The notes under the pieces are model-generated. The model saw only the letters and a program-made list of their open reading frames with translations. It made no database searches and had not been told where the DNA came from. The position numbers were made by a program, and so were the translations under genes. From an uncultured Actinomycetota bacterium (lineage in GTDB: Bacteria; Actinomycetota; Actinomycetes; Propionibacteriales; Nocardioidaceae): a stretch of DNA of 24,000 nucleotides. The DNA is taken from the NCBI GenBank assembly GCA_963721925.1, contig CAVRLH010000002.1, forward strand, positions 14,336 through 38,335. The letters run 5' to 3'. This document shows positions 1-24,000 of the stretch, piece by piece; within the stretch, counting starts at the first letter, position 1, and every line of letters begins with the position of its first letter.

Positions 1-1004
1 GGGAGGACGACACGACGGCTGCGATCCCGGACTCGCGTTGGGAGCTGCTGTTCGACCGAGGGGACTTCGAGTTCATGACGGAGTCGTCGCGCGTGCTGAC
101 GGCGTACGACCGCTACTTCGCGACCGGCCCGTCGCAGACGTCGTCGAGCAGCCCGACCCACCAGTACCCGTGGTACATCGCCCTGGCGATCCTGTTCGTG
201 GAGCGCGGCGAGCAACCGGTGTTCTCCGAGGCCGCGCTGGCGTCCATCGCGTCCACCTGGCACGAGCCGCGACTCTATGGTGCCGCCCTCGCAGCACTCG
301 CCGGAGACCGGCGGGCTCACAGCAGGATCCTCGGACAGGTCCGGACCGAGCTCCCGTCGAGGCTCGACCTGAGCCGTCCCGACGACATCGTCGTCTGCCA
401 GGCGGCCGCGTCCCGCGGTGATCTCGACGACCTGCCGACGACGTACCAGACCTACTCCTACGACCACTTCCGGCTCTCACACGTCGCGGCCCTTGCCGAG
501 GCGGCCGGCGACCGCGGGGTCGTCGATCGCATCAGTCGTGCCACGGACGAGTTCGCGACCAGGAGGCCGGACACGCTGGAGATCAACCAGCTGCGGTCGA
601 CGCTCGCGCGCGCCGACCTCAGCCTCGGCCGGGCTGAGGATCTGCGGGCGGCTCCGACCACCCTGTCCTTCCTGTACGGCGCGATCAGGACGATCGTCAC
701 GCTGCTCGACCGGACCTCGCTCCTCGAGCTGGTCAGCGATCTCGAGCGGCGGTCCGTGTTCTGGCCGCAGGACGTGACCGCGTCCGCGCTCGACTCGACC
801 CTGCGCTCGACGATCACCCCCGCCGACTGCACCGCGCTGATCGAGACGGCCGACCGCTGCGGGTTGATCGTGGACCTGATCGACGCGGTCTCGGCGAGGA
901 CGACGACGCGGCTCTCGCTCCAGCTGGTCTCGGGGATCAGGCAGATCGAGGGGCTCCTGTTCCCCTTCGCCAGACCGCGTGCAGAGCTTCCGAGCATCCA
1001 CTGA
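1..1004 (+). CDS. Hypothetical helical (Leu/Ala/Arg-rich) protein, first visible gene of the protease-tyrosinase cluster; probably 5'-truncated by the window edge
   Basis: ORF track gives 75..1004 (309 aa). The same frame is stop-free from nt 3 to 74 (EDDTTAAIPDSRWELLFDRGDFEF, then M at 75) with GC-rich third positions, so the real start may lie upstream of the window. The stop at 1002-1004 is 24 nt before the ATG of the next gene. I recognise no catalytic or binding motif. Confidence 0.6.
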   Translation, partial: EDDTTAAIPDSRWELLFDRGDFEFMTESSRVLTAYDRYFATGPSQTSSSSPTHQYPWYIALAILFVERGEQPVFSEAALASIASTWHEPRLYGAALAALAGDRRAHSRILGQVRTELPSRLDLSRPDDIVVCQAAASRGDLDDLPTTYQTYSYDHFRLSHVAALAEAAGDRGVVDRISRATDEFATRRPDTLEINQLRSTLARADLSLGRAEDLRAAPTTLSFLYGAIRTIVTLLDRTSLLELVSDLERRSVFWPQDVTASALDSTLRSTITPADCTALIETADRCGLIVDLIDAVSARTTTRLSLQLVSGIRQIEGLLFPFARPRAELPSIH

Positions 1005-1028
1005 ACGGCATCAGACAGGAGGAGACCG

Positions 1029-2864
1029 ATGGACGCCTTGACCCGGCTCCGGGCCGCGAACGCCGCGATCCGAGATCGCGACCGGCCGTTGGCCGACGAG
1101 CTGACCGAGCTCACGGACGGACCCACGCCCGAGGGGCCGGGCGGCGAGATCCAGCTCGAGACGATCGTCCTGCGCACAGGTCGTCCCGTCCTGGCGATCA
1201 AGCAGGACGAGGCCCAGCTCGTCTTCGACGACGCCGACAGCGCCGTGTGGAACTCCCGGCTCCAGGAGGCACGGTCGTACCTCGTGCGTGCCACCAGAGC
1301 GGTCGGGAGGATCGAGGCCGAGGGCCACAGCCTGGCGTGGCTCGGCACTGGGTGGCTCGTGGCTCCCGACACGATCGTGACCAACCGGCACGTGGCTGCC
1401 GAGTTCGGCCGCCGCAGCGGCACCACCTTCGTCTTTCGGCAGTCCCCGGGTGGCGACCTCATGCGTGCCTCGATCGACCTCCTCGAAGAGGTGGACCGCG
1501 AGGACAGCCTGACCTTGGAGCTGGGGCAGATCCTCCACATCGAGGACGCGGACGGTCCGGACATCGCCTTCTTGCGCGTGGAGCAGATCGACGGTTCGTC
1601 ATCGGTGTCGCCGATCGCTCTCGCAGAGGCGCCGCAGCCGGACGACTTCGTGGCCGTGATCGGCTACCCCGCTCGCGACAGCCGGATTCCCGACGTCGAC
1701 CTGATGGATCGGATCTTCGGGAACGTCTACGACAAGAAGCGACTCGCTCCCGGTCAGGTGATCGAGCCGCGTAGCGGCACGCTCACCCACGACTGCTCCA
1801 CCCTCGGTGGGAACTCGGGATCGGTGGTGCTCTCCCTTGCCACCGGTGACGCAGTGGGGCTCCACTTCGCGGGGAGGTTCCTCGAGGCCAACTACGCTGT
1901 CTCGAGCCAGGTGGTCGCGCAGCGTCTGGACGCTGTGCAGAGCAGAAGGGCTTCCCGGCAGCAAGCTCTCGGCGTGCCGGACCCCTTCCGGGCGGGGAGC
2001 GGTGACGGCGAGGTCTTCGTCGAGGCGGTCGCGGAGGACTACCTGGACCGCGAGGGGTACGACGCGTCGTTCCTCGGCGAGGGCCCCGAGGCACCGCTGC
2101 CCGAGGTCACGCAGGGAGTCGACGATGTGATGACCTTCGAGCTCGACGGTCGCGACGAGCAGGTGTTGAAGTACGAGCACTTCTCGGTGCTCATGAGCGC
2201 CAGCCGACGGCTGTGCCGCTACAGCGCCGTCAACATCGACGGCAACCTGTCCAAGAGCTTTGCACGCGTGGGCTGGCGGAGCGATCCCCGGATCCCGCCG
2301 AGCGCCCAGATCCGGGACGAGCCCTACGGCAATCCGCCGCAGTTCTCGCGAGGACACATGACCCGTCGGGAGGACCCGATCTGGGGCTCCGACGAGGCGG
2401 CCGCTCACGGCAACGCCGACTCGATGCACGTCACCAACGCCGTACCGCAGATGCAACCCTTCAATGCCGGCATCTGGCTCGACCTCGAGGACTACGCGCT
2501 CCAGAACGCACGGCGGGACGACATGAGGATCTCGGTGTTCACCGGGCCCTTCCTCGATGACGACGATCCGACGATGTTCGGGGTGAAGATCCCCGTCGAG
2601 TTCTGGAAGGTCATCGCGTTCGTCCACGACGAGACCGGCGCGTTGTGCGCGACCGGCTACACGATGTCGCAGCGAGACTTCCTCAGCGAGGAGGAGTTCG
2701 TCTTCGGAGCACACCGGACCGCGCAGGTGACGATCGACTCGATCGAGGGGCGTGCGGGGCTCTCCTTCGGACCGCTCACCGAGCTCGATCCGTTCGTGCA
2801 GCTGGAGGGGTCCGCCCCGCAGCTGACCGACGTGACGCAGGTCCAGTTCCTTCGCAGGCGCTGA
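1029..2864 (+). CDS. Fusion protein: N-terminal trypsin-fold (Trypsin_2-like) serine protease plus C-terminal DNA/RNA non-specific endonuclease (NUC/Endonuclease_NS, beta-beta-alpha-Me fold)
   Basis: 611-aa ORF with SD AGGAGGAG at 1017-1024, 4 nt before ATG 1029. Protease triad in canonical order: His121 in GTGWLVAPDTIVTNRHVA (codon 1389-1391), Asp178 in DIAFLRV (1560-1562), Ser263 in GGNSGSVV (1815-1817). The nuclease half carries the Serratia-nuclease signature FSRGHMTRREDP (His443, codon 2355-2357) followed by NAVPQMQPFNAGIWLDLE (metal-binding Asn and Glu). No N-terminal signal peptide (MDALTRLRAANAAIRDRDRP). Confidence 0.9.
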   Translation: MDALTRLRAANAAIRDRDRPLADELTELTDGPTPEGPGGEIQLETIVLRTGRPVLAIKQDEAQLVFDDADSAVWNSRLQEARSYLVRATRAVGRIEAEGHSLAWLGTGWLVAPDTIVTNRHVAAEFGRRSGTTFVFRQSPGGDLMRASIDLLEEVDREDSLTLELGQILHIEDADGPDIAFLRVEQIDGSSSVSPIALAEAPQPDDFVAVIGYPARDSRIPDVDLMDRIFGNVYDKKRLAPGQVIEPRSGTLTHDCSTLGGNSGSVVLSLATGDAVGLHFAGRFLEANYAVSSQVVAQRLDAVQSRRASRQQALGVPDPFRAGSGDGEVFVEAVAEDYLDREGYDASFLGEGPEAPLPEVTQGVDDVMTFELDGRDEQVLKYEHFSVLMSASRRLCRYSAVNIDGNLSKSFARVGWRSDPRIPPSAQIRDEPYGNPPQFSRGHMTRREDPIWGSDEAAAHGNADSMHVTNAVPQMQPFNAGIWLDLEDYALQNARRDDMRISVFTGPFLDDDDPTMFGVKIPVEFWKVIAFVHDETGALCATGYTMSQRDFLSEEEFVFGAHRTAQVTIDSIEGRAGLSFGPLTELDPFVQLEGSAPQLTDVTQVQFLRRR

Positions 2865-2978
2865 CCCGGCTGGCGGCCTAGACCATCGGAACCCGGGCCT
2901 TCCGGAGTGCTCGTCGACCGCCGTAGCGTGAGGCAGAGCCTGACGGGTGAGCGGCTCCGGTCCACGCAGGAGGCGACG

Positions 2979-4436
2979 ATGCTGTTGCAGCGGAAGGACA
3001 TCTGGCGGGCCGAGGAGGTCGGCGGGCCGTGGAACCAGGTGGTGCTGGCATATGCCCTGGCGTTCGGTGTGCTCGCGGGTCCACCCGATCCGCTCAAGCC
3101 CGAGTCGTGGACGCTGGAGTACCAGGCTGCGGTCCACGACATGCACCCGCTGCCCCCACCGGACGGCTTCCGTGCCACCTGCCAGCACGACACGTGGTAC
3201 TTCCTGCCATGGCACCGGATGTACCTGCTCCACTTCGAGGCGGTCGTCCGGGGCATCATCGCCGAGCTCGACGACGACCGGATCACGGACGAGACCCGCG
3301 AGACCTGGGCCTTGCCGTACTGGAACTACCAGCCCCCCGAGCATCGGATCCTGCCGAGTGCCTTCCGGCAGGCAGACCTGCCCGACGGCCAGGCCAACCC
3401 ACTGGCGGCGGCAGCGCGCTTCCCCGCGGTGCAGGCGGGGCTCCAACCCCTCAGCGATGACGAGGTCGAGTTCGCCGGATGGTGGGGGGAGACGGTGTTC
3501 ACGCTGCCCGGCACGCCGTCGTTCGGCGGGAGCGACACGCGTGGCAAGCGACACCGGCCCGTGCGGTTCGCCGACGCAGGTGCGCTGGAGATCACCCCGC
3601 ACGGGTCGGTCCACATGTACGTCGGCTGGGACATGCAGGCCTTCCACACTGCCGGCCTGGACCCCGTCTTCTGGCTGCACCACTGCAACCTGGACCGGCT
3701 GTGGGAGGTGTGGTGCGTCGGCGGCGGCGTACGACGACCCAATCCCGGCGCAGGCGGATGGGCGTCCGAGACGTTCGACTTTCGCGACGCGCACGGGGCC
3801 ACCTGGACGCGAACGTCGCGAGAGGTTGAAGACACGACCGCGCTGGGCTACACCTATGAGGACACGTCGGCGCCGGTCGCGCCGGCGTCCCCGACGAGGA
3901 GCCGCACCGTGGAGGTCGAGGGACCGGACGCAGAGACCTGGCGGCGGGAGCTCCCGCCTCGTGCCCTCGGGTCGACGGGCGAGCCGCTCGTCGTCCGGTC
4001 GGAGGCGGCGACGGTGGAGTTCGACCTGACGCCCGACGAGGAGGTGCGCACCCGCTCCGGTCGCCCGGGACCGGCCCGGGTCATCCTGAGGGTCGACAAC
4101 ATCGCGATCTCCGCCGACGACCTCGAACGAGTCCGGGACCGCCAGGCGGTCATCGGGACGTACGCCGTGTACCTGCTGGGCAGCCGGGACGGTGTCGAGG
4201 CCTACGTGGGCAACCTCCCACTGTTCGGCCTGCGAGAGTCGCTCGCGGAGGACGGCCACCACGAGCTGGCGTACTCCTTCGACGCCACCTCGGCGGTCAA
4301 CCTGCTGCGCAACCAGGACGCGTGGACGTGGGACCGCGCGAGCATCACGATCAAGCCGAGCAACCACGAGGCCTATGCGGGTGCCGGCGAGGTCGTGCCG
4401 GTCACGTTCGGCAACGTCGCCCTCTCCTACCAGTAG
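2979..4436 (+). CDS. Tyrosinase / polyphenol-oxidase family type-3 copper protein with ~190-aa C-terminal extension
   Basis: ORF track gives 2907..4436. Preferred start is ATG 2979, preceded by AGGAGG at 2968-2973. CuA site: AVHDMH...CQHDTWYFLPWHRMYLLHFE. PPO-type LPYWNY motif is present. CuB site: PHGSVHMYVGW...DPVFWLHHCNLDRLWEVW. After the copper domain (about nt 3850 onward) there is a further domain ending ...VILRVDNIAISADD...TYAVYLLG...ITIKPSNHEAY...VALSYQ, resembling the C-terminal domains of latent PPO/tyrosinases. No Sec or twin-arginine signal is visible. Confidence 0.9.
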   Translation: MLLQRKDIWRAEEVGGPWNQVVLAYALAFGVLAGPPDPLKPESWTLEYQAAVHDMHPLPPPDGFRATCQHDTWYFLPWHRMYLLHFEAVVRGIIAELDDDRITDETRETWALPYWNYQPPEHRILPSAFRQADLPDGQANPLAAAARFPAVQAGLQPLSDDEVEFAGWWGETVFTLPGTPSFGGSDTRGKRHRPVRFADAGALEITPHGSVHMYVGWDMQAFHTAGLDPVFWLHHCNLDRLWEVWCVGGGVRRPNPGAGGWASETFDFRDAHGATWTRTSREVEDTTALGYTYEDTSAPVAPASPTRSRTVEVEGPDAETWRRELPPRALGSTGEPLVVRSEAATVEFDLTPDEEVRTRSGRPGPARVILRVDNIAISADDLERVRDRQAVIGTYAVYLLGSRDGVEAYVGNLPLFGLRESLAEDGHHELAYSFDATSAVNLLRNQDAWTWDRASITIKPSNHEAYAGAGEVVPVTFGNVALSYQ

Positions 4437-4444
4437 CAGCCGCG

Positions 4445-5212
4445 ATGGCCGTGTCGTCAGCACTACCCGTCGGATCACCCCGCTGGGCGTGGCGCGCACG
4501 GGTGGAACGGCGACCGGAGCTGCCGGTCCTCGGCATCTCCGCGGCCGCCTGGGTGGTGCTGCTGCTCGTGCTGCGGGGCACGCCGACGTCGTCGTCGGGT
4601 CACGACCATGGCACGTCGCACCTCACCACCACCGGCCAGCCGGGGGACGAATGGCTGTCGGGGGCCGGCCGTGGCGCCCTGCTCTGGGTGGTGATGACGG
4701 TGGCCATGATGCTCCCGCTCGCCGTCCCCGGCCTGCGGTACGTCGCGCGGATGGTGCCACGCCGCGGTCGGCTGGCCGCCACGAGCACCTTCGCTTCCGC
4801 GTACGTCGTCGCCTGGCTGCCCGCGGCGGTGCTCGCCGGCGGCGTCCACCCGGGCACGCCGCCCGACTGGCCCGTCGTGGCAGCAGTCTTCCTGCTCGCG
4901 GCCGGCTGGGAGCTGACCCCCATCAAGCGAGCAGCCCTGCTGCGGGGCCACCGGCATCACGTCGTCCGCGCGCAGCAGCCCGCACGGAGACGCACCTGCT
5001 GGTCGTTCGGGCTCCGACGTGGTGGCTGGTGTCTCGTGTCCTGCGGGCCGGCGATGCTGGCACTGATGATCGGTCACCACGCACTCGTGCCTCTCCTCGT
5101 CCTCGCGGTCGGCGCGGTGGTGCAACAGCTCAGCCCCGACGCGCACTGGCGCCGCACCTGGTCGGCGGCCGGGCTCGTCCTGCTCGCCGTAGGTGCCCCA
5201 TGGCTGATCTGA
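4445..5212 (+). CDS. Multi-pass membrane protein, DUF2182-like (predicted metal-binding integral membrane protein)
   Basis: ORF track gives 4322..5212, which overlaps the tyrosinase. ATG 4445, 8 nt after the tyrosinase stop, is the more plausible start. There are 6-7 hydrophobic segments, a His-rich loop (SSGHDHGTSH), a WVVMTVAMMLP motif typical of DUF2182 as I remember it, and GHRHH plus CWSFG...WCLVSCGPAM Cys/His clusters. Family assignment is from memory, not a search. Confidence 0.7.
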   Translation: MAVSSALPVGSPRWAWRARVERRPELPVLGISAAAWVVLLLVLRGTPTSSSGHDHGTSHLTTTGQPGDEWLSGAGRGALLWVVMTVAMMLPLAVPGLRYVARMVPRRGRLAATSTFASAYVVAWLPAAVLAGGVHPGTPPDWPVVAAVFLLAAGWELTPIKRAALLRGHRHHVVRAQQPARRRTCWSFGLRRGGWCLVSCGPAMLALMIGHHALVPLLVLAVGAVVQQLSPDAHWRRTWSAAGLVLLAVGAPWLI

Positions 5213-5225
5213 CGAGGGAGGACGC

Positions 5226-7274
5226 ATGACACCGGACCAGGGCACGTTGTTCGTCAGCGACGCGTTCGTGAGCGTCGACAGCGGCGACGCCCTGGTCGAC
5301 GTGCGCCCGGTCCTCGACAGCCTCGAGCCGACGTACCTCGTCGTCACCGACCGCTCCTCCACCGACGGCGTCTTCGTCTTCGACGTCGAGGCAGTCCGCA
5401 GCCTCCTCGACGAGCTGGCGGACGAGGTCGCCGTCATCGGTTGGACCGGTGCCGATCTCGTCCGTGAGCTGCGCGTCGAGCCGTCGCTGGTCGTCAACCT
5501 GCTGACCGGCCAGACGGTGGACGCGACCGTCCCGGGCAACGAGCTGGAGGACGCGCTCCGGCGGCGCCTGGTCGTGACCGTCGACGATGCCGTCCGCGGC
5601 GTCATCTTCGCAGTGCACCTCGGAGAAGTGCCGTCGCTGCCCATCGACGAGCTGCTCATCCACGCCGCCAGACCGCAGCTCGACCGGGTCGAGGTGCAGG
5701 CCGTCAGCCGGGGCAGCCAGTTCCCCGTCGAGGAGCGGTCCGGGTCGCCACCTCCGCCCTTGCCGGAGGCAGCCGCGGACGGAGACAACGACGAGGCTGT
5801 TGTGAACGGCCTCCAGGTGCTCGTGCCCGCCGAGGTGGCGTACGACGCCGTCGTGCCGCTGCTCGTGCTCCTGACGCGGCCCGGCGGCGACGAGCCGGAC
5901 ATCCGCTTCGCCGCCGAGGTCGGTGACGTCATCTCCGTGGTGGTGTGGCCCCAGGAGGGAGTGGAGGTCGTCGGCTCCGAGACCGCGACGATCGAGGTGT
6001 CGGGGGCCGGCGACGACGAGACGGCGAGGATCGAGCTCAAGATCACGAGCCCGACCAGGGCGTCCCTGATCGTCGAGGGCTTCCGGGACCAGACGTCACT
6101 CGGCAGCGTGCTCGTCGAGCTGCGGGTGGTCCTGGGCGGAGGTCAGCCCGCCGCGACACAGCGCGCCGCAGTCCTTCCGCTCGATCGTGGCCGGGCCCCG
6201 CGGTCCGACCTCGCCGTCCACGTCGTCGAGGGCAAGAGCCCCACCGGTGACGGACGGGGTCTGCGCTTCGTCGCGATCGAGCCTGGCCACAAGCCCGTGG
6301 CCTTCCCGTTCCAGTCCGTCAATGGAGACGCCCAGGCCTATCTGGCCCCGCTCTTCGAGAGCATCAACGCCGCGCTGGACGCACCGGCTGCGGGTCTGCC
6401 GGGACCGACCGCGGCGGCCGACGAGGTCGTCCGGGGCATCGGTCTGACCCTGAGCTCGCAGCTGCTACCAGCGGGGTTCAGGGAGTTCCTGTGGGACAAC
6501 CGCGACAAGATCCGCAGCATCGTCGTCCACAGCGACGAGTCGCTCATCCCGTGGGAGCTGTGCCTGCTGACCCACACCGGCGACGACGGGCGTACCGAGG
6601 AGGTCGGCTTCTTCTGCGAGCTCTTCGAGCTCACCCGGTGGCGGCCTCGCCTGCCGGCCCTGGAAGTGATCACCATGCGCTCGATCGGCGTCATCGCCCC
6701 GGGCGACAGCGGGCTCACGTCCCGGGAAGCCGAGGTGGCGATGCTGACCGGCCTGACGACGCCCGATCGCACCGTCACGACCGTGCCCGCCACCACCGAC
6801 CAGGTGATGATGGCGTTGAAGGACGGGTCCTACGACGTGCTGCACTTCCTCGGGCACGGGGAGCTGCCCGACCCCACTCGCGCGTCGTCGGCGCGGCTGG
6901 TCCTGGCGGGTGCCTCCTACCTGACAGCGGAGTGGATCGGCGGTGCCTCGGCGAACTTCGGCCTGACCAACCCCCTCGTGTTCCTGAACGCCTGTCGGCT
7001 GGGCTCTGCGTCGGCCGGCCTCGTCGGTCCCTCGGGCTTCGCGCGCGTGATGCTCGACGCCGGCTCGGCTGTCTTCATCGGCGCGCACTGGAATGTCGTG
7101 GACGACACGGCCCACCGGTTCGCGACCGCGCTCTACCAGAACCTTTTGAACGGCGAACCCGTCGGTCGCGCTGCCCTGGCGGCGCGCCTGGCCGTCAAGG
7201 AGGTGGGTGATCCGACCTGGCTCGCCTACACGATCTTCGCCAGTCCCAGCGCGCGCGTCGCGTCCACTGCCTGA
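5226..7274 (+). CDS. CHAT-domain (caspase-like cysteine protease) protein with uncharacterised N-terminal ~420 aa
   Basis: 682-aa ORF with GGGAGGA at 5216-5222 before ATG 5226, 13 nt after the preceding stop. The C-terminal CHAT signature is intact: YDVLHFLGHGE (His544, codon 6855-6857) and PLVFLNACRLG (Cys590, codon 6993-6995), then AVFIGAHWNVVDD. The N-terminal part is acidic and beta-rich with no motif I can name. Confidence 0.9.
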   Translation: MTPDQGTLFVSDAFVSVDSGDALVDVRPVLDSLEPTYLVVTDRSSTDGVFVFDVEAVRSLLDELADEVAVIGWTGADLVRELRVEPSLVVNLLTGQTVDATVPGNELEDALRRRLVVTVDDAVRGVIFAVHLGEVPSLPIDELLIHAARPQLDRVEVQAVSRGSQFPVEERSGSPPPPLPEAAADGDNDEAVVNGLQVLVPAEVAYDAVVPLLVLLTRPGGDEPDIRFAAEVGDVISVVVWPQEGVEVVGSETATIEVSGAGDDETARIELKITSPTRASLIVEGFRDQTSLGSVLVELRVVLGGGQPAATQRAAVLPLDRGRAPRSDLAVHVVEGKSPTGDGRGLRFVAIEPGHKPVAFPFQSVNGDAQAYLAPLFESINAALDAPAAGLPGPTAAADEVVRGIGLTLSSQLLPAGFREFLWDNRDKIRSIVVHSDESLIPWELCLLTHTGDDGRTEEVGFFCELFELTRWRPRLPALEVITMRSIGVIAPGDSGLTSREAEVAMLTGLTTPDRTVTTVPATTDQVMMALKDGSYDVLHFLGHGELPDPTRASSARLVLAGASYLTAEWIGGASANFGLTNPLVFLNACRLGSASAGLVGPSGFARVMLDAGSAVFIGAHWNVVDDTAHRFATALYQNLLNGEPVGRAALAARLAVKEVGDPTWLAYTIFASPSARVASTA

Positions 7275-7354
7275 CCAGCACGTAGCTGGAGCGCTGGGGT
7301 GTTGATTGGTGAGTTTCCAGATCCGTGCGGCGGACCCGCCCGCTGTCGGTGCAC

Positions 7355-8098
7355 TCAGCTCCTGCCTCGCTCGGCGGTCGAGGCCGGGTGATCGGTGTCG
7401 CCGAGCTGCTTTCTCGCAACGAACCTGAATCTGTCGCCGCGGAACAGGGAGCGCGTCCACTCCACGGGCCGACCGCTCGCATCCCACGCAGTGCGCTGGA
7501 TCAGCAACAGGGGTAGTCCCACCTCGATGCCCAGCAGGTTGGCGTTGACGGGGTCGGCCGGGGTCGTCTCGACGATGTCTTCGACGGTGTCGAGCTCGAT
7601 GCCGAAGGCCTCGGCCAGCGTCCGGTAGAGCGAGCCGCGGCTGTCGAGCTCCTCAGCCAGGCGGTGCAGCGGGCCCGGGAGGTGGGCGATCTCGACAGCG
7701 ATGGGCTCTTCTGCCTGGGTCCGCAGCCGAGCAACTCGATGCACGGTGGCACCGGGAGCGAGGTGGAGGTGGTGGGCCACCTCCTCGTCGGCCTCCATCA
7801 CGTCGACGCCAAGCACCTTGCTGCCGGGTCGCCACCCGTCCGCGGCCAGGTCCTGGGAGAACGACGTCAATGGTCTGACCTGCATCAACTTGGGCTGAGC
7901 GACGAAAGTGCCGCGACCCTGGGTGCGCTCGAGGCGGCCGTTGACGACAAGCTCTGCGATCGCCTGGCGCACCGTCGTGCGAGAGGTCTCGAGCAGCTCC
8001 GCCAGCTCCCGCTCGGTGGGCAGCGCGGCACCTGTCGGCAGGTCGTCGATGAGCCGCAGGATCTCCCTCTTGACGAGGTAGTACTTCGGGATCTTCAT
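7355..8098 (-). CDS. GntR-family transcriptional regulator, HutC/UTRA subfamily (DasR/NagR-like GlcNAc regulator)
   Basis: 247 aa. N-terminal winged-HTH: LPTERELAELLETSRTTVRQAIAELVVNGRLERTQGRGTFV. C-terminal UTRA-like effector domain. It lies divergent from a GlcNAc PTS/nagB/nagA operon, with dre-like palindromes in the shared intergenic region. Confidence 0.9.
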   Translation of the reverse strand: MKIPKYYLVKREILRLIDDLPTGAALPTERELAELLETSRTTVRQAIAELVVNGRLERTQGRGTFVAQPKLMQVRPLTSFSQDLAADGWRPGSKVLGVDVMEADEEVAHHLHLAPGATVHRVARLRTQAEEPIAVEIAHLPGPLHRLAEELDSRGSLYRTLAEAFGIELDTVEDIVETTPADPVNANLLGIEVGLPLLLIQRTAWDASGRPVEWTRSLFRGDRFRFVARKQLGDTDHPASTAERGRS

Positions 8099-8140
8099 GA
8101 ATCCTCCGCTGCCTGTTCCCTGAATGGCTTGACACGACAG

Positions 8141-8156
8141 ATTGGTCTATGCCAAT
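8141..8156. promoter_or_regulatory. dre-like (DasR-responsive-element-like) operator, site 1
   Basis: ATTGGTCTATGCCAAT matches about 12 of 16 positions of the Streptomyces dre consensus A(G/C)TGGTCTAGACCA(G/C)T. The flanks extend the dyad to AGATTGG...CCAATCT (8139-8158). It lies just downstream of a TTGACA hexamer at 8129-8134. Confidence 0.65.
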
Positions 8157-8161
8157 CTGCA

Positions 8162-8177
8162 ATTGGTCTACACCAAT
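8162..8177. promoter_or_regulatory. dre-like operator, site 2
   Basis: ATTGGTCTACACCAAT matches about 13 of 16 positions of the dre consensus, with perfectly symmetric ATTGG/CCAAT arms. It is offset exactly 21 bp from site 1 (two helical turns) and ends 23 nt upstream of the PTS start codon. Confidence 0.7.
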
Positions 8178-8199
8178 CTATCACCAGCCGGAGGACCCG

Positions 8200-10287
8200 A
8201 TGACAACCACCGCCCCCGCGGACGCCGAGACGAAGCCACGTGGCTTGAGGATCCCCGGATTCGCTCAGCTCCAACGCCTCGGCAAGAGCCTGATGCTCCC
8301 CATTGCCCTGCTGCCCGCGGCCGGCATCCTGCTCCGTCTCGGACAGGACGACATGCTCGGCCAGTACAACCCGCCTGTCATCGGTCCCTTCTTCGACGCG
8401 ATGAGTGCAGCCGGCGGCGCGATCTTCGCGAACCTGCCGCTGCTGTTCGCTGTCGGCGTGGCCATCGGGTTCGCCCGCAAGGCTGACGGCTCGACGGCCC
8501 TCTCGGCAGTGGCCGGATACCTGGTCATCGCCGAGGTGTTCAAGGCGATGTCGCCCATCGTCCTCGCCGGCGAGACCACCCCGGCCGGCGACCAGGCGAT
8601 GATCAACTACAGCGTCTTCGCGGGCATCATCATCGGCGTCGTGACCGCGTGGCTGTTCGACCGCTATCACACCATCCAGCTGCCGCCCTACCTCGGCTTC
8701 TTCGGTGGCCGCAGGTTCGTGCCCATCGTGGTCTCGCTGGCGGCACTGTTCATCGGTTTCGGCATGAGCTACCTCTACCCGCTCTTCGACATGGGTCTCA
8801 CGGGGATCGCCCAGTTCATCGGCGGATCAGGTGCGATCGGCGCGTTCGTCTATGGCTTCGTCAACCGGATGCTCATCCCGCTCGGTCTGCACCACATCGT
8901 CAACACCTACATCTGGTTCCTCTATGGCGACTTCACCGTCAACGGCACGTCCTACACCGGTGAGCTGACCCGTTTCGCCAATGGCGACCCCGAGGCCGGT
9001 CGCTTGACTGCCGGCTTCTACCCGATCCTGATGTTCGGCCTGCCCGCCGCTGCCCTCGCGATGATTCATTCAGCCCGCGCGAACCAGAAGAAGCTGGCCA
9101 TCGGCATCCTCTCCGCCGCCGGTCTGACTGCCTTCCTGACCGGCGTCACCGAGCCGCTCGAGTTTGCGTTCATGTTCGTCGCCTTCCCCCTCTATGTGAT
9201 CCACGCGGTGCTGACCGGACTGTCCTTGGCGATCGCGTACTCGCTCGACATCCACCTCGGCTTCTCGTTCTCGGCCGGCCTGATCGACCTGCTTCTCTAT
9301 GGCACGGCTCCGGCCGCGAAGAACATCCCACTGCTGGTCCTGATGGGTGTGGTGTTCTTCGTCCTGTACTACGTGCTGTTCCGCTTTGCGATCACCCGCT
9401 GGAACCTGCTCACCCCGGGCCGCGACCCCGAGGCGGACGGCGCGGATGATGCGACGGACGGCACCGATCACCCCGCCGGCGCGGGTGGAGCGACTGCGCG
9501 GGCCTACCAACTGATCGCCGCTTTCGGCGGCGCGGACAACCTCCAGGCCGTTGATGCCTGCATCACCAGGCTTCGGATCGAGGTGGCTGACAAGGCCGGG
9601 GTGGACGCCGCGGCACTGCGAGCGCTGGGCGCCGCCGGTGTGATCGAGGTCGGCAACAACGTGCAGGCCGTCTTCGGCACCCAGGCAGACGGGCTCAAGG
9701 ACGAGATCCGAGCGGCGCTCGCGCAGGGATCGGCGCCGGCTGCTGCGTCCGCACCCGAGGATGTGCCGACGCCCGCGGCAGCAGTCCCGGCCACCCCCAC
9801 GGCGACCGGTCGCCTGACAGTGCTGTCGCCCCTCGGCGGCACCCTGGTGCCGCTGAGCGAGGTCCCGGACGCGACGTTCGCGAAGGGGATCGTCGGGCAC
9901 GGTCTGGCCATCGATCCGCCGCGGGAGGTCGTTGACGTGGTGGCGCCGGCTACGGGCAAGATCCTCAAGCTGTGGCCCCACGCCTTCGCTCTCCAGACCA
10001 CGGACGGAGTGGGTGTCCTGGTGCACCTTGGCATCGACACGGTGCAGCTCAAGGGTGAAGGATTCAGCGCTTATGCTGCCGAGGGTGACGAGGTCGAGAT
10101 CGGTCAGCCGATCCTGCGTTACGACGTGCCCGCTGTCGAGGCCGCCGGACGCAATCCCGTCGTGCCGGTGATCATCCTCGACCGCAAGGCCGACACCGTC
10201 GTCCTGCGAGACCTGGCTGCCGGTGGCGATGTGAAGCCCCTCGAGCTGCTCCTCACGGTCGCTGCGAAGTCCACGGTCGTGAGCTGA
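8200..10287 (+). CDS. nagE: PTS sugar transporter, fused EIIC-EIIB-EIIA (glucose/N-acetylglucosamine family), probably GlcNAc-specific
   Basis: ORF track starts at 8149, inside operator site 1. ATG 8200 with GGAGGA at 8190-8195 is preferred. EIIC membrane domain: LGKSLMLPIALLPAAGILLRLG and onward. EIIB phospho-Cys motif: VDACITRLRIEV. EIIA-Glc His motifs: WPHAFALQT and VLVHLGIDTVQLKG. Substrate is inferred from the adjacent nagB/nagA and the dre sites. Confidence 0.88.
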   Translation: MTTTAPADAETKPRGLRIPGFAQLQRLGKSLMLPIALLPAAGILLRLGQDDMLGQYNPPVIGPFFDAMSAAGGAIFANLPLLFAVGVAIGFARKADGSTALSAVAGYLVIAEVFKAMSPIVLAGETTPAGDQAMINYSVFAGIIIGVVTAWLFDRYHTIQLPPYLGFFGGRRFVPIVVSLAALFIGFGMSYLYPLFDMGLTGIAQFIGGSGAIGAFVYGFVNRMLIPLGLHHIVNTYIWFLYGDFTVNGTSYTGELTRFANGDPEAGRLTAGFYPILMFGLPAAALAMIHSARANQKKLAIGILSAAGLTAFLTGVTEPLEFAFMFVAFPLYVIHAVLTGLSLAIAYSLDIHLGFSFSAGLIDLLLYGTAPAAKNIPLLVLMGVVFFVLYYVLFRFAITRWNLLTPGRDPEADGADDATDGTDHPAGAGGATARAYQLIAAFGGADNLQAVDACITRLRIEVADKAGVDAAALRALGAAGVIEVGNNVQAVFGTQADGLKDEIRAALAQGSAPAAASAPEDVPTPAAAVPATPTATGRLTVLSPLGGTLVPLSEVPDATFAKGIVGHGLAIDPPREVVDVVAPATGKILKLWPHAFALQTTDGVGVLVHLGIDTVQLKGEGFSAYAAEGDEVEIGQPILRYDVPAVEAAGRNPVVPVIILDRKADTVVLRDLAAGGDVKPLELLLTVAAKSTVVS

Positions 10288-10288
10288 C

Positions 10289-11074
10289 ATGGAGGTCGTC
10301 ATCCTCGACGAGCCGGAACGGTTGGCACACGTCGCCGCCGATGCGGTCGCTGGCGTGCTGGCGAGCAGGCGGAGCGCCACGCTCGGCCTTGCGACCGGAT
10401 CGTCGCCCCTGGCTGTGTACGACGAGTTGGCCGCTCGGTGCTCGCGGGGGGAGCTCAGCTTCGCGTCGGCTCGAGGTTTCACCCTTGACGAGTACGTCGG
10501 GCTGCCCGCCGACCACCCGGAGCGCTATCGGACGGTCATCGACCGTGACTTCGTCTCGCGGGTGGACTTCGCTCCGGGTGCGGTCGTCGGACCCGATGGC
10601 CTGGCGAGCGACATCCCCGCGTCCTGCGCGGCCTACGAGCAGTCGATCGCCGATGCCGGGGGAGTCGACCTGCAGATCCTGGGGATCGGCACCGACGGGC
10701 ACATCGCCTTCAACGAGCCGGGGTCGTCGTTCGCTTCGCGAACTCGGATCAAGACCTTGACCCGACAGACGCGCGTCGACAACGCCCGCTTCTTCGGGGG
10801 TGATGTCGACGCGGTGCCGACGCACTGTCTGACCCAGGGCCTCGGGACGATCATGCAGGCTCGCCACATCGTCCTCCTGGCGACCGGCCACGGAAAGGCG
10901 GAGGCGGTCCACCAGCTCGTCGAGGGTGCCGTCAGTGCCCTGTGGCCAGGAACGATCCTGCAGCACCACCCGCACGTCACGGTGCTCCTCGACGCGTCGG
11001 CGGGCAGTCGCTTGCAGCTGGCCGGCTACTACCGCGAGACCTATGCGGGCAAGCCGAGCTGGCAAGGGATCTGA
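10289..11074 (+). CDS. nagB: Glucosamine-6-phosphate deaminase
   Basis: 261 aa, starting 1 nt after the PTS stop. Signature LGIGTDGHIAFNEPGSSF, with family-typical length and context. Confidence 0.95.
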   Translation: MEVVILDEPERLAHVAADAVAGVLASRRSATLGLATGSSPLAVYDELAARCSRGELSFASARGFTLDEYVGLPADHPERYRTVIDRDFVSRVDFAPGAVVGPDGLASDIPASCAAYEQSIADAGGVDLQILGIGTDGHIAFNEPGSSFASRTRIKTLTRQTRVDNARFFGGDVDAVPTHCLTQGLGTIMQARHIVLLATGHGKAEAVHQLVEGAVSALWPGTILQHHPHVTVLLDASAGSRLQLAGYYRETYAGKPSWQGI

Positions 11075-11076
11075 CC

Positions 11077-12225
11077 ATGCTCCTGATGGCAGGGACAGTC
11101 CTGACCGGCGCGTCCTCGCTGGGACAAGGATGGGTGGAGATCGAGTCCGGCCGGGTGGTGGGCGTCGGTTCCGGCACCCCAGCCCGGCCACCGGACCTCG
11201 ACCTGGGTGAGGCCATCCTGGCTCCAGGCTTCGTCGACATGCATGTGCACGGCGGCGGCGGGGGCGCGTTCTTCGAAGCGACCGACGAGGCCGTTGCCGC
11301 AACGCTGGCACTGCACCGTCGCCATGGCACCACCGCCATGATGGCCTCGCTGGTCTCCGACCATCCGGAGGCGCTGGTCCGACAGGTGAGTGCCCTCGCC
11401 GACCACGTCGAGGGCGGCGAACTCCTGGGGATCCACCTCGAAGGACCGTGGCTGGCGGCGCGGCGGTGCGGCGCCCACGAGCCGACCGCCCTGCGCGATC
11501 CCGATCCGGCTGAGCTCCAGACGCTGCTCGAGGCTGGCCGGGGCGCAGTGCGCATGGTGACGCTCGCCCCTGAGCTGCCGGGCGCTATCGAGGCCATCCG
11601 ACTGATCGTCGACGCGGGAGCGGTAGCGGCGATCGGGCACACGGATGCGACCTACGAGCAGGCGCGAGCCGCCATCGATGCTGGAGCGACCGTCGCCACC
11701 CACCTGTTCAATGCGATGCGCCCGGTTCACCACCGCGAACCCGGACCTGTCGTGGCCGCGCTCGAGGACCCCCGGGTCACCGTCGAGCTCGTCAATGACG
11801 GTGTGCACCTGCACCCGGCCCTGCACCGCCTCGTGACCGCTGACGTCGGCGTCGATCGGGTCGCGCTCGTCACTGACGCGATGGCGGCGGCAGGGATGAT
11901 GGACGGCGCCTATCGACTCGGCTCGCTGGCCGTCGACGTCACCGACGGCGTGGCGCAGGTTGCGGGCACCGACACGATCGCCGGGAGCACAGCGACCATG
12001 GCGAGCATGGTGAGAACGGCGGTCACCCACGGGGTCGGCGACCCCGACGAGGCGTTGCTCACCGTGATCCGGCAGGTGTGCCTCAACCCCTTGCGGGCGT
12101 TGGGGCTGCCGGCGCCCGGTCTTGCGCCGGGGGCCACGGCCGATCTCGTCGTACTCGCCGGTGATCTTCAGGTCCAAGGCGTGATGCGGCAGGGAGCCTG
12201 GGCGCATCACCCGACGTCGTCCTGA
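11077..12225 (+). CDS. nagA: N-acetylglucosamine-6-phosphate deacetylase
   Basis: The ORF track start at 10942 overlaps nagB. ATG 11077, 2 nt after the nagB stop, is preferred. Amidohydrolase motifs: GFVDMHVHGGGG, GIHLEGPW, IGHTDATYEQ, THLFNAM. Confidence 0.92.
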   Translation: MLLMAGTVLTGASSLGQGWVEIESGRVVGVGSGTPARPPDLDLGEAILAPGFVDMHVHGGGGGAFFEATDEAVAATLALHRRHGTTAMMASLVSDHPEALVRQVSALADHVEGGELLGIHLEGPWLAARRCGAHEPTALRDPDPAELQTLLEAGRGAVRMVTLAPELPGAIEAIRLIVDAGAVAAIGHTDATYEQARAAIDAGATVATHLFNAMRPVHHREPGPVVAALEDPRVTVELVNDGVHLHPALHRLVTADVGVDRVALVTDAMAAAGMMDGAYRLGSLAVDVTDGVAQVAGTDTIAGSTATMASMVRTAVTHGVGDPDEALLTVIRQVCLNPLRALGLPAPGLAPGATADLVVLAGDLQVQGVMRQGAWAHHPTSS

Positions 12226-12250
12226 GGCCCCGGCAGCCCGGAGCGTGATG

Positions 12251-12889
12251 TCAGCCGGTGATCAGCCGGACGAGCGGCCGCAGGTCGTCGTGCACCGCCA
12301 CGACACCGGCATCGACGAGCGAGCCGGCGGCGTGCGACGTACTGATGCCATGCACCCTTCCCACGTCCGCCTTCAGCGCCGCGACCACGCCTGCAGGCGA
12401 GTCCTCGACGGCCAAGGACAGGGCGGGGTCGACGTCGAGACGTACGACCGCCAGGGCGTAGCCGGCGGGGTCCGGCTTGCCGGCGAGGACGTCCCGCGCC
12501 GTGACGACCGTGTCGACGGCCTCGAGGGACAGCCCGAGCGACTCCACCAGCGACCGCTCCACCCAGGCAGGACCGGCCGAGGTGACGATGGCCAACCGGA
12601 CACCGGCCGCACGTGCGGCGACCACCAGGTCGCGCGCCCCCGGCACCGCGTCGGCCGGTTCATCGGGGATGTGCGGTAGCACCTCGGCCAGCAGCGCTGC
12701 GGGATCGTGGCCCTGCCACGGCCCGGGCTCGGTGGCGAAGACGTCCTCGGCCCGCCTTCCTGTGAAGACCGAGAGGTCGGGGACGTCCCAGCTGCGGGCG
12801 TCGAGGAAGGCGCGGTAGCCGCGCCGGTGCAGGGGCTCGGAGTCGATCAGGGTCCCGTCGAGGTCGAGCAGCAGAGCAACCGGCCTCAC
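12251..12889 (-). CDS. HAD-superfamily hydrolase, subfamily IA (beta-phosphoglucomutase-like phosphatase)
   Basis: 212 aa with a GTG start. HAD motifs: I LLDLDGTLIDSE, II IVTSAG, III GKPDPAGY, IV VEDSPAG. Confidence 0.85.
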   Translation of the reverse strand: MRPVALLLDLDGTLIDSEPLHRRGYRAFLDARSWDVPDLSVFTGRRAEDVFATEPGPWQGHDPAALLAEVLPHIPDEPADAVPGARDLVVAARAAGVRLAIVTSAGPAWVERSLVESLGLSLEAVDTVVTARDVLAGKPDPAGYALAVVRLDVDPALSLAVEDSPAGVVAALKADVGRVHGISTSHAAGSLVDAGVVAVHDDLRPLVRLITG

Positions 12890-12981
12890 GCGGTGAGGAC
12901 CAGTAGGTCGCCCGCGATGACGGCTTCCCCCACCGCGTCGCTCGCGATCGCATCGTCTCTATCGAGGACGGGCAGTTCCAT
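12886..12981 (-). CDS. Possible 31-aa small ORF translationally coupled to the HAD gene
   Basis: ATG at 12981 (minus strand) is preceded by AGGAGA (plus-strand tctcct, 12987-12992) with 5-nt spacing. Its TGA overlaps the GTG start of the HAD gene (GTGA, 12886-12889). Peptide: MELPVLDRDDAIASDAVGEAVIAGDLLVLTA. The longer 61-aa track ORF (start 13071) has no SD. Confidence 0.3.
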   Translation of the reverse strand: MELPVLDRDDAIASDAVGEAVIAGDLLVLTA

Positions 12982-13369
12982 CGCTGTCTCCTGTCGGGCT
13001 GTGCTGCTGTCATGCAGACCGGGTCTCGTCCTCCAGCGCATGCTGAATTCGGGAGTGTATGTCTGACTCAAGAAGCGGTTCAGTCGCCCTCTCGGAAGGT
13101 CCAGCCATCGTCGTCGGACTCCACGACGGGGCCGACCGGCTCGACACGGACCTCGAACCGCAGCACGCCGCTGCCGGCGGGGTCGACCCGCTGCTCGGCC
13201 GGGGTCACCTGCACGCCGTCCGGGACGTCACCGAGACGGTGCCGCCGGTCTCGGGGCTGATGCAGACGAAGATCTCGCCGGCTCCCGGTCCTGGGTCTCC
13301 GTCGTGGCCCCCATCGTCCTTCGGGGCGGGTGTTTCGTCCGCGCTCGCGACGGACCCAGGCGGCCGCGG

Positions 13370-13582
13370 TCAGCTGATCTTCGTCAGGGCCCTCAGCGCC
13401 ACGCGACGCAGCGGGTTGAGGTGCGGATCGCGCAGCGCACGCAGCCGGCGTGCCTTGATGTCGTACGACGCTCCCAGGCGGGTGGCGGTGGCGTGGTCCT
13501 TGTTCACCAGGGCTCGCTGGATGGACTCGGTGTAGCGGTTCTCCAGGGACGAGAGCTTCTCGTCCACTACTGCGGGTGACAT
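13370..13582 (-). CDS. Small hypothetical protein (70 aa)
   Basis: The track ORF 13370..13669 is shortened to the internal ATG at 13582, which is preceded by GAAGGAAGG. Product: MSPAVVDEKLSSLENRYTESIQRALVNKDHATATRLGASYDIKARRLRALRDPHLNPLRRVALRALTKIS, basic and helical. No family recognised. Confidence 0.5.
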   Translation of the reverse strand: MSPAVVDEKLSSLENRYTESIQRALVNKDHATATRLGASYDIKARRLRALRDPHLNPLRRVALRALTKIS

Positions 13583-13629
13583 GGTGCCTTCCTTCAGGTA
13601 TCGGGTGTGTAACGATCCTCGCGCACTAC

Positions 13630-13643
13630 TTGGAACGTTCCAA
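13630..13643. promoter_or_regulatory. Perfect 14-bp palindrome TTGGAACGTTCCAA, candidate operator
   Basis: The sequence is exactly self-complementary. It sits in the lower-GC 194-bp divergent intergenic region, 48 nt upstream of the 70-aa gene (minus strand) and 134 nt upstream of the TagF-like gene (plus strand). Confidence 0.4.
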
Positions 13644-13776
13644 GCCAACGGCTCCATGACCTTGGGCACAGTCCGAATCGGGAAGATCGCAGCCCGTCCG
13701 GCGGTTGAAGAAGAAGCGCCCTGGCAAGAGTGTCGATCTGGCCCGAGACGTGTGGACCGGCCTCTAGACTCTGTAG

Positions 13777-14922
13777 GTGAACACGGTTCCCGTCACCGCC
13801 TACTTCGCCGGTGATCCCAGCAGGACCTACCAGCTGATCCAGTGGCTCGAGGTCCTCGACGTCCTGAACGACGTCCACCCGGTCTGCATCGTGCTGCGCG
13901 ACCCTGCGTCGCAACCGGTGATCGCTGCGCGGACGGACCTGCCGGTGTTCACCGCGGAGACCCTTCCCGAGCTCACTGAGCTGTACGCCGAGCTGGACGC
14001 CAGGGTGGTGCTCTACTGCAACAACTCGGCGCAGAACTTCGACTCCCTGCTCGACGGCCGCAGACTGCACGTCCACATCAACCACGGTGAGAGCGACAAG
14101 CAGTCCATGGCGAGCAACAACGCCAAGGCCTACGACCGGGTGTTCGTGGCGGGGGAGGCCGCCGTCCAGCGCTACGTCGCCGGCTTGCTGGAGTTCGACG
14201 CGAGTCGACTGGTGCGCATCGGTCGGCCCCAGCTCGACCTGCGCCGGACCCCGCTGGTCGCCCCGAGCACGCGGCGAACGGTTCTCTATGCCCCCACCTG
14301 GGAGGGTGACGCGGACTACAACGACTACACGTCGGTGGCCGTCATGGGGGAGTCGATCGTCCGTGCGATCCTCGCCGTGCCGGACGTCCGGCTCGTCTAC
14401 AAGCCACACCCCAAGATCACGACCAGCAGCACGCCTGACGTGTCAGGAGCGCACCTGGACATCCTTCGGGTGATCGCCGACTCCGCGCGGCGCGACCCCG
14501 CCGCCGGTCACGTGCCGGTGCTGGCCGGCGACATCCTGGCGGTCATGCCCGGGTGCGACGCCATCGTCACCGATGTCTCCTCCGTCGGGCTCGACTGGCT
14601 CTACCTGCACACCGACAAGCCGATCTTCCTCACCGACCGGCACGGGGACGTCGAGCAGCTCCGGCAGCAGATTCCGGTCAGTCGCTGCGCCGACGTGGTC
14701 GACGCCGACGACGTGGCGGAGCTGACGACGCTGCTCGGCGACCGGCTCGAGCGTGACGAGCACGAGCTCGCCCGGATGGCGATGCGGCACCACTACTTCG
14801 ACGACCTCCACGTGGGGGACAGCACGTCTCGTTTCCTCGGGGCCGTGTCCGAGCTGGTCGCCCTCTGCGACCAGCTCGTGGGAAACATGGCCGGCCCCGA
14901 CGGAGCCGCGGACGCGGGATAG
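13777..14922 (+). CDS. CDP-glycerol glycerophosphotransferase family protein (TagB/TagF-like)
   Basis: 381 aa with a GTG start immediately after an in-frame TAG. Family-typical motifs: VLYAPTWEGD, VYKPHPKI, DAIVTDVSSVGLDWLYLHTDKPIFL. Confidence 0.78.
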   Translation: MNTVPVTAYFAGDPSRTYQLIQWLEVLDVLNDVHPVCIVLRDPASQPVIAARTDLPVFTAETLPELTELYAELDARVVLYCNNSAQNFDSLLDGRRLHVHINHGESDKQSMASNNAKAYDRVFVAGEAAVQRYVAGLLEFDASRLVRIGRPQLDLRRTPLVAPSTRRTVLYAPTWEGDADYNDYTSVAVMGESIVRAILAVPDVRLVYKPHPKITTSSTPDVSGAHLDILRVIADSARRDPAAGHVPVLAGDILAVMPGCDAIVTDVSSVGLDWLYLHTDKPIFLTDRHGDVEQLRQQIPVSRCADVVDADDVAELTTLLGDRLERDEHELARMAMRHHYFDDLHVGDSTSRFLGAVSELVALCDQLVGNMAGPDGAADAG

Positions 14923-14947
14923 ATGCCGCGAGGTGGTGCGAGGCCGG

Positions 14948-16129
14948 TCAGGGAAGCAGGCCCTGGCCCGAAGCGTCACTGGCTTCGTCGTCGGGGTCGT
15001 CGTGATTCGTGGGGCTGCTCGTCGGCGGCGATGAGGACCTGGAGGCGACCACCTCGCCGAGGTAGCGCAGCACCACCGCGGCGATCGCCACGGCAGGTAC
15101 GCCGAGGAAGGCGCCGGCGACCCCGAATGCCGTTGATCCCAGCACCACGGTGAGGAGCACGACACCGGCGTGCAGATTCAAGGTCTTGCCCTGCAGCCAG
15201 GGCAGGAACAGGTTGCCCTCGAGCTGCTGGACCAGGAGCACGATGGCGAAGACGATCAGTGCCGCCACCCAACCGTTGGCTACGAGCGCCACGAGCACCG
15301 CCACGGCGCCGATGGCAACAGCCCCGACGATGGGGGCGAAGGCTGCCACGAAGGTGAGCATCGCGAGCGGGAGCGCCAGTGGTACCCCCACGATCACCAG
15401 TCCCAGGCCGATGAGCACCGCGTCGATCAGTCCGACGAGGGCCTGGGTGCGTACGAAACCTCCGAGGGTCGACCAGGCGCGGGTGCTGACCTCGACGAGG
15501 TGGCTGCCGACCCGTTCACCCGTCATCCCACGCAGCCAGGGAAGGAACCGGTGGCCGTCCTTGAGGAAGAAGAACGTCAGCACGAGGGTGAGCACGAGGT
15601 TGATCAGCGCGCTGGTGATCGCACTGACCCCGACCAGCACCCCTGAGGTGATGCTCGCGGCGCTGTCCCGGAGCTTGTCCTGGGCGGCGTCAACCACCGT
15701 GTCCACCTGGTTCTGGGTGACATCGAGCCGGCTGTCCTGGATGCGCTGTTCGATCGTGCTGAGACCGTCGGAGGCGCTGTCGGCGATTTCGACCACCTGC
15801 GAGCCGACAGAGGGAGCGATGAACAGGACCAACAGGACGACGACGGTCAGGGCCGCAAGAATCACACTCAGTGCGGCCAGGGCTGGTGCCAACCGGAGCC
15901 GTCGCTCGAGCCACCGCGACTGCGGCTGGAGAACTGTCGTCAGGATCAGTGCGAGCACGAGCGGCAACAGGATGCTCCACAGCTGAGCGACCCCCCATCC
16001 GACGGCCACGGCACCGGTCAGCACCACGATCCATCGCAGGGTCCATCTCGACAGCCAGGCCACACCGTCGCCGATCACCTGCCCGCGGTCGCGATCCGTG
16101 GGCACGGTCGAGGTCTGCCGGTCCGTCAC
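14948..16129 (-). CDS. AI-2E family transporter (PerM/UPF0118-type membrane protein)
   Basis: Polytopic membrane protein with the family-typical region TFVAAFAPIVGAVAIGAVAVLVAL...QQLEGNLFLPWLQGK. The track start at 16189 would overlap the upstream gene by 64 nt. The GTG at 16129 forms a GTGA overlap with that gene's stop codon, so it is preferred. Confidence 0.82.
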   Translation of the reverse strand: MTDRQTSTVPTDRDRGQVIGDGVAWLSRWTLRWIVVLTGAVAVGWGVAQLWSILLPLVLALILTTVLQPQSRWLERRLRLAPALAALSVILAALTVVVLLVLFIAPSVGSQVVEIADSASDGLSTIEQRIQDSRLDVTQNQVDTVVDAAQDKLRDSAASITSGVLVGVSAITSALINLVLTLVLTFFFLKDGHRFLPWLRGMTGERVGSHLVEVSTRAWSTLGGFVRTQALVGLIDAVLIGLGLVIVGVPLALPLAMLTFVAAFAPIVGAVAIGAVAVLVALVANGWVAALIVFAIVLLVQQLEGNLFLPWLQGKTLNLHAGVVLLTVVLGSTAFGVAGAFLGVPAVAIAAVVLRYLGEVVASRSSSPPTSSPTNHDDPDDEASDASGQGLLP

Positions 16130-16638
16130 GACTCGGACACCATGTTCGAACCGCGTGGGGTACTCCCGGGGCTGTTCGACAGGGACCACGGAAGCTCTGT
16201 GGAGTCGTGCGCCAGGATGGGGAGCAGCCGCGAATCCTCGAGCGCTGCCAGGCGATGGCCCGCGCCCTCCATGCAGCCGGGGTGGTTTGCCATGCCGAGG
16301 AACGTGTCCAGACTGGCGTGTCGAACGAGCATCGCGGCATCCCAGGTCTCATCGGTCGGTCCGACCAGGAACGGTAGTGCGTCGCCGACGAAGATCACGG
16401 ACCCTCCGACTGCTTCCAGGTGAGGCTGGGTATGCCGGACATAGCGCTCATAGGCCTGGCGACCCGAGATCGTGGTGTCCGGCGCAAGCTCGGGATGCGC
16501 CTCATAGTCGGCTCGGTCGCGGAATCGCAAGAGATTCAGCATCACGACCGGTCCTTGAACGTCTCGCGTGAAGAGGGCGACGCCTTGCTGGTGAGTCGGG
16601 TCGATGAAGCCGTGCGGAACGTCGGCAGGAGTGGACAA
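16126..16638 (-). CDS. DUF1330-like (dimeric alpha/beta-barrel) domain protein
   Basis: The track ORF 16126..16764 would run into the upstream SDR gene. TTG at 16638 with GAAGGA 7 nt upstream is preferred. Pattern: VVMLNLLRFRDRADYEAHPE...WDAAMLVRHASLDTFLGM...RLAALEDSRLLPI. Family call is from memory. Confidence 0.6.
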   Translation of the reverse strand: MSTPADVPHGFIDPTHQQGVALFTRDVQGPVVMLNLLRFRDRADYEAHPELAPDTTISGRQAYERYVRHTQPHLEAVGGSVIFVGDALPFLVGPTDETWDAAMLVRHASLDTFLGMANHPGCMEGAGHRLAALEDSRLLPILAHDSTELPWSLSNSPGSTPRGSNMVSES

Positions 16639-16684
16639 GAGGAATCCTTCGCGGGCGGGGGCGCGGTGGTCGCTTGGGGCCGAA

Positions 16685-17584
16685 CTAGCCGCGCAGGGTC
16701 TGTGCCAAGGACTGCGCGGCGGGCCGCCACCCCAGTTCGTCGACGGCACGTCCGCGGCCTCCATCGGTGCGTACGCTCACGCGTGGCGGCTGGCTGGTGG
16801 CGCCGAACTCGTCCTGCAGGGTGTCAGCGGTCCAGGGCTCGACGGTGTCGATGCCGGCAGCGGCTGCCACGACGTCCGCCAGCTCCCGAGACGTCACCGA
16901 TCCCGACGTGGCGTGGTAGATCCCACGGGCCGACGGGTCGGTCACGACCCGCGTGAGCAGGTCGAGCAGCTCGTCCTCATGGACGGTCGGCAAGATCTCG
17001 TCGCCGTCCCCGAAGTAGCGACTCGCTCCCCGGGCGCGTGCGAACTCGACAGCCGGGCCGAGCGCCAGCCCACCTCCGTCGCCGTAGACGAGGCCGGGTC
17101 GAACGACGATGCCACGCAGCCAGTCGGCGGAGGCCATGACCCGGATCTCGCAGGCTGCCACAGGGTCCAGGTCGGCCGGCACCACGGGGGTGTCGTGCTC
17201 GGAGACGGGGTGGTCGCCGGCGGCATCGCCGTACACGGCCATGGTGGTGACCTCGACCAATGCCGACCCCGGCTTCAGGTGTCCGAGAACAGTGTCCAGG
17301 TCGCGAGAATCGTCGACCATCGAGGTGAGGCTGTCGATGCCGCTGAGCAGGATGACCGCGTCCGCGTCGCGTACACCCGTGGCCAGGGCGTCCGACGACG
17401 GTGCGAGCACGTGGAGGGAGTGGGAGGGTGGCAGCAGGCTCGGATCGTGGTGGACGATCGTGCCCACCTCCCAGCCGAGGGCCTCGAGCTGACCGACGAG
17501 GCGCTGGGCGAACGGTGCGGCGCTGCCTGTGATCAGCGCCCTCGGCTGCGAGTGGGTGCTCCCAGTGGCGGGGGTCGAGGTCAT
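16685..17584 (-). CDS. NAD(P)-binding epimerase/dehydratase-like protein (atypical SDR)
   Basis: 299 aa. Rossmann-like N-terminus ALITGSAAPFAQRLVGQLEALGWEV (degenerate Gly motif) and IVVRPGLVYGDGGG, typical of the extended-SDR fold. A canonical YxxxK is not evident. Its ATG overlaps the stop of the upstream TetR gene (ATGA at 17581-17584). Confidence 0.65.
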   Translation of the reverse strand: MTSTPATGSTHSQPRALITGSAAPFAQRLVGQLEALGWEVGTIVHHDPSLLPPSHSLHVLAPSSDALATGVRDADAVILLSGIDSLTSMVDDSRDLDTVLGHLKPGSALVEVTTMAVYGDAAGDHPVSEHDTPVVPADLDPVAACEIRVMASADWLRGIVVRPGLVYGDGGGLALGPAVEFARARGASRYFGDGDEILPTVHEDELLDLLTRVVTDPSARGIYHATSGSVTSRELADVVAAAAGIDTVEPWTADTLQDEFGATSQPPRVSVRTDGGRGRAVDELGWRPAAQSLAQTLRG

Positions 17585-18249
17585 CGGGCGGTTCCTTCTC
17601 GTGTCGTTGCTGTGGGCTGAGCCGGGCCGGGGACGGCAAGACCTTCCTCGAGCTGGATGAGGGCGCTGTCGAGGATCTGCGTGAGGTCCCCGTTGCCGCC
17701 CTGGCGGTGCCAGACGGCGATGGCTACCCGGAGTGCCGTCATGGTCGCCGCGCCGAGCAGCACCGGATAGAGGTCCTGGTAGTGGTCCTGTCCCAACCGG
17801 CCTGCGGCATCACGGCTGATGAGGTCCTCGAAGGCGGTGTACTGCTCGAGGTTCCTCGCCAGCACCGACGGTGCCTCCTCCATCAACCGGGCCCGCAGCA
17901 TCAGCTCCTCGCGGTCGATCTCCTCGCCCCCCATCAACGCGTGCAGGGCACCTCGCACCGCATCCAGCGGCGATGCATCCGCCGGCTGGGCGGCCAGGGC
18001 GGCCTCGAAGGCGACCCCTCGCTCGCGCGCATCCGAGAGCAGGACGTCCTCCTTGGAGCCGAAGTGGAGGAAGAAGGTGCGCTGCGCCACGTCGGCGGCC
18101 TCGGTGATGTCCTCGATGGTGGTGCGGTCGAAGCCCTGGTCGGCGAAGAGCCGGAGGGCGTTGTCCCGCAGGGAACGCCGGGTCTCCAGCTTCTTGCGCT
18201 CTCGCCTGCCGAGGGTGGTGGTCACGTCGCTCATGGGTGAAGTGTGCAC
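17581..18249 (-). CDS. TetR/AcrR-family transcriptional regulator
   Basis: N-terminal HTH: RRERKKLETRRSLRDNALRLFADQGFDRTTIEDITEAADVAQRTFFLHFGSKEDVLL. The start is either GTG 18249 or ATG 18234. It is the first gene of a minus-strand operon and lies divergent from an ABC operon. Confidence 0.9.
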   Translation of the reverse strand: MHTSPMSDVTTTLGRRERKKLETRRSLRDNALRLFADQGFDRTTIEDITEAADVAQRTFFLHFGSKEDVLLSDARERGVAFEAALAAQPADASPLDAVRGALHALMGGEEIDREELMLRARLMEEAPSVLARNLEQYTAFEDLISRDAAGRLGQDHYQDLYPVLLGAATMTALRVAIAVWHRQGGNGDLTQILDSALIQLEEGLAVPGPAQPTATTREGTAR

Positions 18250-18261
18250 GCACTACTAGTG

Positions 18262-18316
18262 TTCACGCAAGAGTGCGTTGCATAACTAACTGCGCGAGTT
18301 GCGTGAATGCATGCAC
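18262..18316. promoter_or_regulatory. Dyad-symmetry cluster (candidate TetR operator) overlapping a putative ABC-operon promoter
   Basis: Perfect 9-bp inverted repeat TTCACGCAA (18262-18270) / TTGCGTGAA (18299-18307). Near-palindrome GTGAATGCATGCAC (18303-18316, 6 of 7 pairs). Possible promoter TTGCGT (18299-18304), 18-bp spacer, TAAGTT (18323-18328). Confidence 0.4.
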
Positions 18317-18364
18317 TGCAGTTAAGTTGGAGGGGACCGAGACGTGGCGAGAGGGAGACGAGTG

Positions 18365-19300
18365 ATGAGCGAGCAGGTGATCGAGTCCCAAGGACTCACC
18401 AAGCACTACGGAGACTTCGTTGCACTGGCGGACCTGCACCTCGAGGTGCGTCGTGGTGAGATCTTCGGGTTCCTGGGGCCCAACGGGGCGGGGAAGTCGA
18501 CGACGATTCGCACCCTGCTCGACCAGATTCGCGCCACGCGTGGTTCGGCGCGGATCCTGGGCATGGACATTCGCGAGGACTCCGTGGAGATCCGGCGCCA
18601 CCTCGGTTACCTGCCCGGAGACCTGGCCCTCTACCCGAAGCTGACCGGGCACCAGACCCTCCAGTACTTCGCCAAGCTGCGCGGCGGGGTGGACCAGTCC
18701 TACATCGACGAGCTCGCCGAACGGTTCAAGGCCGACCTGACGAAGAAGGTGGGGGAGTACTCCACCGGCAACCGGCAGAAGATCGGCCTGATCCAGGCGT
18801 TCATGCACAGACCCGAGCTGTTGATCCTCGACGAGCCCAACGCAGGTCTCGACCCGCTGATCCAGCAGGAGTTCCACGCGCTCATGGAGGAGGTGCGCGC
18901 GGAGGGCCGCACCGTGTTCCTCTCCTCGCACACCCTCTCGGAGGTGGAGCGTGTGGCCGACCGGGTGGGCATCATCCGCAACGGCCACCTGGTCGTCGTG
19001 GAGCGGGTGGATGAGCTCAAGCGTAAGGCGATCCGGCGGATGGACTTCGAGTTCGCCGAAGCCGTCCCGAGCGACCTGTTCGAGGGGACACCGGGCGTCC
19101 GGTCCGCGACGGTCGAGGGACGGATGGCCTATGTGTCCTTCGAGGGGTCGGTCAACGGACTCCTCCACGCAGCGATGACGCACGAGGTGCTCAACCTGCA
19201 CACCAAGGAGTCGGACCTCGAGGAGATCTTCCTGGCCTACTACCGCGACGCCCAGCCGACGACCCCGCAGCACGCGAAGGAGTCCGCTGATGTCCACTGA
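18365..19300 (+). CDS. ABC transporter ATP-binding protein
   Basis: The track start is GTG 18344. ATG 18365 with GAGGGAG at 18351-18357 is preferred. Walker A GPNGAGKST, signature YSTGNRQKIGL, Walker B LLILDEP, H-loop SSHTL. Confidence 0.92.
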   Translation: MSEQVIESQGLTKHYGDFVALADLHLEVRRGEIFGFLGPNGAGKSTTIRTLLDQIRATRGSARILGMDIREDSVEIRRHLGYLPGDLALYPKLTGHQTLQYFAKLRGGVDQSYIDELAERFKADLTKKVGEYSTGNRQKIGLIQAFMHRPELLILDEPNAGLDPLIQQEFHALMEEVRAEGRTVFLSSHTLSEVERVADRVGIIRNGHLVVVERVDELKRKAIRRMDFEFAEAVPSDLFEGTPGVRSATVEGRMAYVSFEGSVNGLLHAAMTHEVLNLHTKESDLEEIFLAYYRDAQPTTPQHAKESADVH

Positions 19301-20066
19301 GGTACTCACCAAGGACCTGCGCGAACGCGCCGTGCCAGTGGCGGCGCTGAGCATCGGCGTCGGGTTGCTGACCATCGGTGCTCTGGGAGTGTATTCCGGG
19401 ATGTCGGACACCCTCGACGACCTGACCAAGGATTTTCCCGATGAGCTGATGGCGTTCATGGGCGGCGATGCTCCTGGTGGATACGTCGTCGGGGAGGTCT
19501 TCAACCTGATTGCACCTCTGGCTCTGGTCGCCTATGCAGTGATGACGGGTGCGTCTGCCACCGCCGGTGAGGAGGAGCGCAAGACCATGGGCATGGTGAT
19601 GGGAACCCCCGTCAGCCGCACCGGCATGTTGATCTCGAAGGCGGGAGGCTTGGTGCTGTCGCTCGTCGTGGCTACCGGCCTGTTCCTTCTCGCGGCAGTG
19701 GGCGCATCGACCTGGTTCGACGTCGGCCTGCAGACGGGAAACGTGGCCGCCACCGTGCTGCACCTGGGAAGCCTCGCCCTGATGTTCGGGGCGGTGGCCA
19801 TGGCGGTCGGCGCCGCCACTGGAAAGCCGGGCTTGGCGGCAGGGGCGGCCGGGGGACTCGCGGTCGTCTCCTACCTGGCCAAGAGCATGCTGCCGCTTGC
19901 CGACCTCGACCGTTGGGCCGAGCTGAGCCCGTGGTTCTACTACGCGGGCAGCGAGCCCCTGACCAACGGGTTCGACCTCGCCCACTTCCTGGTGCTTCTC
20001 GTCCTCGCCGCAGTGGCGTTCGGAGCGGCACTGCTCACCTTCAACCGTCGTGACCTGAAGGGCTGA
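19290..20066 (+). CDS. ABC-2 type transporter permease
   Basis: 258 aa with about 6 hydrophobic segments. Its ATG overlaps the ATPase 3' end by 11 nt. The C-terminus SPWFYYAGSEPLTNGFD...FNRRDLKG is repeated in the paralog downstream. Confidence 0.85.
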   Translation: MSTEVLTKDLRERAVPVAALSIGVGLLTIGALGVYSGMSDTLDDLTKDFPDELMAFMGGDAPGGYVVGEVFNLIAPLALVAYAVMTGASATAGEEERKTMGMVMGTPVSRTGMLISKAGGLVLSLVVATGLFLLAAVGASTWFDVGLQTGNVAATVLHLGSLALMFGAVAMAVGAATGKPGLAAGAAGGLAVVSYLAKSMLPLADLDRWAELSPWFYYAGSEPLTNGFDLAHFLVLLVLAAVAFGAALLTFNRRDLKG

Positions 20067-20072
20067 ACGACC

Positions 20073-20922
20073 ATGACGACGACCACCACCAACACTGACA
20101 CGCGCGTCGACGAGCTGACCGGTCCCCGGCGCAGCCCGCTGGCGACCATCACCGTCCAGGCCGTCCGGGAGCGATTCGTCCTGGTCAGCGCCGTCTCCGC
20201 GCTGATGGTGGGGATGGGCCTGATAGTGGGCGCCTTGTGGCCATCGCTGAAGGACACGTTCGCCGACATCCAGGACTCGCTGCCGGACGCCTTCACCACC
20301 ATCTGGCTGGCGCGGACATGTCCACGCCGAGTGGCTGGGGGAATGCCGAGATGATGTCCATGGTGGCCCGGCCGGAGTGATCGCCGATGGCGGTCATCTC
20401 GGCCATGAAGGCCACGGCCAACGAGGAGGAGACCAAGACCATGGGCGTGCTGCTGGGCGCGCCCGTCGCTCGCTCCACGTTCCTGCTCGCCAAGTCAGCG
20501 GCGATGGCGATCCATGTCGCGATCGTCGCCGTCTCGGTCAGCGTCGGCAGGCGCTCGGCAGCCTGGTCGGAGACATGGGGTTGGACGCTGGGAACATCGT
20601 CGGAGCCGGCCTGCACGCCGGTGCCCTGGGACTGCTGTTCGGCGCTGTCGCGATCGCGGTGGGTGGGTGGAGTGGCAACTCCAAGCTCACCACGACGGTG
20701 GCAGCCGCGCTGGGCGGGTTGTCGTTCGCACTGGCCAGCTTCCTGCCGCTATCGGACACGCTCGCCGACGGCGCCAAGGTGAGCCCCTGGTATTACTACA
20801 ACTCCTCGGACCCGTTGACCAACGGTGCCGACCCGCTCCATCTCGTGGTGCTGATCGCCCTCGCCGCCCTGGCGCTGGCGCTGGGTCTGTCCGCGTTCCG
20901 CCGCCGGGACCTGAGGGGCTGA
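20073..20922 (+). pseudogene. Second ABC-2 permease paralog, interrupted by at least four frameshifts
   Basis: Homology to the upstream permease can only be followed by switching frames. Frame 0 (20073-~20302) reads ...PDAFTTI. Frame 2 reads LAGADMSTPSGWGNAEMMSMVA. Frame 1 (~20368-20386) reads PAGVIA. Frame 2 reads MAVISAMKATANEEETKTMGVLLGAPVARSTFLL...VSVSVG. Frame 1 (from ~20548) reads ALGSLVGDMGLDAGNIVGAGLHAGALGLLFGAVAIAVGG...SPWYYYNSSDPLTNGAD...FRRRDLRG, ending at the stop at 20920-20922. Confidence 0.75.
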
Positions 20923-20926
20923 CCCG

Positions 20927-21848
20927 ATGACCACGATCGCCCCACCGAAGAACACCGCCGGCGTGCTGGAACTGCCCGGACCCATCGGCTTCGTGATGAG
21001 CGGTGGCGCCAGCCTCGGCTCAGTGCAGGTCGGCATGCTCCAGGCCCTGGCCTCGGCAGGCGTGCACCCCGACTTCATCGTCGGCACGTCCGTCGGCGCG
21101 CTCAACGCCGCGATCCCGTGTCACCGACGTCGGTGCGATCGCCTTCCACGGCGGCCCGGCCCGAGCTCCGAAGTGGCGACGTGTTCCCCGGCCCTGCTCA
21201 GCTCGATCTGGCGGCTCGGACGCACCCGGACCCACGCCGTCGGCACCGGGGGGCTCGAGCGGATCGCCGCCCGCGCACTGCGGGTCGACACCTTCGCCGA
21301 CCTCCAGATCCCGCTCGGTGTTGTCACCGTCGACCTCACGAGGGGGAGACCGCGGGTCGAGGCCGGCCCGTGGTGCTCGTCGGGCCCGGCTGGGAGCGCG
21401 ACGTCGTTCCCGCCCGGCGAGGACGACACCTGTTCGTCGACGGGGCCATGCTCGCCGACATCGCTGTGACCCAGGCCAGGGACTTCCACCCGGCCGGCAC
21501 CCTCGTCGTCCTGGACTGCGTGGTTCCGCCCCCACCGGCGCCCCCGGAGAAGCTGGCCGACGTGGTCGCGGTGACCTCGAAGCTCAGTATCGGGCACAGC
21601 TTCGCGCCGCACTGCGCGATGCCGAGCACGAGGTCCCCATCCTGTGCATGCCGGCACCACCGGCACGCAAGGTCTCTCCATTCGACTTCAGCCAGACTGC
21701 ACAGCTGATGGCGGACGCCAGGCAGACCGGTGAGGGATTCCTCGACTCCCTGACAGTGAGCGGGCCCGGCCTCTACGGGGACCCCTTTGCCCGCTACACG
21801 AGCACCATGGACGACACCGCCAGGCAACCGAGCGTGAGCGTGCGATGA
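20927..21848 (+). pseudogene. Patatin-like phospholipase, interrupted by at least five frameshifts
   Basis: N-terminus is intact in frame 2: oxyanion motif VMSGGASLGSVQVGMLQAL and nucleophile elbow GTSVGALNAA. Conserved segments then appear in alternating frames: VTDVGAIA (frame 0), ELRSGDVFPGP (frame 1), LERIAARALRVDTFADLQIPLGVVTVDLTRG (frame 2), GRPVVLVGPG and RHLFVDGAMLADIAVTQA...TLVVLD (frame 1, including the catalytic-Asp DGA motif), and LEAQYRAQLRAALRDAEHEVPILCMPAP...SPFDFSQTAQLMADARQTGEGFL (frame 0) up to the TGA at 21846-21848. Confidence 0.75.
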
Positions 21849-22470
21849 GTGTCTCCGAGTTTCCCCACGATGCCGCGACGCAGCCCGACGACCCCTTCAG
21901 GGGCCACTCACTGCCGAGCTCACTCGCTTCCTGATGGCCTACAAGTTCGGGCTCGACGAGGTCATGACGAAGGTCAACATCCTCAAGGAGGAGCTCACGT
22001 TCGCCGGGGACTACTGCCCGATCGAGCACGTCAACTCGCGGCTGAAGTCGCTGGACAGCATCGTCGAGAAGGCACGGCGGATCGACTGCCCACCGACCCT
22101 GGAGGCCGTGCGGGACCAGATCTTCGACGTCGCGGGCATCCGGATCGTGTGCTCCTTCATCTCCGACGCCTACACCGTCATGGACATGCTGACCCGCCAG
22201 CCCGACATCGAGGTCATCCGGGTGCGCGACTACATCGCCTCACCCAAGCCCAACGGGTACAAGAGCCTCAACCTGGTCATCGAGACCCCGGTGTACATGT
22301 CTGACCGCGTGAGACAGTCGCGTCGAGGTACAGATCAGGACGGTCGCATGGACTTCTGGCCAGCCTGGAGCACAAGATCACTGGATGTCCGCTCGAACGG
22401 CGCTCGTCCGGTCGGCCAGGAGACGCGTCAAGGGAGACGACGGCTCCGCACTCGGCGACCTGATCAGCCG
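21845..22470 (+). pseudogene. Small alarmone synthetase (RelA/SpoT-domain nucleotide pyrophosphokinase, RelQ/RelP-like), interrupted by at least four frameshifts; 3' end not resolved
   Basis: ATG 21845 overlaps the patatin stop (ATGA). MSVSEFPHDAATQPDDPFRG is in frame 2. After a shift near the G-run at 21900-21903, frame 1 reads LTAELTRFLMAYKFGLDEVMTKVNILKEE...PIEHVNSRLKSLDSIVEKARR...IFDVAGIRIVCSF...ASPKPNGYKSLNLVIETPVYMSDRV. Then RVEVQIRTVA is in frame 2 (22322-22347), MDFW in frame 1 (22348-22359), and ASLEHKI in frame 0 (22359-22379). All hallmark synthetase motifs are present but lie in different frames. Confidence 0.7.
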
Positions 22471-23169
22471 TGCGTACGAGGACCTGGCCACGGCCCGACT
22501 CCGTGTCCAGCGCTGCGGTCTCGACGAACCGGCCGACCAGCTCGCTGTCGCTGCCGGCGGGCTTGCGGAGGACGTCGGCCTGCACGGTGTCGTGCCGACA
22601 CTCCACGACCGTGAGGACCGGACGAGCTCGCCCAGCAGTACCGGCGACTGGCTGGCGGAACTCCGGTACCCACCTGTGGTAGCCGTCTCGCTGCCGAGCG
22701 CCGCTGCACTCGCCTACGCCTCGCACTCACTCAGCGACACCTGCCCGGAGGACCGGCCTTCTCAGCCGTCTTCAGCTTTCGCAGGATGCGCCATCACGGG
22801 GCATCCGCAGGCGTCGCCTCGTGGGTGATCGCCTTCAGTGGTGCGGTCTCAGCCGGGGCGTTGGTGGTCATCGGGCTGGAGCCGGGCTGCTGGCCACGGG
22901 CAGCACCGATCCGGTCGCCTGACGGGATACCTCGCGTTCGCCAGCATCCTGGTGCTGGAGGTCCGCGCGCTCAACCGGCGCCCGGCGTGGTCACCGACTC
23001 GCCACGCGCGTCGTCGGAGTCACGAACCGGCTGCTGCGACTGAGCCCCATCGGGGAGTCCGTCGGGTTCACGGGCTCATCGACGACGTGACCGCGTCCGG
23101 ATCGGACCTGGTGACCTCACAGTCACCGCGGCCTCGCATCGTCAACTGGCTGCTGGACGCACTCTGCCT

Positions 23170-23652
23170 CTACTCGGCGACCTGATAGCCGGGCGTAGAG
23201 GGCCTGGCCCGGCGATCCGGCGAGGTGCGCTCAAGGAGTGCATCGATGCGCCCGGTCAGGGCCTGTGCCGGCTCGATCACGGCTGGATGGGTCAGCGCTG
23301 CCACATCCCGGCTGAGCCACGCGGCGACTCGTCGCTGACGGATCAGGTAGTCGATGTAGGCGTGCAGCGCTTCCCGGCGTCGCGCGCTCTCCCGACGGAG
23401 GGCCTCCACGCCGTCGAGCAGCTGGCCGAGATCCTCGAAAGCCGGGGCGACCACGGCGGCGAGGAGCTCCTCCTTCGAGTGGAAGTGATAGGTGACGGCT
23501 GCCTTGCTGACGCCCAGGCGGTCACCGATCATCTGCAACGACGTCCCGTTGTAACCGTGCTCGGTGAACAGGTCCAACGCTGCTTCGACGAAGCGCTGGC
23601 TCGGCTCGGTGACTCGCGGGGAGTGTTCGGCCTGGCCGGGGAGAGTCTGCAT
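23170..23652 (-). CDS. TetR/AcrR-family transcriptional regulator
   Basis: 160 aa. HTH: FVEAALDLFTEHGYNGTSLQMIGDRLGVSKAAVTYHFHSKEELL. It lies divergent from an MMPL transporter gene. Confidence 0.9.
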   Translation of the reverse strand: MQTLPGQAEHSPRVTEPSQRFVEAALDLFTEHGYNGTSLQMIGDRLGVSKAAVTYHFHSKEELLAAVVAPAFEDLGQLLDGVEALRRESARRREALHAYIDYLIRQRRVAAWLSRDVAALTHPAVIEPAQALTGRIDALLERTSPDRRARPSTPGYQVAE

Positions 23653-23775
23653 GAGCGCATGTTAGAGGCTCTTGCAGTCTGAGAGCAAGCCAATCCCCTT
23701 TACGAGCGTGAAGGCAATCACTTTCCACACGGCCAGCATCGCACTGGCCGGACGACCAGTCCCCAACTTGACGAG

Positions 23776-23807
23776 CGGCAAGTGAACCTGGCAGTCTCTA
23801 CTTGCCG
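23776..23807. promoter_or_regulatory. Inverted repeat CGGCAAGT-N16-ACTTGCCG in the TetR/MMPL intergenic region (candidate operator)
   Basis: Perfect 8-bp arms at 23776-23783 and 23800-23807, immediately downstream of a TTGACG hexamer (23768-23773) and 44 nt upstream of the MMPL ATG. A second dyad with the same GCAAG/CTTGC half-site (CTTGC-N9-GCAAG) lies at 23671-23689, next to the TetR start. Confidence 0.35.
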
Positions 23808-23850
23808 GTCGGTCAGATCGGCTCACTCGACTTTTCAGGAGACGACTCAA

Positions 23851-24000
23851 ATGGCTTCCTTCCTCTATCGCATCGGACGCTTCGCGTTCGAGCGCCGCAG
23901 GCTGGTGTTGGCGGCGTGGGTGCTCGTGCTCGTCGCCGTCGCCGGCCTGGCTGGCGCGTTCAGCAAGAACGCTGATGCCCAGTTGTCGATCCCCGGCGTC
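23851..24000 (+). CDS. MMPL-family (RND-superfamily) membrane transporter, N-terminal fragment (continues beyond the window)
   Basis: ATG 23851 is preceded by AGGAGA (23837-23842). The translated N-terminus MASFLYRIGRFAFERRRLVLAAWVLVLVAVAGLAGAFSKNADAQLSIPGV matches the stereotyped MMPL start (RxGRFxxRRRxxVLxxW followed by TM1). The pairing with a TetR gene is also typical. Confidence 0.7.
   Translation, partial: MASFLYRIGRFAFERRRLVLAAWVLVLVAVAGLAGAFSKNADAQLSIPGV

Follow-up and report, generated by a model that had tools for sequence, protein, structure and literature searches.

Do five neighbouring genes that code for, among others, a trypsin-nuclease fusion, a tyrosinase and a CHAT protease form a single protease-gated phenoloxidase/nuclease conflict system, as the original prediction proposed from the DNA alone? 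We looked at this question in a window of 24,000 nucleotides, the whole stretch of DNA that was analysed. The genes, g1 to g5, are all on the plus strand and are separated, in order, by 24, 114, 8 and 13 nt, so that the open reading frame coordinates agree with the co-directional layout and spacing first described. The features are the following:

1..1004 (open reading frame 3/75..1004), plus strand: g1, 3' part of a predicted STAND-type P-loop NTPase gene, 333 codons (open frame and L001 homology)
1029..2864, plus strand: g2, trypsin-like serine peptidase fused to a NucA/Endonuclease_NS nuclease, 611 aa (Pfam)
2865..2978, no strand: junction gap between modules A and B, 114 nt (sequence read directly)
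2979..4436, plus strand: g3, predicted latent-type (LID-capped) type-3 copper tyrosinase, 485 aa (Pfam, AF2, Foldseek)
g3 aa ~1-295, plus strand: tyrosinase catalytic core
g3 aa 300-327 (nt 3876-3959), plus strand: disordered Arg-bearing linker
g3 aa 328-485, plus strand: C-terminal beta-sandwich LID (DUF7868), with the plug residue Phe416
4445..5212, plus strand: g4, putative PpoB2-family membrane copper chaperone, 255 aa (PF09948, hydropathy)
5226..7274, plus strand: g5, CHAT protease (caspase-like, clan CD), 682 aa (Pfam, AF2, Foldseek)
g5 aa 1-83, plus strand: small alpha/beta N-domain
g5 aa 84-189, plus strand: disordered stretch
g5 aa 190-365, plus strand: two Ig-like beta-sandwiches
g5 aa ~369-682 (nt ~6330-7271), plus strand: helical region and CHAT domain

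The codon-position pattern of g1 to g5 (GC1 high, GC2 low, GC3 0.82-0.92, in a genome of ~70% GC) is that of real genes. The GC content of the cluster (0.67-0.73) is like that of the rest of the window (0.64-0.72) and no mobility genes were seen within the window, in line with what had been noted. Pfam searches recovered all the domains called beforehand, namely Trypsin_2, Endonuclease_NS, Tyrosinase with DUF7868, PF09948 (the old DUF2182) and CHAT, and the catalytic residues described as intact were found at the named positions and invariant across homologue alignments of g2, g3 and g5. The soluble proteins had also been said to lack a visible secretion signal, and a simple hydropathy check of g2, g3 and g5 gave neither an N-terminal hydrophobic nor a twin-arginine signal. 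The locus did not match the system-specific protein set of PADLOC-DB v2; matches were at domain level only, between the g2 trypsin and a 'nacht' effector model (2.7e-16) and between g5 and BovA (7.9e-05), with no match for g1, g3 and g4.

The portion of gene 1 that lies within the window has no Pfam match, and its reading frame is open as far as base 1. On the L001 contig, which is 97-98% identical, this frame runs ~1.5 kb further upstream to a Walker-A motif (GPGGVGKS) and an AAA_16 N-terminus, and the upstream part also has a Walker-B-like hhhhDTFE motif. Since the window begins within its open frame and a Walker A lies upstream in L001, gene 1 is, judged by its sequence, the C-terminal part of a STAND P-loop NTPase of ~845 aa cut by the window edge. 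The original count of five genes was thus right in that all are real, but the first is incomplete. Gene 1 is homologous to a 904-aa NPHP3_N/nSTAND-like NTPase at a NucA-peptidase locus of Nocardioides ungokensis. The g2 protein has a Trypsin_2 domain (aa 106-278, 5.8e-17) followed by Endonuclease_NS (PF01223, aa 368-582, 3.4e-41), and both the trypsin triad H121/D178/S263 and the nuclease site R441-G442-H443, N470/N479 and E487 are invariant in 11 aligned homologues. More than 3,800 homologues of g2, at 55-76% identity, were found across many Actinomycetota. Of 84 loci with the trypsin-NucA fusion, 15 have a STAND homologue of the g1 type nearby and 19 an EAD1-trypsin protein, and L001 carries another Trypsin_2 fragment upstream. 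Neither the window nor L001, which is frameshift-ridden, showed an EAD1 or Death-like domain.

The NucA-peptidase system is a computational prediction, and we know of no experimental defence phenotype for it. The trypsin-NucA architecture was predicted as a 'NucA-peptidase' conflict system ('System 3') by Kaur, Burroughs, Iyer and Aravind (eLife 2020, PMC7159879), with STAND and EAD1-coupled components that are optional, and it was described as mainly alphaproteobacterial. By its predicted domains, the STAND protein together with the cytoplasmic trypsin-NucA fusion (module A, which starts upstream of the window and ends at 2864) matches a member of these systems, in agreement with the earlier view of trypsin-NUC fusions as conflict-system parts. 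In such a system, the NTPase/peptidase layer would free the non-specific nuclease through proteolysis.

Downstream of the junction, g3 matches Tyrosinase (PF00264, 1.2e-29) and DUF7868 (3.2e-10), and its homologues match PPO1_DWL/KFDV. The copper ligands (CuA H53/H70/H79, CuB H208/H212/H234-H235) are invariant in 75 homologues, and C68 lies within a C-x-H motif. The AF2 model has two domains (pLDDT 90.2, pTM 0.92), with pLDDT <50 at residues 304-311, and the best full-length Foldseek matches are HcTyr1 (8B74), latent apple and tomato PPO and latent aurone synthase. Moreover, F416, which is invariant in the 75 homologues, corresponds in the alignment to the placeholder F397 of HcTyr1. Model and alignment thus point to a tyrosinase of the latent, C-terminally LID-capped type, as had been proposed. 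As g3 has no visible signal, it would act in the cytoplasm. Of 75 family members, 58 have the linker residue R309, and R-x-R or poly-Arg is found in the linker of all 7 CHAT-linked tyrosinases. In Hahella HcTyr1, removal of the LID raises activity ~10-fold (PMC11609597), and LID removal also activates the tyrosinase of V. spinosum, which is exported by TAT. Two observations speak against gating by CHAT: HcTyr1 needs no dedicated protease, as its LID comes off spontaneously (PMC11609597), and an Arg-rich linker is also common among family members without a CHAT neighbour.

The g4 gene starts 8 nt downstream of the tyrosinase. Its product, with ~5-6 hydrophobic segments and His-rich loops by hydropathy, matches PF09948 (1.2e-20), formerly DUF2182 and now 'PpoB2, copper chaperone', and 61 of 83 loci of the family have a PpoB2 homologue next to the tyrosinase. 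The assignment to PF09948/PpoB2, a known family of tyrosinase-specific copper chaperones, follows the predicted domain. The 'metal-binding membrane protein' of the original prediction was therefore rightly seen as metal-related and membrane-bound, but it is no unknown component, being a known partner of PpoB-type tyrosinases. In Marinomonas mediterranea, PpoB2 takes part in copper transfer to the tyrosinase PpoB1 (PMC2855505).

The g5 protein matches CHAT (PF12770, 1.5e-18), with an H544/C590 dyad that is invariant in homologues. Its AF2 model (pLDDT 72) gave Foldseek matches to separase, Csx29, SAVED-CHAT and DdvA. Separase, Csx29/Craspase and SAVED-CHAT are site-specific proteases under tight regulation. 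The N-terminal 400 aa of g5 have only 9 relatives in 1.84 billion cluster representatives. Membership of g5 in Craspase (type III-E) or SAVED-CHAT signalling was considered and rejected, since the required partner and sensor domains are absent: no Cas7-11/Csx30, SAVED, TPR or cyclic-nucleotide partner was found in g5 or its neighbours.

The closest relatives of the tyrosinase and of CHAT (55-74% identity) have tyrosinase, PpoB2 and CHAT only, without trypsin-NUC. The trio (module B, here 2979-7274) is found with gaps of 8-17 nt in L002, L084, L086 and L087, each time with different flanks, and also in Solirubrobacter deserti (L009), in a Gaiellaceae MAG (L080, divergent orientation) and in a gammaproteobacterial MAG (L053). 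All 7 full-length relatives of g5 with a readable neighbourhood adjoin tyrosinase-PpoB2, 6 of them in the same order with gaps <20 nt, and CHAT-linked tyrosinases occupy at least 4 separate places in a NJ tree of 86 family members. Given this recurrence, it is very improbable that CHAT adjoins the tyrosinase by chance or has a different substrate and no functional link with it, even though just 3 of the 80 tyrosinase loci at species level carry CHAT and the more distant CHAT relatives P0128, P0129 and P0130 are in other contexts. Among 126 immediate neighbours of tyrosinase-PpoB2 that were scanned, peptidases are the most recurrent, S8 occurring at 4 loci and CHAT at 2 (3 when L053, where CHAT is one gene further away, is included), and ~10 of the 126 match PADLOC models. 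For at least 85% of the tyrosinase-PpoB2 loci, the neighbours are regulators, SDRs, transporters and reductases, and none is a protease or of a defence type. No recognisable sensor is encoded in the trio. Altogether, these results indicate that tyrosinase-PpoB2-CHAT is apparently a rare, compact and previously undescribed cassette, and they uphold the physical linkage of a tyrosinase to proteases, which recurs in evolution.

Does the cassette then belong with module A? A search of 80 metagenomic trypsin-NucA loci, with ~0.6 Mb of flanks, found no tyrosinase and no PpoB2, and NucA was likewise absent from 80 tyrosinase loci. The original prediction had held that it would fail if the gene combination were not conserved outside very close relatives, and the neighbourhood survey that it called for found the five-gene combination essentially restricted to these; the five do not form a single conserved system. 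In the independent genome of N. ungokensis, a homologous operon with a STAND protein homologous to g1, two extra trypsins, two EAD1 proteins and a trypsin-NucA fusion has a phylogenetically distant tyrosinase-PpoB2 pair 8 bp beyond its end. This pair is convergent in orientation and without CHAT. From this recurrence, looser coupling or shared island residency of A and B is possible, and the two may not be fully independent. At the junction, AGGAGG at 2968-2973 precedes the tyrosinase ATG at 2979, the 114 nt contain neither a consensus promoter nor a consensus terminator, so that co-transcription of all the genes is possible, and relatives show no conservation 5' of the tyrosinase.

A single integrated system, in which STAND/trypsin and/or CHAT would gate NucA and tyrosinase as co-effectors of one abortive-infection device, would fit the co-directional, closely spaced genes, the junction without a terminator and the N. 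ungokensis locus. It would also fit L083, where tyrosinase-PpoB2 adjoins an S8-Trypsin_2 protein with a trypsin domain similar to that of g2 (1.3e-20), and the uptake of variable additional effectors described for NucA-peptidase systems (PMC7159879). Against it, module A is wholly missing from the close relatives of the trio, neither family turned up in the flanks of the other in the 80 loci searched each way, the N. ungokensis pair is convergent and lacks CHAT, and no EAD adaptor is present on tyrosinase or CHAT; we regard it as improbable. We give about an even chance to the reading that the region consists of two separately inherited modules, head to tail, the second being a latent-tyrosinase cassette with CHAT as its proposed activator. 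That A and B are neighbours is most likely due to shared residence in a variable region, and the two are possibly loosely coupled in function.

For the cassette itself, PpoB2 would metallate a cytoplasmic pro-tyrosinase that stays latent with its active site plugged by Phe416 of the C-terminal LID. CHAT would then cut at about residues 304-311, in the disordered linker that is exposed and bears Arg, and release of the LID would allow oxidation of phenols and catechols to quinones and melanin-type products. CHAT is likely the activator of the pro-tyrosinase; the cleavage, the trigger of CHAT and the biological purpose are what we infer.

As for this purpose, a physiological role is somewhat unlikely: melanin formation or phenolic detoxification (UV, oxidative or metal protection, developmental pigmentation), with CHAT as a maturation protease and the nuclease system unrelated. 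It would be in keeping with the melanin produced by M. mediterranea PpoB1/PpoB2, the protection against phenolics by the non-secreted Streptomyces MelD2 (PMC2855505) and the oxidation of environmental phenolics by HcTyr1/2 (PMC11609597). Most family loci are also beside an aldo-keto reductase, SDR, MFS or two-component regulators, and phage or plasmid association is absent, with neither module A nor module B found in viral contigs. However, the genomic place of the cassette differs in each relative, and CHAT partners have domains in common with conflict operons; the partner in L053 bears TCAD7/DUF7379/DUF7363, an architecture found in L206 within a CHAT-SIR2/nSTAND1 operon. Tyrosinase-PpoB2 also lies beside NucA-peptidase/STAND systems twice, independently (here and in N. 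ungokensis), and routine pigment synthesis would not usually have a cytoplasmic quinone generator gated by a caspase-like protease of its own. The evidence on module B leans towards a stress or conflict-type context with a tightly gated toxic output, and an immune role of the tyrosinase is possible. That the trio is specifically a conflict or programmed-death effector, in which CHAT would sense a cue and uncap the pro-tyrosinase and which could sit by STAND/NucA-peptidase systems as a co-effector, is unlikely. If true, this would be an intracellular 'melanisation' weapon, with reactive quinones or cross-linked protein flooding the cell or the invader. In the literature searched, including PMC7159879 and supplementary material to it, we found no description of a tyrosinase in a NucA-peptidase or other conflict system, in line with the original remark that no described defence system with one was known.

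Compared with the NucA-peptidase system, module A likewise has an Endonuclease_NS/NucA-trypsin fusion without a secretion signal and an adjoining STAND NTPase, and its relatives share the extra trypsin paralogues and EAD1 adaptors. Unlike the mostly alphaproteobacterial published system, the trypsin-NucA family is here abundant in Actinomycetota, and the EAD1/Death-like domain was not detected in the window. As in the M. mediterranea ppoB1-ppoB2 operon, the tyrosinase gene is directly followed by that of a PF09948/COG5486 membrane protein, whereas a CHAT protease gene is here added third; copper transfer and melanin formation are known from M. mediterranea only. With HcTyr1 (PDB 8B74), the V. 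spinosum pro-tyrosinase and plant and fungal pro-PPOs, g3 would share two domains, a C-terminal beta-sandwich over the dicopper site and a Phe plug. It differs from the TAT-exported V. spinosum enzyme in having no visible signal, and from latent tyrosinases and PPOs in being co-encoded with a protease. To our knowledge, no latent LID-bearing tyrosinase or PPO has a dedicated co-encoded activating protease. The rise in activity upon LID removal is known for HcTyr1 and the V. spinosum tyrosinase, g3 from sequence and model. The g5 protein shares the caspase-like fold and the His/Cys dyad with Csx29/Craspase, SAVED-CHAT and separase, its top structural matches, but its N-terminal region, with the small alpha/beta domain and two Ig-like sandwiches, is unique and very rare. 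Finally, arthropod prophenoloxidase is a type-3 copper zymogen that is fired by limited proteolysis in melanisation immunity; arthropod PPOs are of the hemocyanin type and are cleaved N-terminally by extracellular clip-domain serine proteases. Membership in that cascade was rejected, as a hemocyanin-type PPO with an N-terminal pro-peptide is absent. In contrast, the tyrosinase of the present locus is of the plant-PPO type and carries its LID at the C-terminus, the protease is caspase-like and the setting would be intracellular, and what cascade and locus would have in common is the proposed zymogen-protease logic, a functional analogy.

Five closely spaced, co-directional genes were found at the start of the window, as the original prediction had described, with intergenic gaps of 24, 114, 8 and 13 nt. 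The domains expected of them were recovered by Pfam.

Genes g1 to g5 and the locus that follows them (window coordinates)
3/75-1004, plus strand: g1, STAND-type NTPase
1029-2864, plus strand: g2, Trypsin_2 and Endonuclease_NS (trypsin-NucA fusion)
2979-4436, plus strand: g3, Tyrosinase and DUF7868
4445-5212, plus strand: g4, PF09948
5226-7274, plus strand: g5, CHAT
7355-11074: amino-sugar (nag-type) locus, with a GntR/UTRA regulator on the minus strand, a PTS EIICBA permease and a glucosamine-6-phosphate isomerase

In all five, GC by codon position is as expected of genuine genes (GC3 0.82-0.92), in a window of about 70% GC. The catalytic residues named beforehand were intact and invariant in homologue alignments, namely H121/D178/S263 and RGH441-443/N/E487 in g2, six copper-ligand His with the C68-x-H70 motif in g3, and H544/C590 in g5. 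A simple hydropathy check revealed no signal-like N-terminal segment in g2, g3 or g5, in line with the claim that the soluble proteins carry no visible secretion signal. The nag-type locus marks the downstream boundary of the cluster. Elsewhere in the window, two sizeable minus-strand ORFs, 11041-12210 (overlapping a plus-strand ORF, 10942-12225) and 16685-17584, gave no Pfam match.

The five genes had been read as a single protease-gated phenoloxidase/nuclease conflict system, and as stated this reading was not supported. In the relatives of the g3-g4-g5 trio (tyrosinase 64-74% and CHAT protein 55-74% identical to those of the window), tyrosinase, PpoB2 and CHAT genes follow each other with gaps of 7-20 nt, while no trypsin-NucA or STAND gene lies beside the trio in any of four such loci and the flanks vary from relative to relative.

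Flanks of the trio in its relatives
L002 (Arachnia sp.): abhydrolase upstream, glyoxalase downstream
L084: GH32 upstream, trehalose genes downstream
L087: MarR-MFS upstream, SNF2 helicase downstream
L086: short contig carrying the trio

On the trypsin-NucA side, the neighbourhood survey found neither tyrosinase nor PpoB2 at any of 80 metagenomic loci (about 0.6 Mb of flanks in all). We therefore split the region into module A (g1 and g2) and module B (g3, g4 and g5), the trio being conserved but rare, and independent of module A. A promoter and terminator scan of the 114-nt g2-g3 junction gave nothing usable, its consensus being of the sigma-70 type and ill-suited to Actinomycetota.

The g1 reading frame is open up to window base 1. 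The contig L001, 97-98% identical to the window but frameshift-ridden, prolongs it by about 1.5 kb upstream, to an N-terminus with the Walker A motif GPGGVGKS (precomputed AAA_16 match), and also encodes a Walker-B-like motif, hhhhDTFE. Since the frame is open and is continued in L001, g1 is taken as the C-terminal third of a STAND-type NTPase of about 845 aa, the evidence for its N-terminus coming from this frameshifted contig. The case of g1 indicates that checking past a window edge pays. Still further upstream of window position 1, 5' of the STAND gene, L001:2255-5300 holds a Trypsin_2 fragment and several unassigned ORFs, so the island may reach about 5 kb past the window start, as read from the same frameshift-riddled contig.

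Trypsin-NucA fusions were described by Kaur et al. 2020 as their 'NucA-peptidase' conflict system (System 3), in which additional trypsins, S8 peptidases, EAD1 adaptors and STAND NTPases are optional and a proteolytic cascade is proposed to deploy the nuclease (PMC7159879). Judged by its sequence, module A is a further member of this known, computationally predicted kind. The g2 family counts more than 3,800 matches at 55-76% identity, in Rhodococcus, Micromonospora, Arthrobacter, Mycolicibacterium and Nocardioides, and one protein, P0133, is 100% identical to g2; NucA-peptidase/STAND systems are thereby extended into a very large actinobacterial family. When four genome-derived loci were added to the metagenomic ones, a homologue of the g1 STAND protein was present in 15 of 84 and an EAD1-trypsin relative in 19, and the M. 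goodii locus consisted of S8 and trypsin-NucA only. With 611 aa, g2 falls about 50 aa short of nearly all its homologues (650-690 aa), the residues in question falling in the variable inter-domain linker, and a subset of homologues reaches about 1,020-1,060 aa with an extra Trypsin domain. Another protease pairing was seen in two metagenomic loci, where an ORF of about 1,475 aa with a CHAT-like region (L138:3494-7918 and L163:8345-12769) follows the fusion at a distance of about 2 kb.

A residual contact between the two modules was observed in Nocardioides ungokensis. Its operon, in the order Trypsin, Trypsin, Trypsin-NucA, EAD1-Trypsin, EAD1 protein, STAND, encodes a Trypsin-NucA 60% identical to g2 and a STAND protein homologous to g1 (31% over 275 aa), and ends 8 bp from a convergent pair of PpoB2 and Tyrosinase-DUF7868 genes; CHAT is absent at this tyrosinase locus. 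Because this tyrosinase shares only about 31% identity with that of the window and lies far from it in the tree, the juxtaposition is independent. By a rough estimate, one rare gene family is expected within 10 kb of another in well under 1% of genomes with both. Two independent juxtapositions are suggestive of a link between A and B, but would also fit a shared preference of the two modules for certain variable regions. An adaptor tying the tyrosinase to the NucA-peptidase system was considered and set aside, as neither the window nor the Nocardioides tyrosinase carries an EAD or other adaptor.

For g4, predicted as a metal-binding membrane protein, the domain assignment held and the identity was corrected, PF09948 now carrying the name 'PpoB2, copper chaperone'. 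The Marinomonas mediterranea tyrosinase PpoB1 has PpoB2 as its co-encoded partner, a membrane protein of COG5486 that delivers copper specifically to PpoB1 (PMC2855505). Given this precedent and the PpoB2 homologue flanking the tyrosinase in 61 of 83 collected loci, g3 and g4 are the known pair. Among 80 species-level genome loci sampled for the tyrosinase family, the complete trio was found in Solirubrobacter deserti (L009) and in a gammaproteobacterial MAG (L053), and a Gaiellaceae MAG (L080) has tyrosinase-PpoB2 with CHAT divergently oriented. A neighbour-joining tree of 86 tyrosinases scatters the CHAT-linked ones over at least four separate positions, so that the linkage is either old with many losses or has arisen several times; in both cases, it argues for function. 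Every full-length g5 relative with a readable context adjoins tyrosinase-PpoB2, whereas remoter, CHAT-only relatives do not.

The 126 immediate neighbours of tyrosinase-PpoB2 pairs were heterogeneous in a Pfam scan, their counts being approximate since the in-house gene caller is rough (over-extended starts, small spurious ORFs). Peptidase_S8 and HATPase_c were jointly commonest with four members each, CHAT had two (three with L053, where it lies one gene further), and about 10 neighbours matched PADLOC models; the neighbour at L083 combines S8 and Trypsin_2 in one protein, with a trypsin domain similar to the one in g2. Most pairs have ordinary metabolic or regulatory neighbours. BLAST clustering of all ORFs from 84 tyrosinase loci gave no further consistently linked family, the largest clusters being response regulators, SDRs, ABC ATPases, aldo-keto reductases, AMP-ligases, MFS transporters and WYL regulators. 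Aligned tyrosinase-upstream regions of six relatives showed no conservation that would mark a cassette-borne promoter. Carriage of the modules by phages was not supported, as the viral contigs searched held only remote giant-virus tyrosinase cores and no trypsin-NucA. In Actinoplanes solisilvae, a 1,144-aa STAND-like protein with a P-loop and a WD40 beta-propeller (L016:12032-15466) is convergent to the tyrosinase-PpoB2 pair.

Latent tyrosinases and PPOs occur in plants, fungi and a few bacteria. The AlphaFold model of g3 (pLDDT 90, pTM 0.92) shows such a latent architecture, as predicted, with a catalytic core, a disordered linker (residues 304-311, SPTRSRTV, pLDDT below 50) and a C-terminal beta-sandwich, the LID (DUF7868). 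Its best full-length structural matches were Hahella HcTyr1 (8B74), latent apple and tomato PPOs and latent aurone synthase. The LID domain of HcTyr1 carries the placeholder Phe397, and the cleaved enzyme is about 10-fold more active (PMC11609597). In a sequence alignment, F397 (GLFGL) corresponds to g3 F416 (PLFGL), which is invariant in 75 homologues. The V. spinosum pro-tyrosinase, with Phe453 as gatekeeper, likewise gains activity without its C-terminal cap (core enzyme 213 U/mg vs full-length 0.67 U/mg; PMC10526336). The basic patch of the linker is conserved, with R309 in 58 of 75 sequences and RRRR runs in many; R-x-R or poly-Arg was present in 7/7 CHAT-linked tyrosinases, and also in many without a CHAT link. 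Six longer homologues of 572-599 aa (P0025, P0030, P0035, P0054, P0107 and P0118) share a conserved N-terminal extension of about 100 aa, 'MLTSQLFAGDPLLEAIAA...', with no Pfam match; it resembles a peptidoglycan-binding domain, which we take as a lead only. Another, P0115, has four LysM repeats ahead of the tyrosinase, a hint that some family members are targeted to the cell wall.

Four parts make up the g5 model (pLDDT 72): a small alpha/beta N-domain, a disordered stretch of about 100 aa, two Ig-like sandwiches, and a helical region with CHAT. Its structural neighbours, separase, Csx29 (Craspase), SAVED-CHAT and DdvA, are all regulated, site-specific proteases. Its N-terminal 400 aa had nine relatives only among 1.84 billion cluster representatives. 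The CHAT partner at L053 (L053:12777-16469; 1,230 aa) is built of DUF7362, DUF7379, TCAD7, DUF7363 and CHAT. The same CHAT subfamily, in a protein of matching architecture, occurs in a conflict-type operon without tyrosinase (L206:9222-21606), encoding a DUF7379-DUF7363-CHAT protein, a weak-CHAT protein, CHAT-SIR2_2, nSTAND1 and a phage-type lysozyme. Tyrosinase-linked CHATs are thus drawn from the conflict-operon protease pool. A single full-length CHAT partner conserved across phyla was discarded, the N-terminal regions of g5 and the L053 protein not being detectably similar outside CHAT. Between PpoB2 and the CHAT gene, L053 also has a stand-alone DUF7868 gene (L053:12124-12663), whose product might act as a LID in trans or as a decoy substrate.

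We propose that PpoB2 would load copper into a cytoplasmic pro-tyrosinase, and that CHAT, once a trigger is perceived through the unusual g5 N-terminal region or through a partner, would cut the exposed Arg-bearing linker, releasing the LID and its Phe416 plug for quinone/melanin chemistry. Module A would work as Kaur et al. propose. The output of module B may serve conflict or suicide, or else pigment and detoxification physiology; we lean slightly towards a gated, potentially toxic, accessory function. The trio merits experiment, as does the fact that it repeatedly meets conflict-type components.

To our knowledge, the protease that activates latent tyrosinases and PPOs in vivo is generally unknown. 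The tyrosinase-PpoB2 pair and protease-activated latent tyrosinases are already known; the new part is a dedicated, co-encoded caspase-like protease with a latent tyrosinase. A full-text search brought up no account connecting a tyrosinase with a CHAT protease (its one result was an unrelated fungal paper), the term 'anti-phage' was absent from the tyrosinase and prophenoloxidase papers surveyed, and tyrosinase is unmentioned in the text or supplement of Kaur 2020 (PMC7159879). The literature search found no tyrosinase in prokaryotic conflict systems, which agrees with the original prediction that no such defence system had been described. If our proposal is true, the operon of pro-tyrosinase, copper chaperone and caspase-like protease would offer a defined, testable activation pair. 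Should module B be a conflict effector, oxidative quinone chemistry would join the known bacterial immune outputs, and the similarity in function to arthropod prophenoloxidase activation would be striking.

Follow-up and report, generated by a model that had tools for sequence, protein, structure and literature searches.

The trypsin-like protease/non-specific nuclease fusion protein examined herein (P0001, 611 aa) is probably the effector-slot protein of a conflict operon composed of a STAND NTPase and multiple proteases, with a role in cell death or anti-phage defense. In this reading, the operon is of the NucA-trypsin or CARD-NLR-like type, and P0001 is the equivalent of LypC. Its gene (1029..2864, forward strand) lies in a 24,000-nucleotide stretch of actinobacterial DNA, called the window throughout this report.

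P0001 is unremarkable within its large family, whose genes occupy the final position of NLR-like (STAND ATPase plus protease) operons for cell death and immunity that have been described before, and the protease-nuclease fusion itself is not new. The findings described below add an actinobacterial clade to the NLR-like multi-protease death and immunity systems, reveal a phyletic spread much wider than that of the 45 published and mostly alphaproteobacterial cases, and define a conserved four-gene core (S8+trypsin, LypA-like, STAND, and trypsin-nuclease). Experimental study of this class has only just begun. The compact operon could be used to ask how a cytoplasmic non-specific nuclease stays silent, and why both active sites are invariant even though the nuclease is dispensable in Caulobacter.

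Two Intact Enzymatic Domains in One Polypeptide

The P0001 open reading frame starts with an ATG codon located 4 nt downstream of a sequence that reads as Shine–Dalgarno-like (AGGAGGAG, 1017..1024, forward strand), and its GC3 values range from 0.84 to 0.93. A first-pass annotation made from the sequence had described an intact trypsin-fold protease joined to an intact Serratia-type nuclease, and Pfam searches place both domains above their cut-offs. Trypsin_2 (PF13365) covers residues 106-278 (E 5.8e-17; 63.2 bits versus a cut-off of 27.6), and Endonuclease_NS (PF01223) covers residues 368-582 (E 3.4e-41; 141.8 bits versus a cut-off of 23). The catalytic residue numbers given in that annotation are likewise exact for both the protease (H121, D178, and S263) and the nuclease (H443).

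The protease is a chymotrypsin-fold serine protease domain (residues 46-300; 1164..1928, forward strand) whose triad follows the canonical His-Asp-Ser order and is 100% conserved among 113 full-length homologues. In fold and profile searches, this N-terminal half groups with the S1B glutamyl endopeptidases, including V8, Esp, Spl, and the exfoliative toxins, and Foldseek comparisons with V8, Esp, and Spl structures give TM scores of 0.70-0.77. Judged by this fold and profile similarity, the domain is S1B-like and resembles the glutamyl endopeptidases.

The C-terminal half groups with Serratia nuclease, Anabaena NucA, and EndoG in the same types of searches. This Endonuclease_NS domain (residues 331-611; 2019..2861, forward strand) is of the beta-beta-alpha-Me type and includes the conserved residues 331-367, which are part of the nuclease module. 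It carries RGH at 441-443, NAVPQ at 470-474, N479, and E487. In an alignment with Serratia nuclease, R441-G442-H443 with the catalytic histidine, the Mg-binding N479, and E487 of the helix that follows fall on its RGH, LNQG, and RLED motifs. Moreover, R441, G442, H443, N470, P473, Q474, N479, and E487 are invariant across the 113 full-length homologues, which derive from many phyla. By these sequence characteristics, both enzymatic halves are intact, active-looking, and under strong purifying selection.

The N Terminus and a Possible Secreted Role

Upstream of the protease domain, AlphaFold predicts a helical hairpin (residues 3-29; 1035..1115, forward strand) made of helices 3-17 and 19-29, followed by a disordered tether (residues 30-45; 1116..1163, forward strand) with pLDDT values below 50. 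The tether is longer by about 12 residues in homologues, inserted at position 37. The trypsin module of the S8+trypsin paralogue has the same hairpin, and residues 603-916 of this paralogue match P0001 residues 9-290 with a probability of 99.4 in a profile alignment. A BLAST alignment of the two proteins begins at residue 6. This hairpin might act as a pro-segment or as an adaptor.

The apparent absence of a signal peptide, as claimed in the first-pass annotation, extends to the homologues. Hydropathy analysis of the N terminus of P0001 and of 120 homologues revealed no hydrophobic segment (maximum 12-residue hydropathy ≤1.76 in the first 60 aa), and neither a signal-peptide-like stretch nor a lipobox was found. 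These data bear on whether P0001 could act outside the cell, as a digestive enzyme or as an interbacterial toxin that leaves by non-classical export. Its closest solved relatives (Serratia nuclease, V8 protease, and the exfoliative toxins) are secreted, and an earlier survey took couplings of Endonuclease_NS and Trypsin_2 as virulence-related (PMC5714182). However, secretion is very improbable given the features of the N terminus, the same version of which is present in both Gram-positive and Gram-negative phyla. Also contrary to this view, Pfam detects none of the toxin-delivery domains, such as LXG, WXG, or Rhs, in P0001, and the gene is embedded in an operon of cytoplasmic STAND, CHAT, and trypsin proteins.

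The Linker and the Predicted Arrangement of Domains

The two halves are connected by a variable, disordered linker (residues 301-330; 1929..2018, forward strand; conservation 0.26; pLDDT below 50 at 308-330). The linker had originally been described as approximately 100 aa long and rich in Ala, Gly, and Asp. However, the assigned region (nucleotides 1930-2140) corresponds to 70 aa, and its variable disordered part is only about 25-35 aa. The compositional bias exists but is mild, with an A+G+D fraction of 0.37 compared to 0.27 for the whole protein. Relative to most homologues, an alignment of linkers indicates a deletion of about 55 aa in P0001, which also lacks VPLxVTVExGxP, the sole semi-conserved linker element. 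Overall, this is the least conserved region of the protein and is almost missing in some homologues.

AlphaFold2 models of P0001 (pTM 0.51) and of a homologue with a full-length linker (pTM 0.54) both contain confidently predicted domains and a disordered linker, and neither exhibits confident packing of the protease against the nuclease. It had been suggested that structure prediction might show whether the nuclease active site is occluded. The individual domains are indeed modeled with confidence, but with these pTM values neither an occluded nor an open arrangement is indicated. Thus, the specific proposal of autoinhibition by the protease domain, relieved by cleavage within the linker, finds no support from the lack of confident packing or from a linker that is so poorly conserved and sometimes nearly absent. 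The nuclease also carries no gating insertions like those of MBL pro-nucleases, its largest insertion relative to Serratia nuclease being 7 aa. No cleavage site was identified in P0001, and this counts against the effector assignment along with the missing gating insertions, the poor linker conservation, and the absence of a confident interdomain contact.

An 11-Gene Operon Rich in Proteases

The fusion gene is the eighth gene (g08) of an 11-gene, same-strand operon. The encoded proteins include three CHAT domains, four trypsin-like domains (one of them in the fusion), and one S8 domain, and the catalytic triads are kept in all four trypsin domains and in the S8 domain. Start-stop overlaps of the ATGA/GTGA type couple g03 to g04 and g05 to g06 to g07. 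The fusion gene follows g07 in the same direction after a gap of 24 nt, and is translationally linked to the conserved core. Convincing intrinsic terminators were not found between the operon genes, and the hits in the fusion gene all fall within coding sequence.

Downstream of the fusion gene are a Tyrosinase + DUF7868 gene (2979..4436, forward strand; Pfam E values of 1.4e-29 and 3.6e-10, respectively), a gene for a PpoB2-like membrane protein (4445..5212, forward strand) whose profile matches a Nocardioides ORF annotated as PF09948 PpoB2, and a CHAT (caspase-like) protease gene (5226..7274, forward strand; Pfam E 1.5e-18) that completes the same-strand cluster.

The gene immediately upstream (1..1004, forward strand) was previously regarded as encoding an unknown protein that might inhibit the nuclease. 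The window includes only its last third. The whole gene (G000:C2:12283-15339) begins at a GTGA overlap with the stop codon of the preceding protease gene and encodes a 1018-aa STAND (NLR-like) NTPase, with Pfam matches to AAA_16 (6.7e-09) and nSTAND1 (9.6e-05) in residues 180-403. Such a protein is a sensor or switch. The adjacency of the two co-directional genes, only 24 nt apart, might be taken to reflect an effector and its dedicated immunity protein, and sequestration of an effector by a STAND protein is conceivable. Nevertheless, a large P-loop NTPase is not NuiA-like, and most other genomes carry a protease gene or unrelated genes before the fusion gene. In addition, two-hybrid assays found no binding of LypC, the Caulobacter counterpart of P0001, to LypB, its STAND partner (PMC13236601). 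We therefore give almost no credence to the idea of a dedicated nuclease inhibitor. Consistent with this, no conserved small neighbor of the fusion gene was observed across 58 genome loci.

The LypA-like protein of the operon is 601 aa long, and about 110 residues precede its trypsin domain. An N-terminal and a C-terminal domain flank the trypsin domain. Pfam identifies the C-terminal one as AAA_22 or AAA_16 in 3 of 34 family members, and the family consensus contains a Walker-B-like ‘LVIDD’. The N terminus of the 601-aa protein has no sequence or profile match to Pfam families or to solved CARD-like domains, although the published CARD-like domains are themselves mutually dissimilar in sequence. 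More broadly, the N-terminal regions of the operon proteins give no Pfam matches at E values up to 1, and EAD1 is absent from the genome. All-against-all BLAST, hhalign of orthologue alignments, sequence and profile searches of the PDB, and Pfam searches with N- and C-terminal fragments revealed no EAD-, Death-, or CARD-like domain shared by the STAND and protease proteins. The lack of detectable EAD, Death, or CARD domains in the operon proteins is a point against the assignment of P0001 as an effector.

A Conserved Core and a Broad Phyletic Distribution

In the closest relatives, the gene order is S8+trypsin, then trypsin plus degenerate ATPase (P-loop, LypA-like), then STAND, then trypsin plus nuclease. 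This same core is present on three independent metagenome contigs (L071, L072, and a JGI contig) with 67-86% identity across the four proteins, and in part in Micromonospora (L011). At all four of these loci, a STAND orthologue of 1013-1025 aa is encoded directly upstream of the fusion gene. The alphaproteobacterium Methylorubrum carries the same S8+trypsin, LypA-like, and STAND core, but the protein at the last position has only the nuclease. Because a nuclease-only protein stands there, this operon position can be viewed as the effector slot and the nuclease as its payload.

The Trypsin_2 + Endonuclease_NS architecture spans many phyla. Full-length fusions are found in Acidobacteriota, Bacteroidota, and Planctomycetota, among others. 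Neighbors of the fusion gene in other phyla include caspases (5), extra trypsins (5), STAND/NACHT-like proteins (5), EAD1 (2), TIR, and CHAT, where these statistics are approximate and genes in high-GC loci were called via GC content by codon position. A Nocardioides homologue is adjoined by an EAD1+trypsin gene. Many fusion genes elsewhere have no recognizable partner within 10 kb, which is another observation that does not favor the effector assignment. No full-length orthologue was present in 24 same-genus genomes searched, and so the operon island is an accessory element.

Proposed Mechanism and Alternatives

If P0001 indeed serves as an effector, then the STAND protein would sense an invader-derived or stress cue and oligomerize, and the proximity so created would switch on the trypsin-like or S8 proteases associated with it. 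The resulting protease cascade would end on the trypsin-nuclease protein, which is presumed to be latent at full length. Processing might target the pro-segment and tether at the N terminus, in the manner of S1B zymogens, or the disordered linker. The released non-specific nuclease would then degrade cellular and invader nucleic acids, leading to abortive infection or programmed death. The original idea that a cytoplasmic nuclease must be restrained fares well in part, given that the protease-nuclease fusion exists and that proteolytic activation is what the literature predicts, but neither of the two specific modes of restraint offered with it is supported. Proteolytic release of the nuclease from P0001 is plausible.

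One alternative is that the protease half provides the functional output, as an additional cascade protease cleaving downstream targets such as other effectors, the lid of the adjacent latent tyrosinase, or host proteins, while the nuclease is mainly structural or secondary. This possibility deserves consideration, although we find it doubtful. LypC is the one protein of this architecture that has been studied experimentally, and its S296A protease mutant abolishes lysis, whereas the H471A/N505A nuclease mutants retain it, such that nuclease activity is dispensable for the measured phenotype (PMC13236601). Furthermore, the nuclease domain is missing in a related species, and deletion of this domain destabilized the protein (PMC13236601). 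Potential substrates are encoded in the same operon, namely the tyrosinase+DUF7868 and CHAT proteins. However, the invariance of the catalytic and metal-binding residues of the nuclease in 113 homologues would be unexpected for a scaffold, and it is only the nuclease that Methylorubrum retains at this position. Two of the LypC results also speak against the proposed effector function of P0001: the nuclease mutants still lyse, and two-hybrid assays showed binding to neither LypA nor LypB (PMC13236601).

Another alternative would not involve cleavage. Oligomerization of the STAND protein might gather trypsin-nuclease proteins so that the nuclease becomes active as a dimer, like Serratia nuclease and EndoG. 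The LypC endonuclease domain exhibits weak self-interaction in two-hybrid assays (PMC13236601), activation of effectors through oligomerization is the rule in Avs/STAND systems (PMC12799240), and the linker is dispensable in many homologues. This route is nonetheless unlikely, since it leaves the invariant catalytic triad of the fused protease unexplained, and searches revealed no interaction domain in common with the STAND protein.

We also speculate, as a long shot, that the fused protease is a built-in lock, which would make P0001 a self-contained pro-nuclease. The upstream CARD-NLR-like cascade would cut the N-terminal hairpin and tether and so convert the S1B-type protease from its zymogen form, whereupon this protease would free or activate its own nuclease, and the same cascade would unlock a latent tyrosinase by removing its lid. 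If true, bacteria would possess an equivalent of the arthropod serine-protease/prophenoloxidase cascade, linked here to the destruction of nucleic acids.

Comparison with Known Systems

P0001 shares its folds and catalytic motifs with Serratia nuclease, NucA, EndoG, and the S1B proteases V8, Esp, and Spl, but these enzymes have a single domain and are either secreted or mitochondrial. For NucA, a dedicated inhibitor exists in the form of NuiA. A search for NuiA-type inhibitors (PF07924) gave no match in the window genome, which carries little weight because every control genome was likewise blank.

A mechanistic parallel may exist with the MBL pro-nucleases activated by trypsin-like proteases in the Hachiman, AVAST, and canu systems (Tuck et al., Science 2025; PMC12799240). 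In these pairs, a partner serine- or caspase-type protease switches on a latent nuclease downstream of an oligomerizing sensor, including a STAND protein (Avs1). However, those nucleases are MBL-fold, separately encoded, and have two disordered active-site insertions, whereas P0001 has a PF01223 nuclease that is fused to its protease and lacks such insertions. The likeness would therefore be one of mechanism only.

Wein et al. described three-gene operons encoding a CARD-protease, an ATPase, and an effector that is often fused to a trypsin-like protease (PMC10312443). Like the window operon, these CARD operons related to the Lysobacter gasdermin system combine an NLR-like ATPase with trypsin-like proteases whose target is a terminal effector. 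The tested systems carry a gasdermin or phospholipase-endonuclease effector, in contrast to the trypsin-nuclease of the window operon, where a CARD is not detected by sequence.

In the NucA-trypsin conflict system (System 3; Kaur, Burroughs, Iyer, and Aravind, eLife 2020), a proteolytic cascade is predicted to deploy NucA (PMC7159879). This system was reported from 45 organisms, ‘mostly alphaproteobacteria’, unlike the actinobacterial clade of the window (PMC7159879). As in the window operon, Endonuclease_NS occurs with trypsin-like peptidases that are fused or present in multiple copies per operon, with S8 and STAND as optional components (PMC7159879). Besides the fusion, the window operon encodes an S8 domain and three more trypsin-like domains. 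Its STAND protein has no fused trypsin domain, unlike that of the NucA-trypsin system, and the EAD1 or bDLD2 (Death-like) adaptors that the published definition allows as optional parts of a trypsin paralogue or of the STAND protein were not detected.

A close parallel in architecture exists with LypABC of Caulobacter crescentus, a CARD-NLR-like system that governs lysis for the release of gene-transfer agents (Nat Microbiol 2026; PMC13236601). LypA combines a CARD, a trypsin domain, and a degenerate ATPase (approximately 592 aa), LypB is an NLR-like STAND protein (1027 aa), and LypC (662 aa) begins with a trypsin-like peptidase that a flexible linker connects to a C-terminal NucA-type endonuclease (PMC13236601). 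When an alphaproteobacterial LypA-like protein served as the query of protein searches, no Caulobacter entry was among the matches listed. Compared by architecture and size rather than by sequence, the 601-, 1018-, and 611-aa proteins of the window operon correspond in domain types and gene order to LypA, LypB, and LypC, with a CARD only putative in the 601-aa protein. In the window operon and on contigs L071, L072, and JGI, the STAND ATPase gene lies between the protease gene and the effector gene, and the effector is fused to a trypsin-like protease in the manner of LypC (trypsin, linker, endonuclease). Relative to LypABC, the window operon has an additional S8+trypsin gene in its core, and also carries CHAT, tyrosinase/PpoB2, and ATP-grasp accessory genes.

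An intact protease–nuclease fusion

The open reading frame for the trypsin-like protease–nuclease fusion protein (g08) occupies window positions 1029-2864 (+) and is clean over its 611 codons, with a third-position GC content of 0.84-0.93 and a ribosome-binding site, AGGAGGAG, located 4 nt ahead of the ATG. Pfam assigns Trypsin_2 to residues 106-278 (E 5.8e-17) and Endonuclease_NS to residues 368-582 (E 3.4e-41), both well over the curated cut-offs. The protease motifs are H121 in NRHVA, D178 in PDIAF, and S263 in GNSGS, and those of the nuclease are H443 in SRGHM and NAVPQ at 470-474, exactly as numbered in the first-pass annotation. Across 113 aligned full-length homologues, H121, D178, S263, R441, G442, H443, N470, P473, Q474, N479, and E487 are 100% conserved. 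As judged from these sequences, the claim of an intact protease and an intact nuclease in one polypeptide holds: the fusion is real and both active sites are strongly conserved.

The N-terminal half of the family profile matches known structures of glutamyl endopeptidases (V8, Esp), Spl proteases, and exfoliative toxins, and the C-terminal half matches Serratia nuclease, Anabaena NucA, EndoG, and EXOG. A Foldseek search with the AlphaFold model of g08 is in agreement. The RGH motif, N479, and E487 align on the catalytic His, Mg-binding Asn, and Glu of Serratia nuclease. Consistent with the earlier reading that a signal peptide is absent, neither g08 nor any of 120 homologues has an N-terminal hydrophobic stretch, and g08 is shown to have the features of a cytoplasmic protein.

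Between the domains, a linker of ~100 residues rich in Ala, Gly, and Asp had been proposed at nt 1930-2140. This stretch spans only 70 residues, and the Ala+Gly+Asp enrichment of the linker is mild (fraction 0.37, compared to 0.27 for the whole protein). Low conservation among homologues is confined to residues 301-330 and AlphaFold predicts disorder at 308-330, while residues 331-367 are conserved and form part of the nuclease module. Most homologues are 650-690 aa long because their linkers are ~55 aa longer than that of g08, and these longer linkers carry a semi-conserved element, VPLxVTVExGxP. The g08 linker (window 1929-2018) lacks, through an in-frame deletion, the ~55 residues found in nearly all close homologues, including this element. 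The linker is nearly missing in some homologues from Acidobacteriota and Bacteroidota.

An 11-gene cluster of proteases, CHAT proteins, and a STAND NTPase

Based on the upstream DNA, codon-position GC, start-codon contexts, and Pfam, the fusion gene is embedded in a cluster of 11 same-strand genes (C2:724-21609 on the source contig, where the window covers C2:14336-38335). These encode two CHAT proteins (g01, 580 aa; g02, 776 aa), a trypsin-like protease (g03, 480 aa), an MvdD-like ATP-grasp ligase (g04, 360 aa), an S8 subtilase joined to a trypsin domain (g05, 931 aa), a trypsin with a C-terminal domain lacking an assigned family (g06, 601 aa), a STAND NTPase (AAA_16/nSTAND1; g07, 1018 aa), the fusion (g08, 611 aa), a tyrosinase with DUF7868 (g09, 485 aa), a PpoB2-like membrane protein (g10, 255 aa), and a third CHAT protein (g11, 682 aa). 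Stop and start codons overlap at g03-g04 (GTGA) and throughout g05-g06-g07, and only 24 nt separate g07 from g08. Catalytic triads are kept in all four trypsin-like domains and in the S8 domain. The trypsin module of g05, including its N-terminal helix, is a paralogue of g08 residues 6-297 (hhalign probability 99.4).

A full-length g08 orthologue was absent from all 24 same-genus genomes searched, and therefore the cluster behaves like an accessory island gained by horizontal transfer. Its downstream flank consists of ordinary GlcNAc-utilisation genes, and at its left side the contig starts within the cluster. The tandem CHAT genes g01-g02 (G000:C2:724-4831; 66% identity over 458 residues) lie ~700 nt from the contig start, and the island may extend onto another contig.

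Relatives and their gene neighbourhoods

A protein search yielded over 100 full-length proteins that combine Trypsin_2 with Endonuclease_NS (46-76% identity), mostly from Actinomycetota (Rhodococcus, Micromonospora, Nocardioides, Arthrobacter, Mycolicibacterium, Agromyces). A genome scan using one genome per species yielded 58 loci, with full-length matches at 45-69% identity in Actinomycetota, Acidobacteriota, Bacteroidota, Planctomycetota, Verrucomicrobiota, a Rokubacteria MAG, and a deltaproteobacterial MAG; the reading frame of a cyanobacterial MAG match is broken by stop codons. Homologues of ~48-50% identity reside on alphaproteobacterial plasmids (Rhizobium, Agrobacterium Ti plasmids, Bradyrhizobium).

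All three of the closest readable contexts, which are metagenome contigs (two with DNA and one without), carry a four-gene core of S8+trypsin (~931 aa), trypsin-X (~600 aa), STAND (~1020 aa), and trypsin+NUC genes, whose products diverge in step (67-86% identity). A short Micromonospora contig carries the STAND and fusion pair. In Mycolicibacterium goodii an S8 gene precedes the fusion gene; at other loci S8+trypsin or a pair of trypsin genes does so. The Nocardioides copy has genes for EAD1+trypsin and for a STAND-like protein after it, and those for tyrosinase and PpoB2 close by. By Pfam, the 51 same-strand neighbours at other loci include caspase (5), Trypsin_2 (5), AAA_16 (3), NACHT-like NPHP3_N (2), EAD1 (2), and one each of CHAT, TIR, S8, and PLD, besides many unrelated genes.

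The homologue on the conjugative plasmid pRphaN671d of Rhizobium phaseoli adjoins MoxR/VMAP-type and patatin genes, and that on conjugative pTiCFBP5877 of Agrobacterium tumefaciens adjoins S8, CHAT, and TIR genes (both in the 48-50% range). These plasmid contexts suggest that the fusion is a portable effector serving several kinds of conflict system. In Methylorubrum thiocyanatum (L078:5098-14011), a core of S8+trypsin, 615-aa protease, and STAND genes is closed by a gene for a 322-aa nuclease to which no protease is fused, and in Mesorhizobium the same core adjoins PpoB2 and CHAT genes. These arrangements show that the core is conserved and that the last operon position is an exchangeable effector slot. 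The source genome has a second Endonuclease_NS gene (G000:C15:252496-253389, -; L002:1498-2391), whose 297-aa product consists of a nuclease domain only, carries a DRGH motif, lacks a signal peptide, and resembles the Methylorubrum effector.

The tyrosinase+DUF7868, PpoB2, and CHAT genes (window 2979-7274) accompany S8-trypsin, LypA-like, and STAND modules here and in a metagenome actinobacterium, Nocardioides, and Mesorhizobium (loci L007/L008, L071, and L079). This company recalls a protease-activated prophenoloxidase cascade, by analogy.

Possible routes to restraint and activation

How might a cytoplasmic nuclease be held in check? The first-pass annotation offered the product of the upstream gene at 1..1004 as a possible inhibitor. 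That reading frame is the last third of the 1018-aa g07, whose start lies 2 kb before the window, and the idea is wrong in its specifics. Across the fusion-gene loci surveyed, there is no conserved small "immunity" neighbour.

The other proposal, occlusion of the nuclease site by the protease domain or linker, finds no support in the models. Both g08 domains are predicted confidently (mean pLDDT 80.7), but pTM is only 0.51 and the linker is disordered; a full-linker homologue gives a pTM of 0.54, with its 72-aa linker at pLDDT 27-38. Aligned with Serratia nuclease, the g08 nuclease core has no large insertions. The model also contains an N-terminal helical hairpin (residues 3-29) and a disordered tether (30-45). 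S1B proteases such as V8, Esp, and Spl are zymogens activated by precise N-terminal processing, and their pro-peptide structures top the Foldseek list. By analogy, we infer that the hairpin and tether are a candidate control point.

The operon of g08 also encodes a STAND NTPase and several proteases with intact triads. A likely course is that the sensor oligomerises and switches on a protease cascade, which would process the fusion protein, after which its nuclease would kill the cell. Upstream of the window, the overlapping g03-g04 genes (G000:C2:5134-7655) form a protease/ATP-grasp pair. The same pair recurs beside the four-gene core in metagenome contigs L072 and L071, together with a pair of astacin and ATP-grasp genes. 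Because ligases of the microviridin type produce cross-linked protease inhibitors, the g03-g04 pair might regulate the cascade.

Comparison with known systems

Endonuclease_NS is often coupled with Trypsin_2 (Jablonska et al. 2017, PMC5714182). A NucA-trypsin system, in which the two are fused or multi-copy, in some cases accompanied by S8, EAD1, and a STAND NTPase, was counted in 45 organisms, mostly alphaproteobacteria, and a proteolytic cascade was proposed to deploy the nuclease (Kaur et al., PMC7159879, section 32, Table 1). The general idea of a restrained nuclease freed by proteolysis, as in the first-pass annotation, is the standing hypothesis in the literature. A mechanistic precedent rather than a homologue comes from MBL-fold pro-nucleases, which were shown experimentally to be unlocked by caspases in "canu" loci and, in other systems, by a trypsin-like protease that is fused to the Hachiman or Avs sensor (Tuck et al. 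2025, PMC12799240). The Lysobacter gasdermin operon was shown to act via a STAND ATPase together with a trypsin-like protease that bears a CARD (Wein et al., PMC10312443).

A close counterpart is Caulobacter LypABC, characterised in 2026 (PMC13236601). [quoted passage not shown] The products of g06-g07-g08 match this triplet in domain types, order, and sizes, an argument for orthology from architecture only. A CARD in g06 would be putative, since sequence methods are known to fail on these domains. The C-terminal domain of the g06 family was called AAA_22/AAA_16 in 3 of 34 members, and its consensus has a degenerate Walker A and a Walker-B-like LVIDD, in agreement with the degenerate ATPase of LypA.

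Lysis is abolished in LypC S296A and not in H471A/N505A (PMC13236601), which keeps alive the alternative that the protease is the real output of the fusion and the nuclease is secondary. However, the nuclease residues of g08 are invariant in 113 homologues and the Methylorubrum effector is a nuclease only, and both facts point to the nuclease being important in most lineages.

The kind of system to which the fusion belongs is known, is widely distributed, and has recently been characterised. To this, our analysis adds the four-gene core of Actinomycetota, the range of phyla carrying the fusion, the linker deletion in g08, and the repeated association with tyrosinase/PpoB2/CHAT genes and with pairs of protease and ATP-grasp genes.

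Follow-up and report, generated by a model that had tools for sequence, protein, structure and literature searches.

The window, that is, the whole stretch of 24,000 nucleotides of actinobacterial DNA analysed here, carries three consecutive genes on the forward strand, which encode a tyrosinase-family oxidase, a membrane protein of the PpoB2 family and a CHAT protease (Table 1). We estimate at roughly 80% the probability that positions 2979-7274 form a single operon that makes and controls a cytoplasmic dicopper phenol oxidase, with a latent tyrosinase, a copper supply through PpoB2 and the CHAT protease as putative activator. The natural substrate of this oxidase is a matter of speculation. 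The last base of the tyrosinase stop codon is 4436 and the ATG of the following gene begins at 4445, so that the intergenic gap measures 8 nt, as the original prediction had described. That prediction also presented the tyrosinase and the membrane protein as a self-contained unit. The two-gene pair stands, but its wholeness does not, since the conserved cassette also includes the CHAT gene, which lies 13 nt further downstream and was overlooked.

A sigma-70 scan returned no promoter-like site, and none of the three terminator-like sites that were found in the corresponding scan falls within the cassette (2979-7274). According to the Pfam scan, the upstream neighbour of the tyrosinase gene encodes a trypsin/Endonuclease_NS fusion; it was rejected as a component of the system, being missing from every related cassette. 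A GntR gene (7355-8098) was also rejected as regulator of the operon, because it is convergent with the CHAT gene and divergent from a PTS gene.

Table 1. Features of the tyrosinase-PpoB2-CHAT cassette, with positions in the window
Feature	Position	Strand	Basis
Shine-Dalgarno sequence AGGAGG	2968..2973	+	Read from sequence; 5 nt upstream of tyrosinase ATG
Predicted latent type-3 copper oxidase ("tyrosinase family", HcTyr1-type), 485 aa, without signal peptide	2979..4436	+	PF00264 and PF25271; AF2 model; best PDB match 8B74
Catalytic dicopper domain, residues 1 to ~298	2979..3872	+	Columns invariant in 60-sequence alignment
CuA ligands H53, H70, H79	3135-3137, 3186-3188, 3213-3215	+	Invariant, n=60 homologues
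CuB ligands H208, H212, H235	3600-3602, 3612-3614, 3681-3683	+	Invariant, n=60 homologues
Flexible linker, residues ~299-325 (PTRSRT; E319-T-W-R322-R), likely lid-release site	3873..3953	+	Low pLDDT
C-terminal lid, DUF7868 beta-sandwich	3954..4436	+	PF25271 above cut-off
Candidate placeholder Phe416, in invariant (L/F)-F-G motif	4224-4226	+	Aligns with Phe397 of 8B74
PpoB2-family (PF09948, formerly DUF2182/COG5486) putative membrane copper-delivery protein, 255 aa, about six TM segments	4445..5212	+	Pfam, hydropathy, conserved position
Shine-Dalgarno sequence GAGGGAGGA, in the 13-nt PpoB2-CHAT gap	5214..5222	+	Read from sequence
Cytosolic CHAT (separase/caspase-like) protease, 682 aa, third cassette gene in clade	5226..7274	+	PF12770, motifs, fold, synteny
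CHAT catalytic domain; H544; C590	~6711-7205; 6855-6857; 6993-6995	+	PF12770, invariant motifs

The oxidase and its C-terminal lid

The product of the first gene is a member of the tyrosinase family, matching Pfam Tyrosinase (PF00264) with 104.7 bits for a cut-off of 22.6, and its residues 330-465 match DUF7868 (PF25271; 40.6 bits, cut-off 25). About 2000 homologues have this same architecture of a tyrosinase domain followed by the C-terminal domain. The six copper histidines are invariant across 60 aligned homologues, which confirms the complete CuA and CuB sites announced by the original prediction, and the C68-x-H70 motif is invariant in the same alignment. By sequence as well as by fold, the best match in the PDB is HcTyr1 of Hahella sp. 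CCB MM4 (8B74), which also combines a tyrosinase domain with a DUF7868-type lid and has a cytoplasmic-type N-terminus. The family profile matches HcTyr1 from end to end (residues 6-470, E 9e-106), and Foldseek aligns the AF2 model of the tyrosinase with 8B74 at E 9e-28 and TM 0.69/0.77, with 26% identity over the structural alignment. The two enzymes have in common the six copper histidines and the Cys-x-His motif, the copper-ligand and C68 columns corresponding to His43/78/87/211/215/238 and Cys76 of HcTyr1, as well as the L-F-G-L-E placeholder motif, which reads LFGLRE in the window (Phe416) and LFGLE in HcTyr1 (Phe397). Directly behind the first CuB histidine they differ: HcTyr1, like many tyrosinases, has Asn at this position, and the window enzyme has Gly (Gly209), so that monophenolase activity is not assured.

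The original prediction had noted the lack of a Tat motif, and neither a Tat nor a Sec signal was found in the tyrosinase. The N-terminal "QRKDIW" is a structural motif of the conserved form R(R/K)D(I/V), which also aligns to hemocyanin units, and the mildly hydrophobic residues 21-39, the sole such stretch, are modelled with confidence as a helix within the catalytic domain. The AF2 model has a pLDDT of 91.3 and a pTM of 0.92, and its disorder is confined to the linker (pLDDT 49-61; below 50 in residues 305-311). This linker is basic across the tyrosinase family, often PRRRRR.

The extra C-terminal part, first put at about 190 aa, amounts to some 185-190 aa when the low-confidence linker is counted. 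Within the lid, F416, G411 and G417 are invariant in the 60-sequence alignment. The top Foldseek matches are full-length latent polyphenol oxidases (PPOs), namely 8B74, Ralstonia TYR (7XIO), apple MdPPO1 (6ELS), tomato PPO (6HQI) and aurone synthase (4Z11); the full-length structural likeness includes A. oryzae MelB (3W6W), and some relatives of the window tyrosinase also match the plant families PPO1_DWL/PPO1_KFDV. Latent plant and fungal PPOs have a C-terminal shielding domain joined by a protease-sensitive linker, and they are activated by proteolysis. These eukaryotic enzymes are secreted or targeted to plastids, whereas the window enzyme has no signal peptide.

In the HcTyr1 crystal, the lid puts Phe397 at the active site, and the enzyme was about 10-fold more active after lid loss (PMC11609597). 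Homology with 8B74, the Foldseek matches and the invariant Phe416 together support the proposal that the window enzyme is a latent pro-tyrosinase with its C-terminal domain as the lid. Phe416 is predicted from the alignment to act as a placeholder that covers the CuA/CuB site, and the plugged pro-enzyme would stay latent or weakly active; we infer this latency by homology. The same Hahella study found that the lid of HcTyr2 is needed for stability and activity (PMC11609597), so a lid is not always purely inhibitory.

The PpoB2 partner and the conserved gene pair

The second gene product matches PF09948 (E 1.2e-20; 74.7 bits, cut-off 28.7) over profile positions 2-185 of 188. The HMM search thus upholds the predicted DUF2182 assignment, the Pfam family being now named "PpoB2, copper chaperone", and hydropathy agrees with a multi-pass membrane protein of about six hydrophobic segments, as had been proposed. 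The metal-binding-looking His/Cys clusters are a more mixed case: GHDHGTSH (52-59) and GHRHH (168-172) are present, but the supposed "C-x-C-rich TM5" is in fact C196-x3-C200 (WCLVSC) together with C185, and only C196 of these three cysteines is invariant among seven relatives. The other invariant residues in this set are M84, M88, M89, H212, W36 and W81. The window protein has Gly168 where its relatives carry Cys (RCHR).

PpoB2 lies directly 3' of the tyrosinase gene in 58 of the 61 loci of one metagenome scan that have at least 300 nt of downstream sequence, and in all nine further independent assembled loci that were examined. The adjacency first noticed in this genome therefore extends well beyond it, and the pairing is nearly universal in the family of about 2000 members. 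A search of genome contigs with a single-sequence query returned one locus, in an Arachnia sp. MAG (74% identity).

A comparable arrangement exists in the gammaproteobacterium Marinomonas mediterranea, where the melanin operon encodes the tyrosinase PpoB1 and then a COG5486/PF09948 membrane protein, with no MelC1-type caddie; a review describes PpoB2 as passing copper to its operon partner PpoB1, specifically and not to the other copper oxidase PpoA, and PpoB1 as an SDS-activated, i.e. latent, tyrosinase like that predicted in the window (PMC2855505). The likeness of the protein of our high-GC actinobacterium to Marinomonas PpoB2 rests on the Pfam model named after PpoB2. The family match and the role published for Marinomonas support the earlier suggestion that copper is loaded by the DUF2182-like membrane protein. 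By homology, the window protein would supply copper to the apo-enzyme, which is the role of the Tat-exported MelC1 caddie in Streptomyces.

Streptomyces MelC1 is a small soluble protein encoded upstream of the secreted enzyme MelC2; besides loading copper, it shields the active site by means of an aromatic placeholder. Both systems are thus two-gene operons with a copper-loading partner, but the cover, which is a separate caddie in Streptomyces, is a fused C-terminal lid in the window, where copper would come via the downstream membrane protein. The window tyrosinase scores 47.5 bits with the NCBIfam MelC2 equivalog, far below the cut-off of 450, and a scan of six proteins from the surroundings (75-8098) gave no match to a MelC1 family, in agreement with the claimed absence of such a caddie.

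More speculatively, the positive-inside rule would place the N-terminus of PpoB2 on the cytoplasmic side, together with two Arg-rich loops (98-115 and 161-192, the latter with GHRHH), while the His-rich GHDHGTSH loop would face outside. The invariant Met, Cys and His residues within the helices might then be a candidate path for Cu(I). Such a polytopic protein with intramembrane Met/Cys/His is transporter-like, and in place of a specific metallochaperone it might be an importer or permease for copper in general, or a protein of copper tolerance, whose effect is simply to raise cytoplasmic copper. We consider this improbable, since the near-obligate neighbourhood with one enzyme family (58/61 loci) argues for a dedicated partner; the preference for PpoB1 over PpoA reported in Marinomonas also speaks against it (PMC2855505).

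Bacterial gene pairs of this type are numerous and have been described before; the tyrosinase-PpoB2 pair of the window is an ordinary example, and its discovery here adds little, because the PpoB2 partner and the lid mechanism are both published. In practical terms, the near-obligatory pairing supports co-expression of PpoB2 as the default for recombinant production.

A CHAT protease gene next to the pair

The sole unexplored feature of the locus is the CHAT gene, which accompanies the pair within this lineage. Its product matches PF12770 (67.7 bits, cut-off 24), and the HFxGHG and NACR motifs are invariant, with H540/H544 and C590 kept and the His/Cys dyad intact. The fold matches are separase, SAVED-CHAT (8TL0) and Craspase (7ZOQ). 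The AF2 model has low confidence (pLDDT 64.5) and is too weak to assign the N-terminal region; these ~490 residues belong to no known family and include an Ig/MG-like beta-sandwich, and Pfam returned no family for residues 1-491.

The order tyrosinase-PpoB2-CHAT is conserved in at least six contexts with differing flanks (the window, L002, L003/4, L010, L094 and L095), with PpoB2-CHAT gaps of 13-37 nt, and CHAT synteny is also found in L096. The three genes diverge together: relative to the window, identity goes from 74 to 45% for the tyrosinase, from 61 to 43% for PpoB2 and from 60 to 31% for CHAT. All close CHAT homologues with visible context are located after PpoB2, and among them the subfamily was not found in any place other than after tyrosinase-PpoB2.

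A cytosolic CHAT protease would most plausibly cut the linker or the lid of the tyrosinase and so switch the oxidase on. Its target is speculative, but a role as dedicated lid-removing protease is plausible. In its fullest form, this proposal holds that the clade encodes a latent tyrosinase with its own activating CHAT protease, which has a sensor-like N-terminus and would cut the linker and free the lid upon a signal, and that M4 peptidases are the equivalent in other lineages; we offer it tentatively, as less likely than not. An unrelated M4 thermolysin-like peptidase fills the CHAT slot in two other loci (L025 and L086).

The CHAT gene might also be a mere neighbour whose protease has an unrelated substrate; the unit would then be tyrosinase-PpoB2, with the lid removed by autoprocessing or by general proteases, or never. 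HcTyr1 shed its lid slowly, by self-processing and without added protease (PMC11609597), which means that lid removal can in principle do without a dedicated protease. Moreover, none of 80 metagenome loci of more distant members of the tyrosinase family has this CHAT gene directly after PpoB2, and in L095 the CHAT gene is split into two ORFs, with the segment of the catalytic Cys gone. Against this, the three-gene order recurs between unrelated flanks with short gaps and persists down to 45% tyrosinase identity, the CHAT subfamily was not found elsewhere, and proteases recur independently in the slot. We thus regard a mere neighbour as rather unlikely.

The cassette could also be a defence or cell-death system, an abortive-infection-like module that answers stress or conflict, with CHAT as its sensor or executor and the tyrosinase as a quinone-producing, cross-linking effector. 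Toxic quinones and cross-linking are known from the prophenoloxidase melanisation of insects. Immune systems, among them CRISPR type III-E/III-B, make use of CHAT proteases, and the fold of the window protease matches SAVED-CHAT and Craspase; the contexts of the cassette are variable and resemble mobile islands, CHAT diverges faster than the tyrosinase and PpoB2, and the protease part of the adjoining trypsin/Endonuclease_NS fusion matches the PADLOC "nacht" accessory model (E 2.7e-16). However, that fusion gene does not accompany the related cassettes, and PADLOC v2 gave no match for the tyrosinase and PpoB2 and a weak one to BovA for CHAT (E 8e-5). The N-terminus of CHAT showed no NTPase, SAVED or TPR domain, nor any other sensor domain that could be recognised, and the core tyrosinase-PpoB2 pair is a widespread housekeeping-type operon. 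A defence function is therefore, in our opinion, very improbable.

Returning to CHAT as activator of the oxidase, we found no described counterpart of such an operon-encoded protease in the literature searched. The HcTyr1 paper discusses neither a chaperone nor a protease partner, the word "chaperone" being absent from it (PMC11609597), and no CHAT gene is reported for the Marinomonas operon (PMC2855505). In eukaryotic PPO and prophenoloxidase systems, the activating proteases are not encoded beside the oxidase. The narrow CHAT subfamily that follows tyrosinase-PpoB2 only, together with the M4 peptidases that occupy the same slot elsewhere, thus provides a lead. Should lid removal be the natural task of these proteases, they would explain how latent bacterial tyrosinases are activated in vivo, which is a practical question. 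Activation by CHAT, if true, would also give a bacterial CHAT protease a defined substrate outside CRISPR systems, and would amount to a bacterial analogue, encoded in one operon, of the cascade that activates prophenoloxidase.

As for the cleavage site, the clade-specific linker motif [DE]-x-W-R resembles the ExxR site of separase. The motif is missing, however, from the L095 tyrosinase, which is also CHAT-linked, and was for this reason dismissed as unsupported. In the majority of tyrosinase-family members, no protease gene adjoins PpoB2, and the genes found 3' of PpoB2 in other members encode a haem peroxidase, a LodA-like oxidase, a lipase or TPR proteins. L025, which has an M4 peptidase in the slot, additionally carries a short CHAT gene two genes further on.

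Organisation of the locus

Window genes were called from six-frame ORFs and Pfam scans (see the table) in high-GC DNA (0.64-0.73), whose nearest relatives are metagenome-assembled genomes of Arachnia sp. at 74% protein identity. An AGGAGG at 2968-2973 supports the tyrosinase start at 2979. The tyrosinase gene is followed after 8 nt by a gene for a PF09948 membrane protein (PpoB2) and, after a further 13 nt holding its own Shine-Dalgarno sequence (GAGGGAGGA), by a CHAT protease gene; none of the three terminator-like sites found by a terminator scan lies within 2979-7274. The GntR/UTRA regulator and PTS permease (7355-10287) look like an ordinary sugar-uptake unit, and control of the oxidase operon by this regulator is unlikely.

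Features of the window and of other loci (L handles, assembled or metagenomic) compared with it
Locus	Coordinates	Strand	Product	Remarks
Window	75-1004	+	309 aa, no family	
Window	1029-2864	+	Trypsin_2 + Endonuclease_NS, 611 aa	
Window	2979-4436	+	Tyrosinase PF00264 + DUF7868 PF25271, 485 aa	
Window	4445-5212	+	PF09948, 255 aa	PpoB2
Window	5226-7274	+	CHAT domain at C-terminus, 682 aa	
Window	7355-8098	-	GntR/UTRA regulator	convergent with CHAT gene, divergent from PTS permease
Window	8149-10287		PTS permease, 712 aa	after GntR/UTRA regulator
L095	2832-4568		CHAT, 578 aa	split gene
L095	4700-4957		CHAT, 85 aa	split gene
L094	608-979		123-aa family	
L095	4994-5365		123-aa family	
L025	7369-11014		M4 peptidase, 259-aa protein and short CHAT	
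L086	7438-9228		M4 peptidase	
L051	6447-8276		animal-type haem peroxidase	after Tyr-PpoB2
L053	5036-6865		animal-type haem peroxidase	after Tyr-PpoB2
L069	2456-4009		animal-type haem peroxidase	after Tyr-PpoB2
L089	3042-6155		LodA-like (L-lysine epsilon-oxidase family)	after Tyr-PpoB2
L081	7302-7802		lid-only DUF7868	directly 3' of PpoB2
L090	7073-7564		lid-only DUF7868	directly 3' of PpoB2

A lidded tyrosinase and its probable copper partner

The original prediction described an apparently cytoplasmic tyrosinase with complete copper sites and a lid-like C-terminal domain, and this description was borne out. The protein matches about 2000 others; nearly all of the best 120 matches share the tyrosinase and DUF7868 architecture, the few organism-named entries among them are almost all from Actinomycetota, and some tyrosinase relatives also match the plant PPO1_DWL and PPO1_KFDV domains. 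In an alignment of 60 sequences, the columns that never vary include H53, H70 and H79 at CuA, together with C68, which forms a thioether-type C-x-H motif; H208, H212, H234 and H235 at CuB; and G411, F416 and G417 in the C-terminal domain. The protein has no signal peptide; the R-K-D-I-W near the N-terminus is a structural motif that is conserved and can be aligned even with hemocyanin units, and the one stretch of mild hydrophobicity forms a helix that is modelled well. AlphaFold gave a confident model of the protein (pLDDT 91.3, pTM 0.92), with poor order confined to the linker (approximately residues 301-320), and its closest PDB folds, which all span both domains, are HcTyr1 of Hahella (8B74), Ralstonia TYR (7XIO) and the latent PPOs of apple, tomato and Coreopsis.

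HcTyr1 carries a DUF7868-type lid whose placeholder Phe397 juts toward the active site, and without the lid its activity rises about 10-fold (PMC11609597). The family profile of the window tyrosinase covered residues 6 to 470 against 8B74 (E 9e-106), and in a pairwise alignment Phe397 ('GLFGLE') aligns with Phe416 of the window protein ('PLFGLRE'), a position at which F-G is invariant throughout the family. The suggestion that the C-terminal domain holds activity off is upheld by homology to a solved and assayed enzyme, with Phe416 as the candidate placeholder.

The membrane protein had been proposed as a DUF2182-like copper donor, and its family assignment passed the profile search (74.7 bits against a cut-off of 28.7 for PF09948, now named 'PpoB2, copper chaperone' in Pfam). 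According to a review of the Marinomonas mediterranea work (PMC2855505), PpoB2 is the product of the second gene of the tyrosinase operon, hands copper on to PpoB1 specifically, a tyrosinase cited there as SDS-activated, and not to the laccase PpoA, and was the first COG5486 protein to be given a role. Hydropathy analysis of the window PpoB2 indicates about six membrane segments. Residues that do not vary in seven orthologues, each from an independent locus, include M84, M88 and M89 (TM2), C196, H212, W36 and W81, and the His-rich loop past TM1 keeps its character and not its sequence. Gly168 (4946-4948) in 'LLRGHRHH' is Cys ('RCHR') in five of six orthologues and is followed by two extra His, possibly a compensating ligand change. 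By the positive-inside rule, as read from the sequence, two Arg-rich loops (98-115 and, with GHRHH, 161-192) would share the cytoplasmic side with the N-terminus, and GHDHGTSH would lie outside.

PpoB2 lies directly 3' of the tyrosinase in all nine further independent assembled loci examined (L002, L003, L005, L007, L008, L009, L010, L094 and L095). Scanning metagenomes with the family alignment yielded 80 loci at 29-44% identity, whose neighbours were typed by local hmmsearch with models from alignments made in this analysis; PpoB2 came next on the same strand in 58 of the 61 with at least 300 nt past the tyrosinase ORF. The adjacency is therefore decidedly not unique to this genome. The original interpretation is supported, although the arrangement is already known: the locus is an operon of the PpoB1/PpoB2 type with a lid of the HcTyr1 type, and its tyrosinase an actinobacterial member, itself uncharacterised.

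The CHAT protease as third gene

The CHAT gene had been overlooked. Its product has invariant HFxGHG and NACR motifs (His544, Cys590), and neither a signal peptide nor a TM segment was found in it. The weak model (pLDDT 64.5) resembles separase, SAVED-CHAT and Craspase and contains a mid-protein Ig/MG-like sandwich; no Pfam family matched the N-terminal ~490 aa. Close homologues numbered only seven in 5.8 billion clustered proteins. Where context is visible this subfamily occurs nowhere besides Tyr-PpoB2, always after the pair: in the window, L002, L003/L004, L010, L094, L095 (as a split gene) and L096 (downstream of a C-terminal piece of PpoB2). A CHAT protein further removed, at 27% identity, is not linked to a tyrosinase. 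The three proteins co-diverge, their identities to the window Tyr, PpoB2 and CHAT being 74, 60 and 56% in L002, 74, 61 and 55% in L003, 71, 61 and 60% in L010, 64, 54 and 49% in L094 and 45, 43 and 31% in L095. No paper in the literature searched coupled 'CHAT domain' with tyrosinase. The two L095 ORFs lack the catalytic-Cys segment, as a result of either pseudogenisation or misassembly.

In the mechanism that we propose, the lid would hold a cytoplasmic pro-oxidase latent, PpoB2 would metallate it and, in the window clade, the co-encoded CHAT protease would plausibly unlock it by acting on the flexible basic linker, a step based on synteny. Against this last step, HcTyr1 can lose its lid without help and HcTyr2 needs its own for stability (PMC11609597), most family members have no neighbouring protease, and the L095 tyrosinase lacks the [DE]xWR motif found in the linkers of the close clade. 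Each cassette has flanking genes of its own; such variable contexts, and the trypsin/nuclease gene adjoining it in the window, would suit a defence or cell-death system with CHAT as trigger and quinone chemistry as effector, but we consider this improbable, as the core genes match no PADLOC model and related cassettes lack the trypsin/nuclease gene. The three-step mechanism is the best-supported reading, with homology to experimentally studied relatives behind lid latency and PpoB2 metallation, and the CHAT linkage is the sole lead of the locus deserving experiment.

Variable neighbours of the cassette

The 309-aa protein gave no Pfam, NCBIfam or PDB match. The trypsin-like protease/DNA/RNA non-specific endonuclease fusion starts 24 nt after its gene, and the protease part matches the PADLOC 'nacht' accessory model (E 2.7e-16). 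Both genes are absent beside related tyrosinase cassettes and may be a two-gene module in their own right, for toxin action or defence. A 123-aa family without Pfam match adjoins the cassette on its upstream side in L094 or L095 and on its downstream side in the other of the two; its two members share 26% identity (pairwise E 3e-13), and the window has no homologue.

Independently, in two distant metagenomic loci (L025 and L086), a thermolysin-like M4 peptidase lies immediately 3' of PpoB2, and L025 continues on the same strand with an unknown protein of 259 aa and a short CHAT (382 aa). The third genes of other lineages encode animal haem peroxidase, LodA-like oxidase, lipase, TPR proteins or GGDEF, and the haem peroxidases and LodA-like oxidase suggest multi-oxidase clusters. 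Moreover, L081 and L090, whose tyrosinases already have their own lid, encode lid-only proteins of 163-166 aa in which the placeholder position carries Tyr (LYGL) and not Phe, reminiscent of Tyr98 of the Streptomyces caddie.
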